Assembly (NCBI GenBank): GCA_963736005.1 | Contig: CAVTNB010000001.1 | Span: 608,001 to 672,000 of the forward strand | Direction of reading: 5' to 3' | Source: an uncultured Pseudomonadota bacterium | GTDB taxonomy: Bacteria; Vulcanimicrobiota; Vulcanimicrobiia; Eremiobacterales; Eremiobacteraceae | Length of the DNA: 64,000 nucleotides | In this document: piece after piece, positions 1 through 64,000 of the stretch | Position numbering within the stretch: position 1 is the stretch's first letter | How the letters are laid out: each line of letters begins with the position of its first letter | Made by a program: the position numbers and the translations under genes | Notes under the pieces: model-generated | The model's database searches: none | What the model saw: the letters and a program-made list of their open reading frames with translations, nothing else | What the model was told of the DNA's origin: nothing

Positions 1-5
1 CTCGA

Positions 6-767
6 TTAAAGTTTGGGCACGAGGAGAAAAACAATACCGAGAAGCGCGATCAGCGATCCGCTGAGCACCTCTCCATAACGTTCTAAGGGACCGAGGTCGA
101 GCGCTCGCGCGCCGACGGTTGAGGCAACGCAGAGTACCACGTATGTCACGATCGTTGCAGCCCCAAAAACCAGCGACATAATCCCAAGCAATCCGAGCCC
201 GTAGCGGCTCGCAGCAAAAAAAGCGGGAATGCCTTCAACCATGGGCGAGGAGCCCACGATGAGCAAGAGGGCAGTACGCGAGGAAGTCTTGTGTTCGTGT
301 TCGTGCACCGGGGGGCTCGTCGCGTGAGCGTCAACCTCGTGCCAATCATGTTCGTGATGCAGATGCCAGTGGACGTGCTCGGTGCCTTCGGGATGTCGGT
401 GCAGATGAGAGTGGCCAAAGTGCGCGTGGCCGGGATCGTGGTGCAGCTCCCGCCAGCTGCCGATGGCGATCCACGCGCCAAAAAGAATGAGAGCCAGCGA
501 TGACGCGAGATTAACCGCCTGACCGAACCGCGCAGCAAGCGCCACACCTGCAAACCACACGATCGCCGCAATCACAAGCGTCGAGAGGGTGTGCCCCAAT
601 CCGGCAACGGCGGCGGTGCGAGCTGTTTGCGCCTTGGTCCAGCCTTGTTGCCTGGCCAGCAGTGCAATCGGCGCCCAGTGATCCGGCACGAGCGTGTGAA
701 GTACGCCCACTGCGGCGACGGCGAAAATCAAAAGCGCTGGCGAAAGGGATGCTGGATTTGCGCTCAT
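6..767 (-). CDS. Nickel/cobalt transporter-like membrane protein (NiCoT/RcnA-like) with His-rich loop
   Basis: Multiple TM segments, HTLVPDH and GHTLS motifs in the N-terminal TMs, central His-rich stretch. Confidence 0.75.
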   Translation of the reverse strand: MSANPASLSPALLIFAVAAVGVLHTLVPDHWAPIALLARQQGWTKAQTARTAAVAGLGHTLSTLVIAAIVWFAGVALAARFGQAVNLASSLALILFGAWIAIGSWRELHHDPGHAHFGHSHLHRHPEGTEHVHWHLHHEHDWHEVDAHATSPPVHEHEHKTSSRTALLLIVGSSPMVEGIPAFFAASRYGLGLLGIMSLVFGAATIVTYVVLCVASTVGARALDLGPLERYGEVLSGSLIALLGIVFLLVPKL

Positions 768-785
768 GCGGCCCGCCTAGTTAAA

Positions 786-817
786 TGGCGCAGCGGACCT
801 TGGGGTCCGCCGCACCA
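786..817. repeat. REP-like palindrome, family C
   Basis: GCGGACC-TTGG-GGTCCGC core; related copies at 2740, 11622, 25730. Confidence 0.6.
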
Positions 818-823
818 TTCAAT

Positions 824-848
824 GCGCGAATAAATTCGCGCGACTACA
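824..848. repeat. GTAG-type REP-like palindrome, family A
   Basis: GCGCGAATAAATTCGCGCGACTACA; identical core at 32882. Confidence 0.75.
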
Positions 849-857
849 AGTCCCCTG

Positions 858-1430
858 CTACATGGTCTTGTTGCAGACGGTGTCGACGCTAACCCATCTC
901 CCGCTGCTGCGCTCTTTGAAGGTCGTGTGCGAGGTCAATTTCGTGTCGCTGACCTTTGTGTTGATTAGGGGGGTCACCGCGACGACATCCATACCCGGTT
1001 TGAAAAGGGCGTCGGTCCAGACCATCGTGTTTCCGGTCCACCCCGGTGACGTCGAGGCGTCGTACGCACCGAAGTCGCCGACGTTAATGTCAACCCAACG
1101 CTTTGTGTCAGAGTCCCACGTCACCCAGTCAGTCGCACCGGCCTTCGGAGCCCAGGACGTCTTTGCTGTGGTAGACTTGGTCACCATGAAGTAGCCGGTC
1201 GGATCCATTGTCGTAACCGACGTTGTGATATAAGGACCCGGGCGTCTGGCGCTTTTTGTGCTACACATCCACGTGCCGAGTGAAAAATTCATTGACGAGA
1301 AGTCGGGCTTGCCCGGGGCCGGGATAGGTGTACTCTCAATCTTAGGCGAGCTCGCCGCGAGAGCTATGGTTGTTGCCGCACAAACAACGACTGCCAGCGC
1401 GCCGAACATGTTAAACCATCGAACTGTCAT
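858..1430 (-). CDS. Secreted hypothetical protein (beta-rich, possibly DUF1579-like)
   Basis: Signal peptide, GGAGG RBS, Thr/Trp-rich beta pattern. Confidence 0.65.
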   Translation of the reverse strand: MTVRWFNMFGALAVVVCAATTIALAASSPKIESTPIPAPGKPDFSSMNFSLGTWMCSTKSARRPGPYITTSVTTMDPTGYFMVTKSTTAKTSWAPKAGATDWVTWDSDTKRWVDINVGDFGAYDASTSPGWTGNTMVWTDALFKPGMDVVAVTPLINTKVSDTKLTSHTTFKERSSGRWVSVDTVCNKTM

Positions 1431-1500
1431 TCATTCCTCCTTGTAGGGGATGGTTCGAGACACTAGTCTTCAGTTTCGGTTGGCTGGCGCCCTACCAAGC

Positions 1501-2130
1501 TCACCACTTTGGCTTGCGGTAGCCAAGCAGTCCCGCGTGCACACCCAGCCGATCGATGCGGTAAAGTCGATCGACCTGCGATTTGGTCAAGAGTTTTTTG
1601 TGAGGCATCTCGAGCAGGTACTCGGGGATGTACCATACCGGTTTTTCGGATGCCATCCAGTTGCGCCGGTCGAAGCGGGCGAGATTCACCGGGCGCGAGT
1701 AGCGGCGCAGCGTGCGTTCGCCCAGGTCGTTGAAGTAGTCGTCGAAGTACGACATGGCAAGTTCGCGCAGTGTGCGATAGATTGGCATGCGGTCGCGCAA
1801 TCCCGTGAAGTGAGATTTCGCTATCGCACCCCAGTATCCGCGCACCCGGTAGAGTGCTAGGACATGGTCGGTGTCGCGGTTAGCTTCCAGATCGAAGACA
1901 AGTGGCGGATAGCCGATCGCGCGCAATGCTGCAGCAGCGAGCAACGCTCCCTCCAAGCAGTGCGCGGTTTGCTCTTGCAAGACTCGCCTTGGCGACCACG
2001 CGGTGTCCGCTTTGTGATACGAAAACGAATCGAGCAGGCGTTGAATACCTTTGGGAGTGCGAAGACGCTCGAGCATTCGCCACTCTCTTTTTGAGAAACC
2101 AAAAGCTCCATTGCCTGGCTCGAGCTTCAT
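1501..2130 (-). CDS. Conserved hypothetical protein with transglutaminase-like Cys-His motifs
   Basis: AHCLEGALLAAA and DHVLALY motifs; ATG at 2130 overlaps the upstream stop (ATGA). Confidence 0.7.
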   Translation of the reverse strand: MKLEPGNGAFGFSKREWRMLERLRTPKGIQRLLDSFSYHKADTAWSPRRVLQEQTAHCLEGALLAAAALRAIGYPPLVFDLEANRDTDHVLALYRVRGYWGAIAKSHFTGLRDRMPIYRTLRELAMSYFDDYFNDLGERTLRRYSRPVNLARFDRRNWMASEKPVWYIPEYLLEMPHKKLLTKSQVDRLYRIDRLGVHAGLLGYRKPKW

Positions 2131-2807
2131 GGATTTGCCGTCATGACGAGCCATTCGCCGCCCGCGTCGCTCGTGCGACCGCGCTCGACGAATCCATTGT
2201 CGCGATACGCTGCAATGGCAGCAAGATTGTCCGGACGAACTTCTAATCGCACTTCGGGTGCTTTGCGCTGCGCGAGATAGAGGAGGCCCGCGCGGACGAG
2301 AGCTTTGGCGACACCTTTCCCGCGCGCCGCAGGTGAGACGGCAATGTTGAGCAGCTGCGCATCGCCCGCGGTACGAAAGCGTGCTGCGCCGCCGACGAAC
2401 AGCACTTTGTTCCACAAAAGTCTTCCTACGTGGAACCAGCGGATACCGTAGCGACCGCTCAGTGCTCGGGCAGCCCAAACAAGAAGTTTTCCTTCTTGTA
2501 GAGCACGTCGCTGAAGCGTCTTGATGGAATGTGTGAAGATTGCGTAACCAACCAGATCCGCGCCGCTGCGGGCGGCGAGGAAACCACCTGGTTCTACGGT
2601 GCGGACAAACGTCCAGACGTCTCGCATAGCATCTGGTTTTGGTTCGGTCCCATAGATGAGCCGCACATTATCGCGGAAGGCATTGAGGAAAATGTGCACG
2701 GCAGCATCGATTTCGGCCTGTTCGATCGGACTAACGACAAGCGGACCTACAGGTCCGCTGCTGCATTGGCTGGCCGTCAAAATAAGAGCCCCCTCGACTG
2801 GACCCAA
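2127..2807 (-). CDS. GNAT family N-acetyltransferase (RimI-like C-terminus)
   Basis: IAVSPAARGKGVA acetyl-CoA motif, LEVRPDN..A..AY...GF; start uncertain. Confidence 0.85.
   Translation of the reverse strand: MGPVEGALILTASQCSSGPVGPLVVSPIEQAEIDAAVHIFLNAFRDNVRLIYGTEPKPDAMRDVWTFVRTVEPGGFLAARSGADLVGYAIFTHSIKTLQRRALQEGKLLVWAARALSGRYGIRWFHVGRLLWNKVLFVGGAARFRTAGDAQLLNIAVSPAARGKGVAKALVRAGLLYLAQRKAPEVRLEVRPDNLAAIAAYRDNGFVERGRTSDAGGEWLVMTANP
2740..2765. repeat. REP-like palindrome, family C
   Basis: AGCGGACCT-AC-AGGTCCGCT-GCTGCA. Confidence 0.55.
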
Positions 2808-2856
2808 CGCTGGGGCACGTCCGAGGAGGCCGAAAAGATGGCGCTAGAGCCTTGCG

Positions 2857-3147
2857 TTATTTCTTCTTAGCACCCTTTTGCACGGCTTCGCGCAAGTCTT
2901 TACCAGGATGAAACGCGGGAACGCTGCGGGCCGCGATCATGAGCTTCTCGCCCGTCTTGGGGTTGCGCCCTTCGCGAGCTTTGCGCTTCCGAACCTCGAA
3001 GCTGCCAAATGGAATGAGCTGCACTTTCTCGCCTTTCGCTAGTGCGCCTTTGATGCTCTCAAGAGTATTGTCGACAACGTCTGCGACATCGCGGCGCGGC
3101 AACTCTGTCTTGCTTGTTATCTCTTCGATCAGCTCGGCCTTGGTCAT
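2857..3147 (-). CDS. hup: DNA-binding protein HU
   Basis: MTKAELI...FGSFEV...REGRNPKTGE signature. Confidence 0.95.
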   Translation of the reverse strand: MTKAELIEEITSKTELPRRDVADVVDNTLESIKGALAKGEKVQLIPFGSFEVRKRKAREGRNPKTGEKLMIAARSVPAFHPGKDLREAVQKGAKKK

Positions 3148-3281
3148 CGGTCACCTCTCTATTACTTCAGCAAAATAACGCGCGAATGTTCGCGCTCGTT
3201 ACAGGAGCGTTCGCGCGACGATTGCCTGCTCCGGCACAACCTGTTAGCGGACTGCACCTTGATTCCTCCCGTTTTTGCCTC

Positions 3282-3743
3282 TCAATCCCTTATTTCATCG
3301 AGCATTGCGACAGCCGAGCGCAGTGCGAGGAGATATGAGCGGGCGCCAAAACCAAACACACCTCCATTGACGACCGGCGCGATGACGGAACGGCGGCGGA
3401 ACAACTCACGCGCATAGATGTTCGTGAGGTGGATTTCTATTTTCGGCACGCTGACTGTGGCGAGCGCGTCGCGGAGGGCATACGAGTAGTGCGAGTAAGC
3501 ACCCGGATTGATGATGATGGCACGATGCGCCCGTGCCGCAGCATGGATTGCGTCGATGAGAGCGCCCTCTGAAGAGTGTTGCGCAATTGAAATATCGCAG
3601 CCGAGCTCGCGCGCGAGCTTTCGGAGGCTGGAATTGATTTCCTCAAGCGTGGTTGTGCCGTAGACCTGCGGCTCGCGCTTGCCGAGCATGTTGAGGTTGG
3701 GGCCGTGAAGGATCGCGACGGCTTTGCGGTTTCGTTTCTTCAT
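3282..3743 (-). CDS. aroQ: Type II 3-dehydroquinate dehydratase
   Basis: HGPNLNMLGKREP..YG, NPGAYSHYS, EIHLTN motifs. Confidence 0.95.
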   Translation of the reverse strand: MKKRNRKAVAILHGPNLNMLGKREPQVYGTTTLEEINSSLRKLARELGCDISIAQHSSEGALIDAIHAAARAHRAIIINPGAYSHYSYALRDALATVSVPKIEIHLTNIYARELFRRRSVIAPVVNGGVFGFGARSYLLALRSAVAMLDEIRD

Positions 3744-3827
3744 GATTTGGCTTGCCTGCTTGCTCCTCGCCTTCGCCTCATTTGGAGCAGCGGACCTTTG
3801 GGGTGGCTCCAGAATTGTCATGCACAA

Positions 3828-4718
3828 ATGAACAAGGACTACAGCGCCTCAGCGCTGGCCGCGGGTGACAGCGTTCGCATCGTCGCGGCGAGGACCACCG
3901 TTTTGGTATCCGAAGCACAGGCGCGGCACGATTGTTCACCTAGTGTCACAGCCGCCCTCGGACGGCTCTTGACCGGTGCGGCGCTGATGGGGACGCTGCT
4001 TTCGGGGCGTGAACGGATAACGCTGCAAGTGGCAGGCGACGGACCGGTACGCGGGCTGGTCGCGGACGTCACCACCGGCGGGCGCGTGCGCGGATATCCC
4101 CTGCGACCACGCGCCGAGATCCCGCTCAATGCTCGCGGTAAGTTTGACGTGGCTGGGCTCGTTGGTCGAGGGTCCTTACACGTCACCCGTACGTTCGATA
4201 CCGGGCTCCCGTACACGAGCGCTGTGCCGCTCGCAAGCGGCGAGGTCGGCGATGATCTTGCGCATTACTTCGTCCACTCGGAGCAGCTGCCGTCGGTGGT
4301 GGCGGTCGGCGTCCTCGCCAATCCGCAGGGAGTCGCAGCTGCAGGCGGTTTTTTTGCGCACCTGCTTCCAGGAGCGAATGAGGGAACGATTGGTCTCTTA
4401 GAAGAGACGGTTGCCCAGTTGCCCCACCCAAGCTCCATGATTCGAGAAGGCCTTCTCCCGGAAGACATCATCGCACGGGTGGGTCAAGATTTGGCTCCTC
4501 GGGTCACGCATGTGGCTCCTGTGAATTTCACTTGTTCGTGTAACCGCGAGCGCGTCACGCAGGTGCTGGTTGGTTTGGGTCCCGCCGAGCTTGCGCAGAT
4601 GGCCAACGCAGAAACGGACACAGAGGTAACCTGCGATTTTTGCGGGCAGCGATATCACTTCGCGCCGCAAGAGATTGGGGAGTTGCTCGAATCGGCTCGT
4701 CAGCGTTCCTACCCTTAA
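3828..4718 (+). CDS. hslO: Hsp33 redox-regulated chaperone
   Basis: ALGRLLT, SEQLPS, CxC...CxxC zinc motif. Confidence 0.93.
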   Translation: MNKDYSASALAAGDSVRIVAARTTVLVSEAQARHDCSPSVTAALGRLLTGAALMGTLLSGRERITLQVAGDGPVRGLVADVTTGGRVRGYPLRPRAEIPLNARGKFDVAGLVGRGSLHVTRTFDTGLPYTSAVPLASGEVGDDLAHYFVHSEQLPSVVAVGVLANPQGVAAAGGFFAHLLPGANEGTIGLLEETVAQLPHPSSMIREGLLPEDIIARVGQDLAPRVTHVAPVNFTCSCNRERVTQVLVGLGPAELAQMANAETDTEVTCDFCGQRYHFAPQEIGELLESARQRSYP

Positions 4719-5950
4719 GGGCTCACAATGCGGACGAATTGATGATTGCCCTTTTGTAGAACTTTGCCATGCCAAGATTGCTCCACATGTTTCGCATCAC
4801 TGGCACGCCCGCCGTTAATTTTGATGGCGCCCTGTTCGACCAGACGTTGCGCCTCTCGATTCGATGCGGCCCAACCCACGAGGACGAGCAATTTGCCCAA
4901 AGTTAGGGTCGAGCCGTCCGCCTTCAATTGATATGCGGCGATATCATCAGGCAATTCCTTGCGGACGACCGTCTTCTCAAAGTGCTCCAAGGCGCTTTTC
5001 GCAGCTGCGCTGCCGTGATAGAGCGCGACGATTTCGCCGGAAAGTTTGATTTTGGCGTGGCGCGGTGTCAGGGCTCCGCGCGCCAGTTCCGCTTCTATGC
5101 GATCGCAATCTGCGGCTGAAAGCGTCGTCGCCAAGCGAAAATACCTGACGATCAGGGCATCCGGAATGGACATCACCTTGCCAAACATCTGTGCCGGCTC
5201 ATCCCGCAGGGCAATGAAATTATTGAGACTCTTTCCCATGCGAGCAACGCCGTCTGTGCCTTCGAGGATTGGCAGCGTCATGCAGACCTGCGGTTGTTGC
5301 CCAAACTCTTCTTGCAAACGGCGACCGACCATGAGATTAAAAAGTTGTTCGCTGCCGCCGAGCTCGACGTCGGCCTTGATAGCAACCGAATCATAGCCTT
5401 GACTCAAGGGATAGAGAAATTCGTGCAACCCAATGGGGGAGCCGGCATCAAAGCGCTTCGTAAAGTCATCGCGCTCGAGCATTCGCGCGACGGTTATCTT
5501 GCTTGAAAGCCCGATAACGTCCGCAAAAGACATCGGCGCCAACCACTCGCTGTTGTATTTTATTGTGGTGCGTTCGATATCCAAAATAAGGGCGGCTTGA
5601 TCGGCGTACGAGCGCATGTCACTGCGAATCTCTTCAATGCTGCGCGGCTTTCGTGCGCTTGAGAGGCCGGTTGGGTCCCCTATTTGTGCAGTAAAATCCC
5701 CCACAATGAGCACCGCTTGATGCCCAGCGTCTTGAAAGTCACGCAGCTTGCGCAGTGCCACCGCGTGACCTAGATGAAGCAGAGGGCCAGATGGGTCGAT
5801 CCCAAGTTTCACCCGCAGAGGGTGGTCAAGCCGCGCGGCAAGCTCGTCAGCCGAAATAACGTCGACACAGCGTTCGACGAGTTTCTCTAGTTGTTCGGTT
5901 GCGTTCTTTGCCATTGCCTCTGGTTTTCGGGGCGACTTGACAGCCGCCAA
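4715..5950 (-). CDS. tyrS: Tyrosine--tRNA ligase
   Basis: KLGIDP, HLGH, GDFTAQIGDPTG, RMGKS, C-terminal S4 domain. Confidence 0.96.
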   Translation of the reverse strand: MAAVKSPRKPEAMAKNATEQLEKLVERCVDVISADELAARLDHPLRVKLGIDPSGPLLHLGHAVALRKLRDFQDAGHQAVLIVGDFTAQIGDPTGLSSARKPRSIEEIRSDMRSYADQAALILDIERTTIKYNSEWLAPMSFADVIGLSSKITVARMLERDDFTKRFDAGSPIGLHEFLYPLSQGYDSVAIKADVELGGSEQLFNLMVGRRLQEEFGQQPQVCMTLPILEGTDGVARMGKSLNNFIALRDEPAQMFGKVMSIPDALIVRYFRLATTLSAADCDRIEAELARGALTPRHAKIKLSGEIVALYHGSAAAKSALEHFEKTVVRKELPDDIAAYQLKADGSTLTLGKLLVLVGWAASNREAQRLVEQGAIKINGGRASDAKHVEQSWHGKVLQKGNHQFVRIVSP

Positions 5951-5964
5951 CTACATTTACGTTC

Positions 5965-8376
5965 TTACACGAGCCGGACAATCGTGATCCCGGTGCCGCC
6001 CTCCCGCTCTGGAGCATGCGACACCGACTCTACCTGGGGATGTTCGTCCAAAAACTCTCGGATTCCGCGAGCGAGACGGCCCGTACCTTTTCCGTGCAGA
6101 ATTCGCAGCTCGCTCAAACCGCCAAGCACTGCGTTGTCAAGTGCTTTGTCGATCAGCGGCCACGCTTCGTCCACTCGCATCCCGCGGACGTCGACCGATG
6201 GTGAAGTATCGGACCGGATCTGAAGGTGCGCCGGCACGTCCCCTGTGCGCGCGTGGGTGGAGCGAGGACGACTGGGGCGGACTGCGACATCCGCTGCTTT
6301 GGCGGAGTGAAGGCCGCTGGCGCGCTTGACGACGTCGCTCGTTGAAACGAGCATCTTGAGATTTCCGATTGCGACGAGCAATTCGCGCTCGTACACTTCT
6401 GCGACAATCCCCGTGGCATCAAAACTCTTCACATAGATCTCGTCGCCTGAGTGAAACGATGCCGTCCGGCTACCGTGCTCTGACGTCTCAAGTCCGAGGC
6501 TACGGCGCATCTCTTGCAGCGTCTGCTCGAGGAGACGCCCACTTGAGGGCAGCGGTTTGCTTGCCTGTCGGGCAGCGGTTGCGGAACGATGCTCCGCTTG
6601 TTGGGTCAGCGTTTGACGCACGTCTTCGATGGCACGGGTAAGCTCTGCGGTCGCGCGCCGCTCGAAAGCATCTTTCTCCTGTTCCAAGGCCGCGATTCGC
6701 TGACGCATGGTTTGCTCCGCGCGCTGCGACCGGCTCTGCTGTTCTTCGAGCTCGGCTTGCATTTGTTTGAGCTTATCGCGCTCTTGCGCAAGCCGCTCGA
6801 AGGTTCGCTCGAGATTTTGCGCGTCGATACCGACCAGCGTTTCAGCCCGCGCGATCGTCTTGGGATCCAGCGCCAGCGAGCGGGCAAGCGCAAACGCAAG
6901 CGACTGACCGGGAACCCCGAGCGCAAAGACATAGGTGGGTTGGTAGGTTACCGGATCGAAGAGCATGGAGGCATTGCGCACTCGGTCGTGAGTCGCTGCG
7001 AACGTTTTGAGCTGCGTGAAGTGCGTGGTAACCGCGACCTTTGCCCCCAACCGAATCAGCGCTTCGATGAACGCTTGCGCCAAAGCCGCGCCGGCTCCAG
7101 GTTCGGTGCCACTCCCGATTTCATCGACCAGCACGAGGGTCTTTGCATTCGCGCCACTGGCAGCTGCCTTGAGCGCTTGCAGATGCGCAGAGAACGAAGA
7201 AAGATCTTGGGCAATGGACTGCTCGTCACCAATCACGCAGTCGATCCTGGTAAATTCGCCCACGGTGCTCGTGGCGCTCGCCGTGATGGGGATGCCAGCG
7301 TAGGCAAGCAGACACAGCAGACCTGCGGTTTTGAGGACAACGGTCTTTCCACCCATGTTTGGGCCCGAGATCACGACCGCGTCGAATGACTCTCCGATTT
7401 CGAAATCCAAGGGCACCGCCTCGCGGCGAAGCAATGGATGGCGGCCGTGCACGATGCGCAGCACCGGCTCGCTCGTCAATGTCGGCGCCCCCGCATTGCG
7501 GGCTATGCCGAAGCGCGCGCGTGCGCCCGCCGAATCAAGACGCCCGAGTAGCAGCACGTTTGCAAGCGCTTCTTCTTCCTTACGCGCGACCAAGGCGGAG
7601 AGTTCGGCCAGGATGCGCGCGATCTCGCGCTCTTCGTCCGCTTCGAGCGTTCGTAAGCGGTTGTTTGCCTCGACCGACGCGAGTGGTTCCATGAACACCG
7701 TAGCGCCAGATGCCGATTGGTCGAGGACCACGCCCGGAAAGTGCGCGGCGTGTTCGCTGCGCACGGGCATGACATAGCGGCCGGACCGAACAGTGACGAT
7801 CGGCTCTGAGAGCAGTTTGCCCAGCTCGACACTGGCGACGATCGAGCGACACCGATCCCGCACTCGCTCCCCCAACTCGCGATGTTGACGACGAATGCTT
7901 GCGAGTTTTGACGAGGCATCGTCACTGACTCGCCCCTCTTCTTCTATGGAGCGATCGATTGCAGTGATGAGCTCGTCAGTGTTGCGCCTGCCGCTCGCGA
8001 GCGCTCGCAACGGACCGGAAGGCCGCTTGTCTCGTCCGATGCTTGCGACCGCGGTGCGAAGCTTTCGCTCAGTGTCAGCAAACTGGCGCAAGTCCATGGG
8101 GGAGAGCGAGGCTCCCAGTTTTGCTTGTTCGATGGAGGCTAGCGTGTCGATCGCGCCGCCGAAACTGAAGTCGCCGCCTGCCATAAAAAACCCGGTTGTA
8201 TCTTCGACGAGGGCTTGTTCCGCCTGCGCCCACGCGCGCTCACCCAATCGAGGAACGAGCGATAAGACGACCGAGCTTCCCACAACGCAGCTGCAGAGTC
8301 GAGCAATCTCTTCAATGACGGCGGAAAATTCGAGCGCGCGAAGGGCGGCGGCATCGACGCCACCGTCGTGTGTCAT
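5965..8376 (-). CDS. mutS2: Endonuclease MutS2
   Basis: GPNMGGKT Walker A, DEIGSGT, C-terminal Smr domain (HGKGTG). Confidence 0.93.
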   Translation of the reverse strand: MTHDGGVDAAALRALEFSAVIEEIARLCSCVVGSSVVLSLVPRLGERAWAQAEQALVEDTTGFFMAGGDFSFGGAIDTLASIEQAKLGASLSPMDLRQFADTERKLRTAVASIGRDKRPSGPLRALASGRRNTDELITAIDRSIEEEGRVSDDASSKLASIRRQHRELGERVRDRCRSIVASVELGKLLSEPIVTVRSGRYVMPVRSEHAAHFPGVVLDQSASGATVFMEPLASVEANNRLRTLEADEEREIARILAELSALVARKEEEALANVLLLGRLDSAGARARFGIARNAGAPTLTSEPVLRIVHGRHPLLRREAVPLDFEIGESFDAVVISGPNMGGKTVVLKTAGLLCLLAYAGIPITASATSTVGEFTRIDCVIGDEQSIAQDLSSFSAHLQALKAAASGANAKTLVLVDEIGSGTEPGAGAALAQAFIEALIRLGAKVAVTTHFTQLKTFAATHDRVRNASMLFDPVTYQPTYVFALGVPGQSLAFALARSLALDPKTIARAETLVGIDAQNLERTFERLAQERDKLKQMQAELEEQQSRSQRAEQTMRQRIAALEQEKDAFERRATAELTRAIEDVRQTLTQQAEHRSATAARQASKPLPSSGRLLEQTLQEMRRSLGLETSEHGSRTASFHSGDEIYVKSFDATGIVAEVYERELLVAIGNLKMLVSTSDVVKRASGLHSAKAADVAVRPSRPRSTHARTGDVPAHLQIRSDTSPSVDVRGMRVDEAWPLIDKALDNAVLGGLSELRILHGKGTGRLARGIREFLDEHPQVESVSHAPEREGGTGITIVRLV

Positions 8377-8377
8377 C

Positions 8378-9808
8378 TCACCCTAACCGTTTTTGAAGCG
8401 TGGAGCGCACGAGCTCAATGTTCGCTTTGCCTCGGCTCGCCTTCATAACTTGTCCAACCAGGAACTCGAGCGCTTTGGTCTTGCCGGACTTATACGAAGC
8501 GACCGAATCCGCGTTGGCGGCGACAACATCATCAACGAACTGGGCGATGGCCCCCTCGTCTGAAACCTGCGACAAGCCGCGCTCTGCAATGATTGCTTGA
8601 GGATCCTTGCCCTCCACCACGATGACCTCGCATACTTCCTTCGCGGCTTTGCCCGAAACGCCGCCGGTCTTGACCAGGTGGATGAGCGCTGCCAGCTGCG
8701 CCGGCTTCATGGGAGATGTCGCAAGCGTGAGGCCGTGTTTCTCGAGCGCGCGTGGCACATCGTTGAGCATCCAATTCGCTGCTGCTTTTGGCTCGTCCGA
8801 CGCCGCGACAACCGCTTCGAAAAATTTCGCCGTGCGCGAGTCCTCGGTCAGAATCGCGGCATCGTACTCCCCGAGTCCATAGCGCGCTGCGAAGCGCTCG
8901 CGCTTGGCCAGCGGGAGCTCGGGCAACTCGCCTCGCCATCGATCGATCGTGACCTGCTCGAGGGCGAGGGGCACGAGGTCGGGATCTGGGAAATAGCGAT
9001 AGTCGTGGGCTTGCTCTTTTGACCGCGTCGAGTAGGTCAGCTTGCGGCCTTCATCCCAGTTGCGGGTTTCTTGCACGATGCGCTCGCCTTTGCGCAGTGC
9101 GGCCTCTTGGCGCTCGATTTCATACCGCAGGGCACTGACGACCGAGCGAAATGAGTTCATGTTCTTGACTTCCGCCTTCGTGCCAAGCGCCGTCGAACCC
9201 ACGGGCCGGATCGATACGTTTGCATCGCAGCGCAGCGAGCCTTCGTGCATTTTGACATCCGAAACCCCGAGATAGGAAAGAACAGCCTTGAGCTGCACGA
9301 GGTAAGCTTCAGCCTCTTCGGGGGATGCGATGTCGGGCTCGGTCACGATCTCCATGAGCGGCACGCCGGCGCGGTTATAGTCAATGAGCGTGTACTCAGC
9401 GCCCGCCATCCGGCCGCCGGCGTGGACATTCTTGCCGGTATCCTCTTCCAGGTGAATGCGATTGAGACGGATGACCTTACCGGAAGGCAACGTGACGACG
9501 CCACCGGTCGTCAAGGGCATGTCATACTGAGAAATCTGATAATTCTTGGGCATGTCGGGATAGAAGTAGTTCTTGCGATCGAACTTCGAGTGCGACGCAA
9601 TCGAACAACCAAGAGCGATGCCGGTCTTGCACAGGTACTCGACGGCTCGGGCGTTGATGACCGGCAGCGTTCCCGGCATTCCTAGGCAAATAGGACACAC
9701 AAGGGTATTCGGCTCAGCGCCAAACTCATTGCGGCAGCCGCAGAACATCTTGCTCTTGGTCGAGAGCTCGGCGTGCACTTCTAGGCCTATGACCGGTTCG
9801 TAACGCAT
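8378..9808 (-). CDS. gatB: Asp/Glu-tRNA amidotransferase subunit B
   Basis: YEPVIGLEVH, DRKNYFYPD, GSLRCDANVS; alternative GTG start at 9838. Confidence 0.96.
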   Translation of the reverse strand: MRYEPVIGLEVHAELSTKSKMFCGCRNEFGAEPNTLVCPICLGMPGTLPVINARAVEYLCKTGIALGCSIASHSKFDRKNYFYPDMPKNYQISQYDMPLTTGGVVTLPSGKVIRLNRIHLEEDTGKNVHAGGRMAGAEYTLIDYNRAGVPLMEIVTEPDIASPEEAEAYLVQLKAVLSYLGVSDVKMHEGSLRCDANVSIRPVGSTALGTKAEVKNMNSFRSVVSALRYEIERQEAALRKGERIVQETRNWDEGRKLTYSTRSKEQAHDYRYFPDPDLVPLALEQVTIDRWRGELPELPLAKRERFAARYGLGEYDAAILTEDSRTAKFFEAVVAASDEPKAAANWMLNDVPRALEKHGLTLATSPMKPAQLAALIHLVKTGGVSGKAAKEVCEVIVVEGKDPQAIIAERGLSQVSDEGAIAQFVDDVVAANADSVASYKSGKTKALEFLVGQVMKASRGKANIELVRSTLQKRLG

Positions 9809-11306
9809 TTCTTCCAGCGCGGTCACCCGAGTGCTCACGAGGCACGACCTGCCGCAACCGCGGCGTGCGCTTGGACGCATGTTGCGTCGCCTGCTCGTAG
9901 GCGTGCGCAACGCCAAGCATTGCAGCTTCCTCGAAGGCCGGCGCGACAATCTGCAGACCAACGGGGAGATCTCGAACATAGCCCGCCGGGACCGAGAGCG
10001 CGGGAACGCCGGCCAAGCTCATCGGGATTGTGAAGTAGTCCATGAGATACATCGCGACAGGGTCCGCAGTTTTGGCGCCCAACTCGAACGGCGGGCACGA
10101 TACCGCAGGACACGCGATGACGTCGCAGGTCGCAAAAGCCTCGTCGAAGTCCCTCTTGATGAGCGTACGAATTTTTTGGGCCCGCCCGTAGTAGGCATCA
10201 TAGTAGCCAGCTGAGAGCGCATACGTGCCGAGGATGACGCGGCGTTTGACCTCATCACCGAAGCCGGTTGCCCTCGTGCGCTCGAACATGGCGAACACGT
10301 CGCCACCATCTTCCACGCGGCGTCCATAACGGGCTCCGTCGTAGCGGGCAAGATTGGACGAACATTCCGCTGGTGCGATGAGATAGTACGTCGCGAGACC
10401 GTAGCGTGCATGCGGCAATCGCACGTCAATCAGCTGCGCGCCTAGTCGCTCGAGGTCCGCGTATGCAGCTTTGTACAGCGCTGCAAGCGCCTGGTCGCTC
10501 TTTCCGATCTGCTCTTCAAATTCGGCAACGATTCCCACTCGGATACCTGCGAGGTCCGGACGGAGAAACGTGCTGTACTTGGGCACAGCCGTGTCGACGC
10601 TTGTTGAATCAAGCGGATCGTGGCCTGCGATCACCTCAAGCGTTTGTGCAGCATCGCGGACGTCGGCCGTCATTGGCCCTGCCTGGTCAAGCGATGAGGC
10701 AAAGGCGATCAAACCGTATCGCGATACCCGGCCGTACGTCGGCTTGACCCCAACAATATTGCAAAATGCTGCCGGTTCGCGAATCGATCCACCGGTGTCG
10801 GTGCCAAGCGCGATAGGAACGGTGCCGGCGCCGACCGTGCTCGCACTGCCTCCTGATGATCCACCAGGTACTCGGGTCGTATCCCAAGGGTTGCGCGTGG
10901 GAAAAAACGCCGAGTTCTCACAGGACGAGCCCATCGCGAACTCGTCCATGTTCGTCTTCCCGATGATCACCGCACCCGCGTCCTCGAGTTTTTGAACTAC
11001 TGTGGCTGAATACGGCGAGCGAAAATTTTCCAGGATTCTCGATCCAGCTGTTGTGATTTCGCCCGCGACGCAAAAAATGTCCTTAACCGCGACGGGGATG
11101 CCCGCAAGCGGCCCCAGGTCTTTGCCCGCTGCAATAGCGTCGTCGATCTTCTGGGCTCTGGCAAGAGCGCGCTCGGGAGTGAGCCTCACGTAGGCTGAAA
11201 GTTGTGGCTCGAGCGCTTGCGCATCGCGAAGCGCCGCTTGGGCGACCTCAAGCGCGCTCCTCTGCTTGCGAGCAATCGCCTCTCGTATTTCGTGTCCAGT
11301 TTTCAT
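9726..11306 (-). CDS. gatA: Asp/Glu-tRNA amidotransferase subunit A (3' end probably extended by an indel)
   Basis: Amidase signature GGSSGGS, DTGGSIR. Confidence 0.93.
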   Translation of the reverse strand: MKTGHEIREAIARKQRSALEVAQAALRDAQALEPQLSAYVRLTPERALARAQKIDDAIAAGKDLGPLAGIPVAVKDIFCVAGEITTAGSRILENFRSPYSATVVQKLEDAGAVIIGKTNMDEFAMGSSCENSAFFPTRNPWDTTRVPGGSSGGSASTVGAGTVPIALGTDTGGSIREPAAFCNIVGVKPTYGRVSRYGLIAFASSLDQAGPMTADVRDAAQTLEVIAGHDPLDSTSVDTAVPKYSTFLRPDLAGIRVGIVAEFEEQIGKSDQALAALYKAAYADLERLGAQLIDVRLPHARYGLATYYLIAPAECSSNLARYDGARYGRRVEDGGDVFAMFERTRATGFGDEVKRRVILGTYALSAGYYDAYYGRAQKIRTLIKRDFDEAFATCDVIACPAVSCPPFELGAKTADPVAMYLMDYFTIPMSLAGVPALSVPAGYVRDLPVGLQIVAPAFEEAAMLGVAHAYEQATQHASKRTPRLRQVVPREHSGDRAGRNALRTGHRPRSARRALDQEQDVLRLPQ

Positions 11307-11317
11307 GCTTGTTTCGC

Positions 11318-11605
11318 CTACTCGAGGATCCGCGGCGTCTTGAAGAATGGCCCGTCTCGGTCGGGAGCATTCTCAAGGGCTTCCTCTCGGCTCAAGCAAG
11401 GCCTCAGCTCGTCATCACGCACGACGTTTTGCAAGGGAATGACTTGTGCTGTGGCTGGTATCTCGGACACGTCAAGTTGCTGCAGCTCTTTGATGAATTC
11501 GAAGAGCCGCGAAAACTGAGCGGAAAAGCGCGCGGCCTCTTCTTTGGTAAGGTCGATGCGCGCTAGCTTCGCGACGTGGTCGATGTCAATCGGAGTGTCA
11601 GCCAT
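11318..11605 (-). CDS. gatC: Asp/Glu-tRNA amidotransferase subunit C
   Basis: HVAKLARI...NAP...FFKTPRI; directly upstream of gatA. Confidence 0.95.
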   Translation of the reverse strand: MADTPIDIDHVAKLARIDLTKEEAARFSAQFSRLFEFIKELQQLDVSEIPATAQVIPLQNVVRDDELRPCLSREEALENAPDRDGPFFKTPRILE

Positions 11606-11628
11606 AGTTTGTATTTAGCCAAGCGGAG

Positions 11629-12999
11629 CTAAAGGTCCGCTGATCTTGTGAAGTCGGCTAGGGTTTCCACGTGACCCGTGAACGGAAACATATCGAAGGG
11701 TCGTACCGAGCGCAGCGTATAGCCAGCATCGACGAGACGGCGAGCATCTCTGGCAAGGGTTGCGGGATTGCACGAGAGGTAAAGAAGACGCGCGACGCTC
11801 GCAGCCGCTAAGGCGTCGAGCTCTGCCGGTTCGCAGCCGCGTCGTGGTGGATCGAGGATGACCACATCCGCGCCTTCCAGCAGCGTTCGCCCGCGCTCCC
11901 CGCTCACTGCTTCCAGCACGCTTGCGCATTCAAAGGCGGCGCTTGTGATGCCGTTGATCGCCGCGTTAGCGGCCGCTTCGTCAACAGCACCACGAGACGA
12001 CTCCACCCCCGTGGCCGCAATCCCGCGCTTTCCCGCCAGCACTGCGAAGGTCCCCACACCGCAGTAAAGATCGACAATTCGGCGCGCGCCCGCCAGCTCG
12101 TCCAGCACAATAGCGGCGATCCGTTCAAGCATGCCGGTATTGATTTGGAAAAATGAAGCCACACCAAAATGGAAGGTGGCGCCTGCAACCCGTTCGATCG
12201 TCTCGGGCGAACCCCACAAGGTTGCAAACCGCCGGCCGAAGATCGCGTTGGCGCTTGATGGATCCCAACTTGCTGCAAGTCCTGTCAAGGTGGGAATCGC
12301 GTGGCGCAGTGCGTCGACACATGAACTGAGATCAGCCCGCTCCCGTGACGTGCACAGGGCGAGCACGAGCGTCTTTTGAGCGACACCGGTTCGCACGACC
12401 ACATGTCGCACGTCGCGCAGCAGCCGTGGCGTCTTCTTCACCAGGGCAACAAAAGCCCGGACTGCATCATCGAGCCAGGGAAGCAACACGGGGCAATTCG
12501 CGATGGGGACGACCCGATGCGAGCGTGCCGCGTAGAACCCAACGGCCGCGCTGTCACGGCTCGACTCACCGACGAGGCTCACCTTGTTTCGGTATCGAGT
12601 CGAATCAAAAAAGTCGCTGCCAACGGTCGGTTGCACCCGAACCCCTTCCAATCGGGCGATTCGCGCAAGCGCATCCGCGACGAGCCGCTGTTTCCAGCGG
12701 AGTTGGGCTTCGTATCGCAAGTGGAGCGTCTGACAGCCTCCACAACGAGGAAAAACGGGGCAGACCGACTCGATGCGATCCTGTGAGGCGTGGACGATGT
12801 CGACGGCGTGCGCGCTGACGTAGTTCGGTTTTACCGCATCGACGGCAATCCGGACATCCTCGCCTGGTAGAGCACCGGTGACGAAGGCAACGAGCTTCTC
12901 ATCGCGGCCCACACCTTGGCCGTTTGCCAGAAGATCGTCGATATGGAGCGTGTGTGAGGTAAGGTCGCGGGGTGCCGGTTTACCCGCGGCGCTGCTCAT
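11629..12999 (-). CDS. rlmD: 23S rRNA (uracil-C5)-methyltransferase, RlmD/TrmA family
   Basis: TRAM domain, C..F..CGGC cluster motif, FFQIN, DPPR, YLSCNPATLARD, DMFP.T.HVE. Confidence 0.9.
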   Translation of the reverse strand: MSSAAGKPAPRDLTSHTLHIDDLLANGQGVGRDEKLVAFVTGALPGEDVRIAVDAVKPNYVSAHAVDIVHASQDRIESVCPVFPRCGGCQTLHLRYEAQLRWKQRLVADALARIARLEGVRVQPTVGSDFFDSTRYRNKVSLVGESSRDSAAVGFYAARSHRVVPIANCPVLLPWLDDAVRAFVALVKKTPRLLRDVRHVVVRTGVAQKTLVLALCTSRERADLSSCVDALRHAIPTLTGLAASWDPSSANAIFGRRFATLWGSPETIERVAGATFHFGVASFFQINTGMLERIAAIVLDELAGARRIVDLYCGVGTFAVLAGKRGIAATGVESSRGAVDEAAANAAINGITSAAFECASVLEAVSGERGRTLLEGADVVILDPPRRGCEPAELDALAAASVARLLYLSCNPATLARDARRLVDAGYTLRSVRPFDMFPFTGHVETLADFTRSADL

Positions 13000-13180
13000 C
13001 AAGAGTCTTGAGGAGTTGGTCAGCTTCGCCGATGAGTGCGCGAATTCTGTCTCGTGTGGGATTGGCCGTTTCGTGTTCGAGCAAAGAGCGGACAAGCCGG
13101 TACGTGGCGTATGCCGACAGCAAGAAAGCGGCGGTCCAAAGAACAGGATACACTTGTTTCGCGCTCATGCTTGTCTCCAT
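12980..13180 (-). CDS. Small hypothetical single-TM protein
   Basis: One TM helix plus amphipathic tail; overlaps both neighbours. Confidence 0.55.
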   Translation of the reverse strand: METSMSAKQVYPVLWTAAFLLSAYATYRLVRSLLEHETANPTRDRIRALIGEADQLLKTLDEQRRG

Positions 13181-13416
13181 TTAGGCGCCGCCTGCGCCAG
13201 GTCCCTCTCGCTTGCAACGCTTTCACGCGGTAACTGATAGCGGTCGAGCAGGCACACAGCATGTGGGGACGCGCCGAACAGTATCCGACGCCCATCGACA
13301 TCGATCGCATAGAGCGTCACACCTGCGGCGAGTGGCTGCACGCACGCCACGTGGATGATCTTCTTTCGCCCGCCCCCAAAAACGTGTGACATCCATCGCT
13401 CGAGTCTGTGGATCAT
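13165..13416 (-). CDS. FliO-like cytoplasmic domain protein
   Basis: IHV...QPL...TLYAIDVDGRRILFGAS resembles the FliO beta region; no TM. Confidence 0.5.
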   Translation of the reverse strand: MIHRLERWMSHVFGGGRKKIIHVACVQPLAAGVTLYAIDVDGRRILFGASPHAVCLLDRYQLPRESVASERDLAQAAPKWRQA

Positions 13417-14525
13417 GTCGTTCGCAACCTTTGACTTGGGACAAGCCAGCGTAACAGACCCTTCCTCCCCTCAATCGTAAAGCCGTGCTCGATTGCGTGG
13501 TGAGGCAAAGACGCGAGTATTGCGTCGTCCGTTAACCGCATCGCTCGCTGGGTCTCTTCGCGTGCAAAGGGCAAGGACGCTATGAATGCATGCAACATGT
13601 CGAGGAGAAGCGCTTCGGCTCCCGTTTGCGCGAGCATACCAGGATTTTGCTCGTCCACGACCTTGGTACCCAAAAGCGCATTCAAAAGCGCCGCCCCGCT
13701 CGGTTCGTCCGCAACCAGAATCACTGCACCACCGGCGTGGTTCGGTACGCCCAGGCGAAGCCACCCTTGCGGCATTGTGGGTGACGACAGCTGCTCTATG
13801 TGGGGCGGATCGAACGTGACAACTTTCCGCAGGGTTCGCTCGAGCGCCGCTCGTGCGTTTTCGAGTGACGCCTCAAGACCTACGCCCGCGACTTCTCTCG
13901 ATCGCGCCGCTGCACCGACCGGCACCCTTGCCTGCGCGGCGTGCCCAAAAATGTGTGGTGGCGGCGCTGCTTGGTGCGTATCTGGCGCGTTAAGACCTAT
14001 CTGCCAATGATAGCTCTGCGCTCCGACCGCCAGCGTTCCCCCACCCAAGGGCGTCTTTTGTTTGAAGGCAGACACGTGCTCGACCGTGAGTGGCGGTACA
14101 AGATCGAGCACCTCAGCCATCACGGTAAACACCTGCCCAGCGGCGGCCGCTGCAACGCGCATTGCTTTCGATCCTAAACCAACTCTGCTAGGGTCGCCTT
14201 CACCACCGATCATCGCGTCGGCGAGGCAAGCGGCGAGCAGCGAGTCTATCGTGAACCAATACTCGACGCCTTGGCTGCGTCCGCAGTACATCGTTCGCTC
14301 GGAGGTGAGCTCGACGACATCAGTACTGGCACACCGAACCGGGCGATTCAGATACGTGGCGAGCTGTTGGGTGATCATCGGACCAAGACCACCGCTCGCA
14401 GACAGCTGCGACAGCTTGCGCCTCGCCAGCTCAACATGAGGGGTCGAGTCAGGCACGCCGGCGGCGGCGGGCTCTGCAAGCCGTTCGAGCAGGCCTTCCA
14501 CTTGCGCGTCGTTTAGTCTGGCCAC
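13413..14525 (-). CDS. Divergent FliM/FliY (CheC-fold)-like protein
   Basis: N-terminal LNDAQVEGLL resembles the FliM CheY-binding peptide; LADAMIGG and LLNALLG suggest two CheC-like halves. Confidence 0.4.
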   Translation of the reverse strand: MARLNDAQVEGLLERLAEPAAAGVPDSTPHVELARRKLSQLSASGGLGPMITQQLATYLNRPVRCASTDVVELTSERTMYCGRSQGVEYWFTIDSLLAACLADAMIGGEGDPSRVGLGSKAMRVAAAAAGQVFTVMAEVLDLVPPLTVEHVSAFKQKTPLGGGTLAVGAQSYHWQIGLNAPDTHQAAPPPHIFGHAAQARVPVGAAARSREVAGVGLEASLENARAALERTLRKVVTFDPPHIEQLSSPTMPQGWLRLGVPNHAGGAVILVADEPSGAALLNALLGTKVVDEQNPGMLAQTGAEALLLDMLHAFIASLPFAREETQRAMRLTDDAILASLPHHAIEHGFTIEGRKGLLRWLVPSQRLRTT

Positions 14526-14872
14526 GGCGTGGGCTCGGCTCGAGCGGCGCGGCGCGCGAGACCTACCCGAGCCGTTGCCCAGCGCGCCTTTTCTTTTGCG
14601 AAGCGTGCTCCATCAGCCAGGATCGCACGTTGGGCGATCGATATGGCGGAGGAGGCTGCCGCACTCCACAGGGTGTGGTTGGTAACCATTGCACAGTCAA
14701 ATGCACTCCACAAGCGCCGAGCATGGAGAATTCTTTTTGCGGCAGCGGATTGGGCGAGCACCGCGTTGCGCTGAGCGCGAAGCACAAGAAGTCTGGCATG
14801 CAGAGCGGCGAGTTGCGCGCCCGCTGCACGCTCGAGGAGCCCGATTGACTGTAAAGTTCTCGAGCGCTTCAC
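14513..14872 (-). CDS. Hypothetical helical protein (possibly FliJ-like)
   Basis: 119 aa Ala/Arg-rich coiled-coil pattern; GTGA overlap with purA stop. Confidence 0.4.
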   Translation of the reverse strand: MKRSRTLQSIGLLERAAGAQLAALHARLLVLRAQRNAVLAQSAAAKRILHARRLWSAFDCAMVTNHTLWSAAASSAISIAQRAILADGARFAKEKARWATARVGLARRAARAEPTPWPD

Positions 14873-16146
14873 CGAACGTGGGCGGGAATGGCAACGGGCG
14901 CGCCGGGCCGCACGATGATTTGCATGCGCTCGGGCCCGACGGAAACATACGAAACGGGAACGCCCGCGAAGCTCTCGATGAGCCCGATGTACTCGCGCGC
15001 GTTATACGGGAGATCATCCCACGAGTGGGCGCTAACGGTTGGCTTGAGCCATCCCGGCACCGTTTCGTAGATGGGCGTCGCACCGCGGGCAATCACGAAC
15101 GGCCACGATCCTTCGCTTGGGTTGTCATAGCCCGTGCACACCGAAATTTGGTAGAAGGTGTCGAGGACGTCAAGCTTTGTAAGGGCAAGGTGGGTGATGC
15201 CGCTGATCTGCACAGCATAGCGCAGCGCGACGAGATCAAGCCATCCGCAGCGGCGCGGCCGCCCTGTGACGACGCCAAACTCTGCGCCACGCTTTCGCAA
15301 TTCTTCGCCTTGCTGATCTTGCAGTTCCGTTGGCAACGGCCCACCGCCCACTCGCGTTTGGTACGCTTTGACAACGCCAAGAACGCAGTCCACTTCCTTG
15401 GGGCCAAAGCCGAGTCCCGAACAAGCGCCTCCCGCGATCGTCACCGATGATGTCACATATGGATAGGTGCCGAAGTTGACGTCGAGGAGTGAACCTTGCG
15501 CGCCTTCAGCAAGCACGTGCTTGCCCGCGCGAAGTTCTTCATGGAGCAACGCGACCGTGTCACGGACGTGAGGCACGATTCTCGCCGCTTGACGGGTCAG
15601 CTCGGCCACCGTGGCATCCAAGTCTAACACGATCCCGTGCGAGCGGAGTTCTTGGGTGCGGGCAAACAGCGCCTGACGAGCGCGGCGCATATCGAGGAGT
15701 TCTCCCGCGCGCATCCCGGTGCGCGCAACTCGATCGACGTATGCCGGACCGATGCCGTTGCCGGTCGTACCGAGCGCGTCTTGACCTCGCTCGCGCTCTG
15801 CCGCCTTGTCGATCTCGATGTGATACGGCAAGATCAAATGTGCCAAATCCGATACCCAGACGCGAGAGGTGTCGACCCCGTTGAATTCCAGTGTGTCCAA
15901 CTCGGCCACGAGAGCCGTCGGCGACACGACAGTTCCCGGTCCGATGATGCAGTGCTCAACTCCCGCGACCACACCGCTTGGAACAATCCGTAGTTTGTAC
16001 GTCTTGTCGGCGACGCGCACGGTGTGCCCGGCGTTTGAACCTCCGCCGAAACGCGCAACGACGCTGGCGCCGCGGGAAAGGAAGTCGACAATGCGCCCTT
16101 TGCCTTCATCACCCCATTGGACACCGAGGACAAGGGTTACCGACAT
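14869..16146 (-). CDS. purA: Adenylosuccinate synthetase
   Basis: QWGDEGKG, GGSNAGHT, EGAQG, TGRPRRCGWLD. Confidence 0.97.
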   Translation of the reverse strand: MSVTLVLGVQWGDEGKGRIVDFLSRGASVVARFGGGSNAGHTVRVADKTYKLRIVPSGVVAGVEHCIIGPGTVVSPTALVAELDTLEFNGVDTSRVWVSDLAHLILPYHIEIDKAAERERGQDALGTTGNGIGPAYVDRVARTGMRAGELLDMRRARQALFARTQELRSHGIVLDLDATVAELTRQAARIVPHVRDTVALLHEELRAGKHVLAEGAQGSLLDVNFGTYPYVTSSVTIAGGACSGLGFGPKEVDCVLGVVKAYQTRVGGGPLPTELQDQQGEELRKRGAEFGVVTGRPRRCGWLDLVALRYAVQISGITHLALTKLDVLDTFYQISVCTGYDNPSEGSWPFVIARGATPIYETVPGWLKPTVSAHSWDDLPYNAREYIGLIESFAGVPVSYVSVGPERMQIIVRPGAPVAIPAHVR

Positions 16147-16153
16147 GCGTCGT

Positions 16154-17509
16154 TCAGGGCCGCATGGGCCAGATGGCTGCGGTCGTATTATGCAGGTTGC
16201 TTCCGCCACGGCTTGGCGGCAGGGGTGAGGTGTACCCCATCACGCGACTGAGAACGAGCTCTGCATACAGCGAACATGCCCATCCAAAATTCGAGCGGGT
16301 AAACTTGGTTGGGTCGTTTGGATCGAACGACTCATGCATCAAGTGGTCGCCTGTATCGGACGCGCGCAATTCCCCCAACACCGCGTCGACCTCTTTGGGG
16401 TCTTGCGCGGTCAGACCTTGCACGGCGAGCGCCAGCGGCCAAATGTACCCTTTCGGCGTGTGCGGGCTACCCACGCCGCTTGCAATCTTGCCTGCGAAAT
16501 AATACGGGTTGTCGCTTGAGAGCACAAAGCGCCGCGTATTCTGATAGATCGCCTGATCGGCCGGGTACTGCAAGTATGGAATTGAAAGCAAACTGGGCAC
16601 GTTTGCGTCGTCCATCAAATTGGAATGACCCAGGCCATCGACTTCGTACGCGTAGATGTACCCATACTTGGGCGTGTACACAATGCCGTAGTTGTTGATA
16701 CCATCGACGATCCCGTCGCGCAGTGCCGTCACCTCAGCTGACATTTTCCCATCGTGCCAGAGGTTTGTCTCGAGGTCCGCTAGCTCGGAAAGCGCCACCG
16801 CGGCAAACATGTTCGAGGGAATGTTGTAACCGTACAGCGCGGGATCATCGCTTGGACGGAATCCCGTCCACACCATCCCCGTGTATCCGACAGCGCTCCC
16901 AGCACCGCCGTTGGGAAGCGAGCGGTGGCGGTATTGCGAGAGCGAGTGGTCGCGCTCCAACTCCATGAGGAAGACTGCCCGTTCGTATGCCGCTTTGGTC
17001 TGTGGCGTGAACGCACTCGTGTCGCCAGTTTGCTTCCAATAGTTCCATGCCAGAACCATGGGATAGGCGAGCGAGTCGAGTTCGAATTTTTCCTCGGTGA
17101 CTTGATAGTCTCGGTTAAACGCATTAGCGTAGGGATCGATAAGGATGTTCTTTGCCTCGCGGGCAATCACGCCGCGCAACATGTCGCGGACGGCTGGATC
17201 TTGCGCGAAGAAGAGATACGGTCGCATTTGCGCGCTTGCATCGCGCAACCACATGGCCCCGATATCTCCGGTGATGACATAGGTCGTCTTGTCGGACGCA
17301 AAACTGACGTCGTAGCGGATGGTGGAAAGCAGACACTGCGAATAAATCTGCCCGGCATCCGGCGCACCCCGGTATTGCGTCGCCGCTTTCGAGATGGCAT
17401 CCAGCTCGGCTGTTTGAGCACCGCTTGGACGCAATAGGACGCAGACCGCGAGCATAAAAAAAAGCGCGGCGAGTCGCCTGTTCAACGTGTCGCTTGCCTC
17501 GATGGTCAC
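16154..17509 (-). CDS. Glycoside hydrolase family 125 (exo-alpha-1,6-mannosidase-like), secreted
   Basis: TGDIGAMWLRDA, DPYANAF, FRPSDD, MDDANVPSLLS, MHESF. Confidence 0.9.
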   Translation of the reverse strand: MTIEASDTLNRRLAALFFMLAVCVLLRPSGAQTAELDAISKAATQYRGAPDAGQIYSQCLLSTIRYDVSFASDKTTYVITGDIGAMWLRDASAQMRPYLFFAQDPAVRDMLRGVIAREAKNILIDPYANAFNRDYQVTEEKFELDSLAYPMVLAWNYWKQTGDTSAFTPQTKAAYERAVFLMELERDHSLSQYRHRSLPNGGAGSAVGYTGMVWTGFRPSDDPALYGYNIPSNMFAAVALSELADLETNLWHDGKMSAEVTALRDGIVDGINNYGIVYTPKYGYIYAYEVDGLGHSNLMDDANVPSLLSIPYLQYPADQAIYQNTRRFVLSSDNPYYFAGKIASGVGSPHTPKGYIWPLALAVQGLTAQDPKEVDAVLGELRASDTGDHLMHESFDPNDPTKFTRSNFGWACSLYAELVLSRVMGYTSPLPPSRGGSNLHNTTAAIWPMRP

Positions 17510-17607
17510 GCGTCTTGCTTCCTCTTCCTATATGAAAGAGGTCGGCAGACGCTTGGTTGTTACTCACAAACGCTTGTTCGGTCCTGCGGGATTCTTTTTA
17601 CGGTCTT

Positions 17608-18681
17608 TTAGCCGGTGGTGGGGAGTGTGACGGTGATCCGGTTTGGTCGTCCCTTGGCGACAGCCAGCTTGCCACCATGTGCTTCGATGACAACTTTTGA
17701 GATCGCAAGACCGAGTCCAACTCTTCCATCGAACCCTCGGCTAAACGGCCGCCCAAGCGCCTGCCGCAGGGCCGGCGGAAAACCAGTGCCCCGATCCGCA
17801 ATCGTGATCGTGCAGGCTGTTTGGTCGGCCCGCACGTTCACCCTCACGATACTCTTGGGAGGCGCGTGGCGCACCGCGTTGTCTAATAGATTAAGGAACA
17901 CTTGAAGGCAGCGGTTTCGATCGGCCGTGACCGACCCTTGCCCCGCAATGGTTATGGAAATCTCTTTGGCACGCGCGATATCCGCTATGGACTCGGTCGC
18001 CTTGCGGATGAGAGGAGCGACATCAAAGGACTCGCGCCGCAAGTGCAGATGGCCGGCCGTCCACGCACCGATGTCGATCAACCCTTCAGCGAGTTGGGTG
18101 AGCCGACGAGACTCCTCGATGATGATTTCGATGGATCGCGCTCGTCCTACCTCATCCAGCTGCGCGCCTTGAAGGCGCTCGGCAAACCCCACGATCGCCG
18201 TGAGTGGCGTGCGCAGCTCGTGGGTGACGGCGGCCAGCACGATAGCGCGCTGCTCCTCAATCCGCGCAACAACGGCCGCACCGCGCACAGCTTGGCGCAG
18301 GGCAAAAAGCGGCGACTGTCCGTCGAGTTCGAGCACGGTCCATCCGCATCGCACGGCGCGCTCTTCTTTCAGGGGGCTCGCGTCTTTCCTTTCCCGATCG
18401 CGCCTTACGTCAAGTGCACGCTCGACTGCCCGGCGAAGTCGTTCGGCGGCGAGCCCAAGATCAGCATCCGCGATCAGTGCCTTGCGCCGCCGAGCCTGCG
18501 CGACGAGCAGGGCGATGAACCACTGTGCGCCCGTGCCGGCTGCGGCAAGATCTTCCTTGCGAAGCACAGTCCCCAAAGATGCTCTCAACGCTGCTGCGAT
18601 GGCCCGCTTGTTCTGGGCTTGGCGTGCTCTGGCCGGGGCTCCCTTCCTGCTTTGCGAGCTCGCAAATTCGATGTAGAGCAA
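17608..18681 (-). CDS. Cytoplasmic sensor histidine kinase with degenerate GGDEF-like input domain
   Basis: HELRTPLT H-box, NLLDNA N-box, DRGTG, GLGL; frame stays open upstream to about 18777, so start uncertain. Confidence 0.85.
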   Translation of the reverse strand: MLYIEFASSQSRKGAPARARQAQNKRAIAAALRASLGTVLRKEDLAAAGTGAQWFIALLVAQARRRKALIADADLGLAAERLRRAVERALDVRRDRERKDASPLKEERAVRCGWTVLELDGQSPLFALRQAVRGAAVVARIEEQRAIVLAAVTHELRTPLTAIVGFAERLQGAQLDEVGRARSIEIIIEESRRLTQLAEGLIDIGAWTAGHLHLRRESFDVAPLIRKATESIADIARAKEISITIAGQGSVTADRNRCLQVFLNLLDNAVRHAPPKSIVRVNVRADQTACTITIADRGTGFPPALRQALGRPFSRGFDGRVGLGLAISKVVIEAHGGKLAVAKGRPNRITVTLPTTG

Positions 18682-18773
18682 AGGGACCGCCGGACGCGAG
18701 CGCGCGAGTGGCTTCAGGCGAGCAGCAACGTCGCCGAGGTCAGGTAAGCGCGAGGCGAGATTACGTCGGTTCG

Positions 18774-19487
18774 CTATTTTGGCGCGGTGAATTTGTATCC
18801 CAGCCCGTGAATCGTGTGGAGATAGCGCGGGTGCGTCGCTGGGTCCCCAAGCGCGCGTCGAATCCTGCGCACGTGCACGTCAACCGTACGCGGATCGCCT
18901 TCGAAGTCAAAACCCCAGACGGCTTCGATAAGCTGGTCGCGCGTGAAAACATGCCCCTCGTTGCGCGCAAACAACCACAGGAGATCGAACTCTCGAGGTT
19001 TGAGACGGATACCTCGACCGGAGATCGTCACTTCGCGCCGGTCGGCATCAACGCTCACCTCTCCGATGCACCTGACTTTGGCGGGCGATGGTGGTTCGAC
19101 GCCCGTCCGCCGAAGAATGGCTCTCACCCGAGCTGTGAACTCGCGCGGTGAGAATGGCTTGCTGAGGTAATCATCCGCACCGATCTCAAGACCGACAATC
19201 TTGTCCACCTCATCGCCTCGCGCCGAGACGACGATAATTGGCGCCGAGGTCTCTTTGCGCAGCGCGCGGCAGACCTCAAATCCGTCGAGTCCCGGGAGAC
19301 CAATGTCGAGCACGATGACGTCGGGTCCATATTGGCGAGCACGCCGCAGTGCGGCCAAGCCGTCAGCTGCGACAACCGGCGTGAATCCTTCGGCTGCAAG
19401 CGCAGCACTCAACAGCTCGGCAACGTGCGGTTCGTCGTCGACGATGAGCGCGCACCCTCGCGCGCCGACCTTCGTTGTTGTGCTCAT
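18774..19487 (-). CDS. OmpR/PhoB family response regulator
   Basis: VDDE, LDIGLP, GADDYLSKPF, RTVDVHVRR, GLGYKF. Confidence 0.95.
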   Translation of the reverse strand: MSTTTKVGARGCALIVDDEPHVAELLSAALAAEGFTPVVAADGLAALRRARQYGPDVIVLDIGLPGLDGFEVCRALRKETSAPIIVVSARGDEVDKIVGLEIGADDYLSKPFSPREFTARVRAILRRTGVEPPSPAKVRCIGEVSVDADRREVTISGRGIRLKPREFDLLWLFARNEGHVFTRDQLIEAVWGFDFEGDPRTVDVHVRRIRRALGDPATHPRYLHTIHGLGYKFTAPK

Positions 19488-20272
19488 GCTTTGCGTGCGG
19501 CAATCGCCGCCATGAGGGGACCGCCAGCGCCGTTACGCCGATATGAATGGAAGATCGCAGCGTTGCAGCGCGTGCACGCCGTGGCCGTAAAAATTTCTTC
19601 GTCGCGCACGCCGGCTACGATCAGCTGCTCGCAGATCACGGCCGCGAGGTCCAAAGCGAAGCTATCGCTTCGTTGACGCTGCGTAACGAGACGGCTCGCC
19701 GGCAAGAGCGCGCTCGGCCACCTCGAAAACTGCTCGGCGACCTCCGGTCCAACTTCAAAGCAACATGATTGCAGATGTGGACCGATGGCGACCACTAATT
19801 CGGCCGGGTCGCTCCCGTTGCGGCGCAATGCCTCAACCCCGCTTTGAATGATGCCGGCAGCGGCTCCCCGCCATCCGACGTGGAGCAATGCAAATCTTTG
19901 GCTCGCCGTGTCGACCAGCCACACCGGCGCGCAGTCTGCGGCCTTGATGCCCAAGACCTGATCCGGCGCGTCAGACCACATCCCATCTGCTTGCGCATCT
20001 GCGGCGAGCGGCGGAACTCTCAAGACGGCAGTGCCGTGCACCTGATGAACGCGCGCGTAAGGCCCGTCAGAAAGGACGTTCCATCGATGCAGCCAGTTGC
20101 TAACCTCCGATTCGCTCCTCGCGTTGACGGATTTTGGACTCATCATCCCCAAGACGCCAGCGCTTTGGACGTGCGGCGCCAGAACGGCGCATTCGCCGTC
20201 CTGGCGCTCGACCAAAATGAATCCGCCACCGAGCTCTGTCGCCCCGGCCATGTTGCGGGGCTGCGCGCTCAT
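19484..20272 (-). CDS. pgeF: Peptidoglycan-editing factor / purine nucleoside phosphorylase, YfiH family
   Basis: QVHG, ADCAP, HVGWRG, CFEVG, SYRR. Confidence 0.9.
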   Translation of the reverse strand: MSAQPRNMAGATELGGGFILVERQDGECAVLAPHVQSAGVLGMMSPKSVNARSESEVSNWLHRWNVLSDGPYARVHQVHGTAVLRVPPLAADAQADGMWSDAPDQVLGIKAADCAPVWLVDTASQRFALLHVGWRGAAAGIIQSGVEALRRNGSDPAELVVAIGPHLQSCCFEVGPEVAEQFSRWPSALLPASRLVTQRQRSDSFALDLAAVICEQLIVAGVRDEEIFTATACTRCNAAIFHSYRRNGAGGPLMAAIAARKA

Positions 20273-20772
20273 CGCATCTCCTCAAGGCCGCCGATCGCAG
20301 CACCCTCTTGCGCGCGGCGGCGCAGTGCGCGGGCCACGACGGGTGGCGTATATCCCAAGTTGACGAGCCGGCGAGCCAGCCGATCGAATCGCTCGCCGGG
20401 CCGACTGGCCTCGAGCTTGCGGATAGCACGTTCGAGGCGCTCTTCTTCACCGGCATCTGTTTCTTCCACGACTTCGCGGGCTAAATCTCCGTCGATACCT
20501 TGCTTGATGAGATCGCGCAAGAGGCGCATCCGGCCAACCGGCTTCTTCTCAATTGCGCTCGTGACATAGAGCTGCGCGAAGGTGCGGTCGTCGAGGTATT
20601 TCCTTCGTTCGCACTCATCGACGGCTTCGCGAACTACGTCAGTCGCGAAACCTCGATCGCGAAGTTTCTTCCCCAGCTGCATTTTCGAGAGCCGCTTAGC
20701 CGCGAGCAGGCGCAGCGCCGTTAGGAAAACGGGCTTAGCTAGGCCGTACGGGCTGCCCTCGAACGCGGGCAC
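20269..20772 (-). CDS. recX: Regulatory protein RecX
   Basis: ALRLLA, YLDDRTFA, directly downstream of recA. Confidence 0.9.
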   Translation of the reverse strand: MPAFEGSPYGLAKPVFLTALRLLAAKRLSKMQLGKKLRDRGFATDVVREAVDECERRKYLDDRTFAQLYVTSAIEKKPVGRMRLLRDLIKQGIDGDLAREVVEETDAGEEERLERAIRKLEASRPGERFDRLARRLVNLGYTPPVVARALRRRAQEGAAIGGLEEMR

Positions 20773-20781
20773 TGCGGACTC

Positions 20782-21825
20782 CTAATCTGAGACGACTGCG
20801 TAACGGGGCGAGCCATTTTCAGCCGGGCCACCTTGACGGACAAAACTTGCTCGCAATTTCTCTTCGATGGCATCGGCGATTTCTGGATGTTCTTCCAAGT
20901 ACGTCTTCGCGTTCTCGCGACCCTGGCCAATGCGCGTATCCCCATACGTGTACCAAGAACCGCTCTTCCCCACGATCTCGTGCTTGAGACCGAGATCGAT
21001 AAGGTCGCCGCTGCGGCTGATGCCCTTGCCGTACATAATGTCAAACTCGGCAACCTGGAAGGGAGGTGCCACTTTGTTCTTGACGACCTTGACCCGCGTG
21101 CGCGAGCCGATAGGGTCTGTGCCGCCTTTGATCTGCTCGAGCTTGCGGATGTCGAGCCGCACGGATGCGTAGAACTTCAGAGCCCTACCCCCGCTCGTGG
21201 TTTCGGGATTGCCGAACATGACGCCAATCTTCTCGCGGATTTGGTTGATGAAGATCATGGTCGTCCGCGACTTGCTGATGGCCGCAGTCAGCTTGCGGAG
21301 CGCCTGCGACATCAGCCGCGCCTGGAGACCGACGTGCGCATCACCCATATCGCCTTCGATTTCGGCTTTAGGAACGAGCGCCGCCACCGAGTCGACCACG
21401 ACGATGTCGACGGCATTCGAACGGACCAGCATCTCTGCAATATCCAGGGCCTGTTCGCCCGTGTCGGGCTGTGAGATGAGCAAATTGTCGAGATCCACCC
21501 CGAGGTTGCGCGCATATGCAGGGTCGAGTGCATGCTCGACGTCGATGAATGCCGCAACGCCGCCTGCCTTTTGCGCCTCGGCGATGACATGCAGGGTCAG
21601 CGTGGTCTTACCGGATGATTCTGGGCCGTAAATTTCGACAACTCGGCCGCGAGGCAGTCCACCGACGCCGAGAGCAACATCCAGCGAGATGGAGCCTGTG
21701 GAAATAACTTCAATCTGGAGATTTGCGGCGGCCTCGCCGAGCTTCATGATGGAGCCTTTGCCGAATTGGCGCTCGATTTGTGCCAAGGCGGCCTCTAACG
21801 CTTTGTCCTTCTCTTTATCCGACAA
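20782..21825 (-). CDS. recA: Recombinase A
   Basis: [23 protein letters not shown] start after GAGGAG RBS. Confidence 0.98.
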
Positions 21826-21869
21826 CGCTGATCTCCTCAATTAAGCGTGGGCGACTTGTCCCTTAAGTT

Positions 21870-21896
21870 GGGGCGATTTGCCAATCGCCGCCTACA
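21870..21896. repeat. GTAG-type REP-like palindrome, family B
   Basis: GGCGATTTGCCAATCGCC-GCCTACA. Confidence 0.7.
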
Positions 21897-21902
21897 AGGT
21901 CA

Positions 21903-22811
21903 TTAAAAGAGGGCCTCGACATACCCTCGCGGATCGAACGGCCGTAGTTGATCGACCTTCTCCCCAAACCCAACGTATTTCACCGGTAGATCTACTTGGT
22001 CCATAATCGCGATGATTATCCCGCCTTTTGCCGTCCCGTCTAGTTTCGTGAGCACGATGCCGGTGAGTTCAATCGCCTCGTGAAAAAGTCGCGCCTGCGA
22101 CAGGGCATTCTGGCCCGTCGAGGCGTCGAGCACAAGAAGCGTCTCGTCTGGCGCGCCCTGCACCTCGCGCGCAATGATCCGGCGAATCTTCTTCAGCTCT
22201 TCCATAAGGTTGTGGTTGGTTTGGAGCCGGCCCGCCGTGTCGATGAAGACGACATCTGTGCCTCGGGACTTTGCAGCGGCCAGGCCATCGAAGACGACCG
22301 CCGCCGGGTCGGCTCCTTCCTTGTGGCGGATAATCTCTGCGCCGGCTCGTTGCGCCCAGATGGCCAGTTGGTCTGCGGCTGCGGCGCGAAACGTGTCTGC
22401 AGCAACGAGAAGCACGGAATGGCCGCGCTGCCGCTCTTGTGCAGCCAGTTTGCCTATGGTGGTCGTCTTGCCCGAACCATTGACCCCAACGACGAGCACG
22501 ACGTGCGGTTTGCGCTGACGCTGGACCGCTTCTATCTTCGGGTGCTTGAGATAGTCACCCACGTCGGCCTTGAAAACCCGGATGACATCGCCCGCGACTT
22601 TCAGGTTTTGCTGCTGGGCCGCGATTTTGAGCTGCCCGACGATCTTTTCCGTCGTCGAGATCCCAAAATCAGCCCCAATAAGCGTCTCTTCTAGCCCAAT
22701 CCAAAACTCATCGTCCACGAGCTGGCGCCCGAGCAGAGCATTCAGATGGCCGGCGAGGTTGTTTCGGGTTTTTGCCAAGCCGTCGCGAAAAGAGGCGAGC
22801 CACTGCTGCAT
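21903..22811 (-). CDS. ftsY: Signal recognition particle receptor
   Basis: GVNGSGKTTT, DTFRAAA, DTAGR, TKLDGTAKGG. Confidence 0.96.
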   Translation of the reverse strand: MQQWLASFRDGLAKTRNNLAGHLNALLGRQLVDDEFWIGLEETLIGADFGISTTEKIVGQLKIAAQQQNLKVAGDVIRVFKADVGDYLKHPKIEAVQRQRKPHVVLVVGVNGSGKTTTIGKLAAQERQRGHSVLLVAADTFRAAAADQLAIWAQRAGAEIIRHKEGADPAAVVFDGLAAAKSRGTDVVFIDTAGRLQTNHNLMEELKKIRRIIAREVQGAPDETLLVLDASTGQNALSQARLFHEAIELTGIVLTKLDGTAKGGIIIAIMDQVDLPVKYVGFGEKVDQLRPFDPRGYVEALF

Positions 22812-22881
22812 GGGCCCGCCAATTCGGGGAGGCTAGCCCTTCGCCCCCTCGGTTGGAATGCGAGAGATCGTGTGACGAAGT

Positions 22882-23757
22882 TTAGCCGGAAGCGGCGCGC
22901 GGTGTGTGGTGATGCGGGTGACTTGCAGGCGACGGATGAGGAGTTTGCGGTTTCTTGCGCACGTACTTTTGCTTGATCGTTGGGTCGCCTTCACGGTATC
23001 CCATGTCCATTTGCAGCACTCGGAGTTTCGAGCGGAGGCGGATGACAGCTTGCGCATGGATTTGGGAAACGCGTGATTCCGAAACTTCCAAAACGTTCTT
23101 GATTTCCTTGAGCGTCAGTCCCTCAAAATAATACAGCGAAATGACCGTGCGTTCTTGGGGAGGCAGGCTTTCGACTGCCTGTGCCAGCGTGCTCTTGACC
23201 TCGGTCGATTCCAAGACATGGGTGGCGTCCGGTCCGTGGTCGCGCAGCGTATCGAGCAGGGCAACGTCATGGCCCTTTTCATTCGGTAAGAATTCTTCGA
23301 GCGATAAAATGGCCGTTCCGCGGATTTTGAGCAAGAGCGTGTGATACTCTTTGAGACTTACCCCAAGCGCTCTTGAGACTTCTTCATCATCGGGCACGCG
23401 GGAGAGTTTATTCTCGAGGTCGACAAAAACGCGCTCGAGCTCCCGCGCTTTCTGCCTCACCGCTCGCGGTACCCAATCGAGCGCTCGCAATGCGTCGAGA
23501 ATAGATCCATTGATGCGAGTGATGGCATAGGTTTCAAACTTCACGCCGCGCGAATCGTCGTACTTGCCGATGGCGTCGATCAGGCCGAGAATGCCCTCGT
23601 TGATGAGATCGTCGATCTCAACATGAGGCGGGAGATTGACGGAGATTCGTCCGGCGACGTACTTGACCAGGTGCAAGTACTTATGGATGATCTCTTCGCG
23701 GCTGAGCGGCACGCCGCCAATCACGCACAGGTCTTGCGGCTTTGCGCGCATCGTCAT
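22882..23757 (-). CDS. fliA: FliA/WhiG family sigma factor (sigma28)
   Basis: LVKYVAGR, KFETYA..RI.G.ILD.LR..DW.PR, SESRVSQIH. Confidence 0.92.
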   Translation of the reverse strand: MTMRAKPQDLCVIGGVPLSREEIIHKYLHLVKYVAGRISVNLPPHVEIDDLINEGILGLIDAIGKYDDSRGVKFETYAITRINGSILDALRALDWVPRAVRQKARELERVFVDLENKLSRVPDDEEVSRALGVSLKEYHTLLLKIRGTAILSLEEFLPNEKGHDVALLDTLRDHGPDATHVLESTEVKSTLAQAVESLPPQERTVISLYYFEGLTLKEIKNVLEVSESRVSQIHAQAVIRLRSKLRVLQMDMGYREGDPTIKQKYVRKKPQTPHPSPASHPHHHTPRAASG

Positions 23758-24008
23758 CGATTGCCGCGCGCAGGCGTGACCGTCTTCGCCCGCGGACCTT
23801 TAAAAGACCGAGACTTCATGAGATCGGTGACGGCTTCGCGTCGAAATCGGTACTGACCGCCGGGCGTCTTGATGGCGTCGAGCAGACCTTCGCGCGCCCA
23901 GCGACGGATGGCGGCGTCGGTCATGTTGAGCGCACGGGCAACTTCTCCTGAAGTAACCCAGGATTTTTCGGATCGTTCCATCCTCGAGCTGCGCCGACGA
24001 GCGGCCAT
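23754..24008 (-). CDS. BldC-like MerR-type HTH DNA-binding protein
   Basis: TSGEVARAL...IRRWAREGLLDAIKTPGGQYRF; alternative start at MERSEK. Confidence 0.8.
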   Translation of the reverse strand: MAARRRSSRMERSEKSWVTSGEVARALNMTDAAIRRWAREGLLDAIKTPGGQYRFRREAVTDLMKSRSFKGPRAKTVTPARGNR

Positions 24009-24160
24009 ACTCTGCGCTCCTCTATGGGAACACTAAGAACCGCATGCATCATCATAGACGACAAAGCAACGACTCCTGACGCGCTCCCCGCGCCAGGCGC
24101 CGCTTTTTATCCATAATTACGGTTTTACCCTTTTTTCTGTTCTAGCCGATATTAGGCTTT

Positions 24161-24186
24161 TTATCGGCTGTCTGCGCCAACCTTAA
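24161..24186 (-). promoter_or_regulatory. Candidate sigma28 promoter for the BldC-like/fliA operon
   Basis: Minus strand TTAAG-N13-GCCGATAA; perfect -10, spacer one base shorter than consensus. Confidence 0.45.
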
Positions 24187-24805
24187 GGCCCGGGCTTTGG
24201 GCTGTTGCCCCGCTTGCAGCCTCGGTCCAAAAGATGCAACGAACCTCGCCAAATGTGACCTGGTCGCCGTCTCGCAGAAGGGTTTGGGCGTGGGGTTGAA
24301 GCCGCTGTATGCCGTTCAGATACGTCCCGTTGACGCTTTCCAGGTCCTCCACCACGAAGCCACCGCGCTTGCGCAAGACAAAGGCGTGGCGGCGGGAAAC
24401 GAGCCTATTTGGGTCCACGTCCGTGAAATCGACGTCGGGCGCGACGCCATCTGCCGGGGAGCACCGCCCGATGAGGGCAGCATCCTTGTCAATCCAAAAC
24501 TCGGCGATGCCGCCGTTGCCCACTTCAACGATCAACTGTGCTCGGGCGGCCGCTGGGACGAGCCGCCGGGTAACGTCTGCATCGACGTCCGCCAGGGTTT
24601 CCGGCAGCTCTTCGCCGCAAACTTTACAGAATGTATTGCCCGCCTCGTTGCGGGCAAAGCAGCGCTCGCAGACCCGCGACCCTCGCAATTCGCGGCTCAG
24701 CGCTGACCGGCGCGAACTGGCTTCTTGCGCTTCCTGGCTCTTGCTCTGCAAAGTCTTGCTCACCATGCGACAGTCCCGATGTGGAGTTTGCTCATATACT
24801 AGCAT
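24161..24805 (-). CDS. Zinc-ribbon plus FHA domain protein
   Basis: CxxC...CxxC, then GR...VSRRHA...DLESVNGTYLN. Confidence 0.88.
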   Translation of the reverse strand: MLVYEQTPHRDCRMVSKTLQSKSQEAQEASSRRSALSRELRGSRVCERCFARNEAGNTFCKVCGEELPETLADVDADVTRRLVPAAARAQLIVEVGNGGIAEFWIDKDAALIGRCSPADGVAPDVDFTDVDPNRLVSRRHAFVLRKRGGFVVEDLESVNGTYLNGIQRLQPHAQTLLRDGDQVTFGEVRCIFWTEAASGATAQSPGLKVGADSR

Positions 24806-24872
24806 GCAGTCGCATATGCGGCGGTGACGGGTGGCACTAAGGATTGACGTCTAATCTGCTGACGCGAATGGA

Positions 24873-24896
24873 GCGATTTTCCAATCGCCCCCCACA
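24873..24896. repeat. REP-like palindrome, family B
   Basis: GCGATTTTCCAATCGC-CCCCCACA. Confidence 0.65.
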
Positions 24897-24902
24897 GTCG
24901 CC

Positions 24903-25715
24903 TTACCGCCTGGGGCACCCACCCGGCATACCCCCGCCACCTGGAAATCCGCCTCTGCCCAGAACGATGCCCCCGGGGACAATTGAACCCGGACCGTTTT
25001 CACTCCAAACCGGCCCGCGCGGAATCTGTCTTCCTGGGGAACCCGATTCGGTCGAGGCAGTAGCGTCTGAGGAAGCCTGTGCATCGGATCCAGAGGAAAC
25101 CGCTTGAGCTTCACTGCTTGCTGCGGAGGATACGAGCGCCGGAGCACGCGACTCGCTGACTTCTTCGTGGAAACGTGGCGTCGCTGCGGTGTGCATCTTT
25201 TCCGCGAGTACTTTCGCGCGAGCCGTTTGCGGCGCGCCATGCAGTTTTGGCAGGGGTGAGGCAATCATCGCGCGAGTGAACGTGCGTGTCTTTTTCTGGG
25301 CAACAACGGCGAGCGTGCGTTCAAGCTTTGCCGCCGCGGCGGGCCCCAAATTGTCGTGGCGCGAGATGACCCGTTTCGCTGCAGCCGGGTGACTTTGAGG
25401 CGCGAGAGAGACAAGCGGCGGAATGTCCGCGTTCATACGCGCGCGCATGACGACCCCAAATGCGTAGGCTGCTCCGACTGCCAGCAGGAGTCCAACGATC
25501 GCGAGCGTTCGCCAGAGGTCATTGCTCGCCGCCGGTTCTTCCACCTGAGCAGTTCCGGCTATGGGGGATTGCGCCAGCTCAGCGTCCGCCCGGTCCAGCG
25601 TGGGGTACAACTGTGGATGATCGGCGATGAGCCGGTCACTCAGTTCCGGGTCGGCAAGCGCGCGGAGGCGTGGATCGACAGAATTCGGCGGGGTCGAGGG
25701 CTTTGCAAGCATCAC
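24903..25715 (-). CDS. Hypothetical single-TM protein with low-complexity tail
   Basis: One TM; Ala/Ser- and Gly/Pro-rich C-terminus. Confidence 0.6.
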   Translation of the reverse strand: MMLAKPSTPPNSVDPRLRALADPELSDRLIADHPQLYPTLDRADAELAQSPIAGTAQVEEPAASNDLWRTLAIVGLLLAVGAAYAFGVVMRARMNADIPPLVSLAPQSHPAAAKRVISRHDNLGPAAAAKLERTLAVVAQKKTRTFTRAMIASPLPKLHGAPQTARAKVLAEKMHTAATPRFHEEVSESRAPALVSSAASSEAQAVSSGSDAQASSDATASTESGSPGRQIPRGPVWSENGPGSIVPGGIVLGRGGFPGGGGMPGGCPRR

Positions 25716-25729
25716 ACTACCTCTACCAA

Positions 25730-25755
25730 AGCGGCCCTAAAGGTCCGCTGCTACA
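25730..25755. repeat. GTAG-type REP-like palindrome, family C
   Basis: AGCGGCCCTAAAGGTCCGCT-GCTACA. Confidence 0.65.
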
Positions 25756-25828
25756 CCTTTGCCGGCATTGTAACGCCACGACCTTAGGATTTGCTTAGAT
25801 GGGCCTGGGAATGAAAAACTTTTCTCCT

Positions 25829-26848
25829 TTACGCGTAACGAATCTTGGGATCGAGTACGGCATACAGGATATCGACAAGAAGGTTCACGAGCACGAAGGT
25901 TGCCGCAAACAAGAGAATCGTGCCGTTGATCAGAGGATAATCCCGATTGCTAATCGCTTCGAAAGCGAGGCGCCCAACCCCGGGCCACGCAAAGATACTT
26001 TCAGTAAGGACTGCACCTCCGAGCAAAAAGCCCGTTTGCAAGCCAACCACTGTGACGATCGGGATCAGCGCGTTCCTCAGTCCGTGCTTGAACACGACTG
26101 CGAGGTTGCTCAGTCCTTTTGCGCGCGCAGTGCGAATGTAATCAGTTTGCAAAACCTCGAGCATGCCGGCGCGAGTCATCTTTGCGATAATGGACATGGG
26201 GATCGTGCCCAAGGTTACCGCCGGCAGGACAAGATGCCAAAGAGCATCGACGAATGCGTTCCAATTCAGGGCGAGCAGCGAATCGACGACCAACAAGTTT
26301 GTATGCACTGGAATATCGTAGCGCATGGACAGGCGACCGGCGAGCGGAAACAAGTTTATCCCGACCTTGCTTGGTTCGTACGCTAACAACCAAAGCAACA
26401 TCCATCCGAGCCAAAAAACCGGGACCGATACCCCAAGCAGGGCGGCGACGGTCGTCGCCGTGTCGAGGATGCGCCGGTGAGTCAACGCGGCCAGGATGCC
26501 GGCGGGAACGCCCACCAGGACCGCAACCACCATCGCGGCGATGCCGAGTTCGACCGTCGCGGGAAAGTAGGTGGCGAGCTTTTCGGCAACCGGCAAATTA
26601 TCGGTGAGCGAGCGCCCGAGATTCCCGTGCGCCGCTTGCCACAGGTACGCGCCGTACTGGACGTACCAAGGTTGGTCGAGTTTGAGTTGGTGCGTCAATT
26701 CGACGACGTCGGCGTGGGTCGCGTGTTCGCCAAGCAAAATCTCCACCGGATTGCCTGGGATGAGGTGGAGAAATAAAAAAGACACCGCAGTAATGGTCGC
26801 CAAAACTGCGATGAAGCGAAAAAATCTCTGGGCAAGGAAACCGGCCAC
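25829..26848 (-). CDS. dppB: Dipeptide/oligopeptide ABC transporter permease (DppB/OppB)
   Basis: DYIRTARAKGL EAA loop, PATVEL, RDYP. Confidence 0.9.
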   Translation of the reverse strand: MAGFLAQRFFRFIAVLATITAVSFLFLHLIPGNPVEILLGEHATHADVVELTHQLKLDQPWYVQYGAYLWQAAHGNLGRSLTDNLPVAEKLATYFPATVELGIAAMVVAVLVGVPAGILAALTHRRILDTATTVAALLGVSVPVFWLGWMLLWLLAYEPSKVGINLFPLAGRLSMRYDIPVHTNLLVVDSLLALNWNAFVDALWHLVLPAVTLGTIPMSIIAKMTRAGMLEVLQTDYIRTARAKGLSNLAVVFKHGLRNALIPIVTVVGLQTGFLLGGAVLTESIFAWPGVGRLAFEAISNRDYPLINGTILLFAATFVLVNLLVDILYAVLDPKIRYA

Positions 26849-26894
26849 GGACGAACGGTTTTAGTGATGGTCCGGACGCAACCTTCACGTCCTA

Positions 26895-26919
26895 GCGAAT
26901 AAATTCGCGGGACTCCACA
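26895..26919. repeat. REP-like palindrome, family A
   Basis: GCGAATAAATTCGC-GGGACTCCACA. Confidence 0.65.
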
Positions 26920-27076
26920 AGCGGCTTTTGGCGGGGCGTGCGAAGGAGGCAGGAACCAAACCTCAAACACCGGTCTTGTCAATAGTTTGCGAGCTCCCGG
27001 CGCGTGCGGCTATGCATGGCTCGTGAGCACCCTATGCTGCGGGAGACGATGAGCCTCAATGCCTGCTTCGAGTGAC

Positions 27077-29173
27077 ATGGTCCTGACCACAGCCGTCCGG
27101 TTCGCCGTGGCAAGCGGCATTCTCGCGATCCTGTATGGACTGTACCTGATCGTTTGGGTCCTGCGAAAACCGACCGGCAACGACCGCATGCGGGAGATCG
27201 CGGCCGCCATTCAAGAAGGCGCGATGGCGTACTTACGCAGGCAGTACACAACGGTTGCCATCGTTGCGGTGGTCCTGATTGCCATCATTGGCTTCAAACT
27301 GTCATGGCAAGCGGCGGTGGGTTTTCTCATTGGCGCCGTGCTCTCCGGCGCAACAGGCTTCATCGGCATGGCGATTTCGGTGCGGGCAAACGTGCGCACC
27401 GCTGAAGCTGCCCGAGCGGGCATGGGACCGGCCTTTGCAGTCGCGTTTCGGGGCGGCACGATCACTGGCATGCTTGTGGTGGGTCTAGGGCTCATCGCCG
27501 TCGCTGGATATTTTGCGCTCATGCACCGCCTGTATCCGGGCGATCTGCGAGCTGCCCTAAACGCGATGATCGGCTTGGGCTTCGGTTGTTCGCTCATTTC
27601 TGTGTTCGCCAGACTTGGCGGCGGCATTTACACGAAGGGTGCTGATGTGGGTGCTGACCTCGTTGGCAAAGTCGAGGCAGGCATTCCTGAAGACGATCCG
27701 CGCAATCCAGCGGTCATTGCCGACAACGTTGGTGACAACGTGGGCGACTGCGCCGGCATGGCCGCGGACCTCTTCGAAACGTATTGCGTGACGACCATCG
27801 CCGCAATGCTTCTGGGAGCGCTGGTCTTCCGCGCCTCTCCCGACTTTGCGATCATCGCGGTTTCATTCCCACTCATCCTCGGTGCGATTTCGATCGTCAC
27901 GTCCATCATCGGCACGCTCTTTGTCCGCGTTCGTGGCGGTCGCATCATGATGGCCATGTATGCGGGTCTCGCCGTCGCTGCCGTGCTCTCGGCGATTGCG
28001 TTTTGGTATGTCACGCCGGCAATCATGAGTGGCGCTGCCGCGGCGGCAGGCGGAGCTTTGCTCTACGCGCCGTGGAGGCTCTGGGTCTGCGCGGTGATTG
28101 GGTTGATCATCACCGCGCTGATGGTCGTCATCACCGAGTACTTCACCGGCACGCAATTCAAGCCCGTGCAAGAGATTGCCAAGGCGTCGACGACTGGCCA
28201 TGCCACCAACATCATCGCCGGACTGGGAGTGTCCATGCGCTCGACGACCCTGCCAGTGCTTGTCATCGTCGTGGGTATTTTAGCTTCGTACTCCATGAGC
28301 GGGTTGTATGGCGTGGCCATTGCGGTCATGTCGATGCTCTCCATGGCGGGCGTCATCGTCGCGCTGGATTCGTACGGACCAATTACGGATAACGCCGGCG
28401 GCATCGCCGAGATGGCAAAGCTCGGACCGGAAGTTCGCGCCATCACCGATCCGCTTGACGCGGTGGGCAACACGACCAAGGCAGTGACCAAGGGATACGC
28501 GATTGGGTCCGCCGCGCTGGCAGCGATCGTTCTCTTCGCCTCCTTTCAGCAGGAGCTGGCAGAAAAAGCTGGACAGGCAGCGTCTGCGCTGGTCTTTGCG
28601 CTCGACCAACCCTACGTGCTGGCAGGCTTGCTCGTGGGCGGCGCGTTGCCATATCTGTTTGCCGCGCTCTCCATGGAGGCTGTCGGCATCGCCGGCGGCG
28701 CAGTGGTTGAGGAGGTGCGCCGCCAGTTCCGCGAGATCAAAGGCATCATGGAGGGCACTGCTAAGCCGGAGTACGGACGCTGCGTTGATATCGTCACCAG
28801 GGCCGCTCTTCGCCAGATGATCGTACCGGCGCTCATCCCGGTGCTCACGCCCGTGGTCATCGTGGCGCTCGGTGCGCTGCACATTTTCACGCCCGATAAC
28901 GCAGCGCTCATGCTCGGAGGCGTGCTGGTTGGTTCGATCGTCACTGGCGTGTTTGTCGCGATTTCCATGACATCGGGTGGCGGCGCTTGGGACAATGCGA
29001 AGAAGTTCATCGAGGATGGTCACTATGGCGGCAAGCGCAGCCCCGCGCACCAAGCTGCCGTTACGGGCGACACCGTCGGCGATCCCTACAAAGACACCGC
29101 CGGACCCGCCATCAACCCGATGATCAAGGTTCTCAATATCGTCTCGTTGTTGCTGGTACCGTTCTTGCGCTAA
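27077..29173 (+). CDS. hppA: Membrane-bound H+-translocating pyrophosphatase, K+-independent type
   Basis: [33 protein letters not shown]. Confidence 0.96.
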
Positions 29174-30792
29174 ATTTTTTGCCAGCTCCACGAAGCCCAC
29201 ATCGTCTCGCCCGGTCTGAAATCTGTCACCGAATCGCGGACGGCGTACGTCGTGTCGACCCATGAGAGAAATACCACAGGCACGTCTTGCGCCAATAGTT
29301 CCTGTATCTTCCAATATGCCGCGCGCCTGCCCGAAAAATCATACGTGGTGAGCGCCACCCGTTCGGCAGCATCAACGCGGGGATCGCACAAGAATGAGGT
29401 GTTGTATCCTTGCGGCGGGCGCTGATCGCACATCCATAGTGTTGATTCGTCAGGGTCAGAACCCCAGACCCAGCCGGTAACGGCGATGTCATACTTTCCC
29501 AGCGCCATGATGCCGCCCTGAGCCTTTTGCGCATAGAAAAGATTGTATGGATAGGATCGAACCTCGAGCGCGATTCCGATGTTTTTCATCGCATCTTGAA
29601 AAAGCGGCGCGAATTTTGTATCCGGCTCTCGAGCCGAAATGTAGACGAACGTCAGAGCAAGCTGCTTCCCGTTCTTGCTGCGGTACCCGGTCTGATCTGC
29701 ATGCCAGCCCGCTTCGTCCAGGAGTCTTCGCGCCTGCGCCGGATCGTACGGCGGGGCATGGACGCTAGGGTCGACCCAAGGAAGAAATGGCGGTTGATCC
29801 GTTTCCGCGACCGATCCTGTGCCATATTGAAATGCTTGGACGAAGAACTTGCGATCCACCGCCATCGCAATGGCGCGCCGCACTCGAACATCATCGAGCG
29901 GAGGATGGGTAACGTTCAGCGAGAGGTACAAGTCTTCGGCAGCAGCCTCCCGCACCATCCGGATGCCTGGCGCTCGGGCCAACTCAACGGAATGCTCGCC
30001 TCGCACAAACGCGACATCAAGTTCGTTGGAACGCAGCATCACCATCTGGGTATTCGCGTCGGGAATGATCATATAGTCAATCTGACGCAGCTTCGGCTCT
30101 CCACGCCAATAGTTTTGATTCGCAACAAGCGTCACGCCCGAACTCGGGTCGTAACGCTCGATCACGAATGGTCCTGTGCCAACCGGCTTGTTGTTGTATG
30201 CTGCGTGATTGAGGTCGGGCAGCGAGCCGAGCAGGTGCTGCGGGAGAATTGGCATGGGTACTTCGCCTGGGCCGAAGAGGGTCGCAACCGCGGGCGCGAA
30301 TCGCTCCTTGAGTCGCACGTGCACGGTGTACGGATCGACGATGGTCATGGAGGCAACTTTGTCGTATCCAAGCCGCGTCACGACATTGTTCTTCGGGTTC
30401 ATGATGGCGCGCCAGGTAAAGACGACGTCGCGCGCATCGAAAGGACTGCCGTCCTGCCAGCGAACGCCATGGCGCAAGTGATAGGTGATGGTCAATCCGT
30501 CCCGGCTGATGCCGCCGTTGTCGATGGTTGGAATGACCACAGCTAGCTCGGGATGCAGCCGGCTTTGGTCGTCTGCTACAAACAAGTAGGCACCCCAAAG
30601 ATAGGACAGATACGTTGAAGAGCCCCCGCCGGAAAGTACGGTATTGAGGTTGTCGAACTGACCGGTTGCCATGCGAAGGATGCCCGGCGCGCCGCCGACC
30701 GTGCCCCGAGAGAGTTCCACTCGCGAGCATCCAGCCACAACAACGGTGAGCAGTGCGAGCAGGAACACGAACGGGTGCTTGGTGGGCATCAT
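29170..30792 (-). CDS. Peptide ABC transporter substrate-binding lipoprotein (family 5)
   Basis: Lipobox [27 protein letters not shown]. Confidence 0.9.
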
Positions 30793-30851
30793 AAGCGGAG
30801 CTTCGGATGGCTGAAGGAAACTCTTTCTGACGGGTGCACGTTTAAGAAATC

Positions 30852-31691
30852 ATGCAGCACGGAAAGTTTTCCCGACGTTCGTGGATCTGTGGCATTTGTG
30901 CCGCGGGCACAGCCGCAACCCTGCCCGCATTCGTGGAACCGGCGCTAGCTGACGAACAAGCTCAAGAGCGCAGCGTTGGCCAGCAGGTGTATGACGACCA
31001 ACGCAAACAGGGACAGATACTCAACCTTTCGCCATACTATGGCGTCCTTCGCGAAGTTGGAGCAAGAATCGGGGCGGCTGCTCAGCCACATTGGTGGCCG
31101 ATGAACTTCGTGATCGTCAAGGGCACGCAGCCGAATGCTTTCTCGACGCCCGGCGGGTGGGTATACGTCAATGAGGCGCTGCTCAAAGATGCAGCCAGCA
31201 ATGACGAGCTTGCGAACGTGGTCGGTCACGAAACTGGGCATATCGTGTTGGGCCACGTGATGAATCGCATCAAGCAGGCGCAAAACCTGAATCTGCTTTT
31301 GATGCTCGGCAGCATCTTCGTTCGCAGCCAGGGAGCTGCCAACGTCTTTACCCTTGCACAGCTCGGCGCTAACTATGGGTTCCTCAACTTTAGCCGACAA
31401 CAAGAATATCAGGCCGATCATGAAGGCGTGATTCTTGCGGCGAAAGCTAACTACAACCCGTACGGTATGATCTGGTTTTTCCGCACGCTCGAGAAAATCA
31501 CAGGCAACCCATCAGGGTTCGAACAGGCGGTGCAGGATCATCCCTCCACGCCCGACCGTATCGCTCGCTTGCAACACTTTTTTGCGAGCGACCCGGGGCA
31601 GTTTGGCAAATGGAAAGATAACAAAACGGTGACATCTGGTCTGCGTCAGTCAAGTGGTGCGAGCGCGCAATTGGTGCTGACGCCGGCGTAG
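30852..31691 (+). CDS. M48 family metalloprotease with Tat-like signal
   Basis: SRR signal, NAFSTPGG, HETGH, FSRQQEYQAD, HPSTPDR. Confidence 0.9.
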   Translation: MQHGKFSRRSWICGICAAGTAATLPAFVEPALADEQAQERSVGQQVYDDQRKQGQILNLSPYYGVLREVGARIGAAAQPHWWPMNFVIVKGTQPNAFSTPGGWVYVNEALLKDAASNDELANVVGHETGHIVLGHVMNRIKQAQNLNLLLMLGSIFVRSQGAANVFTLAQLGANYGFLNFSRQQEYQADHEGVILAAKANYNPYGMIWFFRTLEKITGNPSGFEQAVQDHPSTPDRIARLQHFFASDPGQFGKWKDNKTVTSGLRQSSGASAQLVLTPA

Positions 31692-31692
31692 C

Positions 31693-31720
31693 TGTAGGGG
31701 GCGATTGGAAAATCGACCCT
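31693..31720. repeat. GTAG-type REP-like palindrome, family B
   Basis: TGTAG-GGGGCGATTGGAAAATCGACCC. Confidence 0.65.
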
Positions 31721-31763
31721 CGGTGACTGGCAGTCGGCCCAACGCGTCATCGATTCGAATGGA

Positions 31764-32141
31764 TTATTTGATTTCGGCGGTCGCGCCTTGCTCCTCGAGC
31801 TTAGCCTTGATCGCCGCAGCCTCATCCTTTGTGACCCCGGTCTTCACCGGCTTGGGAGCACCCTCTACGAGGTCCTTGGCTTCTTTCAGACCGAGCCCCG
31901 GAACCACTTCGCGCACTGCCTTGATGACGTTGATCTTCTTCTCGCCCGCGCTGATCAGGTGCACGTCAAACTCGGTCTTCGCTTCCGCCGGTGCGGCCGC
32001 GCCCCCGCCCGCTGCTGCGGCAACCATCGCCACCGGGGCAGCTGCGGAAACACCATATTTATCTTCAAGGGTTTTGACCAGCTCGGCAAGTTCGAGGACG
32101 GTCAGCTTGTCGATCTGTTCGATGATTTCGGTGACAGCCAT
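31764..32141 (-). CDS. rplL: 50S ribosomal protein L7/L12
   Basis: [26 protein letters not shown]. Confidence 0.97.
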
Positions 32142-32200
32142 GATGTGTGTTTTTTCCTTTCTCAAACGCGCGAAGACATTCGCGCGACACTAAAAAGTAA

Positions 32201-32728
32201 TTACGCAGCGGCTTCGGTGCGCTTCGTGTGAAGCGCGCCGAGCAACTGAACGAGTTTTCGTCGGTTACCATGCAGCACCAAAACGATGCCGTTCAGCGGC
32301 GACTTTAAGCTACCCACCAGTTTGGCCAGCAGCTCGGGCCGGGACGGTACTTTCGAAAGTGCTTCGATCTTCTTGAGGTCGTAGAAGACTCCGTCGATCA
32401 AACCCGCCTTGATCTGCAGTTTTTTCGATTCGTTGGCGAATTGTACGAGGGCTTTTGCTGCAGCGACGATGTCGTCACCGATAAAGGCAATGCCCGTTGG
32501 ACCAGCGAGCAATGTTTTGAGCTGCGCGAGCCGTTCCTCGCCGAGTGCTTTCCCAAAGAGCGTGTTCTTGATGACCGCATATTGAGCCGCGCTCTTGCGG
32601 AGCGACTGCCGCAACGTGCGCAGCTCGCCAACGGTGAGCCCTCGGTAGTCGGTTAAGAAAAAGTTCGGGCTCGCGTCGACGCGAGCGCGCAACTCCTTGA
32701 TGGTTTCATTTTTTCGTTCTGTTGGCAT
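32201..32728 (-). CDS. rplJ: 50S ribosomal protein L10
   Basis: DYRGLTV, KNTL, GPT. Confidence 0.96.
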   Translation of the reverse strand: MPTERKNETIKELRARVDASPNFFLTDYRGLTVGELRTLRQSLRKSAAQYAVIKNTLFGKALGEERLAQLKTLLAGPTGIAFIGDDIVAAAKALVQFANESKKLQIKAGLIDGVFYDLKKIEALSKVPSRPELLAKLVGSLKSPLNGIVLVLHGNRRKLVQLLGALHTKRTEAAA

Positions 32729-32782
32729 AAAACAAAAACGCTTTCTCCGGTTTCCGATGGAGAAAGCGCTTCCAAGTTTCTC

Positions 32783-32808
32783 GTCGCGAATGAATTCGCG
32801 ACCCTACA
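32783..32808. repeat. GTAG-type REP-like palindrome, family A
   Basis: GTCGCGAATGAATTCGCGAC-CCTACA. Confidence 0.7.
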
Positions 32809-32816
32809 TTGGTTGC

Positions 32817-32878
32817 TTCCTCGGCGGGTCCTCTCGGCTTCGCGCGACGTTTCGGTCGCGGCCCGCTGTCATCGGGTT
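32817..32878 (-). promoter_or_regulatory. Ribosomal protein L10 leader (autoregulatory RNA)
   Basis: CCGATGACAGCGGG...CCCGCCGAGG pattern between rplA and rplJ. Confidence 0.7.
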
Positions 32879-32881
32879 GAA

Positions 32882-32907
32882 CGCGCGAATAAATTCGCGC
32901 GACTACA
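32882..32907. repeat. GTAG-type REP-like palindrome, family A
   Basis: CGCGCGAATAAATTCGCGCG-ACTACA. Confidence 0.75.
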
Positions 32908-32918
32908 TTTTGATTTCT

Positions 32919-33617
32919 CTAGGCGGCGGCTTTCAACCTCGTCGGATCCACCCGCACTCCGGGGCCCATCGTTGTGGTGACGGTGATACTTTTGAGGTAG
33001 GTCCCCTTGGCGGACGCCGGCTTTGCCCGAACGATCGCGTCCATCAGCGTGGTGAAATTCTCAAGCAACGCCTCTTTGGTGAACGATGCTTTGCCGATGA
33101 TGCAGTGGATAACCGCAGCTTTGTCGGGCCGATACTCAATCTTGCCCGCTTTGATTTCAGCGACTGCTTGACGGATGTTTTGCGTGACCGTTCCCACCTT
33201 TGGGTTGGGCATGCGCTGCGCGAGGATCTTTCCAAGGTTTGAACCGACGGCGCCCATCATGTCCGGCGTCGCGACCGCGATATCGAAATCGTTCCAACCA
33301 CCCTTAATGCGATCGATGAGATCTTGATCGCCGACCACATCCGCCCCCGCCTCTGTTGCTTCCTTCGCCTTCTCACCCTTCGCAAAAACGATCACTCGCT
33401 TGCTCTTGCCCGTGCCGTGCGGAAGCACGACCGTGCCGCGCACGTTCTGTTCGCTCTTCTTCATGTCGATGCCGAGACGAATGTGTACTTCGACGGTCTC
33501 GTCAAACTTGGCTTTGGCCGTCGCTTTGATGAAGTCGATTGCCTTGGCCGCGTCCTTGAGCCGCTCTTCGCCCAGCGTCTTGACGCTCTCGTTATACTTC
33601 TTACCGTGCTTTCTCAT
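32919..33617 (-). CDS. rplA: 50S ribosomal protein L1
   Basis: [24 protein letters not shown]. Confidence 0.97.
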
Positions 33618-33619
33618 TG

Positions 33620-34041
33620 CTACCCAACCTCGATTCCCATCGAGCGCGCGGTGCCCGCGATAACCTTCATCGCTGCGTCAATATCATTGGCGTTGAGATC
33701 GGCCATCTTTGCCTGCGCGATCTCCCGGCATTTCTCGAGTGAGATCTTGCCGACTTTCTTGCGGTTTGGCTCGCCCGAGCCTTTTTCGACACCCGCCGCC
33801 TTCTTGAGGAGCTCTGACGCCGGCGGCGTCTTGAGCACGAATGTGAAGGAGCGATCCTCAAAGACCGTAATGACGGCCGGGATGATCTGCCCTGCCTGAC
33901 TCGCGGTTCGCTCGTTGTAGGCTTTGCAGAACTCCATGATGTTGATCCCATGCTGGCCAAGCGCTGGACCAACGGGCGGCGCGGGCGTCGCTTTGCCAGC
34001 TTGGCACTGAAGGTTATTTTCGCTAAGACTTTTTTTGCCAC
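33620..34041 (-). CDS. rplK: 50S ribosomal protein L11 (one frameshift near the 5' end, probably an artefact)
   Basis: VAKKVLAKI in one frame; [30 protein letters not shown] in the next. Confidence 0.9.
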
Positions 34042-34042
34042 G

Positions 34043-34663
34043 TTATACCTTTTCGACTTGATAGAATTCGAGTTCGACCGGCGTTTCCCGGCCAAAAATT
34101 GAGATCAGCGCGCGCAAGCGTTCCTTTTGCGGGTCGATCTCGTCCACCGTGCCGGTGAAATCGAAGAACGGCCCCGAGGTGACTTTGACGCGGTCGCCTT
34201 TCTTGAAGTCGATCTTGAGCTTCGGCGTCTCGATGCCCATCTGTTTAAGAATCGTCTTCACTTCTTTGTCGGCCAGCGGCAGCGGTTTTTCTCCGGAGCC
34301 CAGGCGAGCCCACGAAACCGGTGACGCCTTGCGTGTTGCGCACGACATACCAAGACTGGTCGGTCATCTTCATCTCGACGAGCACATAGCCCGGGTAGAC
34401 CTTCTTTTCGACCTCGTTACGCTTGCCTTCCTTAAACTCAACCTCTTTGTCCGTTGGCACGAGAACGCGATACACGAAGTCCTGCATGGTCATCGACTTG
34501 ATGCGCCGCTCGAGATTGGCCTTGACCTTGTTCTCGTAGCCCGAATAGGTATGAATGACGATACCACTTACGGTCCGGGATCGCTCGACGATGCGCCATT
34601 TCCTCGGCTGAGGGCGGCCGCAAGTCGCTGCTCGGGCTCCGCTGCTTCTACTTCTTCAGACAC
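34043..34663 (-). CDS. nusG: Transcription factor NusG (several frameshifts, probably artefacts)
   Basis: KWY, IHTYSGYENKVK, YPGYVLVEM, GVTGFVG, KOW GPF, IFGRETPVEL spread over frames. Confidence 0.88.
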
Positions 34664-34667
34664 GGAT

Positions 34668-34964
34668 TTATTTCTGCGATTCCTGACGAACTTCGAGGAT
34701 GACGCTGATAAGCTGCGTCCACAGCGCAACGACAACCACCAGGCCAACGACAACGGCAGTGTCGCCGAGACCCACTCCTCGCGGCTTGGCCAGGTGACGC
34801 GCTTCATCTCCGAAACGATAGCGCGGAAGCCGTGAGGAATGCGCGCGCCAGCGCCGCTCGCGCTCTTCAGCGCGCGCCTCTTCTCTTTGTCCTTCTCTTT
34901 TGGTTCGGGCTTGCACTCGATCCGTTTGCCGACGCTGTCTGCCCGGCGCCGTGATGCGCTTCAC
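34668..34964 (-). CDS. secE: Preprotein translocase subunit SecE (frameshifted)
   Basis: EMKRVTWPSREE then TM in another frame; sits between tRNA-Trp and nusG. Confidence 0.8.
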   Translation of the reverse strand: MKRITAPGRQRRQTDRVQARTKREGQREEARAEERERRWRAHSSRLPRYRFGDEARHLAKPRGVGLGDTAVVVGLVVVVALWTQLISVILEVRQESQK

Positions 34965-35008
34965 TGGTCTTCCTTTTGTCGCGAATAAATTCGACGACAC
35001 AACATTTC

Positions 35009-35084
35009 TGGCAGGGCGGACAGGACTCGAACCTGCAACCAACGGTTTTGGAGACCGCTACTCTACCAATTGAGCTACCGCCCT
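35009..35084 (-). tRNA. tRNA-Trp(CCA)
   Basis: Cloverleaf, anticodon CCA, GTTCGA, encoded CCA end. Confidence 0.96.
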
Positions 35085-35253
35085 ATCGTGTCTCGTTCTT
35101 GTGTGCCGTGTGGCAACTTGCACCAGCGACAATATTTCTTGCAGCTCAAGCCGCGCTGATCGTGTGCTGCCGATTCTTCATCGTCGTGTAGTTGCGTCGC
35201 TTGCAGTCGCCGCACGCAAGCGTCACGATCACTCGATTGTCCTTTTTTGCCAT
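35083..35253 (-). CDS. rpmG: 50S ribosomal protein L33, Zn-binding type (frameshifted)
   Basis: [21 protein letters not shown]...KKYCRWC...ETR spread over frames. Confidence 0.85.
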
Positions 35254-35258
35254 CTCTG

Positions 35259-36459
<1,201 letters not shown>

Positions 36460-36537
36460 TTCTTCCTTCGGAGATCGTTGCCCGGAGGGACAAGCTAACG
36501 CACACCCCGGGTTTCCGGAGTGTGAAAGTTAAAAGTT

Positions 36538-36611
36538 CGCGCCCGAGAGGACTTGAACCTCCAACCTACGGCTTAGGAGTCCATCGCTCTATCCAGTTGA
36601 GCTACGGGCGC
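36538..36611 (-). tRNA. tRNA-Arg(CCT)
   Basis: Cloverleaf, anticodon CCT, no encoded CCA. Confidence 0.93.
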
Positions 36612-36643
36612 ACCTTTCGAAAATCATTCGACGAAAGATTCCA

Positions 36644-36715
36644 AGCCCCCGGCGGGGATTGAACCCGCGGCCTCGTCCTTACCAAGGACGCGCTCTACCA
36701 CTGAGCTACAAGGGC
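36644..36715 (-). tRNA. tRNA-Thr(GGT)
   Basis: Cloverleaf, anticodon GGT. Confidence 0.93.
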
Positions 36716-36731
36716 ACACCTCAGCCTCCAC

Positions 36732-36760
36732 ATATTATCGGAAGCGGCTCGCGCTTTCAA
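36732..36760 (-). promoter_or_regulatory. Candidate sigma70 promoter for tRNA-Thr/Arg-tuf
   Basis: TTGAAA-N17-TAATAT on the minus strand, 16 nt before tRNA-Thr. Confidence 0.55.
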
Positions 36761-36815
36761 GTGCAAACACGTCCACTAGCGAACTCCGCGTTTCTCAGTG
36801 CGACACAAGTCTCCC

Positions 36816-37241
36816 TTAGCGCAACCCAACCTGCAGCGCGAGAAACCGCGGTTGCATCTGCCGGTAGAGCTCGGCGTATGCAGGGTCTTCCGACGCGTGT
36901 TGCTTGACGATTTCGAGCGCATTTATTCCCATCGTTGTGTAGCGTGAGGATTGCACGCGATCTCCCAATTTGAAGCCAACGTACGCCATGATGTACTCGC
37001 CTTCGATGGTCGAAGAAACCGCGACCTCGGTATCTCCGCAGGCATGGCCCATGGTCATGAGTTCGTGACCCACGAGATGAGCCTTGTAGAGATCCCCGCT
37101 CTTGAGCAACGCGTACCCTTGATTTGCGGCAGCGTTGAGGTGCGCGCCGTCGCAACTTGCGCTTGCGCTTTTTGAATCCGCGTTGTGCGAGCAAGCAACG
37201 CAACACAGCGCGAGAGCAACTACGGCAAGGAACAGTCTCAT
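36816..37241 (-). CDS. Hypothetical helical lipoprotein
   Basis: Lipobox-like CVAC; ATGA overlap with upstream small ORF. Confidence 0.6.
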   Translation of the reverse strand: MRLFLAVVALALCCVACSHNADSKSASASCDGAHLNAAANQGYALLKSGDLYKAHLVGHELMTMGHACGDTEVAVSSTIEGEYIMAYVGFKLGDRVQSSRYTTMGINALEIVKQHASEDPAYAELYRQMQPRFLALQVGLR

Positions 37242-37360
37242 TTATTGCGTCGCATCCATTTTGGGAGCAAGCGGTCGGGAAGAAAGGGAATCCAAAAGGG
37301 GATGCTGAGGACGACCAAGATCGCAGCGAGCTCAGCGCCGAGACGCGCGTTCTCGGACAT
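37238..37360 (-). CDS. 40-aa single-TM small protein
   Basis: MSENARLGAELAAILVVLSIPFWIPFLPDRLLPKWMRRNK; GGAG RBS, starts 2 nt after the RND stop. Confidence 0.55.
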   Translation of the reverse strand: MSENARLGAELAAILVVLSIPFWIPFLPDRLLPKWMRRNK

Positions 37361-37362
37361 GC

Positions 37363-40300
37363 CTAGACTCCGGTCCCCACGACTGACTGAAGTTCCTTCG
37401 CTGTCGAGGGCGCGCGGCGGCGCGATACGAAGCGGCCGCCGGAGCGGCGCGCAATCCACAGATACAAAGTCGGAACGACGAGCAATGACAGGAAGGTCGA
37501 CGCTATCAATCCGCCGATGACGACCGTGGCCAACGGCGCTTGAGTCGAGCTTCCTGCTTCGATGCCGATCGCCAAGGGTAGCATGCCGCCGATCGTCGCG
37601 AACGTGGTCATGAGGATGGGACGCAAGCGGATAGGACCGGCGCGAAGGAGCGCGTCACGTGCTTCGACTCCCTCTTCGCGAAGTTGTTTGGTGAACTCGA
37701 CCACAAGAATAGAATTCTTGACCGCAATACCCACGAGCATAAGCGAACCGATAAACGCGGTGAGGCCAAAGGCGCGCTGCGTAATGATCAGCGATCCAAC
37801 AATACCGACTAGCGACAATGGGACTGCGGTCATGATGACCAGCGGATCGACGTATGACTCAAACTGCGCTGCAAGCAGCATATAAATGAGGACGACCGCG
37901 AGGGCGACGGCAAGCCAGAGAGCATTGAAGCTTGTTTCTCCACGCTGAATTTCTGGTCCGTACTCCCAACGATAGCCTGCCGGCAAAGGATAGTTCCGCA
38001 TGATCGCGCCCGCATCTGCCACGACAGGACCTTGTGGGCGTCCGCTGATTGGAGCTCCGATCTCCACGCGGCGCTGACGATCCTCGCGGCTGATGGCAGA
38101 GGGGCCGAGGCCGGTGGTGAGGTTCGCTACATTGGCGAGCGTCCCCAAGATAGGCCCCCCGGCCGCACCGCCCTGGGCAACGCCGGAAGGCGTGAACTCG
38201 ACGCCTTGTATTGACGAAAACGAGCGTCGCTGATTTGGGGGAAGTTCCACGATAATTGGATATTGGACGCCGTTAATCTGGTAGTAGGAGGCGATCGTGC
38301 CATTGGTCGCCGTGCTGATCAGGTTCGCGAGATCGCCTGTGCCCATACCAGACATCATGAGTCGGGTGCGGTTGATCGTGACGTCGATTTCAGGCTGAGA
38401 ATTGGTGACGTTCTTATCCGGATCACCAACGCCTGGAATCTTGGAAATCGCGGCCATGACGCCGTCGGCAATTGTCTGCAAGCGGTTCACGTCCGGACCG
38501 AAAATTTCAAGTTCGAGCGCGGTTTGGTGCTGCGAGATCTGTTGCTGCACGATATCAACGGTCTGCCCGCGGGCAATGGTGCCAATCATGGCACTTTGCA
38601 GCGCCGCGTTCTGGGCACCAGCCGTCGGACCTTTGGCATTGAGCCGAGCTCGCCACTCCTGGACGAAGCTGGCCGCGGCGGCGCCGCTCGTGCCAGGCTT
38701 CAACGCAATCTGAATGCTAGCGCGGTTGGTGAGCGACCGCGCGTTATTGCCGTTGCCTGTCTGACCGACGATTGCGCCGACCTCCTCAACGCGCGGATCC
38801 GCACGGAATGCGTTCTCAACCATTTGGGAGATGTGGTTCGTTACATCCAACGCGGTGCCGTTCGGCGCCTGAAGATCGAATTGAACGAAGCGCGAGTCAG
38901 ATGGCGGGAAAATTTCGGTGGGAACGACTCCCAGTGCCACGACGAGCACCGTAATCCCAAGCAATGCCGCAGATGAGCCAAAAACGATGCGAGGCCGATC
39001 CAAACAATACGCAAGCGCTCTGCGGTAGGCGTTCTCAAAGCGCGAGTAACCGGCTTCGAACGACTCGGCAAACGATCTCCTGGGGCTGGCTTGCGGCAGA
39101 CCCTCGCCTTTACGCCGAAGCAGTTCGGCGGAGAGCATGGGTACCGTGAGGACAGCAACGAGCAGAGAAAGAGCGACCGCGCTCATGATGACAAGGGCGA
39201 ACGGAGCAAAAATAAGTTTCTGCTGCCCGGGCACCATGAGCAGCGGGAAAAACACGGTGACCACGGTGACCGTCGATGCAACGACGGCTCCCAATATCTG
39301 GGTCGTTGCCCCTTCAGCTGCATCGGTCGGCGTCATCCCTGTTTTCAAGAAACGCGAGATGTTCTCGATCACGACGACCGCGTCATCAACGATCAAGCCC
39401 ACGGCCAAAGCCAATCCTCCTAGCGTCATCACGTTGATGGATTGATGGGCCGCATACATTACATACAGCGTTCCAAGAATTGACACCGGCAGCGAGATGG
39501 CAACGATAACCGTCGCGCGCCACGTGTGGAGAAACAGTAAAATGATCAAGACCGCGAGCACGGCGCCATACAACGCCGTGTGCTCGAGCGCGGCAAGAGC
39601 CATCAAAATGAATTCGCGCTGATCGAGCAAGGTCGCGAATTGAATCGTGGGATAGCGTTGACGGATGTCGTTGATTTTTGCCAGCAGTCCGACTGCCACC
39701 GAGACGATGTTGGCATCGGGTTGGGCGGTAATCGTCATCTGGACCGACGGCTTGCCGTTCACGCGTGAGAAAATGCGTTGTTCTTGAATGGAGTCGCTGA
39801 CTTTGGCAATGTCTTTGAGTTCGACGGGGGCGCCGCCCGCGATGGCGACGATTGTGTTGCCAATTTGATCAGGCGCTGTGTAGAGAGCGTTTGTCCGGAT
39901 GCCGTATTCGCTGGCGCCAATCTTCACCACGCCGGCGGGCAGATCGACGTTCTCATTCTTGATGCGCGAAACGAGTTGATCTAGCGTCAGACCCAACGCG
40001 GCAAGCCGATGCTCGTCGGGTTCAATCATGATCGCTCGCTGCGTCACCCCCGATACGCCCACACTTCCAACGCCATGAACTGAAGCAAGTTCATCAGACA
40101 GTGCGTTGACGATGAGATCCGAGAGATCGCGGGGTGCGCGGGTGGGGTCGGTTATCTGCAGTTGGAGCACGGGGGTCGCGTTCGGATCGGCCTTGATGAT
40201 TTGCGGCTCTTGGAGGAGCGGATCGTTCGGCAAGGATGCGCGGATGCGCGCGACTTGCTGCTGGACGTCAACCGCCGCAACGTTGATGTCGGTTCCGTAA

Positions 40301-40587
40301 TCGAACTGCACGCGCACCGTCGACTGCCCCTGAAATGAGTTGGATTCGAGGATATCGATGCCCGAGACTCGACTAACCGCATTCTCGATCGGTCTTGTTA
40401 TGGTGCTTTCGATTGTCTCAGGTAGTGCATTACCGTACGATGTGCTAACGGTGAGGACGGGCGGCGCAAACGAAGGAAGCAGGGCAACCGCTAGCCGAGG
40501 CGCGGCAAAAAAACCAAGCACGACGATCGCGGCGGTGAGCATCGCGACAGCCACCCGACGGGTGACAGCGAAACGCGCTATGGACAT
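37363..40587 (-). CDS. RND family efflux permease (AcrB/SwrC-like)
   Basis: GLIVDDAVVVIEN, GIAVKN, RLRPILMTT. Confidence 0.95.
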   Translation of the reverse strand: MSIARFAVTRRVAVAMLTAAIVVLGFFAAPRLAVALLPSFAPPVLTVSTSYGNALPETIESTITRPIENAVSRVSGIDILESNSFQGQSTVRVQFDYGTDINVAAVDVQQQVARIRASLPNDPLLQEPQIIKADPNATPVLQLQITDPTRAPRDLSDLIVNALSDELASVHGVGSVGVSGVTQRAIMIEPDEHRLAALGLTLDQLVSRIKNENVDLPAGVVKIGASEYGIRTNALYTAPDQIGNTIVAIAGGAPVELKDIAKVSDSIQEQRIFSRVNGKPSVQMTITAQPDANIVSVAVGLLAKINDIRQRYPTIQFATLLDQREFILMALAALEHTALYGAVLAVLIILLFLHTWRATVIVAISLPVSILGTLYVMYAAHQSINVMTLGGLALAVGLIVDDAVVVIENISRFLKTGMTPTDAAEGATTQILGAVVASTVTVVTVFFPLLMVPGQQKLIFAPFALVIMSAVALSLLVAVLTVPMLSAELLRRKGEGLPQASPRRSFAESFEAGYSRFENAYRRALAYCLDRPRIVFGSSAALLGITVLVVALGVVPTEIFPPSDSRFVQFDLQAPNGTALDVTNHISQMVENAFRADPRVEEVGAIVGQTGNGNNARSLTNRASIQIALKPGTSGAAAASFVQEWRARLNAKGPTAGAQNAALQSAMIGTIARGQTVDIVQQQISQHQTALELEIFGPDVNRLQTIADGVMAAISKIPGVGDPDKNVTNSQPEIDVTINRTRLMMSGMGTGDLANLISTATNGTIASYYQINGVQYPIIVELPPNQRRSFSSIQGVEFTPSGVAQGGAAGGPILGTLANVANLTTGLGPSAISREDRQRRVEIGAPISGRPQGPVVADAGAIMRNYPLPAGYRWEYGPEIQRGETSFNALWLAVALAVVLIYMLLAAQFESYVDPLVIMTAVPLSLVGIVGSLIITQRAFGLTAFIGSLMLVGIAVKNSILVVEFTKQLREEGVEARDALLRAGPIRLRPILMTTFATIGGMLPLAIGIEAGSSTQAPLATVVIGGLIASTFLSLLVVPTLYLWIARRSGGRFVSRRRAPSTAKELQSVVGTGV

Positions 40588-40656
40588 GTCTTTGACGCTT
40601 GCCCTCCTGCTTTTGCAAATTCAAATGTAATGGGAGTCGCTCCTATGACCAAAAGA

Positions 40657-40680
40657 GAAAGCCCACATGTGTGGGCTTTC
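40657..40680. terminator. Intrinsic terminator hairpin
   Basis: GAAAGCCCAC-ATGT-GTGGGCTTTC followed by a T-rich tract on the minus strand. Confidence 0.75.
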
Positions 40681-40706
40681 AGTGAAGTGAGCTTACGGTG
40701 CGAAAG

Positions 40707-41177
40707 TTACTTCATCGATCCGCTCATCATCTTCTTCAAGGCCGCCATGCCCCCGCAGTATTGCATATGCACGGCGTGCGGTACGTAGTAAGCGTGAAGG
40801 TCGTAATGCGGAAAAGGCATTCCGGGATGGCCGTGCGGAAGAAAATCGATATCGACGTGGTCGATGGCGTAACCAGGCAGCGGCTTGAGGACGTTATCCC
40901 AGTCCTTACCTGCCGCAAAGTCCTTCGGTAAGAGCATGATTTCGGTAAAAACCGGCTTGCCTTGATACGCTCCGTAAATGGTGGATCCCGCAAGTGGCGC
41001 CTTCGGATTTGCATAGTGCCATCCCATCGTGGGGATACACGGAGAGACTTGCACATAATTGGCGGGGATAGGTTTGGGCGCTGGCTGGGCGGTCGTCATC
41101 GTTGGACTGGCACTCGCTGCGCGCACAAGAGCAACCATTATTACGGCAATGACGAAAAGCGAAAAACGCAAACGCAT
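40707..41177 (-). CDS. Secreted His/Met-rich protein (DUF5602/TTHB210-like)
   Basis: Signal peptide, MGWHY, HVDI, GHPG..PHYDLH. Confidence 0.65.
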   Translation of the reverse strand: MRLRFSLFVIAVIMVALVRAASASPTMTTAQPAPKPIPANYVQVSPCIPTMGWHYANPKAPLAGSTIYGAYQGKPVFTEIMLLPKDFAAGKDWDNVLKPLPGYAIDHVDIDFLPHGHPGMPFPHYDLHAYYVPHAVHMQYCGGMAALKKMMSGSMK

Positions 41178-41319
41178 AACAACCTCCATTGAAGGCGGAA
41201 ACGAGAAGTCTTGCGCGACTAATTCTAGGGCGCGCTGCAAGAACCTGGCGCGAAGGCAAGCGGGCGCACTTTGCATAATCATCTGAGCGTTCCCTCAGTC
41301 TAGCTTCGAGGTTTCGCTC

Positions 41320-43299
41320 ATGTTGTTGCTTCGCCGATGCTTTATCGTCGCTTGCGCCTGCATCATTCTGTGCGTGCCGACTGCAGGCTACACGATCGGG
41401 CTACCCCCGCTACCTAACCCTCCGGCGCTGCCTAAACTCCCCAATCTTCCGATTCCGGATGTGACCGATTTGCTGAACGGTGAAGCGATAACGACAAGCC
41501 TATCGGACGCGGTCACCGGCATACCATTCTTGAACGACTACGTACCTGGACTTGGCAGAAATCTCACCTCGATACCGCACAATTCGAGGGGCGAGTTTGA
41601 TCTCGTATCAGGGTCCTACTGGTACAACGGACGCTCCTATTGTTTGCACGCTGGAAAGCGCGCACCAACATCGGGCAGTTCGTATCTCTATGCACCTCTC
41701 AAAGGTCCGAGGGCGCCGATTATCGAGGACATCTTGCGCAATTCGGCTTCGCATCTCGAGATCCCACAGCCAACGGTCCAGCAACTCATATGGGCGATCC
41801 TTGCCCGAGCCAAGATCAGTGACACGTCGCCCGAGTTGCAAGCGGCAGCGGTCAAGCTCCTCAGTCCCGCCGAGTTATTGGAGCTGAATACGAACGCGGT
41901 AGCATTCATCCCAGCAGATAAGTTTAACGCGTTGCTCTCCAAGATACCAGATCCGATGAGGCCCGTCATCGACGCAGAAAATTCCTTACGTGGCATGTTG
42001 ACCTCGAACGCTACCTACCAAGACATGGAGCGCGTGGCAGTCCTTCCGGGCTTGCCAGAGGCGGGTGGTCAAGCGGAGGCGCAAGCGCAAGTCCGCTGGT
42101 CATACGATCCGCATGGTTTCTTTATGTGGTTCACTCCGCACGGTTATCAGGAAACGACGACGTACCTCGATGTCCCAGGAGCAGTCACAGAACGCACGGA
42201 CCAGCTGGGGCGGATCACAACTCTGCAAGATAATAAGGGCGACAGTTTGGCCGTCACTTACGCCGGCCCGGGCTTAGGGGTAGACGGCGATCCACAGACG
42301 CAATTTTATCACATCGCCTCCCTACGATTTGTCTGGCAAGAGGGCAACGTCCACAACCCAACGCACCACGACGAAACGTGGTCAACAAACCAGCTCGTAA
42401 TGGTAGGCGTGCCAAGTGGCAGCGGCAAGATTGCGACAGCCGGAGCACAAGCCCAGTATGACACGGAAAGCGGATTGCGCAGTCAGTTCTCGGGTTTATT
42501 GCACCAGATTCACGGCCAAGACAGCGCGCTGCCGGAATTGATGGCCCTCGCCGAGTTTCGAACCGCGCTGAAGACGGTCGCAAGTGCTAAGGTCAGCCAT
42601 ACGGAAGCAGCGATTCAGGCTACGACCTTCCCTGTGGGCGCTTGGGAATCGGCTCTTGCTCGTTCTACGGGGGGCAGGGTGGCAGCCGATGTCCGCGCGG
42701 GAGTGGATCAAGCGTTTAACCCCGCGAACAACACCGGGGTTCCCCAGAATAGCAGCGCTCAGCGTTTAGCGCAATCACCGAACCCTAGCTCGTCTTCAGG
42801 TGGGGGCCCGCCGCCGCCCGGTGGGGGCCCGCCGCCCGGGAAGGGTAAGCCTAAGCCCAAGGGACCCGGCAAGCCGCAGGGTCCCGGCAAGCCGCAGGGT
42901 CCGGGCAACCCGCAGGGTCCCGGGAATCAGCCTGGCGGCCAAGGCCCACCCCCGGGTCCGGGTTCCGGAAGTCCCTGGCAGCAGCTAATTCAGCAAGGAC
43001 TTCAGGGAGCCGGCTGGCCGTCTCCCGACGCCAACAATATCCCTTATGATGTTGTGACTGCTGGAAATAACGCCGCCGACTTAAATTGGGAGGACAACGG
43101 CCCAGGCTACCAGATCGACGGCCACACATATCCAATATACGGGCCAAACGGCTTGGTAGAAGGTTGGGCGACGACCGTCGGCCTTTACGTAGGCCCGTTC
43201 AACACTATTGTCGGCGATGCCCACGGAGTCGGTGACTCCCCTGCTTCTTCAATAACCGATGCGGTGCAACAGCTGATCCATTGCTGTCCTGCGCCTTAA
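41320..43299 (+). CDS. Large secreted hypothetical protein with thioester-domain-like motifs and Pro/Gly linker
   Basis: Signal peptide, SYCLH...VQQLIW, GPG(K/N)PQ repeats. Confidence 0.7.
   Translation: MLLLRRCFIVACACIILCVPTAGYTIGLPPLPNPPALPKLPNLPIPDVTDLLNGEAITTSLSDAVTGIPFLNDYVPGLGRNLTSIPHNSRGEFDLVSGSYWYNGRSYCLHAGKRAPTSGSSYLYAPLKGPRAPIIEDILRNSASHLEIPQPTVQQLIWAILARAKISDTSPELQAAAVKLLSPAELLELNTNAVAFIPADKFNALLSKIPDPMRPVIDAENSLRGMLTSNATYQDMERVAVLPGLPEAGGQAEAQAQVRWSYDPHGFFMWFTPHGYQETTTYLDVPGAVTERTDQLGRITTLQDNKGDSLAVTYAGPGLGVDGDPQTQFYHIASLRFVWQEGNVHNPTHHDETWSTNQLVMVGVPSGSGKIATAGAQAQYDTESGLRSQFSGLLHQIHGQDSALPELMALAEFRTALKTVASAKVSHTEAAIQATTFPVGAWESALARSTGGRVAADVRAGVDQAFNPANNTGVPQNSSAQRLAQSPNPSSSSGGGPPPPGGGPPPGKGKPKPKGPGKPQGPGKPQGPGNPQGPGNQPGGQGPPPGPGSGSPWQQLIQQGLQGAGWPSPDANNIPYDVVTAGNNAADLNWEDNGPGYQIDGHTYPIYGPNGLVEGWATTVGLYVGPFNTIVGDAHGVGDSPASSITDAVQQLIHCCPAP
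42799..42927 (+). repeat. Intragenic tandem repeats (GGGPPP x2; 18-bp GPG[K/N]PQ x3)
   Basis: Direct reading. Confidence 0.85.
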
Positions 43300-43378
43300 G
43301 TGGCAATTGAAATCATTGGAGCCGACGGGTCTACATTCTCATACAATGATAAATAGATCACGTGTAAGGAGAGACATC

Positions 43379-44419
43379 ATGCGTAAGTACTCATTTCAAT
43401 TATTCCTCTTGCTCGGACTGGCCGCGTGGTGTATTTCTTTGACGCGCTCAGTCGGGCTGGCCGAGGCCAACAACCGCGAAGGCTGCATGAATCAATGGCT
43501 GTTCAATGGGGTATGGCGCGTCAAAGTTACCGACGTCGAGCCCGTCATGAACGGTAGCCAGCAACAGGGCTGGCAAGTTACCGAGGTTTGGCGCAATGGG
43601 ACTTCCCGCGAACTGAGTCCAGCCGATTCAGTGCTCAAAGACCAAACTTTGGAACTCGGTAACGGCGCCATTACGGCCAGCCAAACGAGCGGCGGCACTC
43701 TGTCATTGCAAACCGTTACGAATAACAATATGGCCCCGTCCGGCCAGCTCACCTACAAGCAGATCTTCCTAGCAAGCAATCTCAATGCGGATCCATCCAA
43801 CAAACCCAAGGGCCTACAGATCACGTTCAATGGTACTCAACTTGCGCAAGAAACCTCGAAGCCCCAGTTCACTTCGTCGAAGTACAATTTCCACTTCAAT
43901 CTTGGTTGCATGGCGACTGGTGCGGCAGCAAACGCCGAGGGTGGCTCCAGCCAGGTTGCAGCGAATGAAGGTTGCTTGAATCAATGGATGACCAACAGTA
44001 TTTGGAGGATGCGTGTCACCGCATTTTCGCCATATCCGCCCGACGCGCAACCACAAGACCAGACTGGATGGAACATAACGCAGACTTGGGTTAACTCGAC
44101 AGCTCGCAAGGTACAGCCCCTCGGTATAGGAGCAATGCCATCAAACGTCACGGACGAGTTTATCGCGACACAGAGCGGAAACAACGTTTCATCCGCTAGC
44201 GTGGCGGGTGGACTAAGCATGAGTTTCCGATTCCACGTTTTCCAACCACACGAATCATACACGTTCACACAGCTCTTTTTGGGCAGCGGACTGAATGGTA
44301 ACGACAAGCCGGTTCGTGTGCTCGTTCTGTTCGACACGGCAACGCAAAACGCGATACCCGGCGTGCCGCACTATCACTTGCCCGCAAACTTCAGAATCAA
44401 TCTGACCTGCACAAAATAA
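43379..44419 (+). CDS. Secreted protein with two tandem Cys-bracketed beta domains
   Basis: AGGAG RBS, signal peptide, EGCxNQW..N..WR..VT...NF..NL.C occurring twice. Confidence 0.75.
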   Translation: MRKYSFQLFLLLGLAAWCISLTRSVGLAEANNREGCMNQWLFNGVWRVKVTDVEPVMNGSQQQGWQVTEVWRNGTSRELSPADSVLKDQTLELGNGAITASQTSGGTLSLQTVTNNNMAPSGQLTYKQIFLASNLNADPSNKPKGLQITFNGTQLAQETSKPQFTSSKYNFHFNLGCMATGAAANAEGGSSQVAANEGCLNQWMTNSIWRMRVTAFSPYPPDAQPQDQTGWNITQTWVNSTARKVQPLGIGAMPSNVTDEFIATQSGNNVSSASVAGGLSMSFRFHVFQPHESYTFTQLFLGSGLNGNDKPVRVLVLFDTATQNAIPGVPHYHLPANFRINLTCTK

Positions 44420-44467
44420 CAAAGGCGCCCAGCCGTTAGGTTGCGCAAAGGAGATAGGGGTTTGTGC

Positions 44468-44543
44468 TGGAGCGGGAGACGGGTCTCGAACCCGCAACAT
44501 CCAGCTTGGAAGGCTAGCGCTCTACCAATTGAGCTACTCCCGC
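44468..44543 (-). tRNA. tRNA-Gly(TCC)
   Basis: Cloverleaf, anticodon TCC, encoded CCA. Confidence 0.96.
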
Positions 44544-44550
44544 CCGCATA

Positions 44551-46923
44551 TCATAGGTTAGGAATGAGGATGAGCGTGTCCTTGGTAGCTGCCTTGACGG
44601 CAGCATCTGAGAACGCCAACGGTACCCATCGGGCAGCGCTAAAATCTTCGACTTCGTCTTGATAATGCTTGTTGTTGAATTGCCCCGATTCCCCGAGCGT
44701 CAATACCATGGAAGAATTATCCCAGTTGGAGATGTCGTCGACGAGTCTGGATGCAGGACCGTGTTCTGGTTTTGCAGCGTAGACGGTAAGGCCATCTCCG
44801 GCTTGGGGAAACGTTCGGATGTTGAACAACACGTTCAGCGGCCATTGGCGGCCAAGGGGATGATCGAAAATCGCCGCATTCTTCGTTCCCCAAACAGCGG
44901 CAGAGGCAACTCCTTGACCCGCCGTCGCACCTACCGCGTCGGCTGCGCGCGCACACGCACGAGGGAGCGCTGCAAGAAGCGAGTCGTGGGTTATCCCGAT
45001 TGAGGCGAGCGACCGGTTACCCTTCATGACGCGTTCGAAGACGACGACCGGATTGTAGTCTTTTAGATAACGGTCGGTCAGCGTCGATCCCAGCTTTGGT
45101 TCGAGTAACTCGTCGGTCAGTGAACGCTCGAGCGCGACGAGAAACGTGGGAACCCGCGAATCGACCGTTACCCTACCATTCCATTGAGCAAGTTCTGCCG
45201 CAATACGGCTCAATCGCGCATCAGGGTTTCCTTTAAGCGCGTGTGCTGCCATCTGTGCGAGTGTGGATCGCGCTGTATCGATATTGTCCAGTTGAATCGC
45301 GCCTATCGCTTCGGGCGTCATGTGCCCGCCTACCTCAAGACGTTTGTAGATTCGATCGACACGATAGGGAGAATCATAAAACGTTGAGGATCCAACTGGC
45401 GTGCTTCCCGGAGCGAGTTGATTGTTCGCGGTGGCGATGAATCCTCGACTCGGATTGAACGCGTGCGGCAGTTGATTAAATGGTAGGTACCCATGCCAAT
45501 CGTAGCGGCTATCCTGGCCTTCGACCGGAAGCGAGCCATCGCCAGCGATCCGATTGGGAACCCTTCCGGCGAGATGGTATCCGATATTGCCGTCCACATC
45601 GGCGTAGACCCAGTTGAAGATAGGTCCTACGACGTGGGCCAAACCGTCTTCAAATTGATTCCAGTTTGCCGCCCGGTCGAGGTCGCGAAGCAGGTCAAGC
45701 TCGTCACCTCCTTGCAGAATCGTCCACTCCAAAGCGTACGCGGTGCCACCATCTCGCTTGACGAGCGGGCCGTGGCGGGTCACCAGTACATCCAAGACCT
45801 GCGGTAGGCTCCCTTTGACGGCGATACTTTCTCTGCGATGCGAGGCGTGCACCCAGCGCCCATTCACGAGATACTCGTCGGAGGTGGCCGAGCGGAACTT
45901 CTCGACGAAGACATCTTGAACGGCAACGTCACCGCTTGTCACACCGAACGCGATGCGCTGATTGTGGCCAAGCGCGACAAATGGGATGCCAGGAACAATG
46001 AATCCCTCGACGTCGATGCCTGCTCCGTCGAGCTGGACGAGCCAATAGGTGCTAGGCACGGAGTGCTCGAGGTGTGTATCATTCGAGAGCACGGGCTTTC
46101 CGGTTGTTACACGGCGGCCGGCCACGGTCCAGTTATTCGAACCGCTCTGAGGATCCGGAGGAAGCGGGTTCGATTCAAAGCCTTCAGTTGCGAGCGAACC
46201 AAGGTCCGGTGCAGCGACTGCCGGGGTTGTGCTGGACGGTCTATCATTACCCTCAATGAAGTGTTCGAGACTAGGGACCTGCGCATCGAGCAACGCCCTT
46301 GCCGCAACCACGCCGACTCTGCGCTGCAGCAACGCACGCAGCTCCACGCGATCCCACAGGTCGTCAACGCGTTGTGCCATCAGCTTGATGATGGCAATGC
46401 TATCCGTTGGTGTCCAGGGCTGAGGGCGATAGCCAAGCAACCGAAACTCAAGCGGTAGGTGATGGGTTTCGGCGAGGTTGACCCCCGCCGCGTATGCGGT
46501 GGCATCTTGTAAGGCTTGACCACCTAGCATGGTTGCGTCGTGCTGCGCAGCAGTTGCAAGTCCGATGGTTCGCATGTATCGGTCGATACCAAGTGCCGCC
46601 GGTCCCACAATTTCCGACAACTTGCCTTCGGCCGTTCGGCGTAGCAAATCCATTTGCCAGAGCCGATCTTGTCCACACGCAAAACCCTCGCCGAAAAACA
46701 AATCGGCTTCAGAGGATGCTTCGATGTGGGGAATGCCGCGACTGTCGCGTCGGATCGTGACCGGCGCTGCAATGCCAGACACCGAAAGGCTACCGTCGAT
46801 TTTCGGCAACGGAGAGCGAACGATCCAAGCTATGAAGGCGATGAGGAGAGCGAAGATGACGACGAGCCCTAGGACCACGGCTTTGAGTACCGCGGCACGT
46901 CCCTTGCGCAGGCTAAACGCCAT
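44551..46923 (-). CDS. Penicillin acylase family Ntn-hydrolase (peptidase S45)
   Basis: RRD..GIPHI, QDRLWQM, GSNNW, NDTHL. Confidence 0.93.
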   Translation of the reverse strand: MAFSLRKGRAAVLKAVVLGLVVIFALLIAFIAWIVRSPLPKIDGSLSVSGIAAPVTIRRDSRGIPHIEASSEADLFFGEGFACGQDRLWQMDLLRRTAEGKLSEIVGPAALGIDRYMRTIGLATAAQHDATMLGGQALQDATAYAAGVNLAETHHLPLEFRLLGYRPQPWTPTDSIAIIKLMAQRVDDLWDRVELRALLQRRVGVVAARALLDAQVPSLEHFIEGNDRPSSTTPAVAAPDLGSLATEGFESNPLPPDPQSGSNNWTVAGRRVTTGKPVLSNDTHLEHSVPSTYWLVQLDGAGIDVEGFIVPGIPFVALGHNQRIAFGVTSGDVAVQDVFVEKFRSATSDEYLVNGRWVHASHRRESIAVKGSLPQVLDVLVTRHGPLVKRDGGTAYALEWTILQGGDELDLLRDLDRAANWNQFEDGLAHVVGPIFNWVYADVDGNIGYHLAGRVPNRIAGDGSLPVEGQDSRYDWHGYLPFNQLPHAFNPSRGFIATANNQLAPGSTPVGSSTFYDSPYRVDRIYKRLEVGGHMTPEAIGAIQLDNIDTARSTLAQMAAHALKGNPDARLSRIAAELAQWNGRVTVDSRVPTFLVALERSLTDELLEPKLGSTLTDRYLKDYNPVVVFERVMKGNRSLASIGITHDSLLAALPRACARAADAVGATAGQGVASAAVWGTKNAAIFDHPLGRQWPLNVLFNIRTFPQAGDGLTVYAAKPEHGPASRLVDDISNWDNSSMVLTLGESGQFNNKHYQDEVEDFSAARWVPLAFSDAAVKAATKDTLILIPNL

Positions 46924-46960
46924 CCATCATCCTTTGAATACGCGCGTCAACAATTGACTA

Positions 46961-47044
46961 TGGGCAGGGTAGGATTCGAACCTACGTAGCGCGTCGCGCG
47001 GCAGATTTACAGTCTGCTGCCATTAACCACTCGGCCACCTGCCC
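46961..47044 (-). tRNA. tRNA-Tyr(GTA)
   Basis: Cloverleaf with long variable arm, anticodon GTA. Confidence 0.95.
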
Positions 47045-47443
47045 GTGATCGTGGAAATCCTTTGTAGTACCTAACTTTGTTGTGATTTCAGGGTTGCGGT
47101 GCTTCGGCGGCTAGGCCGTTTTTTCGCTAATTTTGTTGCCACTGCATACTTGCATTATGGGAGCATCGCCTTTTTCGTCCCATTTGGCGGTTGCTCCTCG
47201 ACCGCAGCTTCGAGCCTTGCGCAACATCGCATCAACGACCTGGCGGTCGTTTCTTGCATTGAAGCTAGACGCAGCGTAGGTTCAGTGTTAGGGAGCCCTT
47301 GAATTTTGGCGAGTATTCGAGAAGGGTTAGAGATGGTATAATACCTCGAAGCGAACATCGGCCATGAATTGTTCGCGTCAACATGGCGACCCATTTTATC
47401 CTCGTCCTTCCGAAGCTTCTTCAACCTTGAAAGGTAGCTGTTT

Positions 47444-47725
47444 ATGTTCGTAACCGTCATCCATCGCATTAGCAATCCCGACCAGTTCGAGTCGTCGGCC
47501 AAGGGCGCTACAGAGGTGATCCCGTCACACCTCAAATTGCACCAATACCTACCGGGCACAGATCGCAAAACAGCAACGTGCTTGTGGGAAGCGCGTTCAG
47601 CTGAGGATGTGAAAGAATTCCTAGAACCCGTTGTCGGCCACGTCAGCCAGAACGAGTACATACCGTTGAACGCCGATGCTGGGTTTGGCTTGCCAGCCGT
47701 ATCGGCGGCCTCAGGACCTCGCTAG
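47444..47725 (+). CDS. Small hypothetical protein (ferredoxin-like, DUF4242-like)
   Basis: ATCLWEARSAEDVKEFL motif; AAAGG RBS. Confidence 0.65.
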   Translation: MFVTVIHRISNPDQFESSAKGATEVIPSHLKLHQYLPGTDRKTATCLWEARSAEDVKEFLEPVVGHVSQNEYIPLNADAGFGLPAVSAASGPR

Positions 47726-47961
47726 AGACGCGATGCGGCGTTGGGTTGCGTCACAAAACGGCATAACCGCCAAGTACGGTTCGGGCGCGCCTAGTGTTCG
47801 GCTGAATTCAAGGATTGGTTCGGCTCAGTAATAACGGGTGGTTCCCCTTCGCACGAGGCGCGGCCATCAAGATGGTCAGTTGCGCATCAAGCTTGCGGGC
47901 GAACTTGTGGTATCATTCTCACTGCACCTGGGCCAGTAGGGATTGCATTTATCGTCCCTGT

Positions 47962-50733
47962 CTAGGGCTTGAGCGCTTCTTCGACCGCCTGATCTTCCGA
48001 CCACGCCGCACCTTCGGCCGCGAGCTTTTCTATTTCGGCTTCGCTTAGATGCTCGCGCAACGCAGCCACCAGCTTCTCATAGCCCCACTTCTCGGTGTAC
48101 TCACGCTCGTTCCCGAGGTCTTTATATTGCATGTTGACGTAGCCGATGATATGCGCTGCGCTGCGAACTTCTCCGCGCAGCGCCCCGAGCAAGGCAATAT
48201 GCTGCAACGCGACCGCGGCGTTAAATGCATCCTGTGCTTGCCGCGCCCAACGGAGTCCCTCGCGAGCACCTATCCCCGCTCCATTCAAGTCTCCTAACGC
48301 GATGCGATAGGCGGAGCTATTGTTGTAGACGACTGCCAAGCGATGTGCGTTCTTCCCACGCATCTCCATTTCCAAGGTCGCGCTCACTGAGCGAAGCGCC
48401 TCTTCGGCACTCCCTTCTTTGAACTCCAGCTCTGCGAGATTTAACAGCACTCGGCCCATCCCCAACTCGTCTCCGAGCGCTTTGTATGCCGCAAGCGCCT
48501 CCGCAAACAACGCATGCCCCGCAGCGAAATCGCCGCGATCCGACTGGATAAACGCCTGCACGTTTAGGCAGTTAGCCACTCCCCGTTTATCTCCTGACTC
48601 GCGCATCGCCACTAGCGCTCGTGTGTTTATCCCAAGTGCCTCCTCGAGACGGCCCATTTGGTCGAGACCGAACGCAAGACTTATGGACGCCCAGGCCACC
48701 CCACGACTGTCGCTCGCCAACTGGTACATCTCGACGGCGCGTTTGGCGCAGTCGTACTTGTGCCTGCCGGAGAAAGACCCACTAAGCGAAAGCCACATCC
48801 GAGCTGCCGCCTCCGGGTGCGTTGATTCGTCGAGGGCTGCTTGCGCAAGACCGATCCAATAGCGCCCCTCCAGCGCTAGTCCGCCGTCAAACCAAAGGTG
48901 CTGAAGCGCCCCAGCAGCGGCAGCACCCAATGCCACGTCGCGTCCATCTTTCAGCGTCCACTCCAGCAGGGCGCGGTAGTTGTCCAGTTCCATTTCTACG
49001 CTCGCCAGCCACGCCGAAGTTGAGCCTATACCGTAGCGTTTGTCGGCATCGTGTGCTTGGTCACGAAAGTATTCGGCGTGGCGGCGGGCCAGCCGTTCGC
49101 GGTCGCCTGTTGCCGTCAGCTTCTCCAGAGCGTAGGCCCTAGTGGATTCAAGCAAATGGTAGCGCTCCTGTGCGCCACCCGTATCAGCCACCACGAGCGA
49201 CTTGTCGGTCAAAGATGAAAGCAAGTCCAACACGTCGATCTCATCGAGGCCCTCGCCGGCGCACACCGCTGTGGCCGCATCCAAGCTAAAGCCTCCAGCG
49301 AAAATCGCTGTCCGCCTGAACAACATCTGCTCCTGTGGGGTGAGAAGGTCGTAGGACCAGTCGATGAGCGCACTCAGCGTCTTTTGGCGTGGCAGCGCAG
49401 TTCGGCTACCGCCAGTGAGGATCTTAAAGCGTTCATTGAGCCGCTGCGCGAGGTTCGGGATACTCAACACCTTCACCCGAGCAGCGGCGAGTTCGATGGC
49501 GAGCGGAATACCATCAAGACGGCGACATATCTCGGCAACGACCGGGGCCGTGTCGTCGGTCAGGGAGAAGGACCGATCGATTAACTGCGCCCTATCCACA
49601 AAGAGTGCCACCGCACCAAATTCCACGGCCGCCTCAGGCGTTAGGTCAGCGATCTTGTGCGGCACGTCGAGTGAAGAAAGCCGCATGACCTGTTCGCCGC
49701 TCACCCCAAGCGCCTGACGTGACGTGGATAGAATGCGCACCTGTGGACAGTTGCGGTGAATGGCGTCAGCCAAAATGGCAACGGGTCCCAACAAATGCTC
49801 GCAATTGTCCAGGATCAACAATAAGGTCTTCCTTTTGAGCCATGGCGGAATGGACTCATCGACTCTGCGGCCTTCCACTTGGCTCATGCCTACCACTTTG
49901 GCGATGACACTTGAGACAAGCTCGGGGTCGGTGATGGCCGCAAAGTCCACCAACCAGACACCGTCAGGGTAGTGATCCAACAAATCTGCACCAACCTGAA
50001 TCGCCAGCCGTGTCTTGCCGATACCGCCCGCCCCCACAAGCGTTAACAATCGGTGGGCGGCGAGCAGTTTGTCTACGCCTTCGAGATCGTGCTCGCGACC
50101 ACGAAAGCTCGTGACCTGCATCGGCAGATTGTTGGGCAGCGTGTCGAGCGATTTGAGCGGCGGGAAGTCTGCAAGCAGACCCTCGATGGTGAGTTGCCAA
50201 ACTTGCTCGGCCTCGGTGAGGTCCTTGAGCCGATGCGAGCCGAGGTCTAAGAGCGACACGCCTGCGGGAAGATCGCTATGGGCCAGTTCGCGAGTGGAAC
50301 CTGACAGCAGCACTTGACCGCCGTGGCCGATGGACATGAGTCGCGCCGTACGGTTAACGGCTGGGCCGAGGTAATCGGCGTTGCGCTCCTCTGCGTATCC
50401 CGTGTGTAGACCCATGCGCACGCGCAAACCGTCAACATTTGTAAAATCTTCTTTGGCCAATGCAAGCTGTGCATGAAGAGCTGCGTGAACCGCATCAGGT
50501 GCAGTGGGAAACGCAGCGCAGAACGCATCGCCCATAATCTTGAAGACGTAACCGCCATGCTGCTTGATCGCAACGGTCATAAGCTGCTCGTGACGCGCCA
50601 AAGCAGCCTTCATCGCCTCGCGGTGCTGCTCCCAACGTTGCGTTGAGCCTTCGATGTCGGAAAATAGAAATGTCACCGTACCCGTAGGTAAAGTGTCGAG
50701 GCCTTTGGTCTCGGCCCCACTTTCGGGTGGCAT
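47962..50733 (-). CDS. Class III adenylate/guanylate cyclase fused to STAND NTPase and TPR repeats
   Basis: FSDIEGST, GDAF, VNRTAR; GAGGIGKT, LDNCEH, GIPLAIELAA; C-terminal TPRs. Confidence 0.92.
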   Translation of the reverse strand: MPPESGAETKGLDTLPTGTVTFLFSDIEGSTQRWEQHREAMKAALARHEQLMTVAIKQHGGYVFKIMGDAFCAAFPTAPDAVHAALHAQLALAKEDFTNVDGLRVRMGLHTGYAEERNADYLGPAVNRTARLMSIGHGGQVLLSGSTRELAHSDLPAGVSLLDLGSHRLKDLTEAEQVWQLTIEGLLADFPPLKSLDTLPNNLPMQVTSFRGREHDLEGVDKLLAAHRLLTLVGAGGIGKTRLAIQVGADLLDHYPDGVWLVDFAAITDPELVSSVIAKVVGMSQVEGRRVDESIPPWLKRKTLLLILDNCEHLLGPVAILADAIHRNCPQVRILSTSRQALGVSGEQVMRLSSLDVPHKIADLTPEAAVEFGAVALFVDRAQLIDRSFSLTDDTAPVVAEICRRLDGIPLAIELAAARVKVLSIPNLAQRLNERFKILTGGSRTALPRQKTLSALIDWSYDLLTPQEQMLFRRTAIFAGGFSLDAATAVCAGEGLDEIDVLDLLSSLTDKSLVVADTGGAQERYHLLESTRAYALEKLTATGDRERLARRHAEYFRDQAHDADKRYGIGSTSAWLASVEMELDNYRALLEWTLKDGRDVALGAAAAGALQHLWFDGGLALEGRYWIGLAQAALDESTHPEAAARMWLSLSGSFSGRHKYDCAKRAVEMYQLASDSRGVAWASISLAFGLDQMGRLEEALGINTRALVAMRESGDKRGVANCLNVQAFIQSDRGDFAAGHALFAEALAAYKALGDELGMGRVLLNLAELEFKEGSAEEALRSVSATLEMEMRGKNAHRLAVVYNNSSAYRIALGDLNGAGIGAREGLRWARQAQDAFNAAVALQHIALLGALRGEVRSAAHIIGYVNMQYKDLGNEREYTEKWGYEKLVAALREHLSEAEIEKLAAEGAAWSEDQAVEEALKP

Positions 50734-50810
50734 TGGCTAAAGGAGTTCGGCTGCGCGCTCGAAGGAACCTAGGTTGTGACGCAACGGTGAGCTAACGTTC
50801 GGTAGCGCCT

Positions 50811-51398
50811 TCAGATCTGCGAGGACTGATCCTCGGTCAACCACTTGTCAACCACCTTGGCGCGCGGCGTGTGGCCAGGATACGTGCCGTGCGGGTGTTT
50901 GCGCAACCATTCCCGTGCGCGCATCGCCATGTACTCGAAGTTTGCGAACTGCCAATCGCCGCGCCGCCGTCGCAAGATGGCGATGACCGGTTCGAGGCGG
51001 TCCCAATACGCCACGGTCAGGCGAGCGAACAAATCCATCCAAGCGCTTTCTTCCACAAGATTGTTCTTGAGTAGCGTGCCGACCGCATTGAACCAGTTGC
51101 AGGCGATAATCTCAAGATGCACACGAGAGTCGAGCAAGCCGAGCGCATCGAGCTCTTTGCGAAATTCCTCGTTGCGCAACTTGTAAGGTAGCTCCGCCTG
51201 CACAAAGCGCAACGCTTCCTGCATGTCGCTGCCGCGCAGATCACGTTCCATTGAGATCACGGCACTGATCTGATTAAACGAGGCGGCATGGTGGAGCGAA
51301 ATGGCGGCCGCAATGACGCTGGCCAGCAGCAATAAGAAGGTTCCCACCGTGGCCCAGGTGTTCAACGCTGTATAGTCGATCGCGAATTCAAGCGTCAT
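50811..51398 (-). CDS. DUF4760-like membrane-anchored protein
   Basis: N-terminal TM, NWFNAVG.L, W..L.P.I...R, NFEY. Confidence 0.65.
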   Translation of the reverse strand: MTLEFAIDYTALNTWATVGTFLLLLASVIAAAISLHHAASFNQISAVISMERDLRGSDMQEALRFVQAELPYKLRNEEFRKELDALGLLDSRVHLEIIACNWFNAVGTLLKNNLVEESAWMDLFARLTVAYWDRLEPVIAILRRRRGDWQFANFEYMAMRAREWLRKHPHGTYPGHTPRAKVVDKWLTEDQSSQI

Positions 51399-51449
51399 GA
51401 GTTAGTTCTCGTACCCTCCTAGACGTATCTAACCTCACCTGCGGGCAAA

Positions 51450-53231
51450 CTATGCAGGTTGTATCTGTGCTTCCGCCAGTTGACGTTGTAGCAGTTCAAC
51501 TCGACGTCGTAGCGATTCTGCTTCCAGATGATCGTAAGCCGCGGCGGCACCAGGCGCGAGATTGCCAATCGCCTTGATCTCATCCGGGTCGAGGCTTTCT
51601 CCGTGGATATGAGAGCCGTAGAATACAATCGCCGCGAGTTCGCGGCGGACGATGATCGGCAATGTCAGGACCGGGTGAGCTGGTCCCGAAGGCACGCCTT
51701 CTGTACGCCAGGGGTGATCGTAAAGGGAGAGAGGTCCATTCTCCGCCTGGGCCAGCATCAACAGGGGATCATCCGTATGATCCAATCTTGATATGTTGGT
51801 TGCATCCCATCCCGCCGACTCTTCACGGACGTACATGCCATCTGGTCCACGACGGAAAAGGGCTGCGGAGGCTAACGACATCGCGCGTGCAGGCTCATCG
51901 ACCAGGAAGTGCGCGACAGCGTTTGTGGTGGGGGCCAGGGGCAATGCGGCCGCATCTCTTGCGAGCTGGCGTTCGGCCCGGTGGCGCTGACGGAAGAACG
52001 TCGCTTCGATTAATGAATCTACCCGCTTATGTAGCCCATTGAACCAAAAGCCACCAGCAACGGCGACACCCATCTCGGCTATAGTACCTAGTCTTGCGAG
52101 TTTGAGCTTGTCGATGAAGAGCCAATCAACGAGGGCAAAAGCACCGACGAGCAAGCTCGTTAGTATCCCGTAAACGAGCGTGCGGCTGACGACAAAGCTC
52201 ACGTCAATGACGCGATGTCTGATGACCGCGTAGGCTACGGTCAGTGGCACGATGACGGTGGATAGCTGAAACACATGTGCCAGCCATATTGGCTCGCTGG
52301 GCACGTACACGTCGAGGAAGAGACTCACAGACTGTATGGCCAAGTTGAGGCCAAACCCAACAACGACCCACCGAATGCGCTGTCTGTCTCCGCCGCGAGC
52401 GCGCATATACGTGTCCACGAACAAATACATCACCATGAGCGACCAGAGCGCAGGTATGCCGACGTAGATGCGGGTTAACAGCTCACCTGGCGGGCCGCCT
52501 ACCCAGCCCCACCAGTACGTGAAAAAAAAGCCGTAAATGAGCAGAGCTGCGAAAAGCAATGGCATCGTTCGGAGCGCCGAAAGCCGCAATCCCTTTAGCG
52601 GCTCGTTGAGGAAGCACAGCGCAAAGGCGAGCAATCCGACGATCCCGGCGGAGATGAGGAGCCAGCTGGCTGAGTACACCACATAGGGCCATGGAAACGG
52701 GAACAAGAGCGTTATGGCGTAATACGTAAAAGGAGTATTGGCTAAACAGTAGAGGAAGAATCCCCAGGTCATCAGGCTGGGTCGAAGCAACACGAGCGCG
52801 GCGCCGAGGACAATATAGAGCACAGCAACGCCAAGAATTGCAATTCGATAGGCTGCGTAAAAGTGCTCTCCTTCTGTTACCTGGGGTCTCGCGGTGAGCG
52901 TAACCAGTCGTAGAACGCCTCTGTGTGTCAACCCAAAAGTGACCTTCTGGCCGGCCTGGAGGGTGCCCGACTGCGCGGCGTACCACCTGAACCGCGCCGG
53001 GGTCGATTGTAGACTAATGGTATCGCCAATTTCCATTCCCGCCTTGGCAGCCGGTGAGCCATCAGCAACGTAGATCAACACGTCATTGCCATTGAGCGCG
53101 TAACCAAAATCGCCGATAGGGACCCATATTCGCCGCAAGTCCAATCCGCCCGCCACAAGCACAAGCAGCGACAACGCGACGACGATCAACGTGCGCAGGG
53201 TGGCTTTGTTAACTGTACTTCGTGTAACCAC
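51450..53231 (-). CDS. PDZ-like + multi-TM + GAF-like membrane receptor with no output domain
   Basis: GSPAAKAGMEIGD PDZ motif, about 9 TMs, YAVIRHRVID, GAF-like C-terminus ending in a short coiled coil. Confidence 0.75.
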   Translation of the reverse strand: MVTRSTVNKATLRTLIVVALSLLVLVAGGLDLRRIWVPIGDFGYALNGNDVLIYVADGSPAAKAGMEIGDTISLQSTPARFRWYAAQSGTLQAGQKVTFGLTHRGVLRLVTLTARPQVTEGEHFYAAYRIAILGVAVLYIVLGAALVLLRPSLMTWGFFLYCLANTPFTYYAITLLFPFPWPYVVYSASWLLISAGIVGLLAFALCFLNEPLKGLRLSALRTMPLLFAALLIYGFFFTYWWGWVGGPPGELLTRIYVGIPALWSLMVMYLFVDTYMRARGGDRQRIRWVVVGFGLNLAIQSVSLFLDVYVPSEPIWLAHVFQLSTVIVPLTVAYAVIRHRVIDVSFVVSRTLVYGILTSLLVGAFALVDWLFIDKLKLARLGTIAEMGVAVAGGFWFNGLHKRVDSLIEATFFRQRHRAERQLARDAAALPLAPTTNAVAHFLVDEPARAMSLASAALFRRGPDGMYVREESAGWDATNISRLDHTDDPLLMLAQAENGPLSLYDHPWRTEGVPSGPAHPVLTLPIIVRRELAAIVFYGSHIHGESLDPDEIKAIGNLAPGAAAAYDHLEAESLRRRVELLQRQLAEAQIQPA

Positions 53232-53285
53232 GTGCGATCCTACAATAATTCGCCCCGCCGCTTTCTGTAACGGGGAGAAAGTGGC

Positions 53286-54470
53286 TTACGGATCGACTTC
53301 GTAGAATGCGCTCATGCCACCCATCATGTGGTCGCTGACATGGCAATGGAACAGCCAGACACCAGGGTCATCCGGGACCATGTCGGCGGTTACCATTTGG
53401 GCAGGTGAAAGCGCAATAACGTCGGTGCGTTGCCCGTTGACCAGCACCGTGTTGCCATGCCAATGCGCGGTGTGGAAATTGAACCCGAAGCCGATGGCAA
53501 GCAGATACCAACGCACGTGATCACCCTGCTTCATGACCATTTTTGGCCCATTGCCATAGCTATAGCCGTTGATCGTGAACCTAAAGTTGCTGTTGACAAA
53601 ACCACTTCCGTTCAACGAGAAATCGTTCTCTGCATCGACAGGAACCGCCCCAAATCGAACGGCCTCCTTCATCGTGCCTTTTGGGTCGTGAGTGTAAGCC
53701 TGGATGTTGTGATTCAAATACCAGCTCTGATTCTCGTCGAAAATGTTGAAGAGCGCGACGAATTCACGATCCACATCTTTTGGTGTGCCGTCTGGCCGCG
53801 CCATACCGTGTCGCGTAACGACGATAGCGCCAACCAGCCCGGAGTCGATGTCACGTAGTTCGTTCACGTGGGAGTGATACAGCCAGACAATGGAGCTTGG
53901 ATCGTTCGGGCCCGGTCCTGCGCGTTCTGGAACTTCCCACGTATAGGTGTAGGTATGACCAGGCGGCACCGCGCCACCCTCCTTGTCGCTGAGGGGACTT
54001 CCGTCGTTATAGGCCTGGCCTTCCGAGTCTTTTTTGTAGAAGACGCCGTGCGGGTGCATGCTGTACGGGCGCGAGGCGTTATTCTTGAAGACAACCTTAA
54101 TCGTGTCTCCTACCTCGGCGTGAATGATCGGCCCTAAGAGTCCCAAGTATTGCTCGCTGGACGGCCGAACCTTAAGTTTCGTGAACGTTGCATCCGTATA
54201 CTCGCGATACATTGCCTTACGGTAAACTTTACCGATGGAATGCGAGCCGCGAGTCATATACACTTTTTGATCTGCATCGAATGGCTTGCCGCTGACTTCG
54301 TCGATGTTGCTCGGAGCGTAATCCCATTCGACCTCATCGGCGGCGATATAATAGGTACGAACAGTTCCCGCGTTCGCACCGCTCGTGTCAGCCGCCTGAC
54401 TCGGCAGGCAAAAAAGCGACGCCATGAAAACCAGCAAGCTAAAGAGCACGCTACGACGGACTGTCGACAT
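53286..54470 (-). CDS. Two-domain ceruloplasmin-like multicopper oxidase
   Basis: YYIAADEVEWDYAP, HPHG, WLYHSH, HTAHWH, HCHVSDHMMGGM. Confidence 0.9.
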   Translation of the reverse strand: MSTVRRSVLFSLLVFMASLFCLPSQAADTSGANAGTVRTYYIAADEVEWDYAPSNIDEVSGKPFDADQKVYMTRGSHSIGKVYRKAMYREYTDATFTKLKVRPSSEQYLGLLGPIIHAEVGDTIKVVFKNNASRPYSMHPHGVFYKKDSEGQAYNDGSPLSDKEGGAVPPGHTYTYTWEVPERAGPGPNDPSSIVWLYHSHVNELRDIDSGLVGAIVVTRHGMARPDGTPKDVDREFVALFNIFDENQSWYLNHNIQAYTHDPKGTMKEAVRFGAVPVDAENDFSLNGSGFVNSNFRFTINGYSYGNGPKMVMKQGDHVRWYLLAIGFGFNFHTAHWHGNTVLVNGQRTDVIALSPAQMVTADMVPDDPGVWLFHCHVSDHMMGGMSAFYEVDP

Positions 54471-54656
54471 GTCTTCTACTTCCTCCTCGAGACTGCGCAA
54501 AAAAATATACTAAAGGCGCGACCGAAGAAATGATTATCAGCCGCTCCTCGCTTGGCACGTTATTCAGCGGCCATTAGGAGGCTCCTTGCTTAGCGATACT
54601 CGACGTCACCTGCTCATCGAGGTGACGCACTCTGGCCGCACAAACTACAGGGCGGC

Positions 54657-55262
54657 ATGAAGCTCATTGTTCGCCCGCTCACGCTTGATCTTTGGCCAGC
54701 GTTCAAGGACCTCTTCGGCAAGAACGGCGCCTCCAATGGCTGCTGGTGCATGTATTGGCGGATTGGCAGCGCGTATCGGAAGCGGCTGCGCGAGAGAAAC
54801 AGGTCGGCATTTCGAGAGGTCGTGAAGCGCGGTCCGCCACCGGGCCTACTCGCCTTCGACGGCGACCTTGCGGTGGGCTGGTGCCAACTTACCCCGCGTG
54901 ATGCCCTGCCGTGGCTCGAGCAGGTGCGGCGACGGCAGCGCATGGACGACGCACCGGTCTGGTCGCTCTCCTGCTTCTATGTGCGCAGAGGCTATCGCAA
55001 GCGGGGAGTTCAGTTTGCACTGATTGGAGCGGCCTTGAAGTTCGCAAAACGCGCAAAGGCTCTCGCGCTCGAAGCTTATCCCATCGATACGAAGCAACCA
55101 AAGAGCACCTCGAATCTTTTTACTGGTACCGCCTCGACATTCACGCGCGCAGGATTCAAGACCGTTGCCCGCCTCGTGCCATACCGCGTGCTGATGCGCT
55201 ACGATCTGAAAACGAGCCGCGATGATGCTCGAACGCCAAAGAAAAAGGGAGGGCACCTCTAG
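54657..55262 (+). CDS. GNAT family acetyltransferase
   Basis: CWCMYWR, VGWC, SCFYV...YRKRGV, LEAYP. Confidence 0.88.
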   Translation: MKLIVRPLTLDLWPAFKDLFGKNGASNGCWCMYWRIGSAYRKRLRERNRSAFREVVKRGPPPGLLAFDGDLAVGWCQLTPRDALPWLEQVRRRQRMDDAPVWSLSCFYVRRGYRKRGVQFALIGAALKFAKRAKALALEAYPIDTKQPKSTSNLFTGTASTFTRAGFKTVARLVPYRVLMRYDLKTSRDDARTPKKKGGHL

Positions 55263-55314
55263 GCCGGTGCGCTCCCTGATGCACCCGACGCTTCGGGCGC
55301 TTTAGGGTTTCGTG

Positions 55315-55422
55315 TTACGCGTTTCCGCACCACGTGCCGACGACGCTACATTCTTGTCCGAGGGCTTCGGCTAAGACTGTCTTCGCATCGAGCGAGGCGA
55401 GGATTCTCGGTGTGGAGTACAT
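55315..55422 (-). CDS. 35-aa putative RiPP-like precursor peptide
   Basis: AAAAGGAG RBS, MYSTPRILASLDAKTVLAEALGQECSVVGTWCGNA, downstream hairpin. Confidence 0.6.
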   Translation of the reverse strand: MYSTPRILASLDAKTVLAEALGQECSVVGTWCGNA

Positions 55423-55831
55423 GAGGAAGATTCTCCTTTTGAACCATCGGAGAGAGCGCCTCATCGCGCCCGATCGCTCCGTGTAGGCGGGCGACAAGAT
55501 TAATTGTACTCCCCCCGGCGTGCTATACCGCGGTGCAAAAGCCCCACGCGCCCAGAGACGCAAGCCCACTACGGCCCATATGAGGCGTACACGAGACGTA
55601 GTCCGGTGGAGTAATCGCTCGCTTACTAAGTGAGCGTGCATCATTTCTTGACGATCACGCCTCCGGATGAGTACTGTACGGACCATGTCTTGCTGTGGTG
55701 TAAATCACATCCGCAAAAATCCGCGTTTACTGTTACCAAATTCGCGGGAGACTCGGAGAGGTTGAGTAACCTTTTCTTTTCTCTTACGTCGTCGTGTTGT
55801 CATTATTTGTGACCGTCTGGATTGGGGTGCC

Positions 55832-56446
55832 GTGCGGATCAAAGAGTTTGCAGCAGCAATCAAAGCGCGAGCAACTTCAATGCTTGGAGCGGACCCGCAC
55901 GTTACGCGGCGCGACTTCTTACTCAATCTTATGCCCGAGGGATCCATATGTGCCGAAATAGGAGTTTTTAAGGGAGAGTTTTCATCCCGCATATTCCAGC
56001 TCGTCAAACCGCAGAGGCTCCATTTAATTGATCCCTGGAAATACGAGCAATCGACAACCTATGAGCACACGTGGTACGGCGGCCGGCTTGGTATAAGTCA
56101 AGCCAATATGGACCATATGTTTTACGCGGTCGCGGCCCGATTTAAGCACCAACGTAATGCCGGTACTGTCAGCATCCATAGGATGGAGTCAGCGACCGCT
56201 GCGGGGCTCTTCTCTAATGATTACTTCGACTGGGTGTACATCGATGGCAATCACAGCTACGACTACGTCAGGGCAGATCTTCTGAACTTCTATCCAAAAG
56301 TAAAAACCGGAGGCTTTATCACGGGCGATGACTACGGCTCTCAGGGTTGGTGGGGTGATGGCGTCACGAGAGCCGTGGACGAATTTCGTCGTGACTGTAC
56401 CACCGTCTTGATTCAGTCATCCCAATTCATTTTGCAGAAAACTTGA
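55832..56446 (+). CDS. Class I SAM-dependent methyltransferase (Methyltransf_24-like)
   Basis: AEIGVFKG, LIDPW, DWVYIDGNHSY, GGFITGDDY. Confidence 0.88.
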   Translation: MRIKEFAAAIKARATSMLGADPHVTRRDFLLNLMPEGSICAEIGVFKGEFSSRIFQLVKPQRLHLIDPWKYEQSTTYEHTWYGGRLGISQANMDHMFYAVAARFKHQRNAGTVSIHRMESATAAGLFSNDYFDWVYIDGNHSYDYVRADLLNFYPKVKTGGFITGDDYGSQGWWGDGVTRAVDEFRRDCTTVLIQSSQFILQKT

Positions 56447-56449
56447 CCC

Positions 56450-57058
56450 ATGACAAAAAATATACTCGAGGTTCTCTCGCGACGACCATCGCGGCGAAGT
56501 GAAATTCAGCGGGTGTCGCTGGTCGATCCGTTGCGGCGATTCAATGGTTCAGATTTCGCACAGTTCAAATTGTTCAACACCCTTGCCAAAGCAATTGCGA
56601 CGCAGACCTCCATCATGGTCGAGTCGCTCCTCGGCGATGAAGCGATCCTCGATTGGAAGAAAGTCGGCGATTATGCAACCACACACCAAATTGCGGATCT
56701 CAGCATCCTCTGTAGTGACTGTCTCGTTCAATTTACCATCAAGGATCTGAAACTTGACGGCGCCTTGCCTCCGCTCAACGCGGGCCTGATCGTTGATATT
56801 CTGAGTCTTGTTCGTCTGATGTATGGCGACTTTGCCACAGGAGACACCTTCGGACTGCTCACCTTTGAAGAATCTCTGGAATCGCGAGACGTGAATGATC
56901 CCCAGGACATCCGCTACTTAACACGATTGCTCGATCAACTGATGAACATACCTCAATCGCCGAAGAACCCGCAGCGTGAGGCAAAGATTCACAAACTACG
57001 TACCTTGTTTAGTGAACACCGGCGCGCATTTTCATACACATTACACAGCGTTCTTTAG
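56450..57058 (+). CDS. Hypothetical protein
   Basis: 202-aa ORF 3 nt after the methyltransferase; no recognised motif. Confidence 0.5.
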   Translation: MTKNILEVLSRRPSRRSEIQRVSLVDPLRRFNGSDFAQFKLFNTLAKAIATQTSIMVESLLGDEAILDWKKVGDYATTHQIADLSILCSDCLVQFTIKDLKLDGALPPLNAGLIVDILSLVRLMYGDFATGDTFGLLTFEESLESRDVNDPQDIRYLTRLLDQLMNIPQSPKNPQREAKIHKLRTLFSEHRRAFSYTLHSVL

Positions 57059-57651
57059 AGTTTGTTCCAGTCACTTTCGGATGCGCCGCGCCACTCCATG
57101 GCCGTGCTGATTTCATCCGCGAGCGAACGTCCCCACAAGTCGGCAACCAGAGCGAGCGACATGTCGATGCCTGCGGAGATACCCGCCGAGGTCCACACTC
57201 GCTCATGGATTGTCATGCGAGGGCCTTCGCGAACGACCACACCGGGGTGGGCTCGCAGCATATCGTAAGCGGTGTGATGCGTGGTTGCTTCTTTACCTTC
57301 GAGCAAACCCGCAGCCGCGAGCACCAACGCGCCCGTGCAAACCGATGCAACGATGCCTTGTTGCCGGCGGATGAAGTCGAGAATGGGCTTGCTCTTGACG
57401 GCGTGCGTGCGCGCGCCCAAACCGCCTGGGACGATCAACAGATCGAAGTCTGCGCAGTCCGAAATGAGCTCGTGCGCGACAACCTGCAATCCATATCGAC
57501 AGCGTACCTTGCGCGAGTCGTGCCCAACAATGCTAACCGCACCCTTCTCTCGCAAGCGCACCGCCATCCCAAACACTTCAAGCGGGCCTACGAAATCAAG
57601 TTCTTCAACGTCATCAAAGACGAGGATTCCGATGCGATCAACTTCACGCAT
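57055..57651 (-). CDS. DJ-1/PfpI family protein (InhA-like)
   Basis: ELDFVGPLEVF, VPGG, SVCTG, SAGISAGID. Confidence 0.9.
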   Translation of the reverse strand: MREVDRIGILVFDDVEELDFVGPLEVFGMAVRLREKGAVSIVGHDSRKVRCRYGLQVVAHELISDCADFDLLIVPGGLGARTHAVKSKPILDFIRRQQGIVASVCTGALVLAAAGLLEGKEATTHHTAYDMLRAHPGVVVREGPRMTIHERVWTSAGISAGIDMSLALVADLWGRSLADEISTAMEWRGASESDWNKL

Positions 57652-57747
57652 AGCCGCTCATGACTCCACACTAGCGAGTCGCGTTCCCTGCCGCCGGCGC
57701 TAGCATGACAGTCTTGCGCTAACTGAGAACGTACGCCAACGCGTGCT

Positions 57748-57774
57748 CGGGCGATGTTCCAATCGCCCGCTACA
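57748..57774. repeat. GTAG-type REP-like palindrome, family B
   Basis: CGGGCGAT-GTTCCA-ATCGCCCG-CTACA. Confidence 0.7.
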
Positions 57775-57787
57775 GAGGTAGCCGACA

Positions 57788-58392
57788 TGGCGTCGTTCGA
57801 TCACATAGCGCCCATCGCATCGCTCGTTATCTCTTTTGCAACGGTGCTCTTTAGCACGCTGCTGCTTTCCCGGCAAGTGCGACAAATGGAGCACGAACGC
57901 AACGCCCTTGCCATTCTTCGCGCGATCGAGCGTCTGACGTCCCCAACGATCGTGCACGTCTTTATTCAGCTTCGGGACGTCGCGGCGCGCTACCCAAACG
58001 ACGAAGCTCTGCGTGACCGATTCCTCGGCTCGGCTGACGAGGAAGCCCTCGAGATAGTTGGACAATATGTGGAGACGATCGCTACTTTGGCCCGCCGTGA
58101 GGTGCTCGACGCCTCGCTCCTCGTTGATGCGGTAGGGCTAATGCTGCGGACTCGTTGGACCGCCATTCGAGACTTTGTCTACCACCTGCGACGCTTTCAG
58201 GGCAATCCGTATATGTTCGAAAATTTCGAGTGGCTCGCCCGTTACAGTGCGTGGTGGAAGGAAGTGCCGCGCCCCGCTGGTACGGAAAACTATCAAGACT
58301 CGCAGTTTGTTCCGAGCATCGACGATGAATTCGAGCACTTGCAGAAGCGGGCGATTTCCGAGTCGCCTACCGCGGAGCAAACGGTGCCATGA
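57788..58392 (+). CDS. DUF4760-like membrane-anchored protein
   Basis: N-terminal TM, YVETIATL, W..IRDFV..LR, ENFEWLA. Confidence 0.65.
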
Positions 58393-58823
58393 AATGGGTC
58401 ACACGCAAGAATGCCAACGTCGACCGCATCGCGTGTCCGTGGCTGATTCAACGCTTCGTCGATCCTAAAGCCGAGTTCTTGTATGTTGGAAGCGATGACG
58501 TGATGCGCGTGGCACAAGCCGAGGGCGCGACACCGTATGACGTGCCGAACGTCGAACTAGGGCATGTTGACGGGCGCTGTAGTTTTGAGTCGATCCTCGT
58601 CAAATATGATTTGCAAGATCCCGCGCTTCGATTGCTTGGGAGGATCGTTCATGGGGCTGATGTGGCGGACGATATTTCGATTGAGCCGGAGGCAGCGGGC
58701 TTGCGTGCGATGGCCCAGGGATTCGCGACCGTTTATGGCGACGCCGACCACGAGAAACTCTCACTCGAGTGGCCAATGTACGATGCCCTGTACGCGTGGT
58801 GCCAAAATAAGCTGAAGTCTTGA
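58389..58823 (+). CDS. chrB: Chromate resistance protein ChrB-like (C-terminal domain only)
   Basis: MKWVTR...VDRIACPWLI.RFVD, H..GRCSF, YDALY. Confidence 0.88.
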   Translation: MKWVTRKNANVDRIACPWLIQRFVDPKAEFLYVGSDDVMRVAQAEGATPYDVPNVELGHVDGRCSFESILVKYDLQDPALRLLGRIVHGADVADDISIEPEAAGLRAMAQGFATVYGDADHEKLSLEWPMYDALYAWCQNKLKS

Positions 58824-58833
58824 ATCAAACCCC

Positions 58834-59982
58834 GTGACAACGTTCAATATTATTGTCGCCGCGCGAGTGACGCGCGCGTTCGGGTTCGGCGTGATGTCCG
58901 TAGCTCTGGCTCTGTACCTCAGCGAGCGCGGGCTGTCTCCATTTGCGGTCGGCGCGATGTTGACTTTGGCACTCTTGGCCGGCGCAGCGTTCCTCTCGAT
59001 GGCGGCGCCGCTCAGCGGAAAGCTCGGTAGGCGCGACGCACTCCTCATCGCCGCGGGAGCGATGTGTGCTGCGGGTCTCGCCCTGGGCATCCCTGGCGGA
59101 TGGTTGACCCTTGTGCTGGCATGTTTGCTGGGCACGCTGAGCGCGGGAGGTCAGGAAGTCGGCCCGTTCGCCGCGATAGAACAGCACGCCGTCGCAGAAT
59201 CGGTGCCCGCCTCCGCTTCGGCGCATGCTTTTGCAATCTACAACCTCGGAGGCGCGTTCGCGCTCGCTTTGGGTGCCCTCGCCGCCGCTGCGATTCCAAC
59301 AGCTTCCATTCCATGGGCGTACGCCGGCTGCGGCCTCTTGCTTTTTGCCGTGTATGCCACGCTCCCTAAAGAGAGCGCGGCGCCACTTTCCAGACCCGCT
59401 GCAGCCAACCGCAAGCCGTTCGGCCCGGCCGAGCGCCTCGCGGTGTTGTTTGGGGTGGACGCACTCGCCGGTGGTTTCGTCGTGCAAAGTTTTCTCGCGT
59501 ATTGGTTGCACGTGCGCTTCGGTGCGGACCAGCAGCAGCTCGGGCTTGTTCTCTTTGGAGCTAACACCTTAGCCGCGCTGTCGTACCCGCTAGCAGCATG
59601 GCTCTCGCTACGAATCGGGTTGCTGCGCACGATGGTGTTCACGCATCTGCCGTCAAACGTGCTGCTCTGCATCGTGCCATTGATGCCGACATTCCACGGC
59701 GCTGTCGCCGTGTTACTTGCCCGCTTTGCTCTGTCGCAGATGGACGTGCCGACGCGCCAAGCATTCACGCTCGCCTCGGTGGAACCAGAAAACCGCGCGC
59801 ACGCGGCCGCACTGACCAACGCTGTAAGACCCGCCGCAGCGGCGATCGCGCCCATCTTCGCGGGGATTGCTATGCAGACGGCGGCAGTCGGGTTGCCATT
59901 CTTTCTTGCAGGCGGGTTAAAGATCGTCTACGATCTTGCAATCTTTGCGTCGTTCCGAAGGGTTGACCAAACCGGGCCCTAA
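58834..59982 (+). CDS. MFS transporter
   Basis: Multiple TMs, GRRDAL, EVGPF, MVFTHLPSN, SQMDVPTRQ. Confidence 0.9.
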   Translation: MTTFNIIVAARVTRAFGFGVMSVALALYLSERGLSPFAVGAMLTLALLAGAAFLSMAAPLSGKLGRRDALLIAAGAMCAAGLALGIPGGWLTLVLACLLGTLSAGGQEVGPFAAIEQHAVAESVPASASAHAFAIYNLGGAFALALGALAAAAIPTASIPWAYAGCGLLLFAVYATLPKESAAPLSRPAAANRKPFGPAERLAVLFGVDALAGGFVVQSFLAYWLHVRFGADQQQLGLVLFGANTLAALSYPLAAWLSLRIGLLRTMVFTHLPSNVLLCIVPLMPTFHGAVAVLLARFALSQMDVPTRQAFTLASVEPENRAHAAALTNAVRPAAAAIAPIFAGIAMQTAAVGLPFFLAGGLKIVYDLAIFASFRRVDQTGP

Positions 59983-59984
59983 CA

Positions 59985-60009
59985 GGCGATTTTTCAGTTG
60001 CCCGCTACA
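59985..60009. repeat. GTAG-type REP-like palindrome, family B (degenerate)
   Basis: GGCGATTTTTCAGTTGCC-CGCTACA between convergent genes. Confidence 0.6.
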
Positions 60010-60010
60010 A

Positions 60011-61405
60011 TTACGACGCTTTGGCGATGGCGGCTGCGATCATTTCGTCTTGACTCTTACGATCTTTCCAGCGAGCCTGCGCCTGTGGAGAGAGCTGGTC
60101 AATGGGATCGAAATACAAGAACCACTCTCCGGGCTTGACGCTGGGCGCACTATAGACAGCGATCCCGCTCTCGCGGTCGTAGTAGTCGTAACTGTGCAAG
60201 TCGCGCTTGCCGCCGCCGCCGGGCGCGTCGCACACGAAGGTGGGCGTATTGAACCCAGCCGTGGAGCCGCGTACGAACTTCTCGATATCGATGGCCGTTT
60301 GGACGGTGGTGCGAAGATCTTCCACGCCCTTGACCATGTCGTGCATATACACGTAGTAGGGGTGGACGTTGATGTAGCCAAGCCGGCGAACGAGCAGCTG
60401 CATCGTGCGCTTGTTGTCATTCACGCCGCGAATCAACACGCTCTGGTTGCGGACCATCACACCGCGCTCAAACAGCAACTGTAAAGCCCTTTGCGTGATC
60501 CACGTGATCTCGTTTGGATGATTAAAGTGCGTGTGCAGCATGACATCTTTGCCCATGGTCCGCCCACGTTCCACGAGGGATATCAAGGCATCGGTCCAGG
60601 CCGTGTCGGTGAGAATCTTGCTGGGCATGATGGCTGGGCCTTTGGAGGCAATGCGGATTCTGCGTACGTTGGGGAGATCCAGCAAAGCATCCCCGATCTT
60701 CTTGAGACTCTTGGCCGGCAACTGGTAGGCGTCACCACCCGAGACAACGATGTCTTGGAGTTCCGGGCGCGAGGCAATGTACTCGAACGCCTGCTGCCAG
60801 CGCTGCTGATTGGTAGCCAGCTCGGCCTTCTCAACGACTTCCGTGTCGCCACCGATAGCATACGAGCGCGTGCAGTAGCGGCAATAGACCGGACACACGT
60901 TGGTGGGCAAGAACAGAGCTTTGTCCACGTAGCGGTGCGTCAGCCCCGGGATGGGAGAGTCATCCAATTCGTGGAGCGAGTCCAGCGACAACTTTGGGTG
61001 ATCCGGTAAGAGGCGAGAGGCGAGCGGAATGAACTGCGTGCGAATCGGATCGGTATAGGGATTCTTCCAATCGATGAGCGCGATTGCATACGGCGAGACG
61101 CGCACATTCATGGGAGCCCGATGGAACCCAGCACGGACGTCATCAATGAAGTGATCAGGTGCCAGCTCTTGGATGGTGGCAAGCAGTTCCTCTGGGGTCT
61201 TCACCGAGCGCTGGTATTGCCAGAGGTGATTGAGAAAAGTTTCCTCATCCACGTCGCGGTACGCCGGCACGTTGCGCCAGAACTCGCCTTGCAGCAGGTT
61301 CATGTGCTCCAAAGCTTCAGGGCCGGCCGGCGGCCGTACCGAGTGAACGAGCGGTTGCGCGACGTGGTTCGTGCCTTTGGTTGAAACTGTTGCAGCGTCT
61401 GACAT
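60011..61405 (-). CDS. kamA: KamA family radical SAM/PLP 2,3-aminomutase
   Basis: LTHRY.DK, CPVYCRYC, SGGD, HFNHPNE, NQSVL, APGGGGK. Confidence 0.9.
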   Translation of the reverse strand: MSDAATVSTKGTNHVAQPLVHSVRPPAGPEALEHMNLLQGEFWRNVPAYRDVDEETFLNHLWQYQRSVKTPEELLATIQELAPDHFIDDVRAGFHRAPMNVRVSPYAIALIDWKNPYTDPIRTQFIPLASRLLPDHPKLSLDSLHELDDSPIPGLTHRYVDKALFLPTNVCPVYCRYCTRSYAIGGDTEVVEKAELATNQQRWQQAFEYIASRPELQDIVVSGGDAYQLPAKSLKKIGDALLDLPNVRRIRIASKGPAIMPSKILTDTAWTDALISLVERGRTMGKDVMLHTHFNHPNEITWITQRALQLLFERGVMVRNQSVLIRGVNDNKRTMQLLVRRLGYINVHPYYVYMHDMVKGVEDLRTTVQTAIDIEKFVRGSTAGFNTPTFVCDAPGGGGKRDLHSYDYYDRESGIAVYSAPSVKPGEWFLYFDPIDQLSPQAQARWKDRKSQDEMIAAAIAKAS

Positions 61406-61918
61406 TTAACGCACGCTCCGTAAACGCCGTGCTGCTGGCACGCCGTCTTCCTTTAGAGTGATGCCTCCGCGCTCGAACGGCGTGGAAAGCACGATCATCG
61501 TCTTGGTTCGTTCAATTCCTGAAATTTTTTTGAGGCGCGAGAGAAAATTGTCCAACTCGGCGGTCGACTTCGTCATAACTTTGAGAATGAAACTCTCTTC
61601 GCCGGTCACGCTGTGCACCTCGCACACTTCGGGCAAAGCCGAAACTGCTGCCGTAAAGCTATCATAATCCGTCTGGGCTGAGGTGAAGCAACTGACAAAG
61701 GCCGTCAGACCCAAGCCTAAGAGCCTCCCATCGAGTCGTGCGGCATAGCCCCGCACAAACCCACGCGCCTCAAGGCGCTTGACGCGGTCGTGCACGGACG
61801 CCGCTTTGAGGCCCACGAGTTCGCCGAGTTCGGCAAAGGTCGACCGGCCGTTGCGCTGCAGAGCGTCCAGCAGCTGAAGATCGAGTTGGTCAAGGACCGA
61901 ACTGGAACCGTTGAACAA
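61406..61918 (-). CDS. Lrp/AsnC family transcriptional regulator
   Basis: LDQLD..LL..LQ.NGR, HTH, VTGE. Confidence 0.92.
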   Translation of the reverse strand: MFNGSSSVLDQLDLQLLDALQRNGRSTFAELGELVGLKAASVHDRVKRLEARGFVRGYAARLDGRLLGLGLTAFVSCFTSAQTDYDSFTAAVSALPEVCEVHSVTGEESFILKVMTKSTAELDNFLSRLKKISGIERTKTMIVLSTPFERGGITLKEDGVPAARRLRSVR

Positions 61919-62118
61919 GGCTGGCTCCCCTTAGTTTATTAGGCGAATATATCATACTATGAATGTTTTGTTCGCGCAAGTACCGGCCAGGCCTAATAAT
62001 CAATCATCCAATGCTTTTGATGCAACCTCTTTGCCGACGCAGTGAACCGTACACCCCTGGGCTGCATACATTGGGGGTGAGGCACAAATACGGCTTCATA
62101 ACCGGTCGGAGGACCCAC

Positions 62119-62463
62119 ATGCGATCAGTTCTTCTCTTCCTAGCAGCGGCGGCCATCATGACTAGCGTGCCCTCTTTGGCAGACACTATGGCATCGTCCA
62201 CCCCAACCGCAACGCAAATACAAATAGATAACTACACGTTCAAGCCGGCGTCGATAACCATCCCGGTTGGAGCGACCGTAACGTGGAAGAACCTGGACGA
62301 CGATCCGCATACCGCAACCGCGGATGACGGCTCTTTCAATAGCAAAGGTCTGGCCCAAGGAGATACCTACTCACACACGTTCACGAAGCCGGGCACGTAC
62401 CATTACCATTGCACGGTTCATCCTTTTATGCAGGCGACGATTGTTGTCAAGGAGGCAAACTAA
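62119..62463 (+). CDS. Cupredoxin (amicyanin/plastocyanin-like), secreted
   Basis: GGAGG RBS, signal peptide, H...CTVHPFM type-1 copper ligands. Confidence 0.9.
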   Translation: MRSVLLFLAAAAIMTSVPSLADTMASSTPTATQIQIDNYTFKPASITIPVGATVTWKNLDDDPHTATADDGSFNSKGLAQGDTYSHTFTKPGTYHYHCTVHPFMQATIVVKEAN

Positions 62464-63359
62464 TGGATCGTAGCAAGTTCTTGGAATGCATGGCCTGGTG
62501 CGGTACGGGTGTCGTCTACACGCTCGCGGGACCGGGTATTGTGGGGCGCGCATTAGCTTCCCCGATGCCCGCCGTCGTTGGCGCACGCAGCTTTGTGCAA
62601 ATCAGTGATTCGCACATCGGATTTCACGGTGAGGCGAACACGGACGTGCTCTCAACCTTTCAAGCCGCCATCGATAAGATCAACGCGTTACCGGTGCAGC
62701 CGGAATTCGTTATGCACACGGGTGACCTCACCCATCTCTCCAAGCCGGAACAGTTCGACACGGTGCAACAGATGCTGGGCACGATCAAGACCGGTGCCGT
62801 GTACGCGGTCCCAGGCGAGCACGACATCATCGACGATAACGGCGCACTCTACTTCAAGATGTTCGGGAAGAACATCAAACCATGGTACAGTTTTGATGCC
62901 GCGGGCGTGCATAGCCTTGCCCTCACGAACGTCCTCAATATCACGGCGGGAGGCATGCTCGGCAGAGATCAATTGGACTGGGCGCGCGCTGACCTCGCGA
63001 AGCAATCCAGCAATACTCCGATCGCCGTGTTTGCCCATATCCCGCTGTACGCCGCTTACCCAGAATGGGGATGGACGACCGACGACTACTTGGAACTGAT
63101 CTCCATGTTGCGGCGGTTTGATTCTGTCACGGTGCTAAATGGGCACATCCATCAGGTGCTCTCCAAAGTTGATGGCAAGATCACGTTCTTCACCGCTGAT
63201 TCGACCGCGTTTCCGCAACCCAAACCCGGCGCTGCCCCCAAACCAGGACCGCTCAAAGTACCCGCTGGCCAGCTAGGCGAATATCTTGGCATTCGGACGG
63301 TAACGCTGCAGCCGGTCTCAGGCGAAATTGCTGTCGCCGTCGAGACGCTCGCTCATTGA
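62463..63359 (+). CDS. Metallophosphoesterase (CpdA/Icc-like)
   Basis: DSH, GDL, GEHD, H.P, GHIH. Confidence 0.9.
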   Translation: MDRSKFLECMAWCGTGVVYTLAGPGIVGRALASPMPAVVGARSFVQISDSHIGFHGEANTDVLSTFQAAIDKINALPVQPEFVMHTGDLTHLSKPEQFDTVQQMLGTIKTGAVYAVPGEHDIIDDNGALYFKMFGKNIKPWYSFDAAGVHSLALTNVLNITAGGMLGRDQLDWARADLAKQSSNTPIAVFAHIPLYAAYPEWGWTTDDYLELISMLRRFDSVTVLNGHIHQVLSKVDGKITFFTADSTAFPQPKPGAAPKPGPLKVPAGQLGEYLGIRTVTLQPVSGEIAVAVETLAH

Positions 63360-63360
63360 G

Positions 63361-63924
63361 GTGACGGAGACGGAGTCGGGAGAAATCCCCGAGCTGATTC
63401 AGCAGCTCGCCGCAGATGAACCCACGGCATTAGAGCGCGCTTACCAGTTGTATGGGGCGCGCTGTAATGCGATTGCGTATCGTATTTTGCAGGACGACGA
63501 CTTGGCGCGCGATGCCGTCCAGGAAGCGTTTCTTTCTCTGTGGCGCCACCGTCACGGTTTGGTCATTCGCACCGGCGGACTAGCGCCGTGGCTAACCGTT
63601 GTCACAAGAAACGCCGCACTCGGGATTCTGCGCAGTGCAACGTCACGAGCCCAGCGGGAATCCCGAGCGCAGGAGCTCTCCCCAAGCCAAACCGCGGGGG
63701 ACCCGGCCGAGCTCGTCACAGCGCGCAACGTGGCCGGGATGCTGCAGAGTGCGCTCCGCAAGTTGCCCGCAGAACAGCAAAGCGTTGTGGAGCTAGCCTA
63801 CTTTAAGTATCTCACGATGGTGCAGATTGCCGAACGAACCGCAACTCCGCTTGGAACGGTCAAGCGCCGCGCGCAGCTTGCGTTGCGCCAGCTCGGGAAA
63901 CTTATGAACGAGAGTACATCATGA
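63361..63924 (+). CDS. ECF sigma factor (SigK-like)
   Basis: DAVQEAF..LW, WL..V.RN, LGTVKRR. Confidence 0.9.
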   Translation: MTETESGEIPELIQQLAADEPTALERAYQLYGARCNAIAYRILQDDDLARDAVQEAFLSLWRHRHGLVIRTGGLAPWLTVVTRNAALGILRSATSRAQRESRAQELSPSQTAGDPAELVTARNVAGMLQSALRKLPAEQQSVVELAYFKYLTMVQIAERTATPLGTVKRRAQLALRQLGKLMNESTS

Positions 63925-64000
63925 CGACGCATCCGTACGACGATATCGAAGCGTTTGCACTTGGTGGGCTCGACGCCGATGCCGGCGCCCGTCTTTTGGA
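63921..64000 (+). CDS. Anti-sigma factor (RskA-like), truncated by the window edge
   Basis: ATGA overlap with the sigma gene; MTTHPYDDIEAFALGGLD. Confidence 0.65.
   Translation, partial: MTTHPYDDIEAFALGGLDADAGARLL

Follow-up and report, generated by a model that had tools for sequence, protein, structure and literature searches.

A short gene within a longer reading frame

The 569-nt intergenic gap between the end of a GNAT ORF (55262) and the start of a Methyltransf_24 ORF (55832) raises two questions: whether it holds a peptide gene of its own, and which enzymes would act on the product. We examined the gap within a window, the whole 64,000-nt stretch of DNA analyzed here (G000:C1:608001-672000), and within the 2.84-Mb genome to which the window belongs (6 contigs, 84% complete). 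On the minus strand of the gap, a short ORF starts with ATG at 55422-55420, ends with TAA at 55317-55315, and translates to MYSTPRILASLDAKTVLAEALGQECSVVGTWCGNA.

55315-55422, minus strand: predicted precursor peptide gene (35 codons plus TAA stop), identified by translation and as one of eight paralogs
55433-55440, minus strand: Shine-Dalgarno-like AAAAGGAG, 10 nt before the ATG, with a GGAG-type site at the same distance in 8/8 paralogs

The initial annotation had described a ribosome-binding site 10 nt before the ATG, a 35-aa ORF, an 8-bp hairpin at 55281-55300, and a gap of ~570 nt, and all of these are in the sequence. It had also called the gene hidden. This is apt for a naive ORF list, where the short ORF is contained in a 123-aa ORF (55315-55686), yet public protein collections already contain the exact 35-aa product, though under no name. 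The 123-aa product was absent from public protein collections, and ortholog L045, from a sister genome, has two 1-nt indels in the stretch of the longer ORF that precedes the short one. Neither the 35-aa nor the 123-aa product matched a family in Pfam or NCBIfam.

A six-frame search found eight copies of the gene in the 2.84-Mb genome, each of 31-35 codons and each with an ATG and a GGAG-type site ~10 nt upstream, a recurrence well beyond chance. One further paralog lies 3.3 kb past the end of the window. Among the neighbors of the eight loci, maturase-like genes were found at only one, and the other seven share none. Paralogous neighbors in common were limited to loci 1 and 6, and consist of a 593/594-aa membrane protein and DUF4760 proteins.

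Conserved leader and hypervariable core

The product divides into two parts that differ sharply in conservation.

55357-55422, minus strand: leader, codons 1-22, MYSTPRILASLDAKTVLAEALG, which holds YxxPxI, ends in A-L-G, and is conserved across the family
55318-55356, minus strand: core, 13 codons, QECSVVGTWCGNA, with Cys25 and Cys32 (C-x6-C) and with Ser26 at core position 4, hypervariable in the family

The eight paralogs of this genome follow the leader pattern MY..P[KR]I..AS.D....L..A.G, after which comes a hypervariable core of 9-13 residues. Residues 1-22 align without gaps, with M1, Y2, P5, I7, A9, S10, D12, and G22 invariant, and the remainder is unalignable. We gathered 44 distinct members from the loci of relatives (41 without the unpublished genomes G008 and G013). 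M1, Y2, P5, and A9 were invariant in an alignment of 41 sequences, in which I7, S10, D12, L17, and G22 were at least 90% conserved. Searched with a profile, a set of 1.84 billion representative proteins gave 69 matches at E <= 0.001, mostly of 29-45 aa. Sixty of the 66 matches examined (P0159-P0226, <=150 aa) start with M-Y-x-x-P, and G22 was present in all 60 of those.

The initial annotation had placed the end of the leader near AEALG, with a 13-aa core behind it, and had suggested searching with the leader for a conserved-leader/variable-core family. That pattern was found in the genome, in relatives, and among database representatives: residues 1-22 are conserved and everything past Gly22 is hypervariable (8 paralogs, 44 members, 60 representatives). 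The proposal that YxxPxI is an RRE/PqqD-recognition motif is likewise borne out, as Y2 and P5 are invariant across the 44 members, position 7 is I in 43 of them, and the cognate operon described below encodes a PqqD-type RRE. The alternative reading as a signal peptide is not supported.

Nucleotide changes show how differently the two parts evolve. Over the 946 pairs among the 44 members, mean pairwise differences in leader codons 1-22 were 6.7, 3.49, and 12.86 at codon positions 1, 2, and 3, respectively, making third-position changes 3.7 times as numerous as second-position changes. Synonymous codons are in use at the invariant columns Y2 (two), P5 (four), and A9 (four) and at the near-invariant G22 (four). 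Counted by eye against ortholog L045, the leader had four synonymous and no non-synonymous changes, and the core had three non-synonymous codons (E24N, T30V, and A35T) and no synonymous change. The 35-codon ORF is a real protein-coding gene, with purifying selection on the 22-residue leader and rapid change in the core.

Cores of the 44 members range from 5 to 18 residues, contain 15% Ser, 15% Cys, and 12% Gly, and are acidic overall (41 D+E vs 12 K+R). Cys was absent from all 44 leaders. Ser was present in 44/44 cores and in 59/60 database representatives, the remaining representative having Thr and no Ser. The position of Ser is not fixed: it occupies core position 4 in 25/44 members and falls at positions 3-5 in 33/44. 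Two Cys were found in 32/44 cores, most often as C-x4-6-C, and Ser lies within three residues of Cys in 38/44. Three of the 44 members and 12 of the 60 representatives had Cys-free cores, and another 11/60 representatives had a single Cys. Because 12/60 representative cores are without Cys, a disulfide cannot be essential to the family.

Leader residues 18, 20, and 22 are all small (A/S/T/G, A, and G, respectively). Signal-peptidase-type enzymes prefer small residues at -3 and -1, and taken together these features suggest that the cut may fall after A20 or after G22. A double-glycine leader of the class II bacteriocin type was also considered and rejected: the leader ends in L-G and not in GG/GA/GS, and the ABC ATPase encoded beside the cognate operon has no C39 peptidase domain.

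Transcription unit

Flanking the ORF on both sides are elements that recur in the family.

55472-55497, minus strand: block just upstream of the repeat, TTGTCGCC...TACACGGAGCGATCG, candidate promoter, partly conserved in an alignment of 8 upstream regions and a listing of 44
55454-55471, minus strand: conserved 5' inverted repeat GGGCGC-GATGAG-GCGCTC, with the core 13-mer GCGCGATGAGGCG at 55469-55457 and copies upstream of precursors and a kinase gene
55281-55300, minus strand: first 3' hairpin of 8 pairs (one G-T) with loop AGCG, seen in the sequence, recovered by both the MFE and the centroid fold, and kept in ortholog L045
55241-55277, minus strand: intrinsic-terminator-like stem-loop with T run, with the stem at 55270-55253 in a terminator scan and stronger than the first hairpin

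In the alignment of eight upstream regions, similarity among the paralogs stops ~50 nt before the ATG. The exact 13-mer occurs six times in the whole 2.84-Mb genome and nowhere else than before five of the eight precursors and the first kinase gene of the operon, with all copies 44-52 nt ahead of the ATG. A 10-mer, GCGATGAGGC, was found upstream of 26/44 family members. Variant 5' stems change on both sides with pairing kept, the sense strand admits G-T pairs, and the GATGAG loop is constant. Judged from these sequences, the inverted repeat is probably a 5'-UTR hairpin or operator common to the precursor genes and the enzyme operon; the two-sided changes with kept pairing and the tolerance of G-T pairs tentatively favor an RNA hairpin over a protein operator. 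The RNA fold of the whole transcript was not clearly better than those of shuffles (z -1.87), and because the 5' motif pairs elsewhere in that fold, it is the comparison among copies that points to the 5' hairpin. Such a shared motif would mark a small regulon that can be read straight from sequence.

A sigma-70 promoter scan of 55100-55900 returned no sites, and because that consensus is absent we infer only tentatively a promoter role for 55472-55497. On the 3' side, a stable stem and T run follow 27/44 family members. In one run of a soil metatranscriptome, a single 153-nt contig at a depth of 3.7 covers only 55321-55470, which takes in the ORF and the 5' UTR as far as the repeat. Four differences separate the contig from the window, and both of those listed are synonymous third-position changes. 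The contig shows neither transcript ends nor strand and may derive from DNA carry-over, so it gives a weak hint of expression.

Distribution of the family

With a wider profile, the peptide was found in 21/301 genomes of the phylum, a count that includes the genome of the window. The family tallies, which leave that genome out, were 7/22 for family f1, 13/206 for f2, and 0/72 for 19 other families. Public contigs with matches were labelled as Eremiobacteraeota, Eremiobacteraceae, or Vulcanimicrobiota MAGs, with a few labelled proteobacterium or Acidiferrales. We consider it highly probable that the ORF is an orphan precursor of a RiPP family restricted to one class of Eremiobacterota, a phylum with very few cultured members and essentially unknown natural products.

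Cognate operon and co-occurrence

One paralog (locus L012; G000:C1:999766-999662, minus strand), 336 kb from the window gene, heads an enzyme operon that spans G000:C1 ~995.5-999.8 kb. The operon consists, in order, of the precursor, a hairpin and second copy of the 5' motif, HprK-like A, HprK-like B, a signal-peptidase-like ORF, an NTP_transf_5 ORF, and an 84-aa PqqD ORF, with junctions formed by overlapping GTGA. Divergent from it are genes for a DrrA-like ABC ATPase and an ABC_export permease. Because these enzymes are encoded 336 kb away, it is the shared leader and the shared 5' motif that argue for processing of the window's precursor in trans.

Maturation in trans had been anticipated by the initial annotation, and the sole linked enzyme set does lie at that distance. 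It had further suggested RRE, radical SAM, and transglutaminase-like peptidase genes as neighbors to look for. An RRE is indeed encoded in the operon that a paralog heads, but it is accompanied by HprK-like proteins and a fusion of peptidase and nucleotidyltransferase in place of radical SAM or transglutaminase proteins.

The link between the peptide and the operon recurs in relatives. Among 24 genomes of the same family, the peptide family and HprK-like A occur in the same ten (G001-G004, G008, G013, G017, G018 (weak), G019, and G023), or 8/22 without the unpublished G008 and G013, counts drawn from related genomes that are not independent samples. Nine of these ten have between one and three peptide genes 190-330 nt ahead of the kinase gene and in the same orientation; in the tenth, G001, no more than 168 nt of contig precede the kinase gene. 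In the second family, f2, an HprK-like gene was found with the peptide in 5/5 genomes tested, adjoining it in four and 4 kb away in one. Four f2 loci carry this set, in which the fusion, PqqD, and an ABC ATPase are joined by either one or two HprK-like genes, and a pattern search found a precursor in 3/4; two further f2 loci have tandem precursors directly upstream. The same gene set was present in 3/3 of the relatives' loci long enough to show it. The peptide family is genomically tied to this HprK/S26-NTase/PqqD operon. The peptide is most likely served by a modifying enzyme set known to date from a single phylum, the uncultured soil Eremiobacterota.

Operon proteins

Kinase-fold proteins. 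The structural model of HprK-like A (pLDDT 91.9) had its best fold matches in PEP carboxykinase 1aq2 (E 4e-8, TM 0.61 on query) and HprK/P, with a TM of ~0.52 on target for the HprK/P catalytic domains 2qmh and 1kkm. The Walker-A Lys-Thr and an Asp-Glu pair are invariant across 35 sequences, and all 53 homologs found are unnamed or 'hypothetical'. HprK-like B has an invariant His besides: H124, G144-K145, and D162-E163 are invariant (nine sequences), and single-kinase systems among the f2 loci retain the B type. These residues match the His-Lys-Asp-Asp set reported for lasso kinases (PMC9266682, PMC10368454). The nearest language-model clusters are named 'putative HprK-related kinase A', and the two HprK-like proteins score 48.4 and 37.8 bits against NCBIfam TIGR04352, for which the cut-off is 200.

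PqqD protein. The PqqD protein matched PF05402 (48 bits) and TIGR04353 (32.9 bits vs a cut-off of 35), and some of its orthologs carry the HPr-rel-A name in public records. The strongest PqqD match in the genome (C1:1.902 Mb) is within a PQQ operon with PqqB/C/D/E and was set aside. The NCBIfam HPr-rel-A system (TIGR04352, TIGR04353) pairs a kinase-fold protein with a PqqD chaperone in like manner, but the proteins here score under both cut-offs. We know of no precursor family attached to that system. A predicted complex of the PqqD protein with the precursor scored 0.53, against 0.02 for the best of three controls, giving weak support for binding. The mark applied is reached by 116/157 solved complexes and 2/215 mismatched pairs, and 18 of the 157 solved complexes and both passing mismatches reach it at 0.60 or under. 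Prediction runs agreed in at least 95% of contacts, with a partner pLDDT of at least 58. Because RRE-leader complexes have already been solved, the pass may reflect likeness only.

Peptidase-nucleotidyltransferase fusion. In relatives, the peptidase-like and NTP_transf_5 parts form one protein of ~530 aa (53 homologs, most of 505-552 aa). Here one extra base, compared with a 544-aa homolog of 97% identity, breaks the reading frame in two; the frameshift may be an assembly error, or the pathway may be impaired in this genome. The fusion protein was modelled with a pLDDT of 90.2. In its peptidase domain, S37 and H74 are near-invariant and D89 is invariant, in the G-x-S-M-x-P, A-H-R, and G-D motifs typical of ER/archaeal-type signal peptidases, and D283-x-D285 is conserved in the transferase half. 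The peptidase part matched TIGR02228 (E 8e-9, 35.6 bits), under the cut-off of 51.85. Foldseek returned no match for the fusion protein at E <= 0.001; its weak domain matches (E 0.004-0.2) fell into two groups, MenT1, ANT(2'')-Ia, and TM1012 for one part of the protein and SEC11A, LexA, and UmuD' for the second. A PDB sequence search with the NTP_transf_5 part found nothing meaningful. The G-S-S-M-x-P and A-H-R-V stretches align with the catalytic Ser/His region of SEC11A, an ER/archaeal-type signal peptidase I (TIGR02228). Unlike those enzymes, the protein here has no evident membrane anchor, is fused to a nucleotidyltransferase, and is set in a peptide-maturation operon.

Export. The ABC ATPase contains ABC_tran/AAA_21 domains only, with no peptidase domain. 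An ABC exporter beside the operon, a short anionic core with two Cys, and small residues at -3/-1 suited to signal-peptidase-type cleavage would also fit an exported and essentially unmodified peptide (bacteriocin-like or a signal), one that is only cleaved and disulfide-bonded while the kinase and transferase act in regulation, immunity, or on another substrate. We regard this as very unlikely. Two kinase-fold proteins and a PqqD-type protein dedicated to peptide binding have stayed with the precursors in two families, and Ser in the core is nearly universal. Nor does the leader resemble a Sec signal, having no hydrophobic h-region and one K/R at most as N-terminal positive charge, and the ABC ATPase offers no peptidase of its own.

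Comparison with known systems

Phosphorylated lasso clusters. The operon is closest in composition to clusters for phosphorylated lasso peptides (paeninodin pade, pseudomycoidin psm, and Bradymonas bsf). Both systems have a Y-x-x-P-x-L/I leader and a small PqqD-type RRE (B1), and both include an HPr-kinase-like gene, a nucleotidyltransferase-homolog 'N' gene, and an ABC exporter. Unlike those clusters, the operon here is without the B2 cysteine protease and the asparagine-synthetase-like cyclase. It also has two kinase paralogs and a nucleotidyltransferase fused to an ER/archaeal-type signal-peptidase-like domain, and its precursors are multi-copy and scattered, with cores that fail the ring rules and a motif four residues further from the junction. 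From its gene content, the system looks like a phosphorylated-lasso gene cluster minus the lasso-forming enzymes.

The missing enzymes might instead be encoded elsewhere in the genome, with the peptide matured as a lasso by B2-like and asparagine-synthetase-like proteins acting from other loci. The lasso-type YxxPxI motif of the leader speaks for this, and so do two B2-like proteins (PF13471; NF033537 42 bits), encoded on contigs C2 and C3 next to genes resembling PqqD, HprK, and NTP_transf_5, as well as two Asn_synthase genes in the genome. These Asn_synthase genes, however, are far from the B2-like genes, one on C4 and the other on C2 at 180 kb vs 43 kb. The B2-like loci are rich in glycosyltransferases, and a search of both for small ORFs with YxxPx[LIVM] gave no family-type peptide. 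The peptide itself also argues against a lasso ring: core positions 7-9 of QECSVVGTWCGNA are G, T, and W, with no Asp/Glu among them, and acidic residues are missing altogether from many cores of the family. With the leader taken to end at G22, the motif falls at -21 to -16, a shift of four residues away from the junction compared with lasso leaders, in which it spans -17 to -12. Instead, it is the HprK/S26-NTase/PqqD operon that occurs together with the peptide family and lies next to it, and neither B2 protease nor lasso cyclase was found in that operon, here or in the relatives' loci examined. Lasso maturation from other loci is extremely unlikely. The initial annotation had taken the peptide as probably not a classical lasso, and this view is supported: core 7-9 is free of acidic residues, and the operon has neither cyclase nor B2.

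Prochlorosins. In the prochlorosins, one synthetase (LanM) serves many scattered precursors with a conserved leader and hypervariable cores. The arrangement here is similar in that one enzyme set is matched with many unlinked precursors. The enzymes are unrelated, and the leader is a 22-residue ligand of a lasso-type RRE.

A literature search on HPr-rel-A/TIGR04352/TIGR04353/PF14907, RRE with HPr kinase, RiPP with S26 and nucleotidyltransferase, and Eremiobacter RiPPs returned only lasso or unrelated work, within a coverage that leaves out most subscription journals. The leader motif combined with the S26-NTase fusion would offer a new search handle for genome mining.

Proposed maturation

In lasso clusters, homologs of HPr kinase transfer phosphate to a Ser of the precursor while it is still linear (PMC9266682, PMC10368454). 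There, BsfK acts on core Ser3 in a reaction accelerated by the RRE, and PsmN, a nucleotidyltransferase homolog, puts a hexose on the phosphoserine. Every chemical step proposed below is drawn by analogy with these phosphorylated-lasso precedents.

The PqqD protein would bind the YxxPxI leader of all eight precursors in trans, the window copy included, and present the core to the kinase-fold enzymes. HprK-like B, with its full His-Lys-Asp-Asp/Glu set, would be the likely catalyst, phosphorylating a serine of the core whose spacing from the leader is roughly constant (Ser26 in this peptide). The nucleotidyltransferase domain would perhaps decorate the phosphorylated site further. The fused Ser-His peptidase domain may then cut the leader off by the small residues A20 / G22, near ALG. 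Export of the product would fall to the ABC transporter, and the two cysteines could close a disulfide loop where both exist. Antagonism, signalling, and metal binding are candidate roles for such a product.

A rival reading involves a different chemistry. Class III-V lanthipeptide synthetases proceed by phosphorylation and then elimination, and a comparable thioether route would have core Ser/Thr phosphorylated and eliminated to dehydroalanine, to which Cys adds, yielding lanthionine rings and not a disulfide. Cores rich in Ser (15%) and Cys (15%), with two Cys in 32/44 and Ser within three residues of Cys in 38/44, would suit such a route, as would the presence of two different kinase-fold paralogs in the operon. 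We nonetheless find it unlikely. No lyase, LanC-type cyclase, or lanthipeptide family domain (LanB/LanM/LanKC/LanL) was matched among the operon proteins in Pfam/NCBIfam, and 12/60 representative cores are without Cys and 11/60 have one. To our knowledge, HprK/P-type enzymes are known for phosphotransfer and phosphorolysis and not for beta-elimination, which counts further against the thioether route.

We tentatively advance a broader possibility: that these peptides are the founding precursors of a new RiPP class, derived from a phosphorylated-lasso pathway minus its ring-forming enzymes. The PEPCK/HprK-fold kinase pair and the fusion, guided by the lasso-type RRE, would make small phospho-nucleotidylated/phospho-glycosylated or newly cyclised peptides from scattered, fast-diversifying Cys/Ser/His-rich cores under one shared 5' hairpin. 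If this is true, an uncultured soil phylum could use such products for antagonism at the strain level or for capturing metal. We infer more generally that lasso 'tailoring' enzymes (the HPr-kinase-like kinase, the NTP_transf_5 transferase, and the B1 RRE) can form a self-standing pathway with its own leader peptidase, which would widen the view of what the HPr-kinase-like, NTP_transf_5, and B1 families do. The five-gene operon and its precursors of 30-40 codons make a defined and cheap set to express together.

Inverted repeat upstream of the precursor genes
A conserved inverted repeat with a GATGAG loop was found at 55454-55471 in the window and at five other places in the genome under study (G000). 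This repeat probably marks a small regulon comprising precursors and the kinase operon. Two precursor paralogs, at G000:C1:1522884 and C3:104607, had different perfect palindromes where the GATGAG-loop repeat otherwise stands.

Shared neighbours of two precursors
The window's precursor and the copy 3.3 kb past the window's end (locus L009) were each near a paralogous multi-pass membrane protein of 593/594 aa. These two proteins were 51% identical to each other and had no Pfam match. DUF4760 proteins were also near both precursors. A segmental duplication could account for the common neighbours, as could a functional link.

Genes for the 593/594-aa membrane proteins and DUF4760 proteins
51450-53231 (-), window
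50811-51398 (-), window
57754-58392 (+), window
9703-11487 (-), L009
5936-6550 (-), L009

Possible metal chemistry
The window's precursor is followed, 0.8 kb downstream, by a multicopper oxidase (window 53286-54500, -), and the next copy has a cupredoxin (L009 2963-3460, +) nearby. These neighbours, taken with the His/Cys/Asp-rich cores, are hints of metal chemistry; they were not conserved across precursor loci. In genomes of a second family, the precursors that adjoined kinase genes (L073 2548-2655, -; L075 1128-1298, +) had cores either Gly-Ser-rich and ending in alternating His-Gly, or His/Asp-rich. The ends of these cores look like metal-binding tails.

Kinase operon
Convergent with the PqqD gene of the kinase-operon locus (L012) was a gene for a secreted PEBP/YbhB-like protein (2989-3549, +; assigned by eye), and two relatives (L051, L052) have it in the same position. 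Compared with a 544-aa homolog of 97% identity, the peptidase-NTP_transf_5 gene of G000 has one inserted base at about L012 4990-5010 (G000:C1 about 996.99-997.01 kb), which splits it; the intact fusion was present in the sister genome (L052). Either the lesion is genuine or the assembly is at fault there.

Other PqqD-like loci
The PQQ biosynthesis cluster at G000:C1:1,901-1,904 kb (L095), containing PqqB-, PqqC- and PqqD-like genes and a radical SAM/SPASM PqqE-like gene, is unrelated to the precursor-peptide finding. Neither an Asn-synthetase-like cyclase nor a family-type peptide was seen in L093 (G000:C2:35-44 kb) or L094 (G000:C3:20-25 kb), which both grouped HprK-like, PqqD-like and NTP_transf_5 ORFs with a lasso-B2-like transglutaminase (PF13471; NF033537 at 42 bits). 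Glycosyltransferase, sulfotransferase and SDR genes surrounded these two loci.
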